Shown piece after piece: positions 1 through 61,819 of a stretch of 61,819 nt of DNA. Position 1 is the first letter of the stretch; each line of letters opens with the position of its first letter. Both the position numbers and the translations under genes were made by a program. The notes below the pieces were generated by a model. The model was not told where the DNA came from and ran no database searches. It saw nothing but the letters and a program-made list of their open reading frames with translations. Origin of the DNA: an uncultured virus (IMG/VR IMGVR_UViG_3300020046_003388) (Duplodnaviria; Heunggongvirae; Uroviricota; Caudoviricetes); the IMG/VR virus record IMGVR_UViG_3300020046_003388; one strand, 5' to 3'.

Positions 1-63
1 TCACTAATCGGTTAATCGATATCGAAGATGCCTGGAAACATACTCGTGCCATCCTAGATAAGA

Positions 64-501
64 TTGGCAGTAAGATTCGTGCCTAGGCAGCTCAAGCTGA
101 AGACCGTTGAGCTTGGGGGTCTGGAACTCTACCTCATCTATCAGTACGGGGAAGTCTGGGAGGATGCTTGGGTTGCAGCTCAAAGTCTCCCGATCGCAGA
201 GTTGTTCACGACCATCCACTTCGAGGTCATGAATCACGCTTTACGCGGTTGGACTTCTCCGCTCGTGAAGGCTCTTGGGCTTTCTCCAGCAGGCGCCTTA
301 CGTAAGCTCCCACTAAAGGATAGGACTTGCTACAAAAAGACCGTATGTCCGCTATACACGAAGGACTGCCAACCTCAGTCGCTAAAAATGCCATGGTGTT
401 TCGAGCCGGGATCCGTCGTAGACCTCACAGCTAGGGGATTAGGTGCAGAAGCCATCCGACTGTGGAAGTTGGGTGTGTACCTAATTGTTGTAACTCACTA
501 A
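64..501 (+). CDS. hypothetical protein (Cys-containing); start uncertain
   Basis: Long ORF directly upstream of and co-oriented with polA; C-x4-C-x5-C...C cluster. Confidence 0.6.
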   Translation: MAVRFVPRQLKLKTVELGGLELYLIYQYGEVWEDAWVAAQSLPIAELFTTIHFEVMNHALRGWTSPLVKALGLSPAGALRKLPLKDRTCYKKTVCPLYTKDCQPQSLKMPWCFEPGSVVDLTARGLGAEAIRLWKLGVYLIVVTH

Positions 502-534
502 TTTACCACGACAACTGCCAACTTTTGGAGATAC

Positions 535-3500
535 ATGTCCAACGCAAGCCCCCTAGACTTCATGCAGAATGTAGGTCTCACTCAACAGAGGGAGACGCCG
601 AATATTGTGAAGCCTTGGATGAAGTACCATCGATTCGAGGTGGTAAGTACGATTGAGAAGCTTGAGTGGGTTATTCAGAAGGCCTTTGAGGCTAAGGAGT
701 GCTCCCTTGACCTGGAGACTCAGGGACTGGATACCCGAGTCTACCTCAAGCCTGTCTCAGAGTTGGAATCCCCTCACGAGATTTGGTGGGACCCAGCATC
801 ACCTCCTGCATTAGTCCCTCAATCTGTTCACAAGATTGTGGGCTACTGTCTGTCCTACGATGGCATAACGGGGTACTACGTTCCTGTTCGTCACACTGCC
901 CCAGGAGCCGTGAACGTAGACCTTGTGAGAGCTGGGCAGCTTATCTCAAAGCTGTGTCATGCAGCCCAACCTGAGTTGACAACGGAGGGACTAGCTCAGG
1001 ACCCATTAGGCAGCTACTTGATCAAAACTCCAGGTAAGATCAAGCTATACTTTTGGCACGCTAAGTTCGATCAGGAGCTACTCTACCCGGTGACAGGGAT
1101 CGACTTTTGGCATCCAGAATCCTATGAGGATGGGATGCTACTGTACTTTGTTAAGTACACTAGCGATAAAAACCTAGACCTGAAGCAGAAGTCCTTCAAA
1201 GAGCTGTTTGTACGAGACGCTCAAGGGAAGCTCATAACGGAGAACAACAACGCTATCCCCTACGAGATGATCAAGCTGAAGGAGCTGTTCTTGAAGGGGC
1301 GAGAGATTGACTTCCCTTCGCTTCACCCAGAAGAGCCAGGTGTAGTTGCCTACGCCTGCTCTGATGCCATTTGCACGTTCCTGCATTGCAAAAAGCCGGA
1401 ACTCATCAGTATGACACGGGACCCGAAGTATTTCCCGATGTATCGCCTTGAAAAGCAGTCTGCTCAGGCACTACGGGGTATGGAGCGTAATCGAGTTAAG
1501 CTCGACTTGCCCTACGTGCGATCCTTGTTTGCCGAGGCAAGAATAGAGGCAGATGGCTACCGAAATCAAATCGTTACGCTCGCTAGCGAGTATGGCTTTC
1601 CTGACTTCGACCCACAGTCTCCAGCTCAGTTGGCGGAGTTTCTATTCAAGTCCCCAAGTGGCTTGAAGATCGAGCCCAAACCAGAGCAAACCCCTAGTGG
1701 TCAGTACAAAACGGACGCTGATACCCTAGAGAAAATCGTACTAGAGAACTCAGGTGTCAATCCAATCCTTCTTGTGGTGGTCAAGTACCGACAAGTGGAA
1801 AAGGTTATTGGTACCTACTTGGAGGCTATGGTCGCTAATTGCGATGCCAACGATGAGGCCAGGGTGCAATTCAAGCAAACAGGAGCTGCAACCGGGCGTA
1901 TCTCAGCTCCTGGTGGCGACCCCAAACACGGGTACTGTGGGTTCCCTCCTCACGGTATTCCAAGCACCTATGACGAGAAGAAGCCAAAGGTAGCTACGTG
2001 CCTAAGGCAAGCTTTCATTGCTCGACCTGGTTACACGATGGTGAAGGTCGACTTTGCTGGAGAAGAGCTTAGGATTGTAACCAACCTATCTCAGGAGCCT
2101 GTCTGGATCAAAGAGTTCTTGGAGGGGACCGGGGACCTCCATACGATTACAGCAAAGGCGTTCTTCAACAAGGAAGACATCACAAAACAGGAACGCCAGC
2201 AAGGTAAGATTGCCAACTTCTCTCTCGTTTACGGAGGTGGAGTGCGGGCGATTATGAACGCAACGGGTTGCAACCAACCTGAGGCAGGTCGTAGGAAGCT
2301 AAACTTCGACAAGTCCATGCCAAGGTTTGCTGGTTGGGTCACACTCCAGAAGAAGTACATTCACGAACACAAGGGAGTGAAAACTGCTTTTGGTCGATGG
2401 ATTGCGACACCTCAGGTTGACAGCGAGGACAAGGCTCTAGTAGGTGCCGCAGAAAGGTGGTCTATAAATTATCCCATACAAGGCTGTCAAAATTTCAACT
2501 CTAGAGTTATGACTACTCAGGGGTTCAAACGTATTGGAGACTTGGAGGGTAGTGGAGAGGCATTTACCGCTTGGACCGGGTCTGTATGGGCTACAGCCAA
2601 AGCGTTCAATATGGGCCAGTGCCAGCTATCCAACATCAGATTGGCAGATGGGGCAACTGTAACGTGTGACACCCGCCACAAACTTCTTGTAGTTACCGAA
2701 GAAGGGTATAATTGGGTAGATTACCCAGAATTGAAACCAAAGGATAAGGTAGCTACCTCCCTGTGTTTCCCAGTTGAGTTCTCTCCTGAGCCGCTAGCTG
2801 GTATAACCCCTCAGAAGCTATCGAGGTTAGCTGTAACTCCAGACTCGGATCTCCAAGACTTTTGGTATTGGATGGGGCGTTACTATGGGGATGGTAACGT
2901 TTACTTGACTCACAATCCTGGTATTACTTACTCATTTGGGGACCATGAGGGGGAGGCTATTGCTCGTTGCGTTGCCTTTTGGAAGTTGTGGGGATTGAAC
3001 CCTAAAGTTAAGACAGGTACCCACCAACCAGACCAAAAAATATCGACTCGTCATCAAGTTGTCGTGTACAGCAAAGACCTTGCCTTTTGGTTAAAGTCTA
3101 TAGGAATAGAGCCTGCTACAGCGCACACCAAAAAGCTTACCCCTCGCATCCTGCAAGAGACCCTAGTCAACCGTAAAGCCTTCATGAGGGGCTTCATGGA
3201 CTCAGATGGTTGTCGCCCAACTGTCGAGAAAAATAAGGGTAACCCTTATAGCCTACATCTTTGCCAACGGGAGTTGCTTGCTGACACGAAGTTGCTTCTT
3301 CGTACGTTAGGTGTAGAGTCCTGTGTTCGTGGCCCGTACCAGTATGTCAATAAGAAAACTGGATTGGAGACGACGAGCTACCGACTAGACATCCAGCGAA
3401 GGATGTTTGAGCGTAATGTCATGGACCGTACGGACCTAAGATACGAGAAGTTTCACGACATGGAGGCCCCAAAGTTCCTTGTAGTAAACTTCTTGTCTAA

Positions 3501-4563
3501 GGGTACTTGGAAGCGGTCAGACTTCAAAGGGGACCAATCCTTGTACACTCTGTACAGTCGTATTCGTACTGGAGGCAAGGTAGGGGTGTATACCCTTGAC
3601 CGACTCTGTCGAACCTTGGGGGTTCGACTAGACCATCCTATCTACGGCTTCAAACGGCTTGTGTCCAAGACCGAGCTTGACAGAGTAGAGGACACCTACA
3701 CCCTGTCAGTCAATGACCCTCTCCATCGATTTGAGGCCGATGGGGTTATCTCAAAGAACAGTGGCGCGGATATCATGAAAATGGCCATGGTTCTCCTACA
3801 CAAGGAGTTCTACAGGCTAGGATGGTATGCTCAAGACGCCATTCGAATGTTGTTGACTGTTCATGACGAGATCGTCTTCGAGGTGAAGCACCATCTCGTA
3901 CCAGAGGCCATGCCGATCATTGAGGAGCTAATGACTCGTCCAGGTCGAATGGCTCGATGGCAAGTCCCTCTTGAGGTGGAGCCCCTGATTGACTCTACTT
4001 GGGATGCTAAGTACGACTACCACAAGATTCTCCATGGCTCCTTCAAGCCACCGAAGGAAGGAGAGAAGCTAAAGGGCCTAGACCTTCGAGTGGGTAATTA
4101 CATCTTCCACAAGGTGCCAGCTTGGTTGGAAGGCATTGTTATCCCGGATTGGCAGCGTGAAGGTTGGGACCCTAGTGCAAAGCAGCAGAAGTCGTTAGGG
4201 GCTCCAATTGCTGGAATTGTAACTCCCCCAACCGTACAAGCTCCGTCTCCGGTACAAGCTCAAGCTCAGGTCACGGCCCCTTCAGCTCTCCCCCCAGTAG
4301 CCAACCCTACAACTGCCGTAGCAGAGCCAGAGACACCTCTTACCGAGGATGACATATTCGTCTACCCTATTTACACCCTTACCGAGTTCACCATGAGGAA
4401 GGTGGCGGCTATCTGCATAGAGCTACTGGACGATGGAGACTGTAAAGTGCTCCACCTAGTCTCTGTAAAGGAGCCTGGTCAGTACGTTCTAATTGACGCG
4501 AGTCTTGGCATTCGAGTCAACCCAGAAAGTTTTGGTCGTCTAATGCGCGATCGTGGGCTATAG
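535..4563 (+). CDS. polA: Family A DNA polymerase (3'-5' exonuclease + polymerase), intein-containing, with Pro-rich C-terminal extension
   Basis: ExoI SLDLETQG, ExoII HAKFD, ExoIII YACSD; motif A KVDFAGEELR; motif B RQQGKIANFSLVYG; motif C LTVHDEIVFE. Confidence 0.96.
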   Translation: MSNASPLDFMQNVGLTQQRETPNIVKPWMKYHRFEVVSTIEKLEWVIQKAFEAKECSLDLETQGLDTRVYLKPVSELESPHEIWWDPASPPALVPQSVHKIVGYCLSYDGITGYYVPVRHTAPGAVNVDLVRAGQLISKLCHAAQPELTTEGLAQDPLGSYLIKTPGKIKLYFWHAKFDQELLYPVTGIDFWHPESYEDGMLLYFVKYTSDKNLDLKQKSFKELFVRDAQGKLITENNNAIPYEMIKLKELFLKGREIDFPSLHPEEPGVVAYACSDAICTFLHCKKPELISMTRDPKYFPMYRLEKQSAQALRGMERNRVKLDLPYVRSLFAEARIEADGYRNQIVTLASEYGFPDFDPQSPAQLAEFLFKSPSGLKIEPKPEQTPSGQYKTDADTLEKIVLENSGVNPILLVVVKYRQVEKVIGTYLEAMVANCDANDEARVQFKQTGAATGRISAPGGDPKHGYCGFPPHGIPSTYDEKKPKVATCLRQAFIARPGYTMVKVDFAGEELRIVTNLSQEPVWIKEFLEGTGDLHTITAKAFFNKEDITKQERQQGKIANFSLVYGGGVRAIMNATGCNQPEAGRRKLNFDKSMPRFAGWVTLQKKYIHEHKGVKTAFGRWIATPQVDSEDKALVGAAERWSINYPIQGCQNFNSRVMTTQGFKRIGDLEGSGEAFTAWTGSVWATAKAFNMGQCQLSNIRLADGATVTCDTRHKLLVVTEEGYNWVDYPELKPKDKVATSLCFPVEFSPEPLAGITPQKLSRLAVTPDSDLQDFWYWMGRYYGDGNVYLTHNPGITYSFGDHEGEAIARCVAFWKLWGLNPKVKTGTHQPDQKISTRHQVVVYSKDLAFWLKSIGIEPATAHTKKLTPRILQETLVNRKAFMRGFMDSDGCRPTVEKNKGNPYSLHLCQRELLADTKLLLRTLGVESCVRGPYQYVNKKTGLETTSYRLDIQRRMFERNVMDRTDLRYEKFHDMEAPKFLVVNFLSKGTWKRSDFKGDQSLYTLYSRIRTGGKVGVYTLDRLCRTLGVRLDHPIYGFKRLVSKTELDRVEDTYTLSVNDPLHRFEADGVISKNSGADIMKMAMVLLHKEFYRLGWYAQDAIRMLLTVHDEIVFEVKHHLVPEAMPIIEELMTRPGRMARWQVPLEVEPLIDSTWDAKYDYHKILHGSFKPPKEGEKLKGLDLRVGNYIFHKVPAWLEGIVIPDWQREGWDPSAKQQKSLGAPIAGIVTPPTVQAPSPVQAQAQVTAPSALPPVANPTTAVAEPETPLTEDDIFVYPIYTLTEFTMRKVAAICIELLDDGDCKVLHLVSVKEPGQYVLIDASLGIRVNPESFGRLMRDRGL
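2485..3759 (+). mobile_element. Intein (425 aa) with LAGLIDADG homing endonuclease inside polA
   Basis: Interrupts conserved NYPIQG|SGADI; starts with Cys (CQNFNSRV), ends ISKN before +1 Ser; LAGLIDADG-like motifs WMGRYYGDG and FMRGFMDSDG. Confidence 0.93.
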
Positions 4564-4572
4564 TCGAAGAGC

Positions 4573-5157
4573 ATGGACCGTAAAGACTACCTTGGAGAGT
4601 GCAACGAATTTCGCCTACCTTTGGCCGAATTTCAGGAGACCTTCTGCCAAAGGTGCTCGCAACCCGAATGCACAAGGAGTCTTTACGGCACCTCGCTTTT
4701 TGACCGTCGTGTAAATACCTGGCACGAACGGCTATTCTCTGCGGTACCTAAGATGGATTCTAGTGATCCAAGGTTTGCTGAGATAGCTACCAAGAAATTC
4801 ATGCTAATCGACCCTAGCCCTCCTTATGAGGTAGCCTCTTGGGTGGAGCCTTCCCAGGAGGTTGTAAAGGTCGATGGTACGGACCCTGGTACGAGCAAGA
4901 AGCCATCGGAAGAGGTTCAGGAGGTTCAGGTACCTCAAGTCCTCCCAACCCCACCTACCCCAACCCAGGAACCTCCAAGGGTTCTCGGGTTGGGTGGGTT
5001 AAATACTCCTAATCATGGGGGTAAGTTCATAGGAGGGGGGCCTCCAGTGGCTCCTCCGACTCGGGATCCTTGGGCTGCCCCAACGGCACCTAAGGGGGAC
5101 GTAGTAAAAAAAGGTGCGATTATTCGGCTCGGGGGCGATCGTGGTGGTGTAAAGTAG
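4573..5157 (+). CDS. hypothetical protein, N-terminal Cys cluster, Pro-rich C-terminus
   Basis: ORF 9 nt after polA; C...CxxCxxxxC. Confidence 0.75.
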   Translation: MDRKDYLGECNEFRLPLAEFQETFCQRCSQPECTRSLYGTSLFDRRVNTWHERLFSAVPKMDSSDPRFAEIATKKFMLIDPSPPYEVASWVEPSQEVVKVDGTDPGTSKKPSEEVQEVQVPQVLPTPPTPTQEPPRVLGLGGLNTPNHGGKFIGGGPPVAPPTRDPWAAPTAPKGDVVKKGAIIRLGGDRGGVK

Positions 5158-5188
5158 AGCAGCAACCTACGGATAGAGGTAAGGGAAG

Positions 5189-5362
5189 ATGGAATTTACG
5201 ACGTTGATTAAGCCGGACGGTAAGGTAGTGGTGGAGGTTACAGACCGCCAAGAGCACCTGTGTGCTGAGATCTACAAGGTCACCAATCGAATGGGGACTC
5301 AGCTCTCAGATGAGGAGCTTCCAGATTGCGCCTCTACTGTCCGTGAAACCACGAGCACCTAA
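5189..5362 (+). CDS. DUF2997-like small protein (57 aa; absent from ORF track)
   Basis: Translated by hand: MEFTTLIKPDGKVVVEVTDRQEHLCAEIYKVTNRMGTQLSDEELPDCASTVRETTST; IxPDGxVxxEV...C pattern; purine-rich RBS; adjacent to a DUF1257-like gene. Confidence 0.75.
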   Translation: MEFTTLIKPDGKVVVEVTDRQEHLCAEIYKVTNRMGTQLSDEELPDCASTVRETTST

Positions 5363-5373
5363 AAGGAAACAAC

Positions 5374-5706
5374 ATGTCACATCGAGTAACTGTCCAGACT
5401 GCAATCACAAACAAGGATTTTGCTGTGGCTGCTATGACTCAGCTGAAGATCCAACATCGGGTGGAAGGGTCCACCATCCACCTCACCTCAGGGAACTTTG
5501 CGGGTTCTAGGTTGAACCTGACTACGGGTGAGTTGGTAAGTGGTGACACGGACCACGTCCGAGTGACGACGGAGACCTTTGGGGTACTACGTCAGACCTA
5601 CGCAGAGGCTCAATACCGTGCCGAAGCCTTTCAGCAGGGTATTGACATTCTTGGTCGAGAAGTCCTCAAGGACGGCACGATCAAGCTTGTTTGTCGAATG
5701 GCCTGA
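5374..5706 (+). CDS. DUF1257/Ycf35-like protein
   Basis: MSHxxTVQTxI N-terminus; C-terminal L.Q.Y...G......DGTIKLV; AAGGA RBS. Confidence 0.75.
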   Translation: MSHRVTVQTAITNKDFAVAAMTQLKIQHRVEGSTIHLTSGNFAGSRLNLTTGELVSGDTDHVRVTTETFGVLRQTYAEAQYRAEAFQQGIDILGREVLKDGTIKLVCRMA

Positions 5707-5730
5707 ACCTTCCTAGGCAGTTGGTGTAGT

Positions 5731-5770
5731 AAGCTCATCTTCCTTTCGAAGAAGGTGAGCTTTCACTTTT
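5731..5770 (+). terminator. Stem-loop followed by T-rich tract (putative intrinsic terminator or attenuator)
   Basis: aagctcatcttc-ctttcgaa-gaaggtgagctt, then ttcacttttt. Confidence 0.55.
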
Positions 5771-5803
5771 TACGGTACACGGTACCTCAAAACGAGACCC
5801 AAA

Positions 5804-7366
5804 ATGAATCCCGAGCTAATTCAACATCTGAGTGCGTACACTAGGGCTATTTTCTACGTAACAGACGAAGAGGATAGGTTCATCATTGAGTTGCAAGAAG
5901 TGCTAAAGCAGCGTCAGGCCTGGGTGTACAATGGAGCCTTTGGGCTTCAGCCTATCGCAGATATTCAAGCGGATTGGGAAAACTTGACCCACAATGTATC
6001 GAATGTCCCTACAATCCATGATGCTCTAGTCAAGATGTACAAGGACAACCCTAAAGGTAAGGAGCTTTTCTACGTAATCACAGATCCAGACCGTTGGTTC
6101 AAGGATGAGCTTGTACATCGTCGAGTTCTCAACCTCATCCACCAAGGCCATCAAAATAAATTTGTGGTAAAGGTCATGATCTTTGTGGGACCTCGTAGGT
6201 CCATCCCAGAAAAGCTTCAGCGGTACTTTACCGTTATCCAGGATACTGGGCTAGATACGAATCAGACAAAGAGCCTTGTAGCCAAGGTGTCTGGAATGGT
6301 CAAAGCAAAGATCCCACCGAATGAGGCTCAGCTATTCAGGGGTATGACCTCGTACGAGGTTGAAGAGTCTATTACCCTGTCTGCCTACCACACACGTAAG
6401 AGTGCGGAAGGTAGACAGGTTGATCCCACATTCATCCAGGCGTACAAGCGAAATCAACTACGAAAAACTGACCTAGTCCAATATGTCGAGACCACCAAGG
6501 ACTCCTTTGACAAGATCGGAGGGGCTGACCGATTCAAGAGCTGGGCAAGGAAGACGAAAGCTTGTTGGACCGAGAAGGGACAAGCCTTTGGCCTAAAGCC
6601 ACCCCGAGGTGTTCTGCTTGTGGGGGTCTATGGGTGCGGAAAGAGTATCAGCGCCAAGGCCATGGCAAATGAATGGGACCTTCCCCTGGTGCAATTCGAG
6701 ATGGGGAAGCTTAGGTCTTCAGGTGTTGGAGACTCAGAGGCTAACCTCTATAGGGCCCTACGCGTTGTAGAGAGCGTAGCTCCGTGTGTGTTGTGGATTG
6801 ACGAAGCGGAGAAGAGCCTAGCGGGTAGTCAGTCCTCTGCGCAATCTGATGCAGGTACGACATCTAGACTTCTTGGTATCCTGTCTACCTGGACGCAGGA
6901 GTCGAAGGCGCCAATTTGTATCGTCATGACAGCGAATAGCCTCAAGTCTCTTCCAGTAGAGATGGTGAATCGTATGCCACAGCGGTTTTTCTTTGACCTC
7001 CCCAACGAGGAAGACCGAATTGACATTCTGAAGATCCACGGAGCTGCGGCTGGTCAGGATCTAACCACGTTCAATCTCGTGGACCTAGCAGAGAAGGCGA
7101 AGAGTCTGGTAGGTCGTGAGATTGAGCAGGCTATCCAGGAAGCGATGATGGAGTCCTATACGAAGGGGAAGCCAGGGCTAGACGAAGAAATTCTAGCTAC
7201 AGAGCTTGCTCATCGGCCTCGTATCATCAAAACGATGACGGATGAAATCAAGGAAGTTCTTGATTGGGTTGGTTACGACCCTGAGGTAGACGATGGAATT
7301 CGTGCTAGGTTGGCGTCGAGTCATCGTAGTGAGCAGTTCAATGTGACTTTGGGTGGTACCCCATAG
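5804..7366 (+). CDS. Ycf46-like AAA+ ATPase
   Basis: PRGVLLVGVYGCGKS (Walker A), VLWIDEAEK (Walker B), MTAN sensor, FFFDLP; degenerate N-terminal AAA-like region. Confidence 0.88.
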   Translation: MNPELIQHLSAYTRAIFYVTDEEDRFIIELQEVLKQRQAWVYNGAFGLQPIADIQADWENLTHNVSNVPTIHDALVKMYKDNPKGKELFYVITDPDRWFKDELVHRRVLNLIHQGHQNKFVVKVMIFVGPRRSIPEKLQRYFTVIQDTGLDTNQTKSLVAKVSGMVKAKIPPNEAQLFRGMTSYEVEESITLSAYHTRKSAEGRQVDPTFIQAYKRNQLRKTDLVQYVETTKDSFDKIGGADRFKSWARKTKACWTEKGQAFGLKPPRGVLLVGVYGCGKSISAKAMANEWDLPLVQFEMGKLRSSGVGDSEANLYRALRVVESVAPCVLWIDEAEKSLAGSQSSAQSDAGTTSRLLGILSTWTQESKAPICIVMTANSLKSLPVEMVNRMPQRFFFDLPNEEDRIDILKIHGAAAGQDLTTFNLVDLAEKAKSLVGREIEQAIQEAMMESYTKGKPGLDEEILATELAHRPRIIKTMTDEIKEVLDWVGYDPEVDDGIRARLASSHRSEQFNVTLGGTP

Positions 7367-7384
7367 TACAGGAGTCATGAAGAA

Positions 7385-7600
7385 GTGAACGAACACCCAT
7401 ATAGAGTGTCTGCTGTAAAGGAGCCCCAGAAAATGTCTGACAAAGAATTCTCGTACAGACAGACTCGCGTAGCGTTTATCTGTGCCTGCATCGCGTTCAT
7501 TGCGCTCGTGGTCAGTGTTACGACATGTAGTATGCGGTCAGATGTGATGGAGCTGAAGGTACTTAGAGAGCGAAACATGACGTGCCTATGTGGAAAGTGA
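7385..7600 (+). CDS. small membrane protein
   Basis: One hydrophobic segment VAFICACIAFIALVVSV. Confidence 0.55.
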   Translation: MNEHPYRVSAVKEPQKMSDKEFSYRQTRVAFICACIAFIALVVSVTTCSMRSDVMELKVLRERNMTCLCGK

Positions 7601-7624
7601 TACCCGACAATCAGGGAGACTAGA

Positions 7625-8935
7625 ATGGGAAGCTGTAAAGGGGAGTTGTGCTCGGGTTGTGTCGAGTGCGACCTAAACGTAGTACCTGAATCGATCGTTT
7701 GGAAAAAGGCATTAGAGTTCCTTGATCGGCAGGGAATGAACTCTGAAGCTACGTTGCAAGCAGCCGCGAAGACAGCTTCAAGCATGGTCCCTAGGGCCTC
7801 TTCATTCGAAGTCGAGGTTAAGAGTAAAGCAAACCCTGCTGCTGGTATTCTACGTCAGGTACGAGTAGTGATTCAGCAGCCTGAGGTTGCTGAGCTATTC
7901 AAGAGTACTCCTATGGAGGCACTTCCAGGCAAGTTGTTAGCTCACCTCCAGAAGGCTTTTACGGAGTACGGATACCATACAGAGGTACTACAGGACGCCG
8001 TAACTTACATCCTAGACGAGTTCGTACAGATTGGGGATAGTGTCCTTCTAATCTCTCCTCATACCGGTCGAGCTATCGCCCGACTTACAGAGGAGGATAT
8101 CTACCAACCTCAGTCGGTACCCAGAGAGCATGGAGGTATGGCCGTACCTGCAAAGAGGCTACGTCCAGAGCTGGAGGGGTTCCTTGTACACTACTCATTC
8201 GAACGAGTAAGAGAGCAAGATGACCTTGATCGGATTAGCTTACGAGTCCCACACGCTACAGATCTCGTAAGAGAGATGGGCGACCCTCGTCTACTGTTCA
8301 CTACGTTGAACGGTAGACGAGAGATCCGTCACCAGATTGCAGAGATTCTTCCGAACTTACTTGATGCTGCGAAGGTAGCTAGGCTTTCACCGGCCAGTTA
8401 CCTTCTAAATAGGTTTCTCCCACCCTCCGATCAAGAGCTACTCAGAGGTCCCGACCTCACTTTTCAAGTTGGTGGTAGGTACAGAACCCCGTTAGTCGAT
8501 GCAACTGCGCGTAACCTGAACTTTGACATAAAGCGTGTTGTTCTGGAGTCCACTGTTACCTCTTGGACGAGAGAGCTTGCGACGAACATTCTTGCTAGGC
8601 TAGGCTCAGAGTTCTCGCATAACATGACAGAGTGGGTGGGTAGCCCAGACCACACAAACATCATGTTCGTTATGTCCCCAAATACGATGAAGTACCTAAG
8701 TCCTGACCGGCCAACTCTTGTCGTCAACCAATTTCGGGACGGAGTTGTTCTTGGGGTCGAGGGGACTGTCCTGGGGGCTCTTCGTATACAAGACACTGGG
8801 ATAGACACTAGGGAAGTTCACGATAGGTGGACCGCTACTACGTACGCTAAGGTAGATGTTTGGCTTGACACTTCGAGATTTGCAGTGTTCGAGGTCAAAG
8901 ATGTTCCGGTCTCTGGCATAACGGTAGAGGGTTAA
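7625..8935 (+). CDS. hypothetical protein (436 aa)
   Basis: Long ORF with GGAG RBS; no confident family. Confidence 0.8.
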   Translation: MGSCKGELCSGCVECDLNVVPESIVWKKALEFLDRQGMNSEATLQAAAKTASSMVPRASSFEVEVKSKANPAAGILRQVRVVIQQPEVAELFKSTPMEALPGKLLAHLQKAFTEYGYHTEVLQDAVTYILDEFVQIGDSVLLISPHTGRAIARLTEEDIYQPQSVPREHGGMAVPAKRLRPELEGFLVHYSFERVREQDDLDRISLRVPHATDLVREMGDPRLLFTTLNGRREIRHQIAEILPNLLDAAKVARLSPASYLLNRFLPPSDQELLRGPDLTFQVGGRYRTPLVDATARNLNFDIKRVVLESTVTSWTRELATNILARLGSEFSHNMTEWVGSPDHTNIMFVMSPNTMKYLSPDRPTLVVNQFRDGVVLGVEGTVLGALRIQDTGIDTREVHDRWTATTYAKVDVWLDTSRFAVFEVKDVPVSGITVEG

Positions 8936-9196
8936 GTGCATTACTCTTTTGTTGTTCGGTCCGAATTCGAGGTTGACCTCCCAGAGTATCTTCTGACCAT
9001 AGGAGAGGGGGTGGATACTTTCCATGTCGTACTACTCAACGAATCACTTGAGTCCTTCAAGGCGAAGTTGAGTAGCCGTGGAGTCAAGGTGCTCCAGGTC
9101 CATCAACTCGATGGCCTTGCGCCTGTCCCTTCCGTGGAAGTCTTTGAGGCTCAACTAGCAGGAAGCATCACCCCACTACTTGGGGCTAAGAAGTGA
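8936..9196 (+). CDS. hypothetical protein
   Basis: Abuts the upstream stop; GTGA overlap with the next ORF. Confidence 0.65.
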   Translation: MHYSFVVRSEFEVDLPEYLLTIGEGVDTFHVVLLNESLESFKAKLSSRGVKVLQVHQLDGLAPVPSVEVFEAQLAGSITPLLGAKK

Positions 9197-9411
9197 GATC
9201 CTTTCAAGCTGGAGATTACTACCAAGCTCTATCCTTATTCACGGGTGGGCGTCATGTCCTGATTGGACAGGTAGCTCTACTGCTGAGGTGCTCCTTAGCT
9301 GAGGCAGAGAGCCTTCTTGAGACGCTCCGTAGCGAAGGACTAGTTAGACTTTTGACCGTACCTGAGGCCCGCCTACAAGGAATTACGCATGGCTACTGCT
9401 TGCTGGTGTAG
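9193..9411 (+). CDS. small winged-helix-like protein
   Basis: GQVALLLRCSLAEAESLLETLRSEGLV resembles a wHTH core. Confidence 0.55.
   Translation: MRSFQAGDYYQALSLFTGGRHVLIGQVALLLRCSLAEAESLLETLRSEGLVRLLTVPEARLQGITHGYCLLV
9405..9410 (+). promoter_or_regulatory. GGTGTA motif 9 nt before the GTG start at 9420
   Basis: Recurrent fixed-spacing motif (see findings). Confidence 0.55.
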
Positions 9412-9419
9412 TAAGTTGG

Positions 9420-9692
9420 GTGAGCCTTCGTAAACGCAAAGCGAACTTGATTCGAGTGCTACAAGCCCACCAGGTATCGAAGTGCCTCACGGCAGAGCAA
9501 GTCGAAGTCTTCGCTCGGATGTACTCTCACTGTAAGAGTGAGAAAGAGCAAGACGAGGTTACGGCCGTAGTTCGTCAGGTGTTCGATGGTTGGAAAACAG
9601 ACACGGACAGGTTCTCAAGGATGTTGCAGAATGAGCAGGTTGAAGACTGCGACCTTGCTGTTACCATTCCCCCTCATGCTCGTTGGAAGTAG
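9420..9692 (+). CDS. hypothetical protein
   Basis: ORF in operon context, preceded by GGTGTA-N9. Confidence 0.65.
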   Translation: MSLRKRKANLIRVLQAHQVSKCLTAEQVEVFARMYSHCKSEKEQDEVTAVVRQVFDGWKTDTDRFSRMLQNEQVEDCDLAVTIPPHARWK

Positions 9693-9694
9693 AT

Positions 9695-10258
9695 ATGCGT
9701 AAGCTAAGATTTCTTGTGGATGTTGACGAAGTGCTAGCGGACTTCCGCACTCCAGCGTTAGAGGTAATGTCCTCGGTTATGGGGCAACGTTACTCTATCG
9801 AGGACTTTGAGGTCTGGGATATCTTCTCTACCCTAGAGGGGCCGAAGAAGGACCTGGTCCTAGCTATCATAGACAAGCAGGGGTTCTGCCACGACTTGCA
9901 GCCCTTCCCAGAAGCTCAGAAGGCTATTGCAGAGCTTCAGACGATGTTTGATGTCTACGTGGTCACCAGCCCGTATCACAGTCTGAGTTGGGTCTATGAA
10001 CGTAACCTATGGCTAAAGACCCACTATGGCTTCGAAAAAAGCCAGGTCGTTCATACCTCAGCTAAGTACCTGGTTCGAGGTGACATCTTTCTTGACGATA
10101 AGCCAGAGCACGTAGAGTCTTGGACGAAGGAAAATCCTCAGGGGCTTGGAATGCTTTGGCATACCCCCAATACTCGTGGGTTGGGTTTGGATCACTTACG
10201 AGTACGGTCTTGGGGGGAGGTCCTAACGAAGGTTAAGACCTTTGCGGGGAGTCAGTGA
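9695..10258 (+). CDS. 5'(3')-deoxyribonucleotidase (NT5C-type HAD)
   Basis: FLVDVDEVLADF (DxD), VVTSP, WLKTHY, K..V.GDIFLDDKP. Confidence 0.88.
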   Translation: MRKLRFLVDVDEVLADFRTPALEVMSSVMGQRYSIEDFEVWDIFSTLEGPKKDLVLAIIDKQGFCHDLQPFPEAQKAIAELQTMFDVYVVTSPYHSLSWVYERNLWLKTHYGFEKSQVVHTSAKYLVRGDIFLDDKPEHVESWTKENPQGLGMLWHTPNTRGLGLDHLRVRSWGEVLTKVKTFAGSQ

Positions 10259-10261
10259 AAA

Positions 10262-10483
10262 ATGCTGAGGGTTATCTTCAATGTAGTTACTTGGGTAGCA
10301 GAGCATGTGACGGGTTTATGTTGGCTAGTGGCGGCCCTTCTGGCTATTTGGGTAGCTTTTTTCTACAAGTTTGAACCTACCCAACCACTTCCGTGCGCCT
10401 CTTACTCGGATACCAATCGTGAGCACGTACCTGCTAGATGCTTCTCTGACTTCCTAGGTAAAGATAGTGGGACTCATGATTGA
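10262..10483 (+). CDS. small membrane protein
   Basis: Hydrophobic helix LCWLVAALLAIWVAFFY. Confidence 0.55.
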   Translation: MLRVIFNVVTWVAEHVTGLCWLVAALLAIWVAFFYKFEPTQPLPCASYSDTNREHVPARCFSDFLGKDSGTHD

Positions 10484-10697
10484 TCTTGAGGTAGATGTTG
10501 GGCAGGTGTGGCTCTACAGGGGCACTGACCCATACCTAGTTGCGAGTGTAAATGATTCAAGGGAGTCTTTGGGGTCGTGGGTAATGACTTCAATCCCAGA
10601 CGGGCGTACCATATACATGCACAAGCAAGCTAGACTGCGGGGTAAATGGGTGAAAGCGCCTGTAAGCCGATTCAAAAGAGAACCGTTAAGTCTATGA
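10476..10697 (+). CDS. small SH3/KOW-like protein with SRFKR tail
   Basis: VGQVW..YLVASV beta pattern; ATGA overlap with the next gene. Confidence 0.55.
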   Translation: MIDLEVDVGQVWLYRGTDPYLVASVNDSRESLGSWVMTSIPDGRTIYMHKQARLRGKWVKAPVSRFKREPLSL

Positions 10698-11317
10698 ACT
10701 CCTCAGGCATTATCAGTCTAGATGACCTACTTGGGGGAGGGTACCCCAAGGGGATTACGTGTATTAGTGGGGTTAGAGGTTCTGGCAAAACTCAATTGCT
10801 ACTAGCTGCGGCACAAGCTGCTTTAGTGAATGACGTACCAGTAGCCTTTTTCTCCTTTGACGCGGACCTGAGTTCAGATATACCCAAAGCTTCGGCTTTG
10901 GGTAAGGTCTATTCCAGGATTGTCACCTTAGATGAGGCAGTCAAGAAGCTAAGGGGTTCTGATCCGGAAACCTTGGTCCTTATGGATGGGGTTCACAAGG
11001 CTTTTGTGTACAAGGGGCCTGATGCTGGTACGGTAGAGGACGGAAGTAGAGTCCTTAAGGCACGATGGTTTAACGACCAAGTGTCTACGTTGAGCAAGTT
11101 TTCTAGCGTCATCTTGACCTCGGAGGAGGTCCTACGCTATAAGGCTCTGACTCACGCTACTCGTACTGCCATTGAGCTAAAGATCAGTGGTAACTCAGAT
11201 GTTACCGCACACATAACCAAAAGTCTAGGGGGCCAGGTAGGAAGCTTACCCTTGGTGTTCAGAGGCCATGGGCAAGTGCTCCCAATGGAGATACGTAGCC
11301 GATTTGAAAGATTTTGA
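10694..11317 (+). CDS. RecA/RadB/KaiC-superfamily ATPase (single domain)
   Basis: SGIISLDDLLGGGYPKG, Walker A GVRGSGKT, Walker B LVLMDG; ends in SRFERF. Confidence 0.8.
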   Translation: MNSSGIISLDDLLGGGYPKGITCISGVRGSGKTQLLLAAAQAALVNDVPVAFFSFDADLSSDIPKASALGKVYSRIVTLDEAVKKLRGSDPETLVLMDGVHKAFVYKGPDAGTVEDGSRVLKARWFNDQVSTLSKFSSVILTSEEVLRYKALTHATRTAIELKISGNSDVTAHITKSLGGQVGSLPLVFRGHGQVLPMEIRSRFERF

Positions 11318-11558
11318 TGATCAAAGAGTGAATGACTTGAGTACAGCTGAGATTCAGGAGCTTGAACGACTGCGCCTACTGGCATTGCAGCATCCCTACG
11401 ACCCTGAGCTTGCAAGCATACGATCAGGTAATGGCGGGGAGTACGCACCAGACATGCGAGGCTGGACCCCAGACGAGGATGCAGAGTTCAGGTACCATGC
11501 TGCTTTGGTCAAAGCAGCTCCTAGATTACTCGCTGAAGTGCTACGTAGAAGAAGGTAA
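11304..11558 (+). CDS. hypothetical protein; start uncertain
   Basis: Fills the gap before thyA; C-terminal AAPRLLAEV pattern common in phage proteins. Confidence 0.5.
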   Translation: MKDFDDQRVNDLSTAEIQELERLRLLALQHPYDPELASIRSGNGGEYAPDMRGWTPDEDAEFRYHAALVKAAPRLLAEVLRRRR

Positions 11559-11562
11559 GCAG

Positions 11563-13272
11563 ATGCGTCAATATCTATCCCTAGTGGAACATGTGTTAGG
11601 TAGCGGAACCCGCAAGGAAAACCGGACTGGCGTAGACACTCTCAGTACCTTTGGGTACTACTACGAGGTTGATTTAGCTCACGGGTTTCCCCTCCTCACG
11701 ACCAAGCAGATCTCTTGGAAAAACATAGTGGTCGAGTTGTTGTGGTTCCTTTCGGGACAGACTGACATCTCAATCCTCAAGCGTCATGGCTGTAAGTTCT
11801 GGGACGCTTGGGCTGACGAGAACGGTAAAGTTCCAAGTGCCTATGGGGCTTTTTGGGTTAATTTCCCACCAGCTCAGGAGCCCGAAGTTGTTACTCCACG
11901 CGAACCTTCCGGAAATGACTATGTTAAGCCTCATTTTGATGAGTTGACTGCTGAGTCGAACCATGAATGGTGTGGGAAATTCTTCGAGTCGAAAAACCAC
12001 GGCTCGTTCAAGATCATTCGTCAGGTAGGTGTAGATACCGAAGGTCGTAGACTGTTCGATATTCAGTTTACAACTACGGGCTATGTTAAGAAGCGGGTGC
12101 GCCGTGATGTAATTCAAAATGGGGAGGTTCGGGATAGATACTTCGCCTCTATCCACGGAGTGGGGTACTATGGAGAGCGGACAACCAAAACTGAGATAGA
12201 CGCGGATCTCCTCAAGGTTTGGCAGCACATGATGGACCGTTGCTATAACCCTGACTGTAAAGAGTACCCATGGTATGGCTTGAGAGGCGTTACAGTGTGC
12301 AACAGATGGCACAACTTCGCTAACTTCCACGCAGACTGCTACACGCTACCAAACTGGGTCAACAAGAGGGACAATCCAAAGCAGTACGCCCTAGATAAGG
12401 ATTTTTTCAGCGCCCGTTGTTACTCTCCTACTACCTGTGTATGGCTTTCTCACCAGGATAATCGACTTTACGCTCACGCCAAGGCAGTTAAGGTCGAATA
12501 CCCTGATGGTGGGGTTCGAGTTGTCTTGTCAGCATCTGAGGCTGCTGCTGCCTCGAAACTCAAGAAGAGTCGTGTACTTACCTGCATCCAAAATGGAGAG
12601 GATTACCACAAGTATAGGTTCTCATGGGCCTCTGGGGTGTACCGTAGACCACTCCCGAATAACCAGATCCGATGGGTTATCGACGAGCTAAACCGAAACC
12701 CCATGTCTCGACGTATGGTTGTTTCTGCTTGGGCTCCAGGGAACGCTCAGACCAGTAAGCTCCCACCCTGCCACAGCATCTTCATGCTTAATGTGCAGAA
12801 TGCGAACCAGATTGAGTTCCACCCGCCAAAAGAGAATGATGATGGTCGAACTCTAGTACCTACCATCATGGGTACTAAACAGAGGGTATGCCTTCACCTC
12901 ACCCAGAGGTCCGCTGACGTCCTTTTGGGCGTACCCTATAACATTGCAAGCTACGCACTGCTTCTCAGTTTGTTCTCTCGCTTCTCTGGGATTGAGCCTG
13001 GTATCTTTGGGCACACCTTGGTGGACGCGCATGTTTACACAGCTAAACCAGATGGTTCGATGGCCGAGTACGACCACGTTCCTGTTTTGAAGGAGCAGTT
13101 GACTCGGATGCCAAAAGCCCTTCCGAGGCTTATCATCTCGAACCAGATCAAGACCCTAGCTGACGTAGAGGCTCTCATGCACCCCTCCGTAACAACAGAG
13201 GAGGTCATGCGTCACTTCGTGCTTGAGGGCTATGATCCTTGGCCAGCCCTATCTGGAAAGGTTGCGGTATGA
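11563..13272 (+). CDS. thyA: Thymidylate synthase with in-frame HNH endonuclease insertion
   Basis: MRQYL..NRTG, FPLLTTK, ELLWF, catalytic LPPCH, QRSAD..GVPYN, DAHVY; true start at ATG 11563. Confidence 0.95.
   Translation: MRQYLSLVEHVLGSGTRKENRTGVDTLSTFGYYYEVDLAHGFPLLTTKQISWKNIVVELLWFLSGQTDISILKRHGCKFWDAWADENGKVPSAYGAFWVNFPPAQEPEVVTPREPSGNDYVKPHFDELTAESNHEWCGKFFESKNHGSFKIIRQVGVDTEGRRLFDIQFTTTGYVKKRVRRDVIQNGEVRDRYFASIHGVGYYGERTTKTEIDADLLKVWQHMMDRCYNPDCKEYPWYGLRGVTVCNRWHNFANFHADCYTLPNWVNKRDNPKQYALDKDFFSARCYSPTTCVWLSHQDNRLYAHAKAVKVEYPDGGVRVVLSASEAAAASKLKKSRVLTCIQNGEDYHKYRFSWASGVYRRPLPNNQIRWVIDELNRNPMSRRMVVSAWAPGNAQTSKLPPCHSIFMLNVQNANQIEFHPPKENDDGRTLVPTIMGTKQRVCLHLTQRSADVLLGVPYNIASYALLLSLFSRFSGIEPGIFGHTLVDAHVYTAKPDGSMAEYDHVPVLKEQLTRMPKALPRLIISNQIKTLADVEALMHPSVTTEEVMRHFVLEGYDPWPALSGKVAV
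11869..12657 (+). mobile_element. HNH-type homing endonuclease domain (~260 aa) embedded in thyA; boundaries approximate
   Basis: GVGYYG, WQHMMDRCY, YGLRGVTVCNRWHNFANF, LDKD..YSPTTC; C-terminal NUMOD1-like SASEAA..SRVLTC. Confidence 0.85.
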
Positions 13273-13850
13273 CTCAACTTGAATTTCTTCTATCTGAGGT
13301 AGCTTGGCTTACAAGAGAGCTTGAGTACCTACCAGACTCCGCACCTATTACCAAAGCTTCAACGAGATCACGTCTAGCTGAGGTGGGAAGGCAGTTAGAG
13401 TTTGAACGTTCGCGTAAAGCTACAACAGTGAATGGTAGATTTGTGTCTGGTTCGTGCCTAGGTGAAATTTGCTCTATCTGCATAAAGCACCTTGGCGTTC
13501 GCGTTACAGCCACTTGCAAGGTCGGAGAAGAGATAGCGGTCGATGACCCTAACCTACCTAGGCACAACCTAACTGCGTATCTCTGTTCAAGGCACTTCGA
13601 TGAGATCTTTAGTCCTCCAACTGGAGTAGCTAGTGTTGGACAACAGGGTATTGAACGACTTCAGGTGACTCTAGCTCAGACAGAGGGTGAGCTAGAGACG
13701 GCACGTCTTCGTATTCATGAAGCCACTCAAAAGCTTGTTGCTGAGTTTGGAGCAGAAAGCTCAGCCAGTCTAGAAGAAGTGGTCGAAAAGGCTGTTGTCG
13801 CAATTCGCACCCCCCTGCTGATTGGGGGTGGGTACGGATATGAAACCTAA
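13269..13850 (+). CDS. hypothetical protein with putative Zn finger and coiled coil
   Basis: ATGA overlap with thyA; CSIC...CSRH. Confidence 0.65.
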   Translation: MTQLEFLLSEVAWLTRELEYLPDSAPITKASTRSRLAEVGRQLEFERSRKATTVNGRFVSGSCLGEICSICIKHLGVRVTATCKVGEEIAVDDPNLPRHNLTAYLCSRHFDEIFSPPTGVASVGQQGIERLQVTLAQTEGELETARLRIHEATQKLVAEFGAESSASLEEVVEKAVVAIRTPLLIGGGYGYET

Positions 13851-14430
13851 GCTCATTGTAGCTACCAGTGCGAACGGGGTAATTGGGATCGACGGTAAGA
13901 TCCCATGGCGCAAACCAGAGGACTTGAAGCGATTCAAGAGAGTCACTCTTGGTGGCGTACTCATCATGGGTAGGCGGACTTGGGACTCGATTGGGAGGGC
14001 GCTACCGGGGCGTAGGACGTTTGTTCTGAGTTCCAACCCCGACCTAAAGCTGGAGGGAGCTGAGGTCTTCTCAAGCCTTCCTGACGCTTTAGCGGCAGCA
14101 GGAGAGACCGACCAGGTCTGGATTGCAGGTGGGTCTTCTGTTTATGCGGAAGGTCTTCAGTACTGCGATGAGCTAGACATCACGGTTGTGAATTCTGAAA
14201 TTGCCGAGGGACCAGGCGTAGTAACTATCCCATGGTTTGCAGCCAACCGTAACGAAAAGTTAGGTATCCCAATTTGGATTTCTGCCAATAGCAAGTGTGT
14301 GAGTCCAATGATAGGGGACCCAATGGTGGGGGACTTCCACCTAACCAATCAAGAAACTAACCCAGAGGACGGCTCTCTTGTCCACTGCGAGTACACTCGA
14401 ATAACTTTTATCCACTACAGCACTAGGTAA
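13840..14430 (+). CDS. folA: Dihydrofolate reductase
   Basis: LIVATSANGVIGIDGKIPW..EDLKRFKRVT, IMGRRTWDSIGRALPGRR, WIAGGSSVY. Confidence 0.93.
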   Translation: MKPKLIVATSANGVIGIDGKIPWRKPEDLKRFKRVTLGGVLIMGRRTWDSIGRALPGRRTFVLSSNPDLKLEGAEVFSSLPDALAAAGETDQVWIAGGSSVYAEGLQYCDELDITVVNSEIAEGPGVVTIPWFAANRNEKLGIPIWISANSKCVSPMIGDPMVGDFHLTNQETNPEDGSLVHCEYTRITFIHYSTR

Positions 14431-14435
14431 TCACC

Positions 14436-14804
14436 ATGTATCGGTTTGCGGTTCAAGCCCTCAACACAGACAACATCACAAAGGTAGCCGAAGTGACAAT
14501 TCGAGCTGCTAGTCAACTTGGTCTCAACTTCAAGCACTTGGGAGTTGTAGATTGGATGACCTTAGGTACGTCCAAATTTCTGATACTGCAAGCCAATCTC
14601 CCCTTTAGTAAGCCGCTACTGGACTTGTTGTTCGAGAGTGGTCGAGGGGTGATCGGCATTACTCCATTTGGATTTGAGGTGAGGTTGGGTACAAAGACTG
14701 CCAAAGTAGCGTCCACTCAACTACAAGGTCCAGCGAAAAATCCACTTAGTTACCTAGGCCCTGGGGACCCTCTTTGGGAGAGGCAGTTTACCAAGCCCAA
14801 CTAG
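14436..14804 (+). CDS. hypothetical protein
   Basis: ORF immediately after folA. Confidence 0.6.
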   Translation: MYRFAVQALNTDNITKVAEVTIRAASQLGLNFKHLGVVDWMTLGTSKFLILQANLPFSKPLLDLLFESGRGVIGITPFGFEVRLGTKTAKVASTQLQGPAKNPLSYLGPGDPLWERQFTKPN

Positions 14805-14892
14805 CAATACAGTTTCTATACTCCATCTAGGGTACTACCTTTAAGGAGAGCCAATTGAAGCTCGATGGTAGCAAGGCTCAGGAGTTGTCTTC

Positions 14893-15648
14893 TTGGTAAA
14901 ACTAGCTGCCGTCCAATTCGCCCCATCCTTCCGTAAGAAGCGGGAGAATGTGCAGCGTATGGCTCGACTTGCAATCGAGGCTTCTGCTGAAGGGGCTAAA
15001 CTTATTGTTTTTCCTGAGTTGGCTACAACTGGGTACTCCTACATGAGCACCAAGGAAGCCGAGGAAGACGCTGAGATCGTAGGATTTGGTCAGCCCACAA
15101 TGGACTTCTTCCTAGGTATAGCTCAGAAGACCAATGCCTGCTTGGTTTGGGGGATGGTCGAAAAGGACTCTGGGTCTGGTAAGCTCTACAATAGCCAAGT
15201 CTATCTTGAGCCAGGAGGCTACTTCGAGAAGTACGCCAAAATCAATCGTTGGGGAAATGACTTTCTTTGGGCTACCCCAGGGAAGTCAAACCCTCCGGTC
15301 ATACGAGCGACCTTTGACCGTAAGGACCTACGCGTAGGTCTTCTCGTATGCCGGGACATACGGGATAAGGTTAACGATGACTGGACGAACCTCTACTCGC
15401 CTGGGGATGCAGACGTGGTAGCCTTCTCTGCGAACTTTGGGGATGGTGGGTTCCCAGCAGTCTCCTGGGTTGACTTTGCCATGGACAACAAGACCACTTT
15501 GATCGTATCGAATCGCTACGGTGAAGAGGGTGGCAAGCCGAATAAGTTTGGTGGGGGTGGGTCCTGTATCATTGAGCCGTCTGGTACGGTGCATTGTGAG
15601 GGACTCCAGTGGAATGCAGACTGCATCATTTACTCTGAGGTGAAGTGA
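14893..15648 (+). CDS. Carbon-nitrogen hydrolase (nitrilase/amidase superfamily)
   Basis: LAAVQF, LIVFPELATTGY (Glu), LYNS..YAKIN (Lys), GLLVCRD (Cys), VSNRYG..GGSCIIEPSG. Confidence 0.9.
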   Translation: MVKLAAVQFAPSFRKKRENVQRMARLAIEASAEGAKLIVFPELATTGYSYMSTKEAEEDAEIVGFGQPTMDFFLGIAQKTNACLVWGMVEKDSGSGKLYNSQVYLEPGGYFEKYAKINRWGNDFLWATPGKSNPPVIRATFDRKDLRVGLLVCRDIRDKVNDDWTNLYSPGDADVVAFSANFGDGGFPAVSWVDFAMDNKTTLIVSNRYGEEGGKPNKFGGGGSCIIEPSGTVHCEGLQWNADCIIYSEVK

Positions 15649-16589
15649 TGCCGTCAACCCTTGATACCAAGATCGCGTTGAAGGTAGCCTACTTCTTTCA
15701 AGACCGTATGACAAAAAGGGTTGCAGCGAAGTTCTCGTTCACAGCTGGGTTGAATGAGGAGCTACTTGCCAAGTTTGGCAAGCTATTCCAGGACTTCAGT
15801 GGGGATGCTGCTCTTGAGGTTGCCAATTGGTTTAAGGACACCTTCCGATTCGACGTGTCCAAAACTCCACAAGGTCAAAGAGACCTCAAGCTAAAAGCTG
15901 AGAAGTTGCATTGGTGGCTAACGCAATCCGCAAGCCTTAAGTCCAGGTTCAATGGGCAAGGGGTTCAATTCTCCAACGAGGAGGATACCCCCGACCTAGC
16001 TTGGGCCCGAGGCGGTAAAGAGGCCAAGCGGGTTTGGGAGGAGGAGGTCCAGCCTTTGGCGGGGGATCTCATCCGATACTTCTCCAACGAGGGGAGTAAG
16101 ATCGTCCCCAAGGAGGTTCAGGTTGGGGGTAACACTTACCTGAACCTTGTTGGCTTCGACCAGAAGAAAATTGGTCAGTACGTTACGGCTATGGAAGCTG
16201 TTTTCGGGGACGTCAAGGGTTGGAGACGGAAAGCTTTTGCTGGGGGGCTTACCGTAGCCTTTGCTGGCCCCAAAGACTTTCGAGGTACTGCGGCGGGCAA
16301 GTACAAGTCCGACCAAGACATCCTCTACGTAAGAGCTACCCCGAATGTTCTAAAAAGGGCAGGAGGCAGCTACGGCGCTCTTGACTACATTCTCATTCAT
16401 GAGCTAGGTCACAGGTACGAGAGAAAAGTTGGAACAAAGTTTGACTTTGAGCGACAGGAGTGGTGGACCAGCCCCTACAGTAAGAAGGACGGAGAACAGT
16501 TCGCAGAGCTGTTTGCAATCTCTAACTTCGACCTTAAAGGGCCATGGAACCAAGAAGTCGTAGCGAAATTCGACGCTTTGATGGGGTGA
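15645..16589 (+). CDS. HExxH zincin-like metallopeptidase-domain protein
   Basis: LIHELGHRY and downstream SPYS..EQFAELF; N-terminal KRVAAKF motif. Confidence 0.75.
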   Translation: MMPSTLDTKIALKVAYFFQDRMTKRVAAKFSFTAGLNEELLAKFGKLFQDFSGDAALEVANWFKDTFRFDVSKTPQGQRDLKLKAEKLHWWLTQSASLKSRFNGQGVQFSNEEDTPDLAWARGGKEAKRVWEEEVQPLAGDLIRYFSNEGSKIVPKEVQVGGNTYLNLVGFDQKKIGQYVTAMEAVFGDVKGWRRKAFAGGLTVAFAGPKDFRGTAAGKYKSDQDILYVRATPNVLKRAGGSYGALDYILIHELGHRYERKVGTKFDFERQEWWTSPYSKKDGEQFAELFAISNFDLKGPWNQEVVAKFDALMG

Positions 16590-16602
16590 AGTCCCTGGGT
16601 TC

Positions 16603-16608
16603 GGTGTA
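16603..16608 (+). promoter_or_regulatory. GGTGTA motif 9 nt before ATG 16618
   Basis: Recurrent motif; no SD sequence between motif and ATG. Confidence 0.6.
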
Positions 16609-16617
16609 TCCCTCTAC

Positions 16618-16884
16618 ATGCGGGAACCTGAATTCATACTGACCAACGGCACAAAAGTAATTACTCACGCGAAGTTGGACCCTACAACTGGGTTTTCAAT
16701 TACGCCCAAACACATTGCTTTACGAAAGCCAGCGACGAGTGGAGAAATCTACGGGGTTGTAGGTGGGCATGGAGGGGATGTGTATTGGGTGCTGCATGAG
16801 GGGGATGTGTACCCAGCAGCTTACTGCTACTCAGAATTTGAGCTAGTAGCTGAAGCTCCTTCCCAGGTGGTAGACCCATGCTGA
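16618..16884 (+). CDS. hypothetical protein (SH3-like)
   Basis: GTKV...GEIYGVVGGHGGDVYWV. Confidence 0.7.
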   Translation: MREPEFILTNGTKVITHAKLDPTTGFSITPKHIALRKPATSGEIYGVVGGHGGDVYWVLHEGDVYPAAYCYSEFELVAEAPSQVVDPC

Positions 16885-17342
16885 TCGATGCAACTGGTCT
16901 TGTGGTCTTCGACGCATCGCTGTACTCAGGGCGATTGGTTGTGGTCCTAGAAACGGATGGTCGTCCTGGACTTGGTCTTCTTGAGGGCCCTACCATGGAG
17001 CGGGCCCCTACAATCGAAGACCCTGAGTTTTCTGCGGATGGGTTCGAGGTATTTGAGGTAATTCTCAAGTCAAACTCAAAATCAAATCAAGAGTTAAGAT
17101 ATCACTTTGCGGCTACCTCCTTGAAAAGCGGAGCTTACACTACCTACCCAACCGGTCGAGAGCTAATTTTAGTAGACTCTGAAGGTGATTGGAGCGTTGT
17201 TTTTGCAGGGGTTGAGGTTGCGCTACCTGACTACGGTAAGGTTGTTTTGGGTGTGAAAGGAGCACGTCAAGGACAAGAGAAAGCCTTCCGAGTCAAAGAG
17301 ACGGCACGTAAGTCGCGTAAGTTGCGTAAGGGATCGGTGTAG
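16878..17342 (+). CDS. hypothetical protein
   Basis: Overlapping operon ORF. Confidence 0.65.
   Translation: MLIDATGLVVFDASLYSGRLVVVLETDGRPGLGLLEGPTMERAPTIEDPEFSADGFEVFEVILKSNSKSNQELRYHFAATSLKSGAYTTYPTGRELILVDSEGDWSVVFAGVEVALPDYGKVVLGVKGARQGQEKAFRVKETARKSRKLRKGSV
17336..17341 (+). promoter_or_regulatory. GGTGTA motif 9 nt before the clpX ATG
   Basis: Recurrent motif. Confidence 0.6.
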
Positions 17343-17350
17343 GCTACCTC

Positions 17351-18697
17351 ATGGTCAAGTGTAGTTTCTGTAAGCGTCCAAGAAACGAAGTTAAGAACCT
17401 CATTTCAAGCTCCGACACGGATGAGACCTCAATCTGTGACCGATGTGTACGGTCAGCAATGAAGGAGCTGGAGGTAGGCTCTCGTAAGGGTGGGTTCGAG
17501 AAACCTAAGGAGGAGCCTCTCAAGCCTCCCATGGAGATCAAAGCACACTTGGACGCCTACGTCATCGGGCAAGACCAAGCAAAGCGCACGATTGCTACGG
17601 CTGTCTACAACCATTTCAAGCGTCGCCAAGTTGCCAAAGAGGGTAAGCTTGAGATTGAGGTAGCTGGGGGCCTAGAGGCTGTAGAGCTGGACAAGAGCAA
17701 CATATTGCTTTTGGGTCCATCGGGCACTGGAAAGACCTATCTCGCTCGCACCATCGCTAAGATGTTGAATGTGCCGTTCTTTGTGGCAGACGCGACACGC
17801 TTGACTCAAGCAGGCTATGTTGGGGATGATGTCGAGACGCTTCTACAAGGGCTACTCCAGGATGCTCAGGGTGATGTGGAGCGGGCCCAGTGGGGGATCA
17901 TATTCCTGGACGAGGTAGACAAGATTGCCAAGTCGGGTGGTCGAGATCGTTCGGGCTATCGAGATGTCACCGGGGAAGGAGTCCAGCAGTCACTTCTAAA
18001 GCTCTTGGAGGGGTCGAAGGTCAACGTGCCTCGCTCTGGACGTTCCGGGACCTCTATGAACGCTACAGACGTACTGGACACCACCAACATCCTCTTCATT
18101 TGCGCTGGCTCTTTCGCGGGAATCGAGCCTATCATCGAAAAGAGACTCAACAAAGGATCCCGTCTTGGGTTTGGGTCAGAGTCACGAGAGAAGTTTGACC
18201 AGACAAAGACCTACCTAGCCGCTTGCCCCGAAGACCTATTGGAGTTCGGCATTATCCCCGAGATGCTTGGTCGGCTTCAAGTTTTGACGACCACGATTGA
18301 GCTGAGTGAGGAGGATATGATCCGAGTCCTCACTGAGCCAAGAAACTCCATCATCAAGCAATTTAGAGCCTTGTTCAAGTTGGACGGGGTAAGCCTAGAG
18401 TTTGACCCCGAAGCACTTCTCGCGATTGCTAGGAAGGCGAAGAAGATGCCTACAGGAGCAAGGGCTCTTCGTTCGATTGTCGAAGAGGCTCTTGGACAGG
18501 TGATGTACTCCCTCCCAGGGTCTGGTGCTATCCAGGTTCGAGTAACCGAGCAAACGATTGAGACAGGGGTTGCAATGGTTACGAAAGAAACTCAGTGCAA
18601 GCACCATTATGCGGACAAGAGCGACCCGGAGGAAAACTGTACCCATTGCGGTCAAAACCAGGGGGAACTTGAGGAGAAGAAAAGCAGACGCAAGTGA
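17351..18697 (+). CDS. clpX: ATP-dependent Clp protease ATP-binding subunit ClpX
   Basis: Zn domain CSFC...ICDRC; VIGQDQAK; GPSGTGKT; pore loop AGYVGDD; LDEVDK; RDVTGEGVQQSLLK; ClpP-docking LGF loop; GARALRS. Confidence 0.96.
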   Translation: MVKCSFCKRPRNEVKNLISSSDTDETSICDRCVRSAMKELEVGSRKGGFEKPKEEPLKPPMEIKAHLDAYVIGQDQAKRTIATAVYNHFKRRQVAKEGKLEIEVAGGLEAVELDKSNILLLGPSGTGKTYLARTIAKMLNVPFFVADATRLTQAGYVGDDVETLLQGLLQDAQGDVERAQWGIIFLDEVDKIAKSGGRDRSGYRDVTGEGVQQSLLKLLEGSKVNVPRSGRSGTSMNATDVLDTTNILFICAGSFAGIEPIIEKRLNKGSRLGFGSESREKFDQTKTYLAACPEDLLEFGIIPEMLGRLQVLTTTIELSEEDMIRVLTEPRNSIIKQFRALFKLDGVSLEFDPEALLAIARKAKKMPTGARALRSIVEEALGQVMYSLPGSGAIQVRVTEQTIETGVAMVTKETQCKHHYADKSDPEENCTHCGQNQGELEEKKSRRK

Positions 18698-18724
18698 TAC
18701 CCCTTTGATAGGACTTCTTAGAAG

Positions 18725-19975
18725 ATGACTCTACCTATCATCCAAAACGTAGTAGCTAGGTTCAAGCTTGCAGATTCCATTGGGGACCCAAGTGCCCTCA
18801 TTCGAGAGTTTGAAGTAGTACTCAATACTATGGCTTCGTTCGAGGCCAAGCTTCCTCAGGCAAGGGCAGCAGAGAACATACTCAAAGAGGCCCAAAGGAT
18901 AGCCATTCTCCCTATTCAAAGCCGCCCCCCTTCAACGCCTGAAGGAGATAACGCAGTACGAAATGCTGGGCGGGAGTATGCCGTCCACAAGTCCACTTTC
19001 GCATCGGCTGTGAAGTACTCCTACCCTAGATTCCAGAGATCTGGGTACGCTCTGTTCTTCTCTCTCCTCCAGCAGTATGACCTCCCCCCAAAAATCCGTA
19101 AAGGGGTTGAAGCTGCGGCGAAGTACTACGCGAAGAGTAGAATCAATGTGAACCCAAAGCAATGGGAAGTTCTTGACTTGTTCGAGAAGTACATGAGCTT
19201 GTACCGAGAGCAATTTGAGCTAGCGACGATTGCGCTTACTCAGAGTAAGCATCGAGTAGAGGGTGAGGAGGGGTCCTCTGCAAAGCTAATCAAAGCTGGC
19301 CCGTTTACCATTGTGAACACTGGTGGGTTTGACGAGAAGGTCATACAGACGGTATCGGAGGTAGTAGAGAAAGCAGCTAGCCTGCTTCAGCGTAAGGGGC
19401 TAGGTAAGGTGTGCTACGGGGACATCCTAATCACAAATACCCTACTGAAGTCAAACGTCCTTGCCTTCTACATGTCCGACAAGGACGAGCTATTTGTTCG
19501 AGCCAACTTACGCAAGGGGCATGATGTTGTCCGTCTCGTGATCCATGAGCTAGGGCATAGGCTCCATTGGAAGTTCCTTAAGTCAAAAGACAAGGACCTC
19601 CAGATGCTCTACTACAACCTAGGTAGGTCGGAGCAGGATCGAGTGCGGGAGCTACTCAACAACCCTGAGTCCCATCCCAAGCCAGGGGAGACGATGCAGT
19701 CCAAGGGTAAGACCTACGAGGTCGTTAGAACGGTCTACGACAAGGTTCACCTAGTAAGGCAAGATGATCCTAAGCACACGGCAACTCTTCCACTTCTGAA
19801 TTGGATTGAGATGAAGTCTGGGCTTACGACTGGACTGGACCTTACTCCAGACTCTGCCTTCATCACGGGGTACGCGAAGACGAGTTACAAAGAGAACTTT
19901 GCCGAGATGGTGGCATTCTATTGCTTGGACCAACTACCTGACGCCCAAGTGAAGATGCTAGAAGCCATCCTATGA
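18725..19975 (+). CDS. HExxH zincin (anthrax lethal factor-like motif spacing) domain protein
   Basis: VIHELGHRLH and ITGYAKTSYKENFAEM; N-terminal NVVARF motif. Confidence 0.78.
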   Translation: MTLPIIQNVVARFKLADSIGDPSALIREFEVVLNTMASFEAKLPQARAAENILKEAQRIAILPIQSRPPSTPEGDNAVRNAGREYAVHKSTFASAVKYSYPRFQRSGYALFFSLLQQYDLPPKIRKGVEAAAKYYAKSRINVNPKQWEVLDLFEKYMSLYREQFELATIALTQSKHRVEGEEGSSAKLIKAGPFTIVNTGGFDEKVIQTVSEVVEKAASLLQRKGLGKVCYGDILITNTLLKSNVLAFYMSDKDELFVRANLRKGHDVVRLVIHELGHRLHWKFLKSKDKDLQMLYYNLGRSEQDRVRELLNNPESHPKPGETMQSKGKTYEVVRTVYDKVHLVRQDDPKHTATLPLLNWIEMKSGLTTGLDLTPDSAFITGYAKTSYKENFAEMVAFYCLDQLPDAQVKMLEAIL

Positions 19976-20325
19976 AGTTATTTCTTGATGACATGCGTCG
20001 GGAACCAGTTGGTTGGGATCGAGTCCTTACCGCAGATGCGTGCATTGAAGTTCTTAGCGATCAGCGCTACGTACGAGTGGAAGAGCTTTCGTTAGACCAC
20101 GACTTGCATGAGGAGCACTACGATACCTCACGAGACCCGACAACGTACCAACACAAGACGGGTATGGCTGTTGTGGATTGGCTAGCTAATGCGCACATAG
20201 ACCTGTGGCCCGCAATCATTTACGTGCATTCCCTGAACGAGCGCGCACGAGGGGAGATGGTCAAAAGATTGAAGGGGTATGCGCCTCCTGAGGTGCAAGT
20301 ATTCGACAGGCCTAGACTCTACTAG
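19972..20325 (+). CDS. Cyclic-phosphate-processing receiver-like domain protein
   Basis: MKLFLDDxR, LSLDHDL, KTGM.VVDWL, IYVHSLN. Confidence 0.78.
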   Translation: MKLFLDDMRREPVGWDRVLTADACIEVLSDQRYVRVEELSLDHDLHEEHYDTSRDPTTYQHKTGMAVVDWLANAHIDLWPAIIYVHSLNERARGEMVKRLKGYAPPEVQVFDRPRLY

Positions 20326-20360
20326 GCCGAACTTCTTTTGATACTCTACCTCAGGGTAGG

Positions 20361-21602
20361 ATGCCAAACTCAATTGACCGAATTGCACATAGGGTACACT
20401 CAATTGACCGAATTGCACATAGGGTACTAACTCGACTTGCTGCCGAGCGAATCGCAAGTCGATACCTCTATGCGAAACTCTTTCTGGCTATGTCCCTTCA
20501 AGAGGCAAAGGTCATTCTAGGGTTTCCTCCTCAAGCCTTCCCAACCGCAGATGAGATTACAAAGGCCTATCGTAGGAAGGCCATTGAGAATCATCCTGAC
20601 CGTGGGGGCAGTCACGAGAAGATGGTAGAGGTCAACGTAGCTAAGGACATCTTGGACGGTAAGAGCCGTGCAACCTTCCGACCTGAACCTCCACCCCCTC
20701 GCCCAAAGCCACCACCTCCTAAGGAGCCAGATGAAGTTCTTGAGGGGCAGTCCTTTGAGGACGCTATGGGTAACTCAGGAGTTCCCGCTGGCGTAGAGTG
20801 GAAGTTCATTTCCATTCCAGAGTGGTATTGGGAAAAGAGCTTCTACCCCAGTCATCGAATCTGGGTACTCTACGGGCAAACCGATGAAAAGCATGTGTTC
20901 CTAGCTCTCAAGCAGAGAGGGGAGAGTTCAGGCACTGTCCCTACAGATAAGGGTCAGACGAAGATCATGAAGGATTGGCAGTCTAGTGAGATTGACGTCC
21001 CAATCTCACAGAACATTGCCAAAATTGCGGCAAAGTATATCAAACTCCTAGCCGATGGTTGGACAGATGTGCCGAAGATGCCAACCCCAAAGAAGTACAT
21101 CGCTTGGTCTGGTGGTAAACCTACTGAAGTCCTAGTTGAGAAGACGCCTCGATCGGGTGGAGCTGCTTTGAAGGATATTCTTGCAGGTACTGGACTACTT
21201 AACGATGATGACCCAACCATTACCGGACGTAAGAGTGTTGTTGAGGTCTTCACGAAGACCTCAATGGAACGCTACAATCGTTGCAAGAAACTCAAGGCAG
21301 AGGGTAAGATCCCTTACGTCACCAACGCTCACCAGTACGACTTCTTTGTTCGTGTAAATGGGAAGACAGAGCAGTTGGAGGATGAAACCATCGAGAAGAT
21401 GATTCGTGTGTTCATCCCATTCGTCCTAAGCTGGGAGATTAGCGAAGGGGCCCCGAAGAACCTCACGCGTATGCGTGGTGGTCGCCTCAAGATTGGCCCC
21501 AAAGAGGCGATTGCTGAGCTACTGAAGTGCCTGACGGGAGAGCCCGCCTGGTTGAAAGAAGCGCTCAAGAAAGCGGTAGACGAGTACCCGGAGTCTACCT
21601 AA
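20361..21602 (+). CDS. J-domain (DnaJ-like) protein with unknown C-terminal domain
   Basis: EAKVILG..ITKAYRRKAIENHPDRGGSHEKMVEVNVAKDIL (HPD motif); Pro-rich linker. Confidence 0.85.
   Translation: MPNSIDRIAHRVHSIDRIAHRVLTRLAAERIASRYLYAKLFLAMSLQEAKVILGFPPQAFPTADEITKAYRRKAIENHPDRGGSHEKMVEVNVAKDILDGKSRATFRPEPPPPRPKPPPPKEPDEVLEGQSFEDAMGNSGVPAGVEWKFISIPEWYWEKSFYPSHRIWVLYGQTDEKHVFLALKQRGESSGTVPTDKGQTKIMKDWQSSEIDVPISQNIAKIAAKYIKLLADGWTDVPKMPTPKKYIAWSGGKPTEVLVEKTPRSGGAALKDILAGTGLLNDDDPTITGRKSVVEVFTKTSMERYNRCKKLKAEGKIPYVTNAHQYDFFVRVNGKTEQLEDETIEKMIRVFIPFVLSWEISEGAPKNLTRMRGGRLKIGPKEAIAELLKCLTGEPAWLKEALKKAVDEYPEST
20368..20427 (+). repeat. 30-bp tandem duplication encoding SIDRIAHRV twice
   Basis: actcaattgaccgaattgcacatagggtac x2, in frame. 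Confidence 0.9.
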
Positions 21603-21753
21603 TGAGTGACTTAGTTGTCACCAGGAACGTAGTTGCTAGGTTTCAGCGGATCTCTCAGACTTACCTGAGGAGGCGGCTACGTGTGAGGAATGTCTGAGGA
21701 GATTCGCTAAGTTAGAAGCTAAAGGCGAGGCCATTTTCTCGAACGGGTATTGA
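21602..21753 (+). pseudogene. Short or frameshifted gene remnant
   Basis: MSDLVVTRNVVARFQR... stops at 21697; another frame continues SDLPEEAATCEECLRRFAKLEAKGEAIFSNGY to TGA 21753. Confidence 0.45.
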
Positions 21754-21796
21754 AAGTAGACCACGGTGGGGTCGGGGTAAGGTAAGATGTCAACCA

Positions 21797-22762
21797 ATGT
21801 CAACTACTGCCAAACAACGTTTACTGTTAGCTGCAAATCGCATCGCAAGTCGTTATAGGAGTCTAGGAGTAACAGCAACCAAGGAATCGGAAGAGATAGT
21901 TGGGGAAACCTCCGAGCAGCTTAAAGATTCAGAGGCTATCAGAAGTGTCGTAGCAAGATTTTCCCAGACTCAGAGCGATCGTGGTGGGTCGGAAACCTCA
22001 AACCGGATTGCTTTGAGACAGTACTTAGCGTCTCAAACCGCAAGAGCTGAGGTAAAGGCTGAGGTAAAGGCTGATCTTTACACTCCAACCCACCCTCCTA
22101 TTGTGGCTCCGGCTCCTGTTCGGTCATCCTCAGTTGCAGTTCAACCCGAGCTTCCAAAATCCCCCCCACCCAAAGTTGTAGCTGAGCCCTTAGCACCTAG
22201 AGTGTTGGGTTCTTCGGTAGCTTTTGATGAGTTCGAGATTACATTTGAGGAAGAAGAAGAAGAACCTGAAGCTTCTACCCTTGAAGAACCTGAGGCTACC
22301 CTCCTTGAGGCCTCTACCCTTGAAGAAGAACCTGAGGTTCCAAAAGAAGAGGTATCCGTTCCTGTCCTTCTACCTGTAGTGAGTTCCTCCCAAATCGAGG
22401 AGGTCCCTGGTCTTGTTGAGGATCGCGTTGCTGAGGCTAAGTCAATCCTTGATGCTGCAAGTGCTCTTAGCGCACTAAAGTCCCTAGGCGTGCCGGTTGA
22501 CATAGAAGCGTACTGTAAAAAGTTCAAGATTCCGTTTGGGCAAGAAGTCCCAAAAGAGACCTCTCCCGTGAAGCCCGCTCCAACTGCCAAGGTGGAGCAA
22601 CCTAATGCTGAGTTGGAGCGCTCGTTTGCAGAGAGAAATGCTGCCTTTCTTGCTGATCTAAAAGACTATAGCAAGTTAGGTCTGACTTTTGACTTAGCCC
22701 AACTTGCTGCTTTACATGGCGTACCCGTGCCGACCAAGAAGGATGACTTAGATGATCTATAA
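21797..22762 (+). CDS. hypothetical acidic, Pro-rich protein
   Basis: NRIASRY and SVVARF motifs; EASTLEE repeats; duplicated LGxxxD..L...xxP C-terminal unit. Confidence 0.75.
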   Translation: MSTTAKQRLLLAANRIASRYRSLGVTATKESEEIVGETSEQLKDSEAIRSVVARFSQTQSDRGGSETSNRIALRQYLASQTARAEVKAEVKADLYTPTHPPIVAPAPVRSSSVAVQPELPKSPPPKVVAEPLAPRVLGSSVAFDEFEITFEEEEEEPEASTLEEPEATLLEASTLEEEPEVPKEEVSVPVLLPVVSSSQIEEVPGLVEDRVAEAKSILDAASALSALKSLGVPVDIEAYCKKFKIPFGQEVPKETSPVKPAPTAKVEQPNAELERSFAERNAAFLADLKDYSKLGLTFDLAQLAALHGVPVPTKKDDLDDL

Positions 22763-23162
22763 CTCCTGTGTGGATGACGCAGCACGAGCGTTAATCGACT
22801 TTGACAGCGATACCTTCTATGGGATGTTAGTTACGTCCTCTTACACTCCAAACAAGGACACCCATACCAAACGTAGTGACATTACAAATGAAGTTGTGGG
22901 TACTGGTTATACTGCGGGAGGGGCCGTGAGTGCAACTACTGTTACAAAGGACAATGGGACTGACAAGGTTACCATTACATTCGCTTCGATTGTTTGGCCA
23001 GCATCAACCATTACGGCTCGCGCATGTGTTTTGTACAAGCGACGTGGTGGTGCTGCTTCAGCTGACGAGTTAGTCGCTCATGTTGACTTTGGCAGTGATG
23101 TCACATCAACCTCTGGTTCATTTACAGTAACGTTCTCAACTCCAATCACCTACCAAAACTGA
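22752..23162 (+). CDS. putative virion structural (tail-associated) protein
   Basis: IYNS..IDFDSDTF..MLVTSSYTP..TH....EVVGTGYTAGG pattern typical of phage tail-region proteins. Confidence 0.7.
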   Translation: MIYNSCVDDAARALIDFDSDTFYGMLVTSSYTPNKDTHTKRSDITNEVVGTGYTAGGAVSATTVTKDNGTDKVTITFASIVWPASTITARACVLYKRRGGAASADELVAHVDFGSDVTSTSGSFTVTFSTPITYQN

Positions 23163-23197
23163 CTCTAAGGCATTCAGCCAACTAGCTAGGACCCACT

Positions 23198-25393
23198 ATG
23201 CCAATCATCTCAGATCCCGACAACCTTTCTCAGGGCGCCAGTACTGTAGCGGCTGCCGTCGTATGGACTGCTGCTGGCGCAGTGGCCACGATCACGTCTG
23301 CTGCCACGCTTCCAGCCATAGCAGCGGGGCAGTACTTTGTAGTTAGAGGTCGCGCTCTCGCTGTCAACAACGGGCTATACAAGGAGTCTGGCGGGGCACC
23401 AACGACGAGCAGCATTATTGCTACAAAGGTCAGCGGAGCGAGCCCTTCAACTGAGGGCAGTGCATCGACGACCTTTTTAGGTACAACTGGTAATCGTCCG
23501 AATATCTTCTACGATACTGCCGGTCGTCTCGTGTACCTGCTTGAGCAGAATGGGCTTGGGTTCGAAGGGGTGCTCGGGCAAACTGTCTACTCGAAGATGA
23601 TGATTGACTGGAAGAACGACGCCTTCCTGATTGCCAACGCCCCGTTTCCAATGTTGTGTATCGACGCTTTCGCAGGCAAGTACCTGATTGGGCAGGATGC
23701 CTCAGGTAATAACAACGGTTGGAACTGGGCAGATAAGACCAGCCCAGCAACGATCCGAACTCGTAAGCTACTTAGGAATATGGGCTGGTCAGAACTTGAC
23801 GCAAACGGAGTAACTCTGGCGACTTACGCTGGTATCAAGACTCTAGGTACGTTTGAGGATTCGACGCCATCAACAGGAGATAGAGCATACTATCAGTTCG
23901 GGTCTGACACGACGGTTGACGACACTGTGGACTTCGACTTTACGGGCCCAGTCAATGAGGCAATCAAGTGCTTCTCTGAGATCGGGAATCCTGCAACATG
24001 TACCTTTGCTACAACTAGTACTATCACTCGTGCATCTGGCTCTTTTATCACAGATGGGTACAAGGTTGGAGGTAAGGTCAGAGTTCGCGTAGCCACAGTG
24101 GGAGGCAACAATGGAGCATGGACTCTCACTTCGGTAGCTGCACTGACACTGACAGTGTCTGGTACGCCGTTCACGGTAGGTGCCGACGCTGCGGCGCAAC
24201 TCGGTCCAGACAATACTGGAGCGTTGTCTCTTCGGTTGCGAGTGCGAGACGCGGACGCTAAGGGTAAAACCTACGCCGCTGCCAACCTGGCTTCGGGTGG
24301 TTTCAGTGCCCTTGCCAACGCCCTTTTTGCGTTCCCGCTATCAAATGGTGGTGACCAGAAAATTGACGCGACGGACGTAACGATCGATGGCAGTAGTCCG
24401 TACACTGGCATGTCTCTCACGATTCACCCTACCCCGCAGTCTCTCGGTGGGGGCGGTGTCCTCGTAGGCGGCCCGTTCAACTTCGGGTTCACTCTGAACG
24501 CAAACGGAGGAACCTCCCAACAGCTTCACGAGTGGGTACAGCGACAACTACGGAAGACAACTGACATCGACGCTGACGCCTCTACGGCGATCGGTCGAGA
24601 GATCGACGGCTTAGGTCGCTTTATCGGAGACTCCTATCAGGGGGGTATTGATCTGGCCGGGAACTTCCCGAGCAATCCACAGGGTGGGGGATCTGGTGTC
24701 TACATCACCGGACTTGCAAGCGGCTCGAAGAACTCTACGAGCATGTATGACAACACTGGTACTTCTCGTGGGTACCCGATCGGAACGCCAGTTACGCTTG
24801 ACTTCAACCAGACCTTGATTGACGATTCGGTAGCGGCATATACGTTGTTCTTTGATCGTACGATTCGGAACACCATCACGGACCTTGCGATCAACGCTGT
24901 ATCTGGTTCAACTGGAACTTTCACTAGTGCTGGTGCTAACCTTCCAGCGTCGTTGAATAGGGGCGTCGGAGCATACATTCGGGTGTATATCAGTCTAGGC
25001 CACGCGATGAATGGTATCTATCAGGTGACGGCTCTTACGAGCACCTCAAGCTGGAACGTTACTCGGTGGGATGGTGCCACGATCGCGACTGTAGCCTCTG
25101 GTTCCAAGCTGATTGACCAGAACTGCATCGATACCCCAGATGCGATCATTGTGAAGAGTGATTCTGGGGCAGATGTGACTGGACTTACTACTGCCGACTT
25201 CTCATTTACGTTTGACTACTCGAACAATGTTCAAGGGGGGCGGACTGGAGCCACCGATGCAGACGTGGTTGCGAGAGCGATTGGTCAATCAACTGCGCAG
25301 TTTGCACAGAGCACTGTCCAGACTATACAAAGCGCAATTGCTAAGACTATTCCAGTAACGGCTAACATCGAGCGTAACTTCAGCAATCCATAG
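23198..25393 (+). CDS. putative tail/virion structural protein (731 aa)
   Basis: Thr/Gly/Ala-rich beta composition; starts IISDPD; ends ERNFSNP. Confidence 0.7.
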   Translation: MPIISDPDNLSQGASTVAAAVVWTAAGAVATITSAATLPAIAAGQYFVVRGRALAVNNGLYKESGGAPTTSSIIATKVSGASPSTEGSASTTFLGTTGNRPNIFYDTAGRLVYLLEQNGLGFEGVLGQTVYSKMMIDWKNDAFLIANAPFPMLCIDAFAGKYLIGQDASGNNNGWNWADKTSPATIRTRKLLRNMGWSELDANGVTLATYAGIKTLGTFEDSTPSTGDRAYYQFGSDTTVDDTVDFDFTGPVNEAIKCFSEIGNPATCTFATTSTITRASGSFITDGYKVGGKVRVRVATVGGNNGAWTLTSVAALTLTVSGTPFTVGADAAAQLGPDNTGALSLRLRVRDADAKGKTYAAANLASGGFSALANALFAFPLSNGGDQKIDATDVTIDGSSPYTGMSLTIHPTPQSLGGGGVLVGGPFNFGFTLNANGGTSQQLHEWVQRQLRKTTDIDADASTAIGREIDGLGRFIGDSYQGGIDLAGNFPSNPQGGGSGVYITGLASGSKNSTSMYDNTGTSRGYPIGTPVTLDFNQTLIDDSVAAYTLFFDRTIRNTITDLAINAVSGSTGTFTSAGANLPASLNRGVGAYIRVYISLGHAMNGIYQVTALTSTSSWNVTRWDGATIATVASGSKLIDQNCIDTPDAIIVKSDSGADVTGLTTADFSFTFDYSNNVQGGRTGATDADVVARAIGQSTAQFAQSTVQTIQSAIAKTIPVTANIERNFSNP

Positions 25394-25408
25394 TAACAAG
25401 AGCGTTGA

Positions 25409-28400
25409 ATGGCGACTTATACAATCACGACGCCTGTCAACATTGATACGCTTGCTACCAAGGTTGGGAGCGATACGTACAACATCAACGGTGGGTACCT
25501 CACCGTTGATCAGGACACGCGATACGGAAAGAATCAGAACACTAGTGCGGCCATGGGTAACCTAACCCTGTCGGCCACACTAGGGGGTACTGTAGAATTC
25601 AACTCGACCCTTGTACGAATCATCCCATACAACACAGGGACTGGGGTTGTGCCTGCGTATGACACGACCATCACTCGTGGCAGCGCAAGCGGTAAGTTGA
25701 TCGGGGTGTACGCGACTCTTGCGTCTGCTCCGACAGCTGTTGCGGCATCTATGCCAGCCTCTGGATTTATCAAGATTCGCCAGTGGAATAGCGTCGCCTA
25801 TTCCACTGGTGCGTTGACAGGTATTAGTGCGACAGCCACAGCAGCGGATCGTGCTGGGTGGCTGGAGATCGTGGGCGTAGATGCGCTTACGATGACCTGT
25901 AACCGACTCGGGACCTTCAAGGTTCGTGGCGATTGGTTCGACCTTGGCACCACAGATGGTACGAGAGCGACGACATACCAGATTCCTAGTAATGGTGCCC
26001 TAGTATATCTGCCTGGGGTATGGGTCGAGACTGCGGTAGCCTCAAACTTATATGAATTTTACCCATGTGCAGGGTCGACAACTGCGCTGCTGGCAAACAT
26101 CGCGACAGATGAGGTGCGAGGGAGGTGGTGCTGGATCTCAACAGCAGGGCTGTTGAGATTTGGGCATGATGGTACAAATAGTACTGGGGGGTTCATTCCT
26201 GGAAGCGGGCGAAAGATCCGAATCCCTAGTATTTTCTTCATGTGCTGTACAGCAGCAGGTCCAACAGTCAACGTACTACCTAACGCGACGCTAGCAACGA
26301 GAATGGAGTTTGCGACAACGGGCGGAGGTGTGCTCGACATCCAGAACGCATGTTTCAATTGGTACTTGAATCTCAATCAACCTTACTCGGTAGCACTTAC
26401 GAACGTTGCGACGTTCTCGAACTTAACTCTAACCGAGTGTGCAACAGCTATTGCGTGGTCCCACGTTGGAGTAGGACAGGAGGCTCAGACTACGAACTTC
26501 GGATTGCTAATGAGCCTAAATTTCGCAGGTGGTACAATGTCTAATTGTACGTTCACTCGCGCACTGATGGCCTCATCTGGAAACTACACTACGTCCCAAA
26601 CTGATATTTTTGGGTTTGTATGCACTAACGAGCGCATGCACATGATAGGTGGTGCAAGAGGTAACGCCACTACTGGCTCTAAGAATCTTGTGCGAGGGTC
26701 GAGTTGTTCGTGGACGAACACAACACTCACCGGGGGTGGACGCATCTTCCTCACTACATGTACCGATGTTACATACACAAACACCGTATACGCAGATCAT
26801 CAGGCAACAACGACGAACACCACAATCCCTATGTATATATTCGACATGGGAGTCAACTGTCTGCGTGTGGTGATGGACGGGCTCACATTCGGTGGGCTCA
26901 CGTTAGTGCAACCCTACAGCGGCATACTCAATATTGTGGCGGCTGGTTGCACAAAGATTAAGCTTAGGAATATAGGCACCTACGCTAGCCCTCTATCTTT
27001 AGGGGCCACACGCCAAGACCTTGTGGCCTGGACACGAACCACCACAACGGCCACGGTCACGAAGGTTGCACATGGGCTCAAAGTTAACGATATTGTGTAT
27101 GTGCCAGTGTCAAGCGACATCGCAGCCATCGTTGTTGGCGCAAAGACCGTCGCTACTGTGGTATCTGCCGATGTATTTACGTTCGCATGCCTGAGCGCTG
27201 GTGGTGCCTCTGGTACGATATCGTACTACCCAACCATGAGCGCTAACGTGTTTGTGCTAGCCGCAGGAGCTGCGGCGAATGACGTAGCAATTCAGCGAGT
27301 TTATACACCCCACACTCGAACAAACCTTTACACGGCCGATAATAGTTCAAAGAGTATCCGGCTTGAGTCAGTATTTTCTGAATACGTGAACGCGTTCCTT
27401 GCGCCTCAGTTGAATGGGCGTCATCGTGGTGTAACTGGAACCCCACTCCTTACTGCACAGACCTCGGTGTATGGGACAACGTGGCTTGACGGATATGTAG
27501 CTGACGTATCGCAGAACACGAATGCACAGTCGTGGACAAGATCGTCTACGACCGTGACGGTTACGGCTAACGATCATCGGCTTCGCACAGGCCTATTCAT
27601 CGTCGTCACAACGTCGAGTTCGACGACCCCACTTCCGTTGGGCCAGTACACAGTGACCGTGCTCACCTCGAACACATTCACGATCGTAGGGGTAAACAGC
27701 GGAGCGACAAGTGGTACATTGTCATTCGATCCACTTGTCGGCCGGGTGGCGATCCAAATGAACGAGGCGAGCCCAGACGTGGTAGCCTACACGATTGATG
27801 CGGGGGTTGCAGCATTCACAAGTACAGGTAGCCTCTTCATGCCAAACGTTGGTGATCAAGTGACATTCAACCCCCCTGTTACGTACTCGACTAGAGAGGC
27901 GATTCGCGGGCATGCTAGGTTTCCGATTGCCGAGGCACTTATGGCTGGCGGCACAATCAATAACTATGACATTACGTACTCGCTAGACAAGAATGACGGA
28001 TCTGGGTACGGCACGTTTCACAACCTGCACTATACGAGAGCAGGTGCTGGAGGTTCGTCCGCCTCAACCACTGTGACGATGACCTCTACCACAGGCGTGG
28101 AGCCAGGTGATTACGTGCGAGGAACTGGCATAGCTCCGAACGCAAAAGTGGTTACAGTCGACAGCGGGACCAATGTGACGGTGGATATTGCAAATACCGC
28201 CACAGTATCTGGCACGCTGCGATTTTTCCATCTCCCATCCGAGACAGGTATAGACGCTTCGATAGGGTTTTTTATCAAGGTTAGGGTCAAGACAACTACG
28301 GCCAACGCAGCTGCAATCAAATCTCTACTATTCTACACCTTTGCTGACGCTACGGCTAGGGCAGCGCAGTATCAGATGGACTCCGTTGCCATCACGGTAG

Positions 28401-28648
28401 CCCCGATCGCAGCTGGGTCTGAGGTGCGTGCCTACCTTGCTGGAACAAATACCGAGGTGGATGGGACAGAAACCAGCACTGGGTCATCCCACACACTACT
28501 AGTTCCACCTAACACATCCCTGGACATACGGGTACATAACTACTCTCCAGTGGCCTATCAGCCAGCCGACTTCTATGCACAGACCTTCGCAAACGATCAG
28601 AACTTCAACCCAGTCCAGCGACTGGACCTCAATTTCTATAATCCTTGA
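25409..28648 (+). CDS. putative tail fibre/spike or virion surface protein (1079 aa)
   Basis: Beta-helix-like region; two repeated WTR.TTT.TVT...H.L..G modules; ends LNFYNP. Confidence 0.7.
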   Translation: MATYTITTPVNIDTLATKVGSDTYNINGGYLTVDQDTRYGKNQNTSAAMGNLTLSATLGGTVEFNSTLVRIIPYNTGTGVVPAYDTTITRGSASGKLIGVYATLASAPTAVAASMPASGFIKIRQWNSVAYSTGALTGISATATAADRAGWLEIVGVDALTMTCNRLGTFKVRGDWFDLGTTDGTRATTYQIPSNGALVYLPGVWVETAVASNLYEFYPCAGSTTALLANIATDEVRGRWCWISTAGLLRFGHDGTNSTGGFIPGSGRKIRIPSIFFMCCTAAGPTVNVLPNATLATRMEFATTGGGVLDIQNACFNWYLNLNQPYSVALTNVATFSNLTLTECATAIAWSHVGVGQEAQTTNFGLLMSLNFAGGTMSNCTFTRALMASSGNYTTSQTDIFGFVCTNERMHMIGGARGNATTGSKNLVRGSSCSWTNTTLTGGGRIFLTTCTDVTYTNTVYADHQATTTNTTIPMYIFDMGVNCLRVVMDGLTFGGLTLVQPYSGILNIVAAGCTKIKLRNIGTYASPLSLGATRQDLVAWTRTTTTATVTKVAHGLKVNDIVYVPVSSDIAAIVVGAKTVATVVSADVFTFACLSAGGASGTISYYPTMSANVFVLAAGAAANDVAIQRVYTPHTRTNLYTADNSSKSIRLESVFSEYVNAFLAPQLNGRHRGVTGTPLLTAQTSVYGTTWLDGYVADVSQNTNAQSWTRSSTTVTVTANDHRLRTGLFIVVTTSSSTTPLPLGQYTVTVLTSNTFTIVGVNSGATSGTLSFDPLVGRVAIQMNEASPDVVAYTIDAGVAAFTSTGSLFMPNVGDQVTFNPPVTYSTREAIRGHARFPIAEALMAGGTINNYDITYSLDKNDGSGYGTFHNLHYTRAGAGGSSASTTVTMTSTTGVEPGDYVRGTGIAPNAKVVTVDSGTNVTVDIANTATVSGTLRFFHLPSETGIDASIGFFIKVRVKTTTANAAAIKSLLFYTFADATARAAQYQMDSVAITVAPIAAGSEVRAYLAGTNTEVDGTETSTGSSHTLLVPPNTSLDIRVHNYSPVAYQPADFYAQTFANDQNFNPVQRLDLNFYNP

Positions 28649-28651
28649 CCT

Positions 28652-29203
28652 ATGGCCAACATAGTCACATTCGATCCAATCGCGCTTCTAATCGTTGAGA
28701 TCAACGTTGGCAGTCCAGCCCAGAATGTTCTTAGCGTTCTAGAGATCTACAGCGAGTGGAAGGACTGGCTACGTACGAACCCTTCTCGCCTTGGTCACCC
28801 ACAAGCATTCTCCGTGGTTGGAGGTGACCCAACGATTGGTACACAGTCCCTCGGATCAACATTCTTCCTTGAAAACGGGTGGAGACTTCGACCTGCTGAG
28901 TACAGCCACAAACTGGCACTAAGTGGAAACATCTTCCCTCGCGGAGGTGGCTCGATATTCGTGCCGACTGTGGGCGCGTTCAACGTCCACACCGAAACAC
29001 TCGTGTCTAACATCATTGACAAGGTGCAGAGCGGTTCTGGACTCGATATGACTCAAAACGAGATGTTGTTGACCCTATACCGCCTCGCTGGACTTGACCC
29101 GACCAAACCGCTCGTTGTCACCAATAACACACGAAGCGCTGGAGCTGGTATATCTCAAACCATCGTTCAAGCCTTAGGGTCCGTCACGGTCACAAGGACC
29201 TAA
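28652..29203 (+). CDS. putative structural protein
   Basis: IYSEWKDW..AFSVVGGDP..FFLENGWR; similar to the N-terminal domain of the 23198 protein. Confidence 0.7.
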   Translation: MANIVTFDPIALLIVEINVGSPAQNVLSVLEIYSEWKDWLRTNPSRLGHPQAFSVVGGDPTIGTQSLGSTFFLENGWRLRPAEYSHKLALSGNIFPRGGGSIFVPTVGAFNVHTETLVSNIIDKVQSGSGLDMTQNEMLLTLYRLAGLDPTKPLVVTNNTRSAGAGISQTIVQALGSVTVTRT

Positions 29204-29207
29204 ATTC

Positions 29208-29852
29208 ATGGCGGACCCTATAAACATTGCGCTTGATGGGTTAGCTCCCCCGTTCACGCCTATTAATGCAGCATCTGCCGGAATGTCCCCCGCAGTTGGA
29301 GATGCAGGTTCTATTGGGGATGTCACGCTAACCACTTGCGCTGGAAGCGCAGTTGGAGATGCAGTCGGGGTAGGTTCTATTGGGGATGTCACGCTAACCA
29401 CTTGCGCTGGAAGCGCAGTTGGAGATGCAGTCGGGGTAGGTTCTATTGGGGATGTCACGCTAACCACTTGCGCTGGAAGCGCAGTTGGAGATGCAGTCGG
29501 GGTAGGTTCTATTGGGGATGTCACGCTAACCACTTGCGCTGGAAGCGCAGTTGGAGATGCAGTAGATGCCATAGCAACTGGGTCGATTGGGTCGATTGTT
29601 GTAGTTTCGATCACTGGGTCTGCTCAAAGTGCCGGTACCGGTACCTTGGTACCCTCACCTGTTATCTATAGTGGTGGTGATACGTTTAGAGGGGGAGACG
29701 GGATCCCACAAAAGACAAACAGAAAGCAGAACCGAAAGCAGATCGAGTTGGAGGAGGAGGAGGAGACCGATCGTACATCTTGGCGCCTCAAGTGGCGGAC
29801 AACGGCAAGGGATGAGTACGTAAAACTACTGCGACAACGTCGTGCGGCATGA
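29208..29852 (+). CDS. repeat-containing putative structural protein
   Basis: Four GSIGDVTLTTCAGSAVGDAV(GV) units; charged C-terminus. Confidence 0.65.
   Translation: MADPINIALDGLAPPFTPINAASAGMSPAVGDAGSIGDVTLTTCAGSAVGDAVGVGSIGDVTLTTCAGSAVGDAVGVGSIGDVTLTTCAGSAVGDAVGVGSIGDVTLTTCAGSAVGDAVDAIATGSIGSIVVVSITGSAQSAGTGTLVPSPVIYSGGDTFRGGDGIPQKTNRKQNRKQIELEEEEETDRTSWRLKWRTTARDEYVKLLRQRRAA
29291..29563 (+). repeat. 66-bp perfect tandem repeat, about 4 copies, coding
   Basis: Unit starts at 29307, 29373, 29439 and 29505; no spacers. Confidence 0.95.
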
Positions 29853-29904
29853 AAAAACTTCGCGGCTGGGTTAAGGATCTCCCATGGCTTACGTAGGATG
29901 AAGC

Positions 29905-30195
29905 ATGAAAAAGAGTCTTGCTCAGCAGAACCTTGACGTGTACTTCCGCACCACCAAGGCCCCAGGTCCTCTTGAGGGGGCAGCGGTAGGTGATAAAGTC
30001 TCCTACACCCGCTACTTTCTCAAGCAACTCTGTGTTGGAGCTACCGATCCCATGTGGCACAAACGAGGAACGATTGTAGCCCTTCGAGCCGGGACCACTT
30101 TGGTAAACGTTTTGTGGGATGGAGAGACTGAGCCTCGACCCATCCAACTTTCTTGTCTGGCCAAGCCTGGCCCCAACCTTCGATTTTGCGAGTAA
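29905..30195 (+). CDS. hypothetical protein (SH3-like)
   Basis: VGDKVSY...RGTIV...V.WD; CGTA-N9-ATG upstream. Confidence 0.7.
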   Translation: MKKSLAQQNLDVYFRTTKAPGPLEGAAVGDKVSYTRYFLKQLCVGATDPMWHKRGTIVALRAGTTLVNVLWDGETEPRPIQLSCLAKPGPNLRFCE

Positions 30196-30772
30196 CAACA
30201 TGACACACAACTACGATCGAACAGCTAATAGAGACGAAGAACACAACCGTACTCATCGCCTCGAAGAACGTGCAACCAGGGAGTGGTCTCGGTTGGCTGG
30301 TGAGCCCGTACAGGTCGAAGACGTAGGCGGGACGTTGTACGCCTTTGGTTCTGAGCTTGCTTGTCTTCGCCTCTGGTCCAAAATGGGGGTGGGGAAGGCT
30401 AAGTACAGCTCAAATCGCAAGAGCTGGTTCTGGAGTAGAGACTGAGCCTCGACCCATCCAACTTTCTTGTCTGGCCAAGCCTGGCCCCAACCTTCGATTT
30501 TGCGAGTAACAACATGACACACAACTACGATCGAACCAATCGAACAGCTACTATGCCATGGAATAGAGACGAAGAACACAACCGTACTCATCGCCTCGAA
30601 GAACGTGCAACCAGGGAGTGGTCTCGGTTGGCTGGTGAGCCCGTACAGGTCGAAGACGTAGGCGGGACGTTGTACGCCTTTGGTTCTGAGCTTGCTTGTC
30701 TTCGCCTCTGGTCCAAAATGGGGGTGGGGAAGGCTAAGTACAGCTCAAATCGCAAGAGCTGGTTCTGGAGTA
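30123..30772 (+). repeat. Tandem duplication of ~314 bp (30123-30436 and 30437-30772)
   Basis: Copies identical by eye except for 9-nt and 12-nt in-frame insertions in copy 2. Confidence 0.92.
30200..30445 (+). CDS. hypothetical protein, copy 1
   Basis: MTHNYDRTANRDEE...WFWSRD. Confidence 0.6.
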   Translation: MTHNYDRTANRDEEHNRTHRLEERATREWSRLAGEPVQVEDVGGTLYAFGSELACLRLWSKMGVGKAKYSSNRKSWFWSRD

Positions 30773-30780
30773 TGGAGTAA
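30514..30780 (+). CDS. hypothetical protein, copy 2
   Basis: MTHNYDRTNRTATMPWNRDEE...WFWSME. Confidence 0.65.
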   Translation: MTHNYDRTNRTATMPWNRDEEHNRTHRLEERATREWSRLAGEPVQVEDVGGTLYAFGSELACLRLWSKMGVGKAKYSSNRKSWFWSME

Positions 30781-30823
30781 ATAGGTCGAAATCGACTGCA
30801 ACGTAGAATTGAAAGGTACTTCA

Positions 30824-31396
30824 ATGAGTAATCTGGTTCGGGAGTTTCAGGATGCGTTGATTACCCGCAACGTGGTTGCAGCGGTTACGGCTCGAATCGT
30901 TCAAGCCAACGCATTCGGAAAACCCCTCTACGGACATAAGGATGAGAACTCCGCTTACCTCGTGGAGGACTACCCCTATGGGGCGAGGGCTCGATGCCGA
31001 ATCCGGTACTGGCTTGAATTTAGCTCTTCTAAGGGAGCTAGGTTCGTGTCTCAAACGGAAGACCCGAAACGGCTTCGTTGGAACGCACCTAAGAAGTCTA
31101 CCTACATGCCATGGGGCGGAGCTATGTACCTTGACTCCAAGGAGCATGTTCAATGGACAGGGGTAGGTCAGTACACAAAGGACGAGGAGATGCTAGAGTT
31201 CGTCAAAGCATTTCCAGACTCTGATCTGAGCATCCTCAAGAAGGTGGTTCCGATCAAGATAAAGTACCTTATGCGTCGAATCAGTGGAGACAGTGGTCTC
31301 TCCATGAATGGAGTGAAGGTCGAAATGTCCGAAGAGGATATTGGTGAGGCTCGAAAAGACCTTGAAATCTGGCAAGATATTGCTAAGTACGTCTGA
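30824..31396 (+). CDS. hypothetical phage protein
   Basis: VEDYPYG..RC.IRYWLE..RFVSQT.DPK..WNAPKKSTY; N-terminal RNVVAA motif. Confidence 0.75.
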   Translation: MSNLVREFQDALITRNVVAAVTARIVQANAFGKPLYGHKDENSAYLVEDYPYGARARCRIRYWLEFSSSKGARFVSQTEDPKRLRWNAPKKSTYMPWGGAMYLDSKEHVQWTGVGQYTKDEEMLEFVKAFPDSDLSILKKVVPIKIKYLMRRISGDSGLSMNGVKVEMSEEDIGEARKDLEIWQDIAKYV

Positions 31397-31405
31397 GTAC
31401 TCACA

Positions 31406-32017
31406 ATGAGTAGCGAACTTACAACTAAGGTGCTGACAAGGTTCTTGGAGGCCTCGAAAGACCCCTTGAGCTTCAACAAGGTCGAGAAGCTCTACCAAAC
31501 TGTCGTGCGTCTGACAAAGCAGATTCATGCAGCGAATGATGACAAGGTGGAGGCCCTTTACGGTAAGATCGAAAAGGCCGCTTCCGATGTCATTGACCTA
31601 GCAGTTGCTGCGCACAAGAGCGGTAAGTTAGACTCTGATGACGCTAGCGCTTTAGCTAAAAGCTTCAAAGAGGTCGAAAAGGCTATCGACAATGGGGAAG
31701 GCAACCCTAGTGCGTTTTCAGCCGCAGGGCTAAAGAAGGCAGTAGAACGGCTCTACGGGGATCTTCATAGAGCCTCAGCTCGCACCAAGACGGCAAAGAC
31801 CTCCATGGAACCTCATGTGGTTCGGAGTGCCCTCGCCATGTTGGAGGAGATGAAGGAGGCTGAGGCCCGACTGCGAAAGGCAGTTCAGTTCTCCAGGGCT
31901 CTACGAATAGAGCCCTCCCTAGAGTGGATCGTCGACCAGTTGGAGGAAGCTCACCAGTCCTGTGAGGGCGTAGTGAAGACTACAGAGGACACTCTCGACT
32001 ACTTGAACCGCCGCTAG
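31406..32017 (+). CDS. helical hypothetical protein
   Basis: N-terminal KVLTRF motif. Confidence 0.7.
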   Translation: MSSELTTKVLTRFLEASKDPLSFNKVEKLYQTVVRLTKQIHAANDDKVEALYGKIEKAASDVIDLAVAAHKSGKLDSDDASALAKSFKEVEKAIDNGEGNPSAFSAAGLKKAVERLYGDLHRASARTKTAKTSMEPHVVRSALAMLEEMKEAEARLRKAVQFSRALRIEPSLEWIVDQLEEAHQSCEGVVKTTEDTLDYLNRR

Positions 32018-32499
32018 TAGTCGTCCCATTCGCTACTACCATGCCCCCAACAGAGTGAGCACTCCATAGAGTCTGCGGGCTGAGGTTCATACCCTGAGCC
32101 TGAGCATCGAGTACAACGGCTGTTTCGATAGTACTTAATCTCCCTTATCGCACCATCCACGATGGCTTTTGAGGCAGACTCCTTATCGCCTACGACAAAA
32201 AATACCCCCTCTGGGCTTAGAGTGATGGTGATAAGATCGTCGTAGTTCGTGTCGGTGAGGCCATCTTTCTCCCAACTACGGAACGCATCTTCGTCCTTGT
32301 AGACAAATAGCTCGGTAACGTCCCAAAGTTTACGTGGTATCGCAGACTGAATTGTGGTCAAGGCCCTAAGGTGGCCTTCATATGGAGCACAAGAGACTAC
32401 ACTTGCGTTGGGCCACTTCCTGACTATGTAGTTCAAAGCCTCTACTAGATCGTAGGGGTTCCTAGCTCCAAGAAGTTCTACGTCGAACCCACCAATCAT
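32014..32499 (-). CDS. hypothetical protein with C-terminal DnaJ-type CxxCxGxG Zn finger
   Basis: CTRCSGSG...CSLCWGHG. Confidence 0.7.
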   Translation of the reverse strand: MIGGFDVELLGARNPYDLVEALNYIVRKWPNASVVSCAPYEGHLRALTTIQSAIPRKLWDVTELFVYKDEDAFRSWEKDGLTDTNYDDLITITLSPEGVFFVVGDKESASKAIVDGAIREIKYYRNSRCTRCSGSGYEPQPADSMECSLCWGHGSSEWDDY

Positions 32500-33104
32500 G
32501 ACGACAACCTCTTGGGGATGTAGCTCTTACGATGGGCTGGGGAAATCCCTAGTTCGCGTATAGCTTGTTCGTGTTTCGCAGTCCCATAGCCTACGTTCGT
32601 AGCAAAACCATATCCTGGGTACTTGGTATCCAACTCCAGCATGTGTTGGTCGTGTAGGTACTTACCGATGACACTTGCTGCCATGACTGCGTGGATTAGT
32701 CCGTCAGCCTTTGGGAGAGCGATGTGGAAGCTGGTTAGCATTTGGTTCTGCCCGTCAATGATCACAAGTGCTTGAGGATGGCTCCGTTGTAGCTCACTCA
32801 CTACAGCTTGGTAGCAGCGTCGCAGAGCAACCGCTACTCCTACTTGGTCAATCTCCTCAGCTTGAGCCATTTCGACTTTGAATGGCACCTTAAGGGTGTC
32901 TACAAGGTACGTGTAGAAGTGCTTGTGCTTCGACTTACTCAACTTCTTAGAGTCGTTGAGGCCTACCGGTGGAATCCAACTTGTGGGTACCGCTACTGCA
33001 CACACAACAAGGGGCCCGGCATACGACCCAAAGCCGCACTCATCTGCCCCTAGTACCATGGTGTGGTCGCTTATCTGGCGTACAATCTCTGGGCTAAGAG
33101 TCAC
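32496..33104 (-). CDS. rnhB: Ribonuclease HII
   Basis: GADECGFGSYAGP, LNDSKKL, IIDG, KAD..AASVIGK, YPGYG..NVGYGT..H, HRKSY. Confidence 0.92.
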   Translation of the reverse strand: MTLSPEIVRQISDHTMVLGADECGFGSYAGPLVVCAVAVPTSWIPPVGLNDSKKLSKSKHKHFYTYLVDTLKVPFKVEMAQAEEIDQVGVAVALRRCYQAVVSELQRSHPQALVIIDGQNQMLTSFHIALPKADGLIHAVMAASVIGKYLHDQHMLELDTKYPGYGFATNVGYGTAKHEQAIRELGISPAHRKSYIPKRLSS

Positions 33105-33286
33105 TCAACGTCCCCTTTGAGCGTGTCTTCAATGAGAAGAAGCAGTTGCTCTGTAAAACTGTTATGGTTGTAGCCAGAGTTGGCTTCCCAGTCCCCCTCA
33201 AACTTGACTTCAAGCTCCCCCTCCCCATCAAGACGAACATCCTTGATAGAGCGGAGAATGTCCAGTACTTCCTTAGATGTTTTCAC
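33101..33286 (-). CDS. hypothetical protein
   Basis: Overlapping ORF in the minus-strand operon. Confidence 0.55.
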   Translation of the reverse strand: MKTSKEVLDILRSIKDVRLDGEGELEVKFEGDWEANSGYNHNSFTEQLLLLIEDTLKGDVE

Positions 33287-33564
33287 GACTTACTTGCCCC
33301 ACCTGGAATGATTCGCCCCAGAACAGCATCGGCCTGGATATCACTTTTACGTCGAGCCGCTTCCATGTCGTACAGGTATACAGGCAACTTGTAGTGGTTA
33401 GCCCACCACTGGCCTTTCTCGTCAGCCTCTTCTACGGTTTCTGCTCGTGCAAGAATGTGTCCAGGCATAACACAATCCCCGAGAATGACAGCAAACCCTT
33501 CTCGGCGTTCCAGTTCTGGCATGGCCCATGACGGAACCACGATGATTTTAAGAGGGGTGTTCAA
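33283..33564 (-). CDS. hypothetical protein
   Basis: Overlapping ORF in the minus-strand operon. Confidence 0.55.
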   Translation of the reverse strand: MNTPLKIIVVPSWAMPELERREGFAVILGDCVMPGHILARAETVEEADEKGQWWANHYKLPVYLYDMEAARRKSDIQADAVLGRIIPGGASKS

Positions 33565-33986
33565 GCCTTCTTCCCTCCATGAAGAGCTGGGCGTGTAGCG
33601 TTGTATTGGAACTTGACGGCAACTGCCTTCGCTACATTTACACCATGAGCCTCAGCCTTATCAAGGGCACGAATGATCTCATCTGCAATCTCTTCCTCAG
33701 CGTTGTTAAGACTTGGAAGCCCAAGAGCTTCCATCTTCTCAGACTTATCGCAGGGGGTGTAGAGCTTCCCTGCTCGAAACGCCTCCCAGAACTCAGAAGA
33801 CTCTCCATGTTGATTCGCAGTGTAGACCGCAGCACGAAGAGTTTGCCCAACAGGTCCAGCCCACTGAGCATCGGTTAGGTCCCCTCGTAGTTGGTCTCGG
33901 AATCCCTTGGTTTTTGCGTTCTCAGCCACAAGATCACGAAGGGCGTTGAGGACAGCAAGACTCTCTGGGGTGACGATTAGTTTCAT
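33561..33986 (-). CDS. MazG-like nucleotide pyrophosphohydrolase
   Basis: HGESSEFWEAFR, EEEIADEIIRALD, K..YN.TRP..HGGK. Confidence 0.82.
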   Translation of the reverse strand: MKLIVTPESLAVLNALRDLVAENAKTKGFRDQLRGDLTDAQWAGPVGQTLRAAVYTANQHGESSEFWEAFRAGKLYTPCDKSEKMEALGLPSLNNAEEEIADEIIRALDKAEAHGVNVAKAVAVKFQYNATRPALHGGKKA

Positions 33987-33991
33987 GTCGA

Positions 33992-34041
33992 GGTACTACA
34001 CCAAAAAAAGTGACCCATCTCCTTGTTTTTGGTGTAGTACC
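33992..34041. promoter_or_regulatory. 16-bp perfect inverted repeat carrying back-to-back GGTGTA motifs (putative divergent promoter)
   Basis: ggtactacaccaaaaa (33992-34007) and tttttggtgtagtacc (34026-34041); motifs lie 10 and 12 nt from the divergent ATGs. Confidence 0.7.
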
Positions 34042-34048
34042 GTAGAAC

Positions 34049-34885
34049 ATGCTGCGAAGCGGAAAAACATCAGGGTTCCCCTACTCTTTGTCAAGATGGA
34101 CCGACATCCCGAGTGGGAAGTGGGCCTGGTTCCTCGCAAACCTAGCCAGAGGTTACATGCTAGCCTTTGACCCAACCTCAGGGATCCCAGCTCGTTGGTC
34201 GCTACGACCAGAAGACACCCTTGGGCTTTTGTTCTGGACCAAGGACCCGAGCAATCTCATTCTGGATGCCAAGCTACTCCAATCTTACAAGGTCAAGGTC
34301 CACATGACTCTGACGGGCTGGGAAGAGGTCGAGAAGGGGGCTCCAAGCCTTCTTGAGGGTGTTGCCCTCCTTGCCCAAGCCGTCGAGACCTTCGGCCCAG
34401 AGAATGTAACCTGGAGGTTCTCTCCGGTACCCCTGGTATCGGATGTAGTTGCTAGGTTCCAACGCATCCTTGACACCGCAGCTAAGGTAGAGCTAAGACA
34501 AGTCTACGTGTCTTTCCTTCAGGCGAATGACTTGGTACCCGAAACTCGAAGCAAACAGGAGCGCCTTGAGTTGCTGATTCAACTAGCTGACCTGGCTCAA
34601 ACTAGAGGGGTGAAGGTCCTTCTGTGCAATGAGGACAATCTTCTCTTGCAAACTCAGGAGACTTACAGTAACCTGGCTTCCGGAGTGTGTGTCCCTCCGG
34701 CTGAGTTCGAGCTTACCGGATCTCAACCACTTCCTTCCGAGGGTTGTGGTTGTGTTTTGACGGTAGACCCGTTTACAGTCAATGAGTCCTGCAACCTAGG
34801 TTGTGCCTACTGTTACGCCGCAGACAAGTCTCTGACCCCAAAAAAGCGTAACACGACAAAGAAGAGTTTACAGGTGCTACAGTGA
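34049..34885 (+). CDS. DUF1848-like protein (C-terminal Fe-S-type Cys motif)
   Basis: SLSRWTDIP, FWTKDP, WRFSP, GCGC...CNLGCAYCYA. Confidence 0.82.
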   Translation: MLRSGKTSGFPYSLSRWTDIPSGKWAWFLANLARGYMLAFDPTSGIPARWSLRPEDTLGLLFWTKDPSNLILDAKLLQSYKVKVHMTLTGWEEVEKGAPSLLEGVALLAQAVETFGPENVTWRFSPVPLVSDVVARFQRILDTAAKVELRQVYVSFLQANDLVPETRSKQERLELLIQLADLAQTRGVKVLLCNEDNLLLQTQETYSNLASGVCVPPAEFELTGSQPLPSEGCGCVLTVDPFTVNESCNLGCAYCYAADKSLTPKKRNTTKKSLQVLQ

Positions 34886-35166
34886 TTACCCCCTTTCTCA
34901 CTCCAGAAGACCTTGGGATCAAACTCGACGAGGATTCTGAGGATGTGAGTGACCTAGACTTTGAGCAGGCGGTATTCACTGAATCTATTGAGGAGTTCTC
35001 CAAGCTCCTATCCTTGCTCATCGAGCAAAGCAATGAGGATCCTTTCATTGTAGAGCGCTACTTCCCAAAGTACGCGCTAAGACGCAAATGCGGTGTACTT
35101 CTTTGTCGGGTGGCCGTTGGCTCCCGCACTCAACTATTTCGGATTGACTGGCTGCAAAACACCTAA
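34882..35166 (+). CDS. hypothetical protein
   Basis: GTGA overlap. Confidence 0.6.
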   Translation: MITPFLTPEDLGIKLDEDSEDVSDLDFEQAVFTESIEEFSKLLSLLIEQSNEDPFIVERYFPKYALRRKCGVLLCRVAVGSRTQLFRIDWLQNT

Positions 35167-35179
35167 GGGGAAAATACGA

Positions 35180-35536
35180 ATGCGAAACCTTCTTTTCACT
35201 CTCACCGTACTACTGATGACCACCCTTACAGTTGGGGCTGGAGCCGACCCAAGAGGAGGTCGAAAGACCTTCAGTGACACTATTGGTCGGGGTATGCAAC
35301 AAACGTATGATCTAGTCCTAAACGGGGATGAGACTACCATTGTCGAGATCAATGGTAATGGTCGTAGTGACCTGGATTGCTTCATTTTTGATGAGAACGA
35401 CAACCTAGTCGTTAAAGACGATGACTCGTCCGACCAGTGCCGACTTGCCGTAACTCCCCGCTGGACTGGGCACTTCACCTTGATTATCAAGAATGTAGGT
35501 ACTACCCATAGCACTTACAGAGGAGTTGCCTACTAA
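35180..35536 (+). CDS. secreted pre-peptidase C-terminal (PPC)-like beta-domain protein
   Basis: Signal peptide MRNLLFTLTVLLMTTLTVGAGA; DLDCFIFDENDNLV..DD. Confidence 0.65.
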   Translation: MRNLLFTLTVLLMTTLTVGAGADPRGGRKTFSDTIGRGMQQTYDLVLNGDETTIVEINGNGRSDLDCFIFDENDNLVVKDDDSSDQCRLAVTPRWTGHFTLIIKNVGTTHSTYRGVAY

Positions 35537-35871
35537 TGAGTAATCCAAACGATTGTGATCCTTGCCAGACAGGTGAGGGGCCTCCACCCACGCTATGCGA
35601 TGGGAACACCACGAATAACTGCTGGGTAGAGAATGGAATCTGCCTACTCGACTCTATGAGCAAAGAGCAGATTGTCTACACAATCGAGCACAACCCTTTG
35701 GCAAGAACCGACCTTGTCAAAGTGACGACATGTGAGGACATCCTAGAGCTACTTAAGGACATCCCCATTCTTCCAGCCGTCCAAGAAGACGACGCACAGC
35801 AGAAAGCGTTCAACAGCGCTGACTGTCTCCCCTTCTACACGATTTTTCGTGGGAACTTTAACGACAGATGA
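35536..35871 (+). CDS. Cys-rich hypothetical protein
   Basis: TAATG overlap. Confidence 0.65.
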   Translation: MSNPNDCDPCQTGEGPPPTLCDGNTTNNCWVENGICLLDSMSKEQIVYTIEHNPLARTDLVKVTTCEDILELLKDIPILPAVQEDDAQQKAFNSADCLPFYTIFRGNFNDR

Positions 35872-36224
35872 GTAGCGCTAGAAATCAGCGGAGGTTGATC
35901 GGGAAGGGGCTTAACGCCAAGTCCAACTCCTCAAAGGGAAACCCGCTGGGTGGGTTAGAGGCTCTAAAGACTCAACTAGAGCATCTTCTGTCCAATGTAA
36001 CGCCCTCCTCTGCACAGGCTGCTCAGATTGAGGACTCCATCAAGCTCATCTCTACTTTTGCGGAAGACCTTGCGTCCCTCAAGAAGGAGCACGTCAAGCA
36101 GCGAGCTGTAACCTTGGGGTTGTTCTCCAAGTTGAGTTCTCTGTCGTTTGAAGATAGCTTGAAGCTGGAGACTGAGCTAAGGAGTGATTACGATCATAGG
36201 CACTCAGAAGAGGATCATGAATGA
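35868..36224 (+). CDS. hypothetical protein
   Basis: ATGA overlaps at both ends. Confidence 0.65.
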   Translation: MSSARNQRRLIGKGLNAKSNSSKGNPLGGLEALKTQLEHLLSNVTPSSAQAAQIEDSIKLISTFAEDLASLKKEHVKQRAVTLGLFSKLSSLSFEDSLKLETELRSDYDHRHSEEDHE

Positions 36225-36451
36225 CAACTCGAATAGACCTCCCAACTCAGAAACGATTGGGACCACAGGGCCCTCAAGATTGGTCCCAGTTGATGTCCAC
36301 CGTGATTCAACGGGCTCAGGCCCTACAGGATCCGAGACTACAAGGGCTTCAGGAGGCAATGACCCTTGGGAAGGCCGAGCAAGCCCTTCGCCGAATGGGA
36401 ATTCTAACCGAGGTAGACCTACTTCGGGAATTCCCGGACAACGACCTGTAG
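36221..36451 (+). CDS. hypothetical protein
   Basis: ATGA overlap; GAGGA RBS at good spacing. Confidence 0.6.
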   Translation: MTTRIDLPTQKRLGPQGPQDWSQLMSTVIQRAQALQDPRLQGLQEAMTLGKAEQALRRMGILTEVDLLREFPDNDL

Positions 36452-36465
36452 ACCCCGCTCAGACG

Positions 36466-36771
36466 TTGTTGCAAGCATTTGAGCATGGCGACCCTGAGGT
36501 GGTGTATCAAGCTGCCTTGGATCTGAAAGTTGCCTACAAAGAAGCGATGCTGGAGGGGGCTAAGCTAAGGTTCAAGTTGAACTTCGGGACCCCGTTTTGC
36601 GAAGAGTGCGACGGGTTACGCGCAGGTCCTGGGGTAATTGCCACCTGCTTTCAAATTAAACGTTGTGATTACACGAGTTTGAAGGACGGGAATCAGGATC
36701 CCGACCAGGTTCGGCTAATTACCAGCTTGGTAACCAACTTACAGAAGTATGAAGGAAAACATGACAAGTAA
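36466..36771 (+). CDS. hypothetical Cys-containing protein; start uncertain
   Basis: C-terminal half of ORF 36184-36771 looks globular (CEEC...C...C). Confidence 0.5.
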   Translation: MLQAFEHGDPEVVYQAALDLKVAYKEAMLEGAKLRFKLNFGTPFCEECDGLRAGPGVIATCFQIKRCDYTSLKDGNQDPDQVRLITSLVTNLQKYEGKHDK

Positions 36772-37687
36772 AGACGAGCTATCCAAGCTATCAAAGCAGG
36801 ACCTGATTGACTTCACCTTTGAGGTTATGGCCAAGGTCAGTCAAGTAGCTGACCTGCTTTGTACCCTCCCCATCCCAACCCATAAGGCCACGGAATCCGA
36901 GGTTCCTCCCAAGGTAGAGGTTCTTCCTAAGGTTGAGACTCCTAAGGTTGAGGCTCCTAAGGTCGAGGCTCCTGTCAAAGTAAAAGCAGAGCTAGGTAAG
37001 CTAGCTCTAAGTGCAGCCCCTACTGACATCCTAGATAGCTTGCAAGTCATTATGGCTCACACCACAGCGGAGGCTAGCCTTAATCCGGTGGAATGTCATG
37101 CGGCACTAGTAGACTACAAGTGGCTGCCTGATTGCGGAGAGCCACTGGCTCATATTCGCTACACGTTGGCAGCACATCCAGAATTGTTTACCCGACTCCC
37201 AGGGTCAAGGGCCGAGTACTACCTGGCCAACAAGGGGGAGCTAAAGGCGATCAAAGCAGCGCTCCTAGCCAAGGATGAGGCTACGAAAAAGAAGGGGGCT
37301 AAGAAGAAGAAAGCTAGTGCTCCACTGGTAGCTCAAACCCCGGTAACTAAGCTAGCTCCCCAGATAACCCCTACCCTGCCTAAGCTAATGAAAGGGCTAG
37401 CTTCGGAGGTAACTGAAGCTGCTTCTCAGGTAAGAGGGNNNNNNNNNNNNNNNNNNNNNNNNNNNNNNNNNNNNNNNNNNNNNNNNNNNNNNNNNNNNNN
37501 NNNNNNNNNNNNNNNNNNNNNNNNNNNNNNNNNNNNNNNNGTAGCTGCTCCACCCGTCCAAGATGATGACGACCCCATGGCTGCGCTGAGTGGCTTGCTG
37601 GATGAGGTGCCTGAGGGGCTTAAGATTGCATCCGAGATCGTGGCGACAACTACAGGAATACAGTCAACGAACAAGTTTCAGATCTAG
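36761..37687 (+). CDS. hypothetical protein spanning the assembly gap
   Basis: PKVE repeats, Lys-rich stretch; continuity across the Ns cannot be verified. Confidence 0.6.
   Translation: MTSKDELSKLSKQDLIDFTFEVMAKVSQVADLLCTLPIPTHKATESEVPPKVEVLPKVETPKVEAPKVEAPVKVKAELGKLALSAAPTDILDSLQVIMAHTTAEASLNPVECHAALVDYKWLPDCGEPLAHIRYTLAAHPELFTRLPGSRAEYYLANKGELKAIKAALLAKDEATKKKGAKKKKASAPLVAQTPVTKLAPQITPTLPKLMKGLASEVTEAASQVRGXXXXXXXXXXXXXXXXXXXXXXXXXXXXXXXXXXVAAPPVQDDDDPMAALSGLLDEVPEGLKIASEIVATTTGIQSTNKFQI
37439..37540. other. Scaffold gap (102 N)
   Basis: Run of n characters. Confidence 1.
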
Positions 37688-37709
37688 TCGCAAGGGGCCA
37701 CAGCACGAA

Positions 37710-37750
37710 AAAGGGGACAAGGGTTGCAGCACCCTGTCCCCTTTGGTGTA
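37710..37750 (+). terminator. Hairpin directly followed by a GGTGTA motif (37745-37750)
   Basis: aaaggggaca(a)gggt...accctgtccccttt; ATG at 37760 is 9 nt after the motif. Confidence 0.55.
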
Positions 37751-37759
37751 TACATAGGC

Positions 37760-38119
37760 ATGAGTATGGTCAACTTAGGTCTTTACAATCAGGTACTTAG
37801 GCTACTAGAAGCTGAAATGAGACAGTTTGTGTACCGGGTAAAGCTAAACGATGCCCCAGATATATGGGGTCCCATGCTTATCGTAGGGCAGTCCTTTGTG
37901 GACCAGGCCAGACAAGATTGGGTTGAGAACGCCCTCCCAAGCCTTAAGCTCAGCGACCTTCACAAGGTTCTCCCTCTAGCTATACAGAGAGCACGAAAGT
38001 CCACGACAGACCTTCTACAGGACCAGGTACCCGAGGTAAAGTCCCTTGTAGCAAACTTGGATTGCCCAATTGAGTACTTGGTATCAGTAACTAGCTCTGA
38101 CGGTGGGGCCTTAGGATGA
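37760..38119 (+). CDS. hypothetical protein
   Basis: Start reassigned using GGTGTA-N9-ATG. Confidence 0.6.
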   Translation: MSMVNLGLYNQVLRLLEAEMRQFVYRVKLNDAPDIWGPMLIVGQSFVDQARQDWVENALPSLKLSDLHKVLPLAIQRARKSTTDLLQDQVPEVKSLVANLDCPIEYLVSVTSSDGGALG

Positions 38120-38601
38120 GAGTTGGAGACCTCTACCGAATAGACAATCAGTTGTGGTTGATCGCAAGCTACAACCCGAACGTTAGGACCGGTCAGGCGG
38201 TAAGTCCAACTCACGAGAGAATGACAATTCTGGACGAACCTGATTTGAAGCCTTTCGCGCACCCGCTATCGGAGTGGTATGTGCTTTTGGGTTCGGTACA
38301 GAAGAAGGCGGGCCCATACACTCAGGTTCAGATTCCAGCGAGTAACGTGACTCTAAAGCCTCACGAGCAATGGGTTCAAGTCATTCCAGACTTAGATGGG
38401 GGTAGTATCCTTGTTAACCCTAAGGTTACCCTACCCTATGGTACAGTACTTTTAGCTCAACGTGATAATGGGACTGGAGCTAGATTCACGGTACCTCTTA
38501 AGTGTCGCACCTTACCTCAGACGCAAGCTGAGACTCAGAGAGGGATTCCCAAGATTGTGACCAAGAGCAGGTTTGATCGTTTCCGAGACGGTGAGGAATA
38601 A
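38116..38601 (+). CDS. hypothetical protein, SH3-like N-terminus, SRFDRF tail
   Basis: MRVGDLYR..WLI; KSRFDRFRDGEE. Confidence 0.7.
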   Translation: MRVGDLYRIDNQLWLIASYNPNVRTGQAVSPTHERMTILDEPDLKPFAHPLSEWYVLLGSVQKKAGPYTQVQIPASNVTLKPHEQWVQVIPDLDGGSILVNPKVTLPYGTVLLAQRDNGTGARFTVPLKCRTLPQTQAETQRGIPKIVTKSRFDRFRDGEE

Positions 38602-39231
38602 ATGAAGCGGCACCTCCCTATCCTTGTGAGTAGGTCTGTAGGGGCGACTCAAAACGTACGCCTTGACCTTGCCTCGAAGTTTGAGATGCAGACCAGGCAA
38701 AAAATGACAGAGAGCGGGTCACGAGTGACCTGCACGGTAGGTTGCTCTAGCTGCTGTCACCATCCGATTCAGATCTCTATTTTCGAGGGGATTCTCATCT
38801 ATCGCTGGCTAGTTCAAAACCACAAGTGGACAACTAGACTGAAAGAGAAGCTCAAGAAGGTATCGGATCAACAGTATGGTACAAGCTTCGAGGTGTGGCT
38901 ACTCTCCAACATCCCATGCCCTCTCCTAGAGGACAACAAGTGCTCTGTATACAAGGCCAGACCGCTAGTCTGTAGAGCCTACTTTGCTACGAGTGACCCC
39001 TACTACTGCCACCCTCATCGACTTGGAGTCATGACCCAAATCGTATCGAGGGAGGAAGTGGTAGATGCCTTTAACGCTCAACAGGAGACTGAACTCCGTC
39101 AACACAAGCTGCAATTCATGACTATGCCTATTGGGGCTGCTGTTTTGCTTGGGGCTCAAGTGTGCGAAGAAGGTCTTGAGCTAGCTAATCTAGATCGGCT
39201 AATCTACCAAGAGTACGTAGAGAAAGGCTAG
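38602..39231 (+). CDS. YkgJ-family (CxxCxxCC) cysteine-cluster protein
   Basis: CTVGCSSCC, CPLLEDNKCSVYKARPLVCRAY. Confidence 0.85.
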   Translation: MKRHLPILVSRSVGATQNVRLDLASKFEMQTRQKMTESGSRVTCTVGCSSCCHHPIQISIFEGILIYRWLVQNHKWTTRLKEKLKKVSDQQYGTSFEVWLLSNIPCPLLEDNKCSVYKARPLVCRAYFATSDPYYCHPHRLGVMTQIVSREEVVDAFNAQQETELRQHKLQFMTMPIGAAVLLGAQVCEEGLELANLDRLIYQEYVEKG

Positions 39232-39236
39232 CTGCT

Positions 39237-39536
39237 GTGAAAGTTACATGCGCCATATGCGCTCGACGTAGAGATGAGAGTTCCTGTAAGGCCATCCCTA
39301 CTACGAAGGCAGACCGAGCCCAGTTGCTAAAAATGGGGGAGAAGACCCCTCAAGTGGTGTACCACTACTGTCGACCGTGTCTGCGCATACTAGAGAACCC
39401 AGCCACTGCACTCGACCTACTTCGTGGTATGATGCGCATTTACGCTCAAGCTGCGGGGGCGTCAAACCCAGACCAGATTGCTAGTAAGTACAAGAGTCAA
39501 CTAGCTGCGAAGATTCCAAGGCATAAGCCTTCATAG
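39237..39536 (+). CDS. Zn-finger hypothetical protein
   Basis: CAIC...YCRPC. Confidence 0.65.
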   Translation: MKVTCAICARRRDESSCKAIPTTKADRAQLLKMGEKTPQVVYHYCRPCLRILENPATALDLLRGMMRIYAQAAGASNPDQIASKYKSQLAAKIPRHKPS

Positions 39537-39548
39537 TAGAGGAACCCA

Positions 39549-40034
39549 ATGAGTCAAGATGTCGGACGTATGATGGCTGAGGCGCTCAAGTCTCAAATGC
39601 CAAGCCTAAAAACTCAAGCTCAATTCACAGCATTTATGGTGACCTTCGACGCGTTTCGAGGGCTCATGGATGCAACCTTTTCTCTTGACCCCGCTCGTGT
39701 CGTAGAGTGCCGGGACGTGTTTGAGAAAGCACTTAAGGCGTCGAAAGACGTTACGGAGCTTGGGCTCAAGTTCGAGGAGGTACCGCCTGAGAATAGGGGT
39801 GTAGCTTCGGATGCCTTCACTCAGCCTCCAAAGGAGTACCAAGAGTACGACATCCAAAAGCAACTCATCCTAGAGTTGGAGAAGATTGAGACCTTAGCCG
39901 AGCTGTCTAAGTGGTACCTAGCGACGACCACGTTGAGGAGTCGTGTTGTCTCTCAGGTACTTAGAAATGTGCTGATCGACATGATCCGAGATAAGAGGCT
40001 TCTTTTTGAGGCCGCTGAAAAGGTGGACTCTTGA
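39549..40034 (+). CDS. hypothetical protein
   Basis: GAGGA RBS; helical. Confidence 0.7.
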   Translation: MSQDVGRMMAEALKSQMPSLKTQAQFTAFMVTFDAFRGLMDATFSLDPARVVECRDVFEKALKASKDVTELGLKFEEVPPENRGVASDAFTQPPKEYQEYDIQKQLILELEKIETLAELSKWYLATTTLRSRVVSQVLRNVLIDMIRDKRLLFEAAEKVDS

Positions 40035-41044
40035 TTACGACGGATCGGCTAAGGGCCGTACATACGATTGTCACGCATGCTAATTGCCCAGATGGTATAG
40101 CCTCGGCAATCCTACTCCATGACGTACTACCTGAGGCGAAGATAGTATTCGTACAGCACCAAACACTGGAGCACAAGAGTCTACCCGTATCTGAAGGGGT
40201 GCTGTTTGTCGACTTTGCTCCCCATGAGACCCAAGCTCAGCAGTTCGTAGAAGCTGGAGCTATGATTCTTGACCACCACAAGACCGCAAGGGCTATCGTA
40301 GAGGCCTTTGGGGATAACGGTAGGTTTGGGGATGAGGTACAGGACCCTGGGGTGTGTGGGGCCGTCCTGGCTTTCAACCATGTTTGGGCGCCACTAAAGA
40401 GTCCTAGCTACCTAATTCCTAAGCCCCCACTAAAGGAATACCAGATAGCTAAGGACTTCGCAACGCTCGCTGGGGTTCGAGATACCTGGCAAAAGGACAG
40501 TCCAGATTGGCACAGAGCCTGTGTTCAAGCTGAGATGTTAAGGTTCTTCCCCATTGAGACCTTACTGGCGGATACCTGCCCATTCCTAAACTCCAACCAG
40601 AGTCGATGGCTACCTCGTATGGAGATAGGGGAGCTACTGATCGCAAAGCATACGAAGTCAACCCAAAAGGCAGTGGCTAAGTCCTTCAAGTTTAAGAGCT
40701 TAGCTGGGACTCGGGTTGTAATGCTCAGTAACGTAGGTGCGGTAAACGATGCCGCAGAGCTACTACGAGAAGAGGCTGATCTTGTAGTTGCCTTTGGTTA
40801 CGAGGTAGAGGACAACATGCCCAAGATCTACTTCTCCACCAGGACAGGAAGGTCGTTCGATTGTGGCACCTTCTGTAAGGACCATGGAGGCGGAGGACAC
40901 ACCAAAGCTGCTGGCTTTAACATGCCTCTTCCTGTCCTAAATCCTTACACAACCTTTCGCCAAGTACTGGATAATTGGGAGATGAATCACGCATCGCCTC
41001 AGTTACCTCTTCTGCCTACTCCACCCTATATGAAACCAATGTAA
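40031..41044 (+). CDS. DHH/DHHA1 phosphoesterase (NrnB-like)
   Basis: HANCPDG, VDFA, LDHHKT, CGAVL, GGGGHTKAAGF. Confidence 0.87.
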   Translation: MITTDRLRAVHTIVTHANCPDGIASAILLHDVLPEAKIVFVQHQTLEHKSLPVSEGVLFVDFAPHETQAQQFVEAGAMILDHHKTARAIVEAFGDNGRFGDEVQDPGVCGAVLAFNHVWAPLKSPSYLIPKPPLKEYQIAKDFATLAGVRDTWQKDSPDWHRACVQAEMLRFFPIETLLADTCPFLNSNQSRWLPRMEIGELLIAKHTKSTQKAVAKSFKFKSLAGTRVVMLSNVGAVNDAAELLREEADLVVAFGYEVEDNMPKIYFSTRTGRSFDCGTFCKDHGGGGHTKAAGFNMPLPVLNPYTTFRQVLDNWEMNHASPQLPLLPTPPYMKPM

Positions 41045-42301
41045 ACTACCTCGTCCTAAAAGGGAGAGGCTTTGTGCTTTACGCCACAAACTTTTGTAAC
41101 TGAACTCCGGGGCTCACAACCCCATCATCGTTCGCTACAATAGGCTGGTTTACAGCAGCCCTTGAAGAAATATTTCTCGCTCCTACATGATCGGCATGTC
41201 CCTCAAACCCACAACCCACACAGAGAAACTCGGATTGCGTCTTCCGGTTCCTCTTGTCGATTGTTCCACATTCTGGACAACTCTGACTCGTGTAGGCTGC
41301 GTTCACCAACCGCACACTCACGCCTGCAAGCAGCGCCTTGTAAGTGATGAACCCTCGCAGCTGGTAAAATGCCCATCCAGCATGCTTCGCTCGTTGGCTT
41401 TTCCTAACCGTTACCCGGACGCGAATTCCCTTGAGGTTCTCAAGAGCAATTCCGCGTCCGGTGTCTCTAGCCTTCGTTACGATGCATTTACTGATGCGAT
41501 GATTCTCGATGGATCGAAATCTGGCCTCCTTACCCGAGATTTTCTTGAGTCGTCGTTTAGCGCTCTTGGTTCCGCAAGCTTGAAGTCTTTGCCGATGCGA
41601 AGAGTACCTCTGGCGGGCAGCTTCAACTTCTGCCCCAGAATGAAACTCGGCATCGGAGTCCACCGCAAGATTGCGGATCCCAAGGTCGACCCCGAGCCAA
41701 CCCTCTGGGTCAATAGGGGAGCCGTCTGGAACATCTACGGTCACAAAGAGGTAAAGCTTACCCCTGCGGTAAACGAGATCAGCTTGTCCTCTAACGCCTT
41801 CAAGACGAGCACGATGGTAGGACCCGATGGCACACGGAACCGTGATACGACCATTGAGGGTCAAGATCGAGAGTCGGTCCAGACCGTTCTTGAAAGTGTA
41901 GAGTCGTTGGTCATATGGGAACGACCCGAGCGGGTTAAACTTGGGAAGCTTGGCCTTATCTCTTTTGTAGACTTCGCAGACTTTACTGATAGCTCGTACG
42001 GCATGTTGAGCGCTGAGATCGAATGTCTTGCGGATCTCGTGGTAGAAGAGCTTCTGAAGCCTAAGTTTGTCAGCCGTTCGAAGCTTAAAAGCTTTCTCGG
42101 CGATCCAGTCGCAAGCTGCATTGGCACGGCGAAGTGTCTCCAAAAGGCGTTCCTTCTGGGCTTCATCGGTCAAGAGCTGCACGGTAGCGATCAGTTTCAT
42201 CTCATAGATACAAGACGTATAAGTAAACCCTCAACCAAAGAGAGCGTTTTCTTTCTGCCTTCAGGCGGAGGAGGAAGCGCTGAGATATGTGAAAAACCCA
42301 A
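41041..42301 (-). mobile_element. Non-autonomous IS200/IS605-family element (tnpB only, IS1341-like)
   Basis: Right end on minus strand ...AAGCCTCTCCCTTTTAGGACGAGGTAGTTTAC; left subterminal hairpin ~42245-42281; opposite orientation to the flanking operon; left boundary inferred. Confidence 0.75.
41079..42200 (-). CDS. tnpB: RNA-guided endonuclease TnpB
   Basis: RuvC-I GVDLG, RuvC-II IALENL, YTSQSCPECG..CVGCG Zn finger, RuvC-III ADHVGARNI. Confidence 0.95.
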   Translation of the reverse strand: MKLIATVQLLTDEAQKERLLETLRRANAACDWIAEKAFKLRTADKLRLQKLFYHEIRKTFDLSAQHAVRAISKVCEVYKRDKAKLPKFNPLGSFPYDQRLYTFKNGLDRLSILTLNGRITVPCAIGSYHRARLEGVRGQADLVYRRGKLYLFVTVDVPDGSPIDPEGWLGVDLGIRNLAVDSDAEFHSGAEVEAARQRYSSHRQRLQACGTKSAKRRLKKISGKEARFRSIENHRISKCIVTKARDTGRGIALENLKGIRVRVTVRKSQRAKHAGWAFYQLRGFITYKALLAGVSVRLVNAAYTSQSCPECGTIDKRNRKTQSEFLCVGCGFEGHADHVGARNISSRAAVNQPIVANDDGVVSPGVQLQKFVA

Positions 42302-42502
42302 ATGAATGAAGAAGACTTCGAGGATGTGGTTAAGCTCGCATTGACTGGTTACGCCAAGGAGAACGATCTGCCTTTGCTCGTGGAGACCGTTCAAGAGAAG
42401 GGGTTCAACGAGGGGGCTGGACTGGTTGTCCGCCTAGGTGGAAACGAGTTCTGTCTGGCGATTCGACAAACGCTATTTGAGGATGCCGAGGTTGGACAGT
42501 GA
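42302..42502 (+). CDS. hypothetical protein
   Basis: GLVVRL..GNEF; GTGA overlap with dam. Confidence 0.6.
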   Translation: MNEEDFEDVVKLALTGYAKENDLPLLVETVQEKGFNEGAGLVVRLGGNEFCLAIRQTLFEDAEVGQ

Positions 42503-43470
42503 GTTCCATGTGCTGCCCTCAATGCGGAACCGGACGATGGATCAAGGGTGACAAGTGCTGTGTTTGCAACTCGACTGTTGTTGACCTAACGGTGGTCGCG
42601 AAGGAGCTGGATCTAAGTGTAGCCAAGCCCTTCGTGAAATGGGCTGGGGGTAAGAGACAGCTTGTCTCGAAGATTTTAACCAAGATCTCTAGTCCAATCA
42701 ATACCTACTACGAGCCTTTTGTCGGAGGTGGGGCCCTGTTTTTTGCTCTTGCAAACAGGAAGTTGTTCACGGATGCTGTGCTGAATGACGTAAACAAAGA
42801 GCTGATTCTGACTTACAGCGTTATTCGAGAGCCTACTCAGCTTTCGACACTGATTGAGCTGCTAGCAACCTACCCAAACACCAAGGAATTCTTCCTTGAG
42901 GTCAGAGCTAAGCAACCAAGTAAGGAGCTACTTAGCGACCCAGACCTGTACTACTCTCAGGAGGGGGTTGAGATTGCGGCTCGGTTCATCTACTTGAATA
43001 AGACCGGGTTCAACGGTCTTTACCGAGTAAACAAGAGTGGTGGATTCAACGTCCCCTTTGGGAAGGCTGCAAACCCTACCATCTGTGATGCTCTCAATCT
43101 ACGAGCCGTCTCGAAGGTCCTTGCGAAAGAGAGGGTAAGGTGCGTGGACTTTGATCTCGCAACCGCAGAAGCCCAAGCAGGAGACCTGGTTTACTTCGAC
43201 CCCCCGTACATCCCAAGGACGGAGACCTCTAACTTTACAGCGTATACCGCTGAGGGGTTTGGCCTCTCCGAGCACAGACGACTAGCTGCAACGTTCAGTC
43301 GATTGGCGAGGGAAGGAGTCAGAGTACTCCTCTCGAACTCCGATATGCCCGTAATTCGAGAGTTGTACTCTGACTTTCAAGTGGATACCGTAGAGGCAAA
43401 GCGCTCCATCAACAGTGACGGAACGAAACGTGGGCTAGTTACCGAACTTCTGGTGAGTGCAAATCTCTAA
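42499..43470 (+). CDS. dam: Dam-family (D12) DNA adenine methyltransferase with N-terminal Zn ribbon
   Basis: KPFVKWAGGKRQL, YYEPFVGGGA, FNGLYRVN..FNVPFG, YFDPPY, LSNS. Confidence 0.92.
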   Translation: MSSMCCPQCGTGRWIKGDKCCVCNSTVVDLTVVAKELDLSVAKPFVKWAGGKRQLVSKILTKISSPINTYYEPFVGGGALFFALANRKLFTDAVLNDVNKELILTYSVIREPTQLSTLIELLATYPNTKEFFLEVRAKQPSKELLSDPDLYYSQEGVEIAARFIYLNKTGFNGLYRVNKSGGFNVPFGKAANPTICDALNLRAVSKVLAKERVRCVDFDLATAEAQAGDLVYFDPPYIPRTETSNFTAYTAEGFGLSEHRRLAATFSRLAREGVRVLLSNSDMPVIRELYSDFQVDTVEAKRSINSDGTKRGLVTELLVSANL

Positions 43471-43518
43471 GGTCAGTGGGGTGGGTACGGTAATCTACTT
43501 ATCATACCCACCCTATAG

Positions 43519-43875
43519 ATGCCAGATGACAAGAGATGGGAACGTCGACAGAGGGTAACGAAAGCTAGGAAGGCCCTTAGGGACCAGATTATAGCTTACA
43601 AGGGTGGGAAGTGTGAGATTTGCGCCTACGACAAATGCCCGTCTGCGTTTGACTTGCACCACCTGAACCCAGACGAGAAGGAGTTCAACATTTCCTCTCG
43701 GATGACCTCCTTTGAGGCTATCCGAGCTGAGTTGGATAAGTGTGTGCTGCTTTGTTGTCGATGCCACCGGGAGGTACATGACGGGTGGCACCCTCAGTAC
43801 CTTGTCTGGGAAGACTCGGATGCTGGAGGCCCACTGGACGAGGAGTTACCTGACTTCCTTGCGGAGCTGGAATGA
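43519..43875 (+). CDS. small HNH endonuclease
   Basis: CEICAY..DLHHLNPDEK..KCVLLCCRCHREVH. Confidence 0.85.
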   Translation: MPDDKRWERRQRVTKARKALRDQIIAYKGGKCEICAYDKCPSAFDLHHLNPDEKEFNISSRMTSFEAIRAELDKCVLLCCRCHREVHDGWHPQYLVWEDSDAGGPLDEELPDFLAELE

Positions 43876-44075
43876 GTGACCACTACACTAGAGCTTGGGC
43901 CGACCATATGAGCATTCTCGATATTCTCCGCCTACTAGACATGCGATGGCGTGAGGAATGCCGTAAAGAAGACGAAGAGTACGTTGCTAACTTGATTGCC
44001 AAGAATCGACCACCGAAGGGTGACAAGAGACTACTTACACATGCCCCTGCAATTGACAAAACAAGGGATACGTAA
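43872..44075 (+). CDS. hypothetical protein
   Basis: ATGA overlap. Confidence 0.5.
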   Translation: MSDHYTRAWADHMSILDILRLLDMRWREECRKEDEEYVANLIAKNRPPKGDKRLLTHAPAIDKTRDT

Positions 44076-44305
44076 CCTCGATCTAATACCTACTCCTTCC
44101 CGAGAGTCACGTATTCTACCTCCGAATTGCGACCATCGAAAGATGGGAATTTGCTGCTACGTGATCGCAGCGTCCGGTGTATTCGTTGGCAAGCGCATTC
44201 CTTGTGGCAATCTTATGTGTAGAGGGTGTGGCCTCACTTGGGATATCGCAGCTGAGCACTGATGAAGTCTTGACTGTAGTAACTTACTTATACGCCATGT
44301 AAGAC

Positions 44306-44494
44306 ATGAGTAACAGAATCAGTCGTACCTTTCGGATGCCCGAAGCACTCTCACTTAGGGTTGAAGCTGTCAGAATTGAGATGTCGAAGAGATCCATGGA
44401 GGTGGCAGTTGATCGCACGGCGGTCTTGTGTCTTTTACTGGAACATGGGCTAGACCAACTAGAGTTGAAGTTAAAGGCCTCTGGTGGGTTGTGA
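44306..44494 (+). CDS. ribbon-helix-helix (CopG/Arc-like) protein
   Basis: SRTFRMPEAL..RV....DRTAVL..LLEHGL. Confidence 0.65.
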   Translation: MSNRISRTFRMPEALSLRVEAVRIEMSKRSMEVAVDRTAVLCLLLEHGLDQLELKLKASGGL

Positions 44495-45333
44495 AGCCCG
44501 ATAGCCTAAAACCTTGGGCTATCTATAAGCTCACAGACCCACGTGAGCCTGATGTTGTTAGGTACATTGGCAAAACGCACCTCGCTGACCCCAGACGTCG
44601 CCTTCGAAAACACCTGACTGAGGCTGTGTCCGGACGGGATAAAACTTACTGCGGTAACTGGAAAAGGTCACTACTGGACGCTGGGGTCGAACCCTGTCTA
44701 ACCATCATTGAATTAGGGGAAGGAGAAGGATGGGCGGATGCTGAGATGTATTGGATCACACACTATCAAAATGACGCTCGCTCACGTCTGACTAACTTGA
44801 CGAAAGGGGGCGTAGGCATAGTTGGGTATCAGCATAGCCCTGAGACGAGAGAAAAGATTGCAGGCGCTCTTCTTGGTCACGTGGTATCCGTGACCACACG
44901 AGAAAAACTTCGTCATGCTAACACCGGTCGTATTGCACCCAGAGATCAAGTGGAAAGATCATCGGCTGCCCGTCGAGGCAAAAAACGGTCTGCATCTGCG
45001 ATTGAGAAAACAGCCGCTGCGAAGAGGGGTACAAAACACACCCCCGAAGCTATTGAGAAAATGAGAGCTTCCAAGCTTGGTCAAAAGCATACTGAGGAGG
45101 CAAAAGCCAAAATTAGTGCAGCTAATAAGGGGAAAATCCTATCCCCTGAATCCAGAGCCAAGATAGCCGCTGCCGCAATAGGGCGTATACTGTCGGACGA
45201 GACCAAAGCCAAGATGAATGCCGCCAAAAGGGGCCGAAAACAAACCACAGAAACTATTGCTAAACGAGTGGCCACTCGAAAAATCAATCGTGAGTCAAGA
45301 AAAGAGCGCAAAGATGAGCACTACGTCGCATAA
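44491..45333 (+). CDS. GIY-YIG homing endonuclease with NUMOD3 repeats
   Basis: AIYKL..RYIGKT, R..KH, E.YWI, LTN.T.GG; repeated H(S/T)xE(T/A)xxK(I/M) units. Confidence 0.9.
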   Translation: MKPDSLKPWAIYKLTDPREPDVVRYIGKTHLADPRRRLRKHLTEAVSGRDKTYCGNWKRSLLDAGVEPCLTIIELGEGEGWADAEMYWITHYQNDARSRLTNLTKGGVGIVGYQHSPETREKIAGALLGHVVSVTTREKLRHANTGRIAPRDQVERSSAARRGKKRSASAIEKTAAAKRGTKHTPEAIEKMRASKLGQKHTEEAKAKISAANKGKILSPESRAKIAAAAIGRILSDETKAKMNAAKRGRKQTTETIAKRVATRKINRESRKERKDEHYVA

Positions 45334-47596
45334 GATCAGTCCAAATCTGTACCTCGTTCGCCAGGAGATCACAAGGAAGCCAACTGTTCAACGGGTAGAA
45401 CAACCAACCAATTATATATTCGTGTGTGACGTGTCCGGCTCTATGTCCAGCGATCTACCGATGATCCGAGAGCAACTTAAGAAGAAACTCCCCAAACTCC
45501 TCCGGGAGATGGATACAATTTCGATCATATTCTTCTCTGGACGCAAGGAGTTTGGAGTTATTCTGGAGGCCGAGCCTGTTGCCACCCTTGCCGATCTAAA
45601 AGACGTAAATACAGCAATTGACCGCTGGCTTAAGCCAGTTGGTCTCACTGGGTTCAAAGACCCTTTGGAAGAGGTTATAGCACTGACCAAGAGGGTCTCC
45701 AAGATCAACAAAAGTACGTTCGCTCTCTTGTTCTTATCTGACGGCCATGATAATTGCTCTCCTCGTGGAGATGTGCTCAATGCCGTTGAGCAAGCTGGCA
45801 AATGCGTTGCATCAGTAACCATTATTGAGTACGGCTACTACGCAGATCGACCCCTGCTTACCGCCATGGCGGAAAAGGCAGGAGGTAGCCTTATTCACGC
45901 AAACGCTTTCGACAAGTTCCAGCCTATCTTTGAAGCCTCGATGGCAAAGCGCCCTCTTGGAGCCTCCAAGGTTGAGGTGTCCATCTCTGGGGATGCGATT
46001 GGAGGATTTGTCTGGTCCCAAGAGAGTGGAGACCTGACAACTTACTCGATCGATGGCGATAAGGTACGTGTTACTGAGGGCACTGGAGATCTTTGGTACT
46101 TGTCCCCTAAGCCCAATGGACTTGAGCACAAGCTTGAGAACTCCTTTGCTCCACTCTATGCGGCAATGAGTTTGTTCTCGGTTCGGATGAAGCCAGAGGT
46201 CATCTTTCCGCTCCTCAAGGCAACGGGGGACGTAAAGTTCATCGAAGACTTTGCCTCCTGCTTTGGTAAGCAGAAGTACAGTGAGTTCATGGATGCTACG
46301 AAGGCTGCGGCTTTCAATCCTAAGTTGTGCTTTAGCAAGGGCTATGACCCCAATAAGGTCCCAGCCGACGATGCTTACACAATCCTCGACTTGCTGAAGC
46401 TACTCTCATCCGATGAAGCTAACCGCGTTCTGTTGGATCACCCAGACTTCAAGTTTAGCTGCATCTCTCGTAAGCGAGTGGACGCAGCGAGTGTTCTGAC
46501 CGAGGATGAGCAGAAGCAGGTAGCTGAGATCAGCAGCAAGCTAGCTACCGAAAAGAGCGCAGCCAAGCTGAAGGAGCTTCAAGCCGAGTTGTCTGCAATC
46601 ACGGCCAAGAAGAATCCTTTGAAGTTCACGCAGACCTTGCAGCCAGAGGGGTACGCTATCTCCTCTCTCACCTTCAATGAGGACCGTCCCAACGTCAGCA
46701 TGAAGCTGAAGCTTGAGGGGACGGTAGACTTGACAGGTAGGCTCCCAGAGGGAAGTAAGATTCCAGATCAATTCTCTACCTTCCAGTACCGGGATCGTAA
46801 CGTGGTAGCCGATGGTCTCGTCAACATGGAGCAACTTCCTGTCCGTGTAACGAAGGCCACGGCAAACGCCCTATCCAAGGTCCTACCCGCTGCGGCTCTT
46901 CCTGCGAAGATGATCGTAAGCAAGGACTACGTAGAGGGGACGATCAACCTCACGGCTCTTCCTGTCATCAACCGTCAAATGTGCAAGACGGCTTCAGCTG
47001 CAACCCTGTTCCGCACCCAGTTCCAGCTGGAGAAGGCTCGGGCAGCTCAAAAGGTGTACAAGGCCTACAAGGATGAGCGGGTTGCGAAGAAGGAGTCCAA
47101 GTCTTACCAAGAGACGTATGGAGCTACCGACGCAGAGTGGCTTAAGGACCAAGGGTTTACGGACTACAGCGGGTTCTCGCCAAAGATGGTCCAGGCAGAG
47201 AGCACTGACTTCTACGTAGGTAAGGCTCTTGAGGTGTCCCTTAAGGGGTACTCCAAGCTTCCCTCGATGACGGAGTACAAGAAGCAAGCCTCTACGAACA
47301 AGTTCAATGGGCCTGGACTGCTCATGAAGCCAGTCGTTGAAGAGGTTGAGGCCTACTTGAACTCGAAGCCTTCAGAGGCTGAAGTCCTTGCTTGGCTTGA
47401 GACCAAGACGAAGGCCTCTGTCAAGGCGGCTCGGGACCTCATCTTTGAGCTTGCTCAAGTGAAGTTTGCAATCGTAGTTGGCCAAGGTTGGTTTGAGGAG
47501 TTCTCTTCTCTTGACGAGAACTCCCTAACTCTGGAAGTCGATGGGGTCCAGCTAGCTGGCAAAGTCGAGATGAAAGAGATCCAAGTAAAGCTATGA
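45314..47596 (+). CDS. von Willebrand factor A (vWA) domain protein
   Basis: MIDAS FVCDVSGSM, T in GLTGF, FLSDG; start at ATG 45314. Confidence 0.88.
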   Translation: MSTTSHKISPNLYLVRQEITRKPTVQRVEQPTNYIFVCDVSGSMSSDLPMIREQLKKKLPKLLREMDTISIIFFSGRKEFGVILEAEPVATLADLKDVNTAIDRWLKPVGLTGFKDPLEEVIALTKRVSKINKSTFALLFLSDGHDNCSPRGDVLNAVEQAGKCVASVTIIEYGYYADRPLLTAMAEKAGGSLIHANAFDKFQPIFEASMAKRPLGASKVEVSISGDAIGGFVWSQESGDLTTYSIDGDKVRVTEGTGDLWYLSPKPNGLEHKLENSFAPLYAAMSLFSVRMKPEVIFPLLKATGDVKFIEDFASCFGKQKYSEFMDATKAAAFNPKLCFSKGYDPNKVPADDAYTILDLLKLLSSDEANRVLLDHPDFKFSCISRKRVDAASVLTEDEQKQVAEISSKLATEKSAAKLKELQAELSAITAKKNPLKFTQTLQPEGYAISSLTFNEDRPNVSMKLKLEGTVDLTGRLPEGSKIPDQFSTFQYRDRNVVADGLVNMEQLPVRVTKATANALSKVLPAAALPAKMIVSKDYVEGTINLTALPVINRQMCKTASAATLFRTQFQLEKARAAQKVYKAYKDERVAKKESKSYQETYGATDAEWLKDQGFTDYSGFSPKMVQAESTDFYVGKALEVSLKGYSKLPSMTEYKKQASTNKFNGPGLLMKPVVEEVEAYLNSKPSEAEVLAWLETKTKASVKAARDLIFELAQVKFAIVVGQGWFEEFSSLDENSLTLEVDGVQLAGKVEMKEIQVKL

Positions 47597-47669
47597 GTAC
47601 GTCAGGCCGATTTCAGGACCCAAAAGAGGGTACAGCAGACCCTAGAGATGAAAGAAGTACAGGTTAAGA

Positions 47670-48392
47670 ATGCTTGGACCGTCAGTTAACAAGACAAAAC
47701 CAGGAGTGTTCCGCACCTTGGTCAACTTTCTCTCTCAAGAGGACGTGCTGGGCCCACAGATCAACTCTGCTAAGATCAAAGCACTACAGCTCTATAGGCC
47801 CTTGCACTTCCAAATTGTAAGGGCCAAGGCGTTGCTTAGTCATGGGGATCCTTGGGGTCTAACGAATGCACTAGGGCTCCGAAATTGGTTCCCGATTCGC
47901 CATACCCCCAAGGATTACCCAAAGGTAGACCCAACTCCCTATGTTGATAGTAGTGAGTTAGGTATAGCTCAAGTCTATCGAGTGAGAGAGGGGCTAGGAA
48001 GTCCTACGCATTACCACCAAGACTTGCGTAATACCCCCTACAAAGTCAGGGACACAAGTCAAGTCCCAGCCCTTCCCATCGATACCTTTTTTGATCGAGA
48101 TGGCGCTATCGTCGTACCTTCATCTCAAACTCCTGAAGAAATTGAGATTGAAATGAAGAAGTTGACTGAGCTTTGGGAGGACCCCTGGTCCGGCACCTTT
48201 GTGTTCAGGGAGGCTGAGGTGGAGGCTGAGGAGTCTTGGGCCACCTCTCTTGCTCAGCAAGAAAAGAAAGAAGGGCATGGGGTAGCAGCAGCTCGTCATC
48301 CTCAGCTTCCCGAGGGTAAGGCTCTAGACAAAACCATCCAGGACATCGTAGACGCAGGTGGTACAGCAGACCCTAAAAAGGAGGAAAACTAG
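47670..48392 (+). CDS. hypothetical protein
   Basis: 240-aa ORF flanked by 16-bp direct repeats. Confidence 0.65.
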   Translation: MLGPSVNKTKPGVFRTLVNFLSQEDVLGPQINSAKIKALQLYRPLHFQIVRAKALLSHGDPWGLTNALGLRNWFPIRHTPKDYPKVDPTPYVDSSELGIAQVYRVREGLGSPTHYHQDLRNTPYKVRDTSQVPALPIDTFFDRDGAIVVPSSQTPEEIEIEMKKLTELWEDPWSGTFVFREAEVEAEESWATSLAQQEKKEGHGVAAARHPQLPEGKALDKTIQDIVDAGGTADPKKEEN

Positions 48393-48394
48393 AG

Positions 48395-48600
48395 TGTTGT
48401 TCCAAGTATGGCAAGAAGGATTTCGAGCTACAGGTGAAAGTAGTCCAGCCATCTTTCATGGGGAGGTTGAGGCATCGACCTTTCGTGACGCCTGTATTGC
48501 TATCTTCAAGGGCAACAGTACCTTTGAGGAGAGTACCTTAACCTACTGGGGTTGCCGTCTCTTCGATAACGAAACCAAAGCTCGCAAGTCGTTTGGTTGA
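48395..48600 (+). CDS. hypothetical phage protein; start approximate
   Basis: FQVWQEGF.ATG...TF.DAC...YWGCRLFDNE..AR.SFG. Confidence 0.65.
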
Positions 48601-48615
48601 GCTTTACTAGAGCGT

Positions 48616-48654
48616 GAAGAAGGGGCTTAGAGTCGTACTCTAAGCCCCTTCTTC
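48616..48654. terminator. Perfect 18-bp hairpin between convergent genes (putative bidirectional terminator)
   Basis: gaagaaggggcttagagt-cgt-actctaagccccttcttc. Confidence 0.8.
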
Positions 48655-48938
48655 TATATCGTGGTAACTTCCCCACGGGTCACATAGCCATGCCAGCAAT
48701 CCAAGCTAATGCTCGGAGACAGGGAGAGACTCTCCAACGTAGTACCTGCTACCTCCCACTGCTTGGCTCCCAAAACTGCTGTATCTTGGACCCCATGGTC
48801 TCGGAACCAGATCAGTATGGAGTGCTTGGTGCAAGGGCAATCGAAGACGACTCCTTGCGATGCCTCAAAGGTACCTACCACCCTAAATCCATCTGTTGTC
48901 ACCTGTACAAAGTTAGCCTCTAGCTCCGTTAGTCGCAT
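48654..48938 (-). CDS. DUF6527-like small protein
   Basis: FDCPC...W...LSLSPSI..CWHGYVTRGEV. Confidence 0.65.
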   Translation of the reverse strand: MRLTELEANFVQVTTDGFRVVGTFEASQGVVFDCPCTKHSILIWFRDHGVQDTAVLGAKQWEVAGTTLESLSLSPSISLDCWHGYVTRGEVTTI

Positions 48939-49183
48939 GGCTCATCACCCTCTTGATACTCAGAGAGTAAAGACTCATCATAGGCTCGCTCAGCGTCAAA
49001 TTCTTCTAGGTCGGCCCGCTCCCAAAATGAGTGGTCCTCTGTAGCTTCGAGCACGAGAAGACCTATATCTTCCAGTTTCCGTAGGTCTCGGATGGGTACG
49101 GGTTCCGATTTGCTCGCTGGGGCACACCAGTAACAAAGGCACTGGTACCCTGTCTTAGCTGGACGTCGCCTTGACCGGCTCAT
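48929..49183 (-). CDS. hypothetical protein
   Basis: MSRSRR..CLCYWC. Confidence 0.55.
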   Translation of the reverse strand: MSRSRRRPAKTGYQCLCYWCAPASKSEPVPIRDLRKLEDIGLLVLEATEDHSFWERADLEEFDAERAYDESLLSEYQEGDEPCD

Positions 49184-49449
49184 GTTACTTCGATCTGAAG
49201 GCTCTTGAATTGAGATTGCAAGCTACCTTGAATTCGGGGTAGGAAGTCGGGGGAGGTGGCTGGAGTTATCCTTGGTGCGGACCCCACCTCGCTCCCCTCA
49301 TCAACCCACTCGAACAAGCCTTGGCTTAACCAGCGTTCGACTGTAGCCGAGAACTTGGGCTTGGTTTCTACCATTCGAGAATGCCCCTCCATCTGCTCGA
49401 TGACAAACAGAGTTTCCCCATCGGCATTTCGTACGGTTAAAACTGCCAC
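49180..49449 (-). CDS. hypothetical protein
   Basis: GAGG RBS; ATGA overlap. Confidence 0.6.
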   Translation of the reverse strand: MAVLTVRNADGETLFVIEQMEGHSRMVETKPKFSATVERWLSQGLFEWVDEGSEVGSAPRITPATSPDFLPRIQGSLQSQFKSLQIEVT

Positions 49450-49472
49450 GCTACCTCTAGGCTGTAAATAGG

Positions 49473-49519
49473 GACAGCTCCAATAGGCCTGGGGGGGAGG
49501 TGGGCCTACTGGAGCTGTC
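49473..49519. other. 17-bp stem-loop (terminator-like or structured RNA)
   Basis: gacagctccaataggcc...ggcctactggagctgtc, one mismatch. Confidence 0.6.
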
Positions 49520-49629
49520 TAGTTGTAAGTTAGGGAATCGAACCCATGCTGCTACCGACTAACTCTCACATTTCAAGCAGTGTAATCCTTAGGGTACGGT
49601 AAGGCAAGCCCAATCTTTAGGAGGAGAGC

Positions 49630-49815
49630 CTAATCCCGTTCGATCCTAAGCCGTAGCGCTGAAAGGATTGTGTTTGCAAGTCGTTCGGAGGGGGCTCTTT
49701 TTGCCCATTTGGCTAGGCGTGCAATGTCAGTAACCTCTACCTCATGTTGGAGGAGTCTGGTACTAATCCACTTTGCTGCTATAGCTGGGCTTCGACGGTT
49801 GAACTTGGATCGCAT
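49630..49815 (-). CDS. small basic hypothetical protein
   Basis: ORF in an otherwise intergenic span. Confidence 0.4.
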   Translation of the reverse strand: MRSKFNRRSPAIAAKWISTRLLQHEVEVTDIARLAKWAKRAPSERLANTILSALRLRIERD

Positions 49816-49884
49816 TTTTAGTCACTTTGGTTCGGTAACTGGTGTACACTGGTTAGTAGGTGTGCAACCTAGTAGGAGTATAAG

Positions 49885-50220
49885 ATGAACGATACCGAGT
49901 ATGTAGCAGAGTTGATTCGAAAAGCCAACGTGCTTGTCGCAGACCTGAAGATCGACAAGTCGCAGGTCGTAGACGTGGCTAGACTTTTGCATGAGGTTCG
50001 CAAGCGTAAGGAGACCAGCAGCCCCTACAAGAGCGGAAAGTCCGATCCTGTAGCTGAGGCACGTAAGGCTCCACGTAAGCCTATGATTGTTCGACCCCTA
50101 ACCAAAACCTCTCCCGTAAAAGCTGAAGCTAAGCCTACCCCAGCTAAGCCTGCCCCAAAAGTAGAGGGAGTAGCAGCTACTCCACCACCTCCTTCCGTCA
50201 AAAAGCCAAGGAAGCGGTAA
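49885..50220 (+). CDS. basic Lys/Pro-rich hypothetical protein
   Basis: AGGAG RBS. Confidence 0.7.
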   Translation: MNDTEYVAELIRKANVLVADLKIDKSQVVDVARLLHEVRKRKETSSPYKSGKSDPVAEARKAPRKPMIVRPLTKTSPVKAEAKPTPAKPAPKVEGVAATPPPPSVKKPRKR

Positions 50221-50649
50221 GTGCTCACCTACTTCGTAGAGTCTTCTCGGAGACTCTACGAAGTATCGCTTCGAGAGGATCTAGTCATGAGTACTCTACC
50301 TAGGGCCCGTAAGATTGTCGTTGATACTCCAACGGGTAAGACCCTGTTTTTCTGGAACTTAGGTTCAGGTAAGGGCCACCTCATGGGTATGTCAGGTCCT
50401 GGGGTTACTCTCACTGTCATGTCGAGTAGCTCAACTAGGGCGATCCTACAGATGAGTCTAGCCTCGAAAACTTACGCCGCACAGAACTCCTACGACGAGG
50501 AGCACACCGGAGTTAAGTCTTCTCTTACCCCCAAAGATGTAAAGTGCGCCATCGAGTATGCCCTGCGTGCGGGCTGGAACCTCAACGAGAAGAGGGTTTT
50601 TTCTCCAAAGGGTCCGCTGGACCTGGAAGAATATGAACTTTTACCTTAA
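50221..50649 (+). CDS. hypothetical protein; start uncertain
   Basis: RKIVVD..FFW...LTPKDV..AIEYAL.AGW. Confidence 0.6.
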   Translation: MLTYFVESSRRLYEVSLREDLVMSTLPRARKIVVDTPTGKTLFFWNLGSGKGHLMGMSGPGVTLTVMSSSSTRAILQMSLASKTYAAQNSYDEEHTGVKSSLTPKDVKCAIEYALRAGWNLNEKRVFSPKGPLDLEEYELLP

Positions 50650-50680
50650 GCTCTAGGTCTCCTTAGCCGTAGGTTCAGAC

Positions 50681-50851
50681 ATGGAACTCTTTCGCATCCA
50701 AATCAAGTCCGAAGACCTCCCCCGCCGTAGCCCACTCCTTGTGGCTCTTGTGGCTCGACACGGTGGTGGCGTCAAGATCATGAAGGATCGTCGCACCCCT
50801 CGTGGGGGTAACCGCAACAAGCAGCGTGATTACCGTAGCGATAACTACTGA
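50681..50851 (+). CDS. small basic protein (56 aa; absent from ORF track)
   Basis: MELFRIQIKSEDLPRRSPLLVALVARHGGGVKIMKDRRTPRGGNRNKQRDYRSDNY; CGTA-N9-ATG upstream. Confidence 0.65.
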   Translation: MELFRIQIKSEDLPRRSPLLVALVARHGGGVKIMKDRRTPRGGNRNKQRDYRSDNY

Positions 50852-50862
50852 GGAGATGTAAA

Positions 50863-51042
50863 ATGACCTACGACATCAGCACGAAGATCAAAGCCGAAGC
50901 ATTTGTTCAGATGGTAGTGGAGTCTACCGCCCCTCCGTCAAAGATCCGCAACGCACTTGAGGAGGGCTACGAGCGTGCGGATAAAGCAGCTAACCGAGAG
51001 GTTGCGCTTGTCTTCAAGCATGCTATCGAAGACTTCGCCTAG
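50863..51042 (+). CDS. hypothetical protein (59 aa; absent from ORF track)
   Basis: GAGGAG RBS; MTYDISTKIKAEAF...IEDFA. Confidence 0.65.
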   Translation: MTYDISTKIKAEAFVQMVVESTAPPSKIRNALEEGYERADKAANREVALVFKHAIEDFA

Positions 51043-51203
51043 GGTCTCGGTCACCTAGCCAGTACCAGACAAATGCCGAGGTACTGGCTAGGCTCCCAGA
51101 GTTTCGAGCCCTAACGAGTGAGGATTCGAGCAGCGACCTCAACATTCTCCTTGACGACCTACTTGCAGGTAAAAGTCCCATTATTGCTGCACTTAGTGCC
51201 GAG

Positions 51204-51440
51204 GTGGGGAGCATGCTTGTGGGGTGGGTTGCCTACGAAAGGCTCCCTCGCAGGGGCAAAAGAACAAGCTACATAGTCAACACATTTGTGCTACCTGAGT
51301 ACCGGTACCAGGGAATTGCCAACTCCCTTTTGACCTTACTTTTTCAGCACCCTCAGATTGCAGAGACGAAGATCCTAGTAGACCCAGAGCTTGAGTCCTT
51401 CTGCTCTAGGTTCCCAAGATTGAGGGTGTATGGTACCTAA
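51204..51440 (+). CDS. GNAT acetyltransferase (5' part possibly frameshifted)
   Basis: LVGW...FVLPEYRYQGIANSLL motif A; frame stays open upstream without a canonical start. Confidence 0.65.
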   Translation: MGSMLVGWVAYERLPRRGKRTSYIVNTFVLPEYRYQGIANSLLTLLFQHPQIAETKILVDPELESFCSRFPRLRVYGT

Positions 51441-51720
51441 GGCGCCTCTTCCTGTTACCTACAAGACCTACGAAGAGTTTCGGGTTGCCGTACGGCACAT
51501 GACGGTGCCCGCAAAAATGACGTTTCGTCAGATCTCAACGAGACTCATTATCGAAACCCCCCTCTCAGCTGCGCAGCGCAAGACCCTAGATGGTACCCCT
51601 TTTGAAGGGCTATACCGCTACCCGATACTGACCTGCGACGTAGCAGAGGTACTTCGCCATAGTTTGTGGCGACTGTCCTCCCACTTAGACTCCCCCATCA
51701 AACCCACCCCTAGGAAGTGA
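51430..51720 (+). CDS. hypothetical protein
   Basis: Operon context. Confidence 0.55.
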   Translation: MVPKAPLPVTYKTYEEFRVAVRHMTVPAKMTFRQISTRLIIETPLSAAQRKTLDGTPFEGLYRYPILTCDVAEVLRHSLWRLSSHLDSPIKPTPRK

Positions 51721-51721
51721 A

Positions 51722-52369
51722 ATGACGCTACCTCGTAAGAAGTCTGAGAAGTTTCTGAGAAAGGCTGGAGCCTGGCTGCAAGGTCAATACGAGGTGGCCT
51801 CGTTCTCGGAACTCCTGTCGATGGCGTTGGAACTTCTAAACTGGAAGCCTAAGCAGTTAGCTACCAAGATGGAGGTTATCCCAGCTACAGTCTACCGTTG
51901 GAAGACCGGTCAATCAAAACCACTTCCTGGAATGCAGAGACTGGTCATACGTAACCTTCACTTGGAGGTGCGTAGTTTGAATGGTACTGCGAGGAAAAGG
52001 AAAAAGACAGTAAGTTACACCGCCAACGCCCAAGAGTGTGTAGGCGGTCATGGTGGTAGAGCCTACGCTACCATTACGTCCAGAGTTACTGGGTCCCCAG
52101 CCCAAGCTCAACTTCATGCGAAGGCTATTAGGTCTGTTCTAGCTACAGCACGGGCTGAGGAGCGTGCTAGAATCGCCCTATTCCATGCAACTGGCAGGCT
52201 TGGCCTAAGGTTCAGAGCCCTTGACACAGCTTGGATCCGACGAGTAGAGGCAACTCGTGTTGCTGTAGGGCAACTTATGCGAATTGAGGCGGAGCTAACT
52301 CAACGACCCAAGGGCCATCGATCAGTACTCACTAAAGAGATGCTAGAACATGCCGACGATGGAAGCTAA
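51722..52369 (+). CDS. XRE-type helix-turn-helix protein
   Basis: WKPKQLATKMEVIPATVYRWKTGQSKP. Confidence 0.75.
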   Translation: MTLPRKKSEKFLRKAGAWLQGQYEVASFSELLSMALELLNWKPKQLATKMEVIPATVYRWKTGQSKPLPGMQRLVIRNLHLEVRSLNGTARKRKKTVSYTANAQECVGGHGGRAYATITSRVTGSPAQAQLHAKAIRSVLATARAEERARIALFHATGRLGLRFRALDTAWIRRVEATRVAVGQLMRIEAELTQRPKGHRSVLTKEMLEHADDGS

Positions 52370-52404
52370 GCTCCACAAATTATCCCTCAAGTAACCCCTC
52401 TACT

Positions 52405-52410
52405 GGTGTA
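52405..52410 (+). promoter_or_regulatory. GGTGTA motif 9 nt before ATG 52420
   Basis: Recurrent motif; TCAAG upstream at 52387-52391. Confidence 0.6.
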
Positions 52411-52419
52411 CTCCATCTC

Positions 52420-53094
52420 ATGCTGAAAACCATGTTCAAACTAGTCGGAATAGCGCTCAAGTACGTTGGAGAGAAGCTTCTCTCTTTTCATGGGCAAGAC
52501 ATCGTTCTTCGTCAGACCCCATCTGACCAGGACCTGCTGCAACCTATGCCCATGTGGGCTCCTCTGCACTTCGCTGACTTCCAGCTCCAACATCCGCAAT
52601 ATCGCCAGGAGTTCTGTGATCTTGAGTGGGACCGGTTCGTGAACTACGTTAGGAGGTCTCGAAAAGAAGGTCGCTCAGCTACGATTACAGAGAGCATTTG
52701 GAAGGCCTGGCTGGCTAAGTCTTGGATGGACAAGCAAACCAATGCGACGCAGACTCCCGACGACTCCCCTCAGCTGGAGGCTACCTTCAAGCCTAGGGCA
52801 CACAACTACAACCCCAAGGAGCACAAGACGTTCTACCTTGTGGGGGCGAACATCCTACAGCGTCTAGTGGGCTCAACGGCACCTTGTACCGTACGGGACC
52901 TCACGAAGTACTTTGAGACTACTGGTCAGGGTTTTGCAGAGTCAACCATTCGGGGGACGTGCAAGGAACTTGTAAAGGACGGGATCCTCACCCAGCTAGT
53001 CGATGTGACTCCTGCTACATTTCAGGTAGCGGATGAGGCAGCCGCTCTAGACTTCGTGCAAAAGCACTTGGAACGCACCTCGGAGCCTTCCTGA
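52420..53094 (+). CDS. protein with C-terminal winged-helix domain
   Basis: TVRDL...ESTIRGTCKELVKDGIL. Confidence 0.7.
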   Translation: MLKTMFKLVGIALKYVGEKLLSFHGQDIVLRQTPSDQDLLQPMPMWAPLHFADFQLQHPQYRQEFCDLEWDRFVNYVRRSRKEGRSATITESIWKAWLAKSWMDKQTNATQTPDDSPQLEATFKPRAHNYNPKEHKTFYLVGANILQRLVGSTAPCTVRDLTKYFETTGQGFAESTIRGTCKELVKDGILTQLVDVTPATFQVADEAAALDFVQKHLERTSEPS

Positions 53095-53513
53095 TGGATA
53101 CCCCCAAGGCCACCCAGATTCCAGGCTCAAAGGTGAGCGAAGGACCCCTTGTACGCATCTACTGTGCGGTTCTGAACGACCTAGAGGAGTTGGTTGCCAT
53201 CCCAGAGGTCACAATCAAGCAGGTACAGCAAGCCTCCGGGGTTGTCGAGGTCCTTTGGCCTCTCGGAGTCTACCTCGGGTTTACTGAGGAAGGGTTGACC
53301 CTAGGAATTTACGGTCGAACCTCTACAGGAGAGGTGGTCCATGGGGTATCTCAAAAACCTCTAAGCGTTGACACTTGCCCAGACATTGGCCCTGAGGTTT
53401 GGAACCTTTGGAAGAAGTTGAGGGTCCCCCCATACGTCCTTCACTTCAATATGATGGGTAACTTCGACACGCTCTTTCATCAGACAAGAGAGCAGCACAA
53501 CCTGCAAGCTTGA
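53094..53513 (+). CDS. hypothetical protein
   Basis: TGATG overlap. Confidence 0.6.
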   Translation: MDTPKATQIPGSKVSEGPLVRIYCAVLNDLEELVAIPEVTIKQVQQASGVVEVLWPLGVYLGFTEEGLTLGIYGRTSTGEVVHGVSQKPLSVDTCPDIGPEVWNLWKKLRVPPYVLHFNMMGNFDTLFHQTREQHNLQA

Positions 53514-53514
53514 A

Positions 53515-54087
53515 ATGCCTTGCTACAGTACCAATATCTCCACTTTCTCTACCTTACCCGTACCCTTCCAGTTCGAATGGATTGATGCTCCCTGGGTGAA
53601 GTGGGCGCGTAAAGGGGTTCCAGAGGCGTTTGTTGCCGGGTTGGAGGTGAGCGTCACTCTACCAGTAGCTCAACGACAAGTAGACTTCAACAGTCCGTTT
53701 TCGTTCAGTATCTCTCAGCCTCCTCGATGCCACTGGGTGGTGTATGGGTCAACTTCCAAGCGTCAATGGCCTGTACAGATTGACTACTCAGACTACCAAG
53801 ACCTACTAGCGGATTGGACTCTCATTAAGGCCTCTCGACCTAGTAAGAAGAACCCAAGTTGGTTTACTCCAGGACGAACGGTGTATGCCCTCAATAGGTT
53901 ACTTGATGAGGAGAGCCCCAGAACGTACAGAATCGCAAACGTTAGAGGCTCTTGGGCTGCAATTGTGACTCTAGATGATAGTGGTAACGTTGACGTATTT
54001 CAAGGGATTTACTCACTTAGAGCATTCCCTTTCAATCCTCTCCTCACTCGCTATGAGCGAGGTATCTTCACCTTTCCAGAAAGTTAA
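53515..54087 (+). CDS. hypothetical protein with TRYER tail
   Basis: FTPGRTVY SH3-like segment; LLTRYERG. Confidence 0.6.
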   Translation: MPCYSTNISTFSTLPVPFQFEWIDAPWVKWARKGVPEAFVAGLEVSVTLPVAQRQVDFNSPFSFSISQPPRCHWVVYGSTSKRQWPVQIDYSDYQDLLADWTLIKASRPSKKNPSWFTPGRTVYALNRLLDEESPRTYRIANVRGSWAAIVTLDDSGNVDVFQGIYSLRAFPFNPLLTRYERGIFTFPES

Positions 54088-54090
54088 CCC

Positions 54091-56346
54091 GTGTCGAATA
54101 GCCTAACAAGTACCCCGTCCGTTGCAGAGTTGAACCCAACTACGTTCAACGCCATGATTGACCTCATGCTCACAGTTTCCAGTACGAACAAGCTGCTGGA
54201 AGCTATTGTGAAGGCGGTAGAACTCAACGTAGCGAATCTAGACGAGTCTGTTGAGTCGCTAGCCAAGTCGAATGATGCTCTCTTGGCGGAGGTACGCCAA
54301 ACAACGAGAAAAAAGGACAAGGGCATATTCACGAGTACGGAAACAGAAGACCCGTATGCCGATCTACGACATAACGTAGATGGTAACTTCATTCAGGTCA
54401 TCTTCGACATCTACTCCACCCTTCAGACGGGCTACAGTGCCTTGTCTAGGATTGCAAAGGGTCTAATCCCAGGGGAAGTTCTCGTGGTAGGTGAACGCCT
54501 TACGGCCCACCCAAAAACCATTGAGGAGCTGTCTGCATTCTCTGTTCAATACAACATGAACCGAGCAGCGATCAACGACTTTGCCTCTGGTACTGTTCTC
54601 GCAGAGAGGGCAGATCATGTTGTCGTGGAGATTGGCAACAAGATTGTGAACATCCTTGATCGCTACTACCACACTCTCCTGCAACGGCATGAGTTTGATG
54701 GGGTTCAGGTTCATGGGAATCCCATCTTGACGGACATTGCAATGTCCGTTTACGCGAACGTAGACGCTAACGGGGAGGTCAAGGATGGCAAAAACCCAGA
54801 TGAGGTAAGTGCCTACTCTCTACGTAAAGCTATGCTGGTGATTGAGGCAGTCAAGTTTGGACCAATCGGTCAAATCATTGACAACCCAGACACTCTCATG
54901 AGTATCATTCGCACCGGGCTAAAGGACCTGAGGGACCTAGGCGTAAAGCTAGCAGACTTTGCCGCACCTACAGCTCAACGGATTCGAAGGCTACATCCCA
55001 ACACCTACCGGGAGCCCAAGCGGATCAAGGACCATGTGTTTGAGGCCTCTCTGGGGTACCTGAGCGACTTGGACCCACGAAACGTAGTGTTTCGAGACAA
55101 GCAGCAGATGGCTACCGCAGAAGAGCAGCTGGAAGCCACTTTCAAAAATGAGACTCTAGCTCAGATTGTGAGTAGGCTTAAAGACCCGGATTGTTCGCCC
55201 ACTGACTTGGTCGGATACGTCCTCACTCGTAAGGCAGAGCTTCACAAGTACTACCAGGAGGTCAACAGCTTCTACGTCTGTAAGATTGGGACTGGTAACC
55301 AATTCTCTGGTGAGGCTCCTGGAGGGTTGACTGTGGTCCCAGGAGTAAAGCCTGTCGTCAATATTGACGATGTAGTGGGATCCGGGTTTGACCAGGTAAA
55401 GGAGTTCATTCTCCAGATTCGCGAGGGTGCAAAGTGGCATGACTTGTTCCTGGCTACCTCCCCAAGCAAGAGCGGAGACAAGGCAAATGCCTTGCTTATC
55501 GGTCCGCAAGGTTGCGGTAAGTCAGAAGTTTTGCGTGGCATTGGTGGTGACAAGCAAGCCATTGGCATCTACGCTCAACCCTCCGACTTTCTTACCTGTT
55601 GGAAGGGCGAGGCTGAGAAGAACCCAAAGCGTCTCTTTGAGGCAGCACTCAAGCTCCAGAAAGACTCTGGAAAGCAGGTCTTCATCCTGATTGATGAGGT
55701 GGACACCATCCTCAATGACGACCATGCGCGTGGAGGTTTCGGGTCTACGAACCTGACAACCGAGTTCCAACAACTGATGGATGGTATCCTACGATACCCT
55801 AACATTGCTGTTTGGAGTGCGACGAACCACCCGGAACGTATCCCAATGCCTATGATTCGACGCTTCTCGAAAGTTGCTGTTGTAGGCGAGCTAAACCAAG
55901 CGGATAGGGTGAAGCTATTGAAGCACTTCACTGGGTTTGTGCCTATCTCCCATGAGTTCCCTGAGGCAGCTTGGGAAGACGCTGCTACTCTTCTTGAGGG
56001 GGCCGTAGGAGACACCCTCCGTAAGGTTGCCGACCACATTTGGCGGGAGAAGATGTCCGACCTAGTACGGAATCACCCGCGAGTTGCAGAGAAAATTATC
56101 GCGAAGTTGACTCAGGATGGGGCCAAAAAGTTCCAGGTCTCTCAACTCACAAAAGAGATGAGAGCCGATATCCATAAGGATATGCGTCCTTTCGTCGAAG
56201 TGACGGCTGAGGACCTCATTGCCTCTACAGCTATCCACCTAGACAACATTGCAATTCGCACGGAGATAGCGACAGCGGTAGAGACTTACGAGCGATCGAA
56301 GCTATTCCTTGCTGGGATTAAGTCCCATGCTACACGAGCTTCTTGA
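54091..56346 (+). CDS. AAA+ ATPase with long helical N-terminal region
   Basis: GPQGCGKS, ILIDEVD, MDG, SATNHPERI...IRRF. Confidence 0.9.
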   Translation: MSNSLTSTPSVAELNPTTFNAMIDLMLTVSSTNKLLEAIVKAVELNVANLDESVESLAKSNDALLAEVRQTTRKKDKGIFTSTETEDPYADLRHNVDGNFIQVIFDIYSTLQTGYSALSRIAKGLIPGEVLVVGERLTAHPKTIEELSAFSVQYNMNRAAINDFASGTVLAERADHVVVEIGNKIVNILDRYYHTLLQRHEFDGVQVHGNPILTDIAMSVYANVDANGEVKDGKNPDEVSAYSLRKAMLVIEAVKFGPIGQIIDNPDTLMSIIRTGLKDLRDLGVKLADFAAPTAQRIRRLHPNTYREPKRIKDHVFEASLGYLSDLDPRNVVFRDKQQMATAEEQLEATFKNETLAQIVSRLKDPDCSPTDLVGYVLTRKAELHKYYQEVNSFYVCKIGTGNQFSGEAPGGLTVVPGVKPVVNIDDVVGSGFDQVKEFILQIREGAKWHDLFLATSPSKSGDKANALLIGPQGCGKSEVLRGIGGDKQAIGIYAQPSDFLTCWKGEAEKNPKRLFEAALKLQKDSGKQVFILIDEVDTILNDDHARGGFGSTNLTTEFQQLMDGILRYPNIAVWSATNHPERIPMPMIRRFSKVAVVGELNQADRVKLLKHFTGFVPISHEFPEAAWEDAATLLEGAVGDTLRKVADHIWREKMSDLVRNHPRVAEKIIAKLTQDGAKKFQVSQLTKEMRADIHKDMRPFVEVTAEDLIASTAIHLDNIAIRTEIATAVETYERSKLFLAGIKSHATRAS

Positions 56347-57106
56347 GCGCCTCGAACTTCTCCGGGCACTTTCTCTTCAGCTCCTGTGGCTCTTCAATGT
56401 AGGCCCGGAAACTCTCTGCCACATCCTCTACGCCGGGCTTATGCTCGGCGTAGTCTGAGATGAATGGAGGGTTACCCCATGGAGGGCCGTCAACCCGGTG
56501 TGTCTCCTCGAAGGCATGACCCAACTCATGAGTAAGTTGGGTCGTCCTAACCTTAGCGTCATAGCTTTTGTGAATCGAGAGATGCATCACTCCACCAGAC
56601 CGCCAAGAGGCGTCCTCGGAACCCATAGGACCGCCAAGGTGAACCTTCTTGACAGACTGGGACCAAACCTGACGAGCCTTGGGCTTGAGCTTCTTGAACC
56701 CCGCAACCCACCCCAAGACAGCCTTCCCAGCCTCGGGGTCATTCTCGAATTTCATGTCTGGGACAACGCTGATCCCCATTTCTCGACCCATAGCTAGGAA
56801 GGCGTCAACGAAGTCAACAGATTTCGTAGTTTTCGGAGCCTTAACCTTTGTACGCTCTACCAGGCTAACCTCATCTTCGTCTACGCCACGCGAACGAAGA
56901 TATTCCCCTAGCTCTGTGACAGGGAACGGAGCAATGGCGTCATTCCGTAGAGACCGGACGAGCTGTTGAATGCGAGTCGTTGCATCCGGGGCTGCGTTGG
57001 CATCAAGTACTTTGAGGATAGCCTCCAGATGCTCCGGAGTAACGTTCTGAGATGCCGCAAATCTCGTAGCGACCCGCAGCGCCATGTAGTCTTCTCTAGA
57101 GTTCAA
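56330..57106 (-). CDS. HExxH zincin-like metallopeptidase-domain protein
   Basis: LTHELGHAF, FISDYA..EDVAESFRAY..P..LK..CPEKF; N-terminal RVATRF motif. Confidence 0.8.
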   Translation of the reverse strand: MNSREDYMALRVATRFAASQNVTPEHLEAILKVLDANAAPDATTRIQQLVRSLRNDAIAPFPVTELGEYLRSRGVDEDEVSLVERTKVKAPKTTKSVDFVDAFLAMGREMGISVVPDMKFENDPEAGKAVLGWVAGFKKLKPKARQVWSQSVKKVHLGGPMGSEDASWRSGGVMHLSIHKSYDAKVRTTQLTHELGHAFEETHRVDGPPWGNPPFISDYAEHKPGVEDVAESFRAYIEEPQELKRKCPEKFEALKKLV

Positions 57107-57207
57107 AGAAGTAGTCCCTGTGTGGATGGTTACCTTTGCCTTCGTATAAGTTCCTTCCTCCTGCCCCTCCGCTTGGATAGTCTATTGGTGCAAGTTCAAT
57201 ACTCGAA

Positions 57208-57483
57208 ATGACCAATCGAAAAAAACAGGCACTTGCAGATAGAGATCATGTCTACCAGGCGTTGGATGACCTCGTAGACAGCTTTTTGGTGTATGACCGT
57301 AGAGAGGATGAAGATCTCCCTCAAGGGGTCATAGAGCGACTTATCGCGAAGGACACTATGTCAATCGACGACTTAGTAGATCGGTTTCGTGAAGGGCTCG
57401 AAGGGCACCTGGAGTCTATCGAGCCAGAAGATGATGAAGAAGATGAAGAAGAAGAGTACTTAGAGGAAGGGTACGATGGATGA
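57208..57483 (+). CDS. acidic hypothetical protein
   Basis: FLVYDRREDEDLP.G.IE; D/E-rich tail. Confidence 0.7.
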   Translation: MTNRKKQALADRDHVYQALDDLVDSFLVYDRREDEDLPQGVIERLIAKDTMSIDDLVDRFREGLEGHLESIEPEDDEEDEEEEYLEEGYDG

Positions 57484-57760
57484 CAAGGTATTCGCTCTCT
57501 GTTTAGACTCAATCGCTAGTGAAGTAGCCGCTCAAGGCCTGACGATCGAGAAAATAAAAGTGAGCCCTGAAGTGTATCGACAACATGGGCACCTACGGTA
57601 CGCCCTAGCGGTCAACAACCAACTCCAGGGTTATGTCATTCAAGTAATCATTCCAAGCGACATGCCGTTCTTAGACCGCTTTATGGGGGAAGTACCTACT
57701 CTAGACCTTTTACAGGTCGTTGAGACCTATGAGGTCCGTAGTCGATTTGATCGTTTATAG
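57476..57760 (+). CDS. hypothetical protein ending in RSRFDRL
   Basis: Overlapping start; GAGGAAGG RBS. Confidence 0.65.
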   Translation: MDDKVFALCLDSIASEVAAQGLTIEKIKVSPEVYRQHGHLRYALAVNNQLQGYVIQVIIPSDMPFLDRFMGEVPTLDLLQVVETYEVRSRFDRL

Positions 57761-57772
57761 CTTGGGGTAGGT

Positions 57773-58510
57773 ATGGCACTACAGCTCCCCCCAAATGCCG
57801 GTCCTGCAAGAGACCAAGCGATCCTACACTACGTGCTTGGGAACAACTACGAGCACGAGTGGTCAAGAATCACCTCGACCCACGAAGGGCGGACCGCTGA
57901 GTTTTGGGTTTCCTCAGATGCCCTTAAAATAGAGGGTGTGCGTGTCAACCTGAATGCACGCTTGCAGCAGGATATTGCAGACTTCCTCGATGGGTCTCTA
58001 CTGACAGCTAAGTTGTGCGACCTCATGTGGGCGCAGAGGGAGATTACTATCCCGCCCTTCCCGAGGTCTATAACATCAAGCACGGAGGCTATGCTCAAGC
58101 ACTCCCTTGCTATTGACACCTACCTAAGTAATAGGTTCGATTCCTTAGGGGATGGAGTCAAGTCTACCGTAGGGAAAACTTGGGTCATAGACAACAGCGT
58201 TAGTGCTAAGAAGGCCATGAACTATGGCTGGCACTTTCAGGGGTCCAGCTTCCAGGGCATCCAAGGCGAGCCTACAGCGTCCAACCTAAAGGATGAGGAT
58301 GGGAACCTTGTACGCCTTATCCAAGGCAGGGGAACGCGTCATGGGCCGTCTCATGACGATTACAGTCAAGTTGGGTTGTTCGTATCTAGGGAGTGTCGAG
58401 TCGATGGTCAGGTCTTTGACCTGCATGACCTTCTCAACTCCACTACCTTAGCTCCACTGGCAAGCCATCAGGGCGTTGTCCGAGTTCTTCGGCAACCTAA
58501 GGAAACCTGA
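57773..58510 (+). CDS. hypothetical protein
   Basis: GKTWV..NYGWH...IQ....H...HDDYSQ conserved-looking motifs. Confidence 0.75.
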   Translation: MALQLPPNAGPARDQAILHYVLGNNYEHEWSRITSTHEGRTAEFWVSSDALKIEGVRVNLNARLQQDIADFLDGSLLTAKLCDLMWAQREITIPPFPRSITSSTEAMLKHSLAIDTYLSNRFDSLGDGVKSTVGKTWVIDNSVSAKKAMNYGWHFQGSSFQGIQGEPTASNLKDEDGNLVRLIQGRGTRHGPSHDDYSQVGLFVSRECRVDGQVFDLHDLLNSTTLAPLASHQGVVRVLRQPKET

Positions 58511-59065
58511 ATGCTGGTAGTTACTCCTAGGGGTGAGATGCGCCCACTTGTAAGTGAGCGATTGCAACTCACCCCACTAAGTACCCAAGACACGACGGGG
58601 ATGTTTGAGGGGGTAGAGGCCTCTCGCGCACAGCTCAAGCAATGGCTGCCTTGGGTCCCATTTGTCCACGACTTCGACTCAACGCTACGGTATATCGAAT
58701 CCAGTATGTCCGACTGGGACTCTGGAACGGCCTACCGTTTTGCAATCCATAACGAAGGCAAGTTTCTTGGAGTTATCGGTCTTGAGGGGGTCTCCCACAT
58801 GCACGATAACGTAGAACTAGGCTACTGGATTCGATCAGATGTAGCTAGTCAAGGCTATACCACGGAAGCCGCAACTCTAATCCTACCCTGGGCATTCGCA
58901 GCTCGGGTTCACAGGGTTAGAGTTGCAGCTGCTACAACGAACCTAGCCTCCTTACGAGTGATACGTAAGTTGGGGTTCCACCATGAAGGAGTCTCCCGTG
59001 GTGCCGAGCGTTGTAACGGTAAGTGGCTAGACCACGAAGTGTTCTCGTTGCTTAAGACGGACTGA
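58511..59065 (+). CDS. RimJ/RimL-family GNAT N-acetyltransferase
   Basis: SERLQL, WLPW, ELGYWI...QGYTTEA, N.AS.RV..KLGF..EG. Confidence 0.9.
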   Translation: MLVVTPRGEMRPLVSERLQLTPLSTQDTTGMFEGVEASRAQLKQWLPWVPFVHDFDSTLRYIESSMSDWDSGTAYRFAIHNEGKFLGVIGLEGVSHMHDNVELGYWIRSDVASQGYTTEAATLILPWAFAARVHRVRVAAATTNLASLRVIRKLGFHHEGVSRGAERCNGKWLDHEVFSLLKTD

Positions 59066-60266
59066 ACTTACGGGTATTCGAAGGGCTGGGAGCTGAATCC
59101 TTAGCCTCAGCTGAAGTGACTCCCGCAAGGAGTTTCTTCATCAGTTTAATGCTAGCGATTACCTCTTCCGTGGTATCTCCACTTTGGAGACGAAGAGCAA
59201 TCTCCCTCACGTAGTCCTGAGAGAGCCCCTCGGAGGCGAGTACAAAAGAGTCGATATCCCACTGCATCGGGCTATCTTTCAAGTACCCTGAAAGAAGGCT
59301 CTTCCGCTCTTCGGGAGCTGGGAGAGGAAACTCAAACCACGTATCTACTCTACCAGGGCGTAGAAGCCCAGCGTCGAAGGAGTCTGTTGTGTTTGAGGTC
59401 AAGATTACGGATGTTTTGGGGTGGTCAATCTTGAACTTCTGGAGGAGGTCAAGGACTGTAGGCATGACCTTCGACAGGTCCGCCTTATCCAGATCATCGA
59501 TGATTAGGAATTCTGGGTTCAGGCCATCCAGCAGAAATGACATCGCCTGCACCTCACAGTAAGCTAGGGTAGATGCATCGAACTTGAGAATACGGCTACC
59601 TAACCTAGAGGCGAATTCCATTGCGAATGAGGTCTTACCCGTACCTGGAGGTCCGAAAAACATGTAGGACCTAGGTACTCCTTGCGCTACCCAGGCTCGA
59701 TGCCGCTGCACTCTTTTCTGCATTTGCACCTCAGCGTCACCATACAACGGACTATTCAGCACCCCAAAGCTTGTAAACTTGTGATCGATGCGACCCGACG
59801 AGTTCACTGCGGATACATGGATTCGACCGTCATAGACGCTCCACATCTTGTCGAACGCTTCCTCGAACACAAACCCCTTGGAGTGGTAGAAGGTTGGCTC
59901 CTTTCGACCATCGCTATACCGGTACTCTAGAAAGAACAGGCGCCCATGCGTTGGAGAGGTTGCCTCAATTACATCTAGGTACTCGGTAATCCCGTACTTG
60001 TGGACATGAAACTCATCTTTGAGCTTGGTATCGAAGAACAAGCTCACAAATTGAGCATTCATGGTTGAGTCAAGGTTGTACTTCTGAACGAGAGTTGCGG
60101 CTCCATGGTTTTTCCCAGGATTGACAGCGTCTTCGATGACGTCAATCAGCGAGAGGCACTTTACGAAAGTGGTAAAGGCAGAGTCCTCACTTTTTGGTAG
60201 CTTATCTGCCACCGCAGTAGCTACCTTGAGGCCTAGTCGAATACGATGGAAAAACTCTAGGTTCAT
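59052..60266 (-). CDS. AAA+ ATPase (BCS1-like architecture)
   Basis: RSYMFFGPPGTGKTS, LIIDDLD, TSN..D.GLLRPGRVD. Confidence 0.88.
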   Translation of the reverse strand: MNLEFFHRIRLGLKVATAVADKLPKSEDSAFTTFVKCLSLIDVIEDAVNPGKNHGAATLVQKYNLDSTMNAQFVSLFFDTKLKDEFHVHKYGITEYLDVIEATSPTHGRLFFLEYRYSDGRKEPTFYHSKGFVFEEAFDKMWSVYDGRIHVSAVNSSGRIDHKFTSFGVLNSPLYGDAEVQMQKRVQRHRAWVAQGVPRSYMFFGPPGTGKTSFAMEFASRLGSRILKFDASTLAYCEVQAMSFLLDGLNPEFLIIDDLDKADLSKVMPTVLDLLQKFKIDHPKTSVILTSNTTDSFDAGLLRPGRVDTWFEFPLPAPEERKSLLSGYLKDSPMQWDIDSFVLASEGLSQDYVREIALRLQSGDTTEEVIASIKLMKKLLAGVTSAEAKDSAPSPSNTRKFSPS

Positions 60267-60793
60267 GCGGTAAGTACCCCTGTCTCTGTGATGTAGTCTT
60301 TGGTACTTAGAGCGGATAGTACACTAGAGTTCATTGTAAGTCCTGTCCCCTTTTGGGTGGCGTAGCGATTTACAGTGTGCTCCTTGTGTCCATCTCGATA
60401 GGTGCGAGAGGGTAACCTTCGGACAGCGATTGTGTGGACCTGCGACCCTGAACCAGACTCACCAAAATATGGGAGAAGTGTCATAGCGAGTGTACCACTT
60501 TTCTGTAGCAAGTACTGGTCTATCTCACTTATGGGAGTTACGGGGTTCAAGTTGTTTTCTAGGGGTATGTCGTTCTGAATGAAGTCGCCTAAGAGGTACA
60601 ACCCTAGGTCAAAGGTTGGAGCAAGTACCACAACACTTGCTCCAAGACTGAACTTCAAGACATTGTGTGCCGCTCGAACGTCAAGCACTAGGTTGTTGGC
60701 CAAGACTACCCCACTGAGGTCAGGAAGAATTCGGTCGAATCTAGACCGCGTATCTTCCACATCTAGGTCCAACGTCCAGGTGTAACGATTCAT
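60263..60793 (-). CDS. hypothetical protein with RSRFDRI near the N-terminus
   Basis: ATGA overlap with the AAA gene. Confidence 0.6.
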   Translation of the reverse strand: MNRYTWTLDLDVEDTRSRFDRILPDLSGVVLANNLVLDVRAAHNVLKFSLGASVVVLAPTFDLGLYLLGDFIQNDIPLENNLNPVTPISEIDQYLLQKSGTLAMTLLPYFGESGSGSQVHTIAVRRLPSRTYRDGHKEHTVNRYATQKGTGLTMNSSVLSALSTKDYITETGVLTA

Positions 60794-60818
60794 ATTCTTC
60801 TTATCTCAAGGGTGAAGT

Positions 60819-61789
60819 ATGCCAAGTATCTTGACTAGAGTAGTACACCGGTATGCCGCAGCCACCAAGGTGGTGGTAGACCTACAGGCTACTCTTCAAG
60901 CTCGCAGCAAGTACTCGCTGTTTTCGGATCTAATCATCGGCAAGTTCGACAGCACAACGACCATGTATCGAGTATTTGACGAGGTAGAGCTTGGACACAT
61001 TCTAGCTTCCGGAAGGATCACGGGATATTTGACGAGGTAGAGCTTGGACACATTCTAGCTTCCGGAAGGATCACGGGAGGGAACTACTCTGTAAAGGCTG
61101 AGCGAGACCATGGGGCAAGTTGGGGGTCGAACATCAACGAAGTCATTCCTTGGGGGTTACGACAACTAGGGGGGCGTCTTGGACAAGAACTATACCTAGC
61201 CAAGTTGGATGCCTTTGACGTGAGTTTTATGCACCTAGACCCCGGAGTGGCGATTGACCCCAATGGAGCCCCAGAGCAGACCATTGTGTTTGATACGAGT
61301 AGGTGTAATACAGGCCTAGGGTGCTCCCTCATCAACGTCAAGTTAGAGGACGTTGACATATTCAAGGTGAACTCACAAGGTCAGATCCAGCGGCAAAGCA
61401 TCGCGGAGCTTAAGGCCGGTTTGAAGACCAAAGAAGAAGCGCCTAAGGAAGCCCCCACAGAAGACGTACCTGTAATCAACGACAAACTGAGGGACCCTAC
61501 CTGGGAGCTGCAACCGAAAGCAAAAGTCATTGTCACGAAAGGATCCACACCGCTAGGAATTGGGGTGCGAGCTACAGCTCAGGTTGTAGATGTATGGCAG
61601 CGTGTTGTGGGGGGTAAGCCTGAAAAGGAAGTCATGGTAAGGCTGCAATTCGTGTACCCCAGGAAGACCCCTGACAAGTGGACGCGAGAGCCAATTACCC
61701 TATACGCGACACATGCGAACAGACTGAAAGACCATGAGATAGCGCTTCTAGACAGCCGAGGTAGCCGGGTACTGATTAAGAAGCGCTAG
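60819..61789 (+). pseudogene. Single ~305-aa gene split by a 53-bp tandem duplication (real or assembly artefact)
   Basis: Removing one copy joins ORFs 60819-61040 and 61205-61789 in one frame; N-terminal RVVHRY motif. Confidence 0.8.
60973..61078 (+). repeat. 53-bp perfect tandem duplication
   Basis: tatttgacgaggtagagcttggacacattctagcttccggaaggatcacggga at 60973 and 61026. Confidence 0.95.
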
Positions 61790-61819
61790 GTAGACTACAC
61801 CGTTTTTCTCTAGCTCTGG

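What the first reader, a model, noticed from the sequence alone, without database searches (positions are those of the whole stretch)
11563..13272. Complete HNH homing endonuclease fused in frame inside thymidylate synthase, with no intein signature
Seen: about 260 aa (11869-12657) sit between YGAFWVNFP and NQI with no stop or frameshift. The insert has no N-terminal Cys/Ser, no terminal (H)N followed by C/S/T, and no recognisable HINT blocks. It is a full phage-type HNH plus a NUMOD1-like DNA-binding tail. Both ThyA halves keep their catalytic motifs (PCH, RSAD, PYN, HVY). Established: this WRxW...DQI loop is length-variable among TS enzymes, and endonucleases in phage thyA normally travel in group I introns (T4 td) or inteins. 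Inference: either a splicing-free homing element tolerated as a permanent domain of an active bifunctional enzyme, or removal by cryptic RNA splicing or ribosomal bypassing. The usual W-R reads W-V here, and YRRPLP at the 3' junction could supply the Arg after a splice.
Basis: partly seen in the sequence, partly recalled or inferred. Interest (0 to 1): 0.8.

Follow-up and report, generated by a model that had tools for sequence, protein, structure and literature searches.

The report
Splice-free nuclease grafted inside thymidylate synthase
A DNA-cutting gene sits permanently inside a surface loop of the thymidine-making enzyme of many phages and a few bacteria, apparently spreading like an intron or intein but without being spliced out, which would be an undescribed way for a selfish gene to live inside a core gene.

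Summary
Confirmed and widespread. Window 11563-13272 is one stop-free 569-aa ThyA in which aa 103-365 hold a whole free-standing-type nuclease (SH3/Tudor-like barrel, His-less HNH-like core with D-K-D, I-HmuI-type HTH). It is no chimera: an independent 92%-identical contig spans both junctions. No HINT fold, intein junction or group I/II intron was found; the group I model did detect T4's three introns. Only 34+15 codons lie outside the nuclease. The predicted fold closes a complete TS around the insert (TM 0.93 to E. coli TS). The fusion occurs in 69 of the top 150 50%-identity clusters hit, in cultured phages (UE-S1, KP13-7, Kioshi, 015DV002) and as the only thyA found in an Acidobacteriota genome bin. 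TS catalytic residues are retained (Cys 87/87). Patchy distribution and two-sided co-conversion tracts indicate homing. The W-V oddity is a natural variant paired with D-to-N, not a splice clue. Best reading: a non-splicing homing element tolerated as a permanent domain of an active TS. Neither activity has been assayed, and the nuclease lacks the HNH histidine. Ten full-text searches found no description.

The parts
11563..11868 (+). ThyA N-terminal part (aa 1-102), ending in YGAFWVNFP; V99 pairs with N367 in place of the usual R-D
   Evidence: PF00303; alignment with insert-free relatives; covariation
11869..11955 (+). 5' linker of the insert (aa 103-131); predicted strand 108-110, inferred to pair with 359-361; V110 is V/I in 74/87, P112 in 52/87
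   Evidence: DSSP on the model; conservation
11956..12132 (+). SH3/Tudor-like beta-barrel (aa 132-190); free-standing relatives begin at this point; not a HINT domain
   Evidence: VIA-align Z 4-6.7 to Tudor/KOW/SH3 barrels; alignment with free-standing proteins
12151..12477 (+). His-less HNH-like (beta-beta-alpha-metal type) nuclease core (aa 197-305): W220..MxxRCY, D278-K279-D280 (12394-12402), Y287, C292-x-W294, N300
   Evidence: phrog_2081; strands 275-278 and 293-296 plus helix 297-305; weak match to PacI, Z 4.2-5.0; conservation
12478..12633 (+). I-HmuI/NUMOD1-like helix-turn-helix DNA-binding domain (aa 306-357)
   Evidence: VIA Z 9.4 to 1u3e, Z 6.2 to the I-TevI DNA-binding domain; hmmsearch E 2e-5; PF22083 in 47 of 111 aligned members
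12634..12657 (+). 3' linker (aa 358-365, GVYRRPLP); R361 conserved in 72/87
12658..13272 (+). ThyA C-terminal part (aa 366-569) with R383/R384, catalytic C403 (12769-12771), QRSAD, N460, H490/Y492
   Evidence: PF00303 E 1.9e-78; TM 0.93 to E. coli TS; conservation
13840..14430 (+). Dihydrofolate reductase, two genes downstream; the usual partner of ThyA
   Evidence: PF00186 E 8e-40

Best explanation
A non-splicing homing element. A complete free-standing-type phage endonuclease, with two short linkers, has replaced the tip of the variable surface hairpin of ThyA (E. coli W98-D110 region; numbering recalled). Shown: one reading frame, no splicing apparatus found, intact TS motifs, a model in which both TS halves close into a full TS fold around the insert, patchy distribution and two-sided co-conversion tracts. 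Inferred: the mRNA is translated into one bifunctional polypeptide that still makes dTMP. In mixed infection its nuclease nicks or cuts conserved thyA sequence near the hairpin in an element-free rival genome. Repair off the element-bearing allele copies the insert plus tens to about 100 flanking thyA codons, in some lineages including the catalytic-Cys loop. The element is immune through sequence differences in that co-converted tract. Neutrality comes from insertion into a loop that tolerates large inserts, not from RNA or protein splicing. With no His at the general-base position, catalysis may use the conserved Tyr287, as PacI uses a Tyr (inference).
For: Family size: 69 of the best 150 50%-identity representatives hit by the insert carry both TS halves around it in one ORF; ESM Atlas clusters of 54, 124 and 116 members, 80-95% viral. 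Cultured phages with a stop-free fusion: 015DV002, KP13-7, UE-S1, ph0011, Kioshi at this loop, PTm1 at a nearby loop. A DNA pattern that does not require an ORF gave 20 true loci of 29 viral matches, all with TS-N, nuclease and the TS after-loop in one frame, and 9 true of 41 genome matches, 8 in one frame. TS residues in 87 fusions: C403 87, W80 87, E58 86, R449 86, D452 86, N460 84; nuclease W220, W249 and DKD 87, Y287 86. UE-S1 vs KP13-7: dN/dS 0.04-0.13 in the nuclease core, with synonymous sites free to vary (pS 0.27-0.59; 0.46 in the last 15 codons). Mobility: the 7 alleles with this insert type need 7 changes on the distal TS tree, and their monophyly is rejected (AU p 1e-33), while their nucleases form one 100%-support clade. 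P0009 carries another insert with foreign TS flanks (6/17 and 12/25 identical to P0002) in a background otherwise 45/45, 39/40, 34/34 identical to P0002. UE-S1 equals phage 121Q at both gene ends (pN 0 at aa 1-50) but equals Klebsiella phage KP13-7 in the middle (pN 0 vs 0.41 at aa 365-414). It is the only thyA found, with no thyX, in G001 and in Acidobacteriota bin G006, beside DHFR and metabolic genes. AlphaFold pLDDT 96, pTM 0.91; TM 0.93 to E. coli TS. One 151-nt record of an RNA library spans the 3' junction unspliced.
Against: Neither TS nor nuclease activity is measured. The canonical HNH His is absent and the structural match of the core to His-Me enzymes is weak (Z 4-5). Insert and TS identities are partly correlated among the 7 close alleles (rho 0.58, non-independent pairs), so some co-inheritance is vertical, and ordinary phage recombination can also make mosaics. 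The phage could use the host's dTMP. The G004 copy has a frame shift in an A-run, and completeness of bins G004/G006 is not given. The RNA-library record may be DNA. The DNA pattern fixed the 3' spacing, so only the 5' junction was tested without bias, and its hits include near-duplicates and the window's own contig. Some related proteins carry the nuclease in a decayed TS shell, so TS activity is not kept in every lineage.
Confidence: 0.72

Rival explanations
1. Same permanent fusion, but the nuclease is domesticated rather than homing: a DNA-binding or nicking domain kept for competition against co-infecting phages, autoregulation, or tethering TS to phage DNA; it spreads by ordinary recombination under positive selection.
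For: No His at the general-base position; strong purifying selection on the core; partial vertical co-inheritance; an intron endonuclease used for interference is reported (PMC11620839, search listing only).
Against: Rare and patchy among close kin: 3 of 116 matching phage records cover the UE-S1 allele in full, and only G004 shows a nuclease-covering match among the listed rows of 151 family genomes. Two-sided co-conversion centred on the insert. The same family is intron-borne in Bastillevirinae polymerase genes (PMC11878797 section 15) and free-standing beside thyA in phage Chotacabras.
Confidence: 0.13
2. The insert homes, but the fused TS is inactive or crippled; the phage relies on host dTMP and the TS frame only supplies expression.
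For: Decayed TS shells around an intact nuclease exist (P0136, P0212, P0230, P0231, P0236); phages can often use the host's ThyA (own knowledge).
Against: Catalytic residues kept in 84-87 of 87 fusions spanning <50% identity; compensated R-D / x-N pair across the insert; only thyA found in bin G006; complete TS fold in the model.
Confidence: 0.06
3. A cryptic group I/II intron or a ribosomal bypass removes the insert at RNA level.
For: The nuclease family also lives in group I introns (PMC11878797); phage thyA genes do carry introns (PMC4528723 passages).
Against: RF00028 finds T4's three introns and the nrdA intron of 015DV002 but nothing in G001, UE-S1 or Kioshi, nor at 015DV002's thyA. RF00029 finds nothing in the four phage records. 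Only 34+15 codons lie outside nuclease homology, against 350 +/- 108 non-coding nt in phage group I introns. No P7 GACTA/TAGTC pair in the window insert, present in the T4 control. No excess RNA folding (z -1.05 to +1.13). No stop codon to bypass. Synonymous sites vary at the junctions.
Confidence: 0.04
4. A divergent intein or other self-processing removes the insert at protein level.
For: Inteins with in-frame HNH and inteins in thymidylate synthase exist (10.1101/2025.01.02.630785 passages).
Against: No intein Pfam family in 111 aligned members; no HINT structure among fold matches, and all domains are otherwise assigned; HN[CST] at 0 of 82 3' junctions; linkers far too short for a HINT domain.
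Confidence: 0.03
5. Assembly chimera.
For: The window comes from a metagenomic contig.
Against: Independent 92%-identical contig spans both junctions; dozens of divergent homologues; cultured phage genomes.
Confidence: 0.01

Closest known systems
Group I intron-encoded homing endonucleases in phage thyA (T4 td/I-TevI; Bacillus phage beta22 and Bobb thy introns) and phrog_2081 nucleases in Bastillevirinae polymerase introns
   Same: Endonuclease inside a nucleotide-metabolism gene; the same PHROG family is intron-borne elsewhere; homing-type distribution.
   Different: No ribozyme, no separate ORF or stop, and a GIY-YIG in those thyA introns versus an HNH-like nuclease here; the nuclease stays in the enzyme's polypeptide, in a variable loop.
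Inteins with in-frame HNH endonuclease; inteins in thymidylate synthase (actinobacteriophages)
   Same: In-frame insertion translated with the host protein.
   Different: No HINT domain or splice-junction residues; nothing removes the insert.
Free-standing homing endonucleases that split genes: Aeh1 mobE in nrdA (PMC3045599 abstract) and T4 MobA in gene 39/60 (10.1101/2022.08.31.505936 passages)
   Same: Non-splicing solution to insertion in a core gene; the element brings extra linker peptides and a replacement copy of host sequence.
   Different: Those split the host gene into two polypeptides and keep the nuclease as a separate ORF; here everything is one chain.
Yeast WHO elements (10.1101/2020.01.20.913210 abstract)
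   Same: Homing without splicing, by replacing part of the host gene each time.
   Different: WHO sits beside FBA1 as a separate gene and replaces its 3' end; this element sits inside the protein and replaces a central tract.
I-HmuI (HNH nickase), PacI (Tyr-type His-Me), NixI
   Same: I-HmuI-type C-terminal HTH (Z 9.4); beta-beta-alpha arrangement; His-less centre with a conserved loop Tyr recalls PacI (PMC5714182 passages).
   Different: D-K-D instead of D-H; N-terminal SH3/Tudor-like barrel; no sequence comparison with NixI was made; no activity shown.
Thymidylate synthase ThyA (PF00303)
   Same: All catalytic motifs and the full fold.
   Different: A 263-aa insert in a loop that is about 5-50 aa in insert-free relatives.

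Membership tests
Thymidylate synthase ThyA | PF00303 above cut-off and TS fold | tested here: met
   263.8 bits vs cut-off 24.3; TM 0.93 to E. coli TS, VIA Z 33
Thymidylate synthase ThyA | Catalytic Cys, Arg pair, QRSxD, Asn, H-x-Y retained | tested here: met
   Present in the window protein; 84-87 of 87 fusions
Thymidylate synthase ThyA | Homodimer and dUMP methylation activity | not testable with these tools
Group I intron | Ribozyme core detectable by covariance model | tested here: not met
   RF00028: 0 matches at E<=1 in G001, UE-S1 and Kioshi; positive controls T4 (3 introns) and 015DV002 nrdA found
Group I intron | Room for P1-P9 outside the ORF and a P7 pairing | tested here: not met
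   34+15 codons outside nuclease homology vs 350 +/- 108 nt; no GACTA/TAGTC pair
Group II intron | Domain V/VI model match | tested here: not met
   RF00029: none in G001 or three cultured-phage records; controls ring in 5 of 14 genomes
Intein | N-terminal C/S nucleophile and terminal (H)N followed by C/S/T | tested here: not met
   None in the window insert; HN[CST] in 0 of 82 fusions
Intein | HINT domain by sequence profile | tested here: not met
   No intein Pfam family among 111 members at E<=0.01; linkers of 34 and 15 aa
Intein | HINT fold by structure search | tested here: inconclusive
   The beta-rich part matches Tudor/SH3 barrels; absence from the lists does not by itself exclude the fold
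Programmed ribosomal bypass (T4 gene 60 type) | In-frame stop after the take-off codon and a coding gap | tested here: not met
   No stop in 570 codons
Canonical HNH (His-Me finger) nuclease | beta-beta-alpha motif with metal-binding D and terminal N/H | tested here: inconclusive
   Predicted strands 275-278 and 293-296, helix 297-305; D278, N300; only weak structural match, PacI Z 4.2-5.0
Canonical HNH (His-Me finger) nuclease | Catalytic His general base after the first strand | tested here: not met
   K279 in 87 of 87; a Tyr substitute is known in PacI (PMC5714182), candidate Y287 86/87
Homing endonuclease gene | Optional occurrence with empty alleles in close kin and co-conversion of flanks | tested here: met
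Homing endonuclease gene | Site-specific cleavage of the empty allele and biased inheritance | not testable with these tools
   Needs biochemistry and phage crosses

The most novel reading that the evidence does not exclude
This is a third, unspliced way for a homing parasite to sit neutrally inside a core gene: a loop-grafted endonuclease that stays a permanent domain of an active enzyme, rewrites the central part of thyA (up to the catalytic loop) each time it homes, moves across phage genera and into bacterial chromosomes, and uses the obligate TS homodimer to pair two His-less, Tyr-type nicking heads into a double-strand cutter, tying dTMP supply to competition between co-infecting genomes.
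Probability: 0.3. Interest if true: 0.9.

Novelty: new variant of a known kind. Interest (0 to 1): 0.78.

Why it matters
Homing endonucleases are classed as intron-borne, intein-borne or free-standing, on the premise that insertion in a core gene must be spliced out or must split the gene. A family of at least 69 divergent clusters that simply stays in the enzyme breaks that premise, and suggests that permissive loops in other enzymes hide similar elements under ordinary annotations (these are all annotated 'thymidylate synthase' or 'hypothetical'). Cultured E. coli jumbo phages with and without the insert (UE-S1 vs 121Q/PBECO4) make homing, self-immunity and bifunctionality directly testable. 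The co-conversion tracts show such an element moving active-site segments of ThyA between phage genera. The His-less D-K-D nuclease family is large (1,937 representatives at E<=1e-10) and, as far as found here, has no solved structure or assayed member.

Tried and rejected
All-family Rfam scans found no intron, but the T4 td control was also missed, so they were set aside in favour of the single-family search with working controls. My idea that the W-V/N-Q change is the element's self-immunity mark was weakened: the pair occurs in 7 of 20 insert-free bacterial thyA genes, although 102 of 104 insert-free close relatives are R-D. A search for other host proteins with longer fusions found nothing because only proteins of 798-2275 aa were scanned; this is no evidence. 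No HINT chain appeared in the fold-search lists. phmmer of the insert against PDB gave only noise; NCBIfam named no nuclease family; the Atlas search on the core gave no HNH Pfam and no hit at 0.9 or above. The nuclease tree is a quick tree on 132 columns and cannot say how often fusion arose; several 'free' rows look like pieces of fusions. No internal start with a ribosome-binding site was evident in the insert. Earlier scan findings were not available. 9 of 29 viral and 32 of 41 genome pattern matches were chance and dropped. No spliced or joined form appeared in the four runs laid, but cover in the RNA run was too thin to count as absence.

Full report
Observation. Window 11563-13272 is one 569-codon frame without a stop. 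PF00303 matches in two pieces. The middle matches phrog_2081 'HNH endonuclease' at E 6e-47. GC is flat across the insert, 0.47-0.51. The window matches a 379,936-bp virus record with terminal repeats (G001, estimated 79% complete) that has this single thyA and no thyX and is identical over the ORF. DNA polymerase, DHFR, ClpX-like and methyltransferase genes lie nearby. An independent riverine contig covers both junctions in one piece at about 92% identity; a 151-nt record of another DNA run bridges the 5' junction, and one of an RNA library bridges the 3' junction unspliced, though that may be DNA. The feature is real.

Anatomy. Against insert-free relatives the insert replaces a hypervariable loop between W98-x-x-F-P and N/D-Q. 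Free-standing relatives start at about aa 135 and end at about aa 357. In the window protein only 34 residues separate W98 from nuclease homology and 15 separate its end from Q368; medians are 36 and 14 in 85 of 87 fusions (the profile included a few probable fusion fragments). AlphaFold (111 rows; pLDDT 96.2, pTM 0.91) closes the two TS parts into a whole TS fold (TM 0.93 over E. coli TS; Z 33). Short strands at 108-110 and 359-361 suggest a two-stranded stalk (pairing inferred from DSSP); V110, P112 and R361 are conserved. The insert has three domains: an SH3/Tudor-like barrel (aa 132-190), a core with a strand-strand-helix end that matches PacI weakly (Z 4.2-5.0), and an I-HmuI-type HTH (Z 9.4, rmsd 2.7, 64 residues). 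The position of the HNH histidine is Lys in L-D-K-D in 87 of 87. PacI uses a loop Tyr instead of His (PMC5714182, passages), and Y287 is kept in 86 of 87, so a Tyr-type centre is a reasonable but untested guess.

No splicing. The group I model finds all three T4 introns and the nrdA intron of phage 015DV002, yet nothing in G001, UE-S1 or Kioshi and nothing at the thyA of 015DV002. The group II model finds nothing in the four phage records. Earlier all-family scans missed the T4 control and carry little weight. Phage group I introns have 350 +/- 108 non-coding bases (PMC11878797, section 15); there is no such room here. The P7 motif pair is in the T4 control but not the window insert; Kioshi has chance pairs. 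Folding energies are ordinary (z -1.05 to +1.13). No intein family appears in 111 aligned proteins and HN[CST] is absent from 82 of 82 scored junctions. There is no stop to bypass.

A large family. Of the best 150 representatives at 50% identity hit by the insert, 69 have both TS halves around it and 74 have some TS. The Atlas shows clusters of 54, 124 and 116 such proteins. Cultured phages carry stop-free fusions: Bacillus phages 015DV002 and Kioshi, Klebsiella phage KP13-7 (phiKp_21 is 99.5% identical), E. coli phages UE-S1 and ph0011, and, at a neighbouring loop, Tenacibaculum phage PTm1. Phage Chotacabras has the same nuclease type free-standing just upstream of an intact thyA. To avoid finding only intact ORFs I scanned DNA for nuclease-plus-TS motifs. 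20 of 29 viral matches were true, and all 20 have TS-N, nuclease and the following TS in one frame; they include the window's own contig and near-duplicates. 9 of 41 genome matches were true, 8 in one frame. This tests the 5' junction only, since the 3' spacing was fixed. In Acidobacteriota bin G006 the fusion is the only thyA found, there is no thyX, and it lies beside DHFR, a CoA ligase and an enoyl-CoA hydratase. G004 is similar, with a neighbour shared by 11 of 27 relatives' loci, but has a frame shift in an A-run. Three other genomes also have a normal thyA.

Both parts are under selection. In 87 fusions C403 and W80 are invariant and E58, R449, D452, N460, H490 and Y492 are kept in 84-86. 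Between UE-S1 and KP13-7 the nuclease core has dN/dS 0.04-0.13 while synonymous sites vary throughout the insert, 0.46 in its last 15 codons.

It moves. The seven close alleles with the window's insert type need seven changes on a tree of the TS part beyond the catalytic Cys; four have an insert-free sister at starred support, and holding them together is rejected (AU p 1.2e-33; 37 rows; one search agrees on 119 rows). The nucleases of the six of them in that tree form one clade at 100%. P0002, P0012 and P0009 are nearly the same TS with this insert, no insert and a second insert type; P0009 has foreign TS sequence for about 40 codons on each side. UE-S1 matches phage 121Q at both gene ends but the Klebsiella phage allele from about aa 93 to beyond the catalytic loop; only 3 of 116 matching phage records hold the full allele. 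Only G004 shows the insert among the listed rows of 151 family genomes (this tally includes five unpublished genomes). Against: insert and TS identities correlate among the seven (rho 0.58), so part of the history is vertical, and general recombination can make mosaics.

Mechanism. Most likely (0.72) a homing element that is made harmless by where it sits, not by splicing. Shown: frame, anatomy, conservation, patchiness, co-conversion. Inferred: one bifunctional protein; cleavage of conserved thyA sequence near the loop in element-free genomes, since the loop itself is too variable to be the target; immunity through the co-converted flanks; repair-driven copying. Rivals: domesticated non-homing domain 0.13, inactive TS 0.06, RNA splicing or bypass 0.04, protein processing 0.03, chimera 0.01. 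Whether the insert fits the TS dimer, and whether dimerisation pairs two nicking heads, could not be modelled.

Known systems. Intron-borne GIY-YIG enzymes in phage thyA (PMC4528723 and PMC2988022, passages), HNH-bearing inteins (10.1101/2025.01.02.630785, passages), gene-splitting mobE and MobA (PMC3045599, abstract; 10.1101/2022.08.31.505936, passages) and yeast WHO elements (10.1101/2020.01.20.913210, abstract) are the nearest. It works like a homing endonuclease gene; it fails the membership tests for intron, intein and bypass, and lacks the His of a canonical HNH. Ten full-text searches and passage searches in PMC10448857, PMC7824862, PMC11878797, PMC9410903 and PMC5714182 found no description of an unspliced TS-nuclease fusion. 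The library lacks most subscription papers and I read no supplements; those of the jumbo-phage survey (PMC7824862) could list the architecture. E. coli residue numbering and the obligate TS dimer are recalled, not from a call.

Verdict. A real, widespread, apparently undescribed variant of homing element, testable with cultured phages. Interest 0.78.

Noticed in passing
window 11558-11683 and 13244-13269 (run X7, record 15): A 92%-identical relative has 921 other bases in place of 11559-11682 and 1155 in place of 13245-13268, i.e. further inserts at both ends of thyA; the locus looks like a hot spot for mobile genes.
   Followed up: no
proteins P0136, P0212, P0230, P0231, P0236: The same nuclease, intact, inside what looks like a decayed TS shell that no longer scores as TS; P0136 adds a second DRID-type nuclease at its C-terminus. 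Possibly the end state in which the enzyme dies and the nuclease remains.
   Followed up: partly
protein P0215: N-terminal DHFR piece (PF00186 aa 16-44, E 1e-4) fused to the nuclease and ending in the YRYEL linker motif; the element may also have entered DHFR.
   Followed up: no
L006:1501-3084 (PTm1); P0227, P0232, P0239, P0269: A second insertion site in ThyA, upstream of the G-x-x-Y-G motif, used by related nucleases.
   Followed up: partly
L088: A fusion whose TS frame ends just after Y-Q-R, suggesting an additional interruption, perhaps a true intron, in the same gene; another nuclease fragment lies directly upstream.
   Followed up: no
L107 about 4530-4545 (G004): Chromosomal fused thyA with a frame shift in a run of A's in the 5' linker: sequencing error, recent break or slippage site.
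   Followed up: partly
window 44746-45330: ORF matching phrog_314 GIY-YIG-type homing endonuclease (E 2e-18), overlapping the start of a 792-aa phrog_2426 gene.
   Followed up: no
window 12790-12880: A second variable loop of this ThyA clade, after NVQN, ranges from a few to over 100 aa among relatives; these jumbo-phage enzymes tolerate inserts at two places.
   Followed up: no
window 535-4560: 1342-aa DNA polymerase A-type ORF matched in separate stretches; not checked for inteins or inserts.
   Followed up: no
G001:C1:185078-185524: A 353-aa frame with two short matches to the nuclease's W..M..RCY segment.
   Followed up: no
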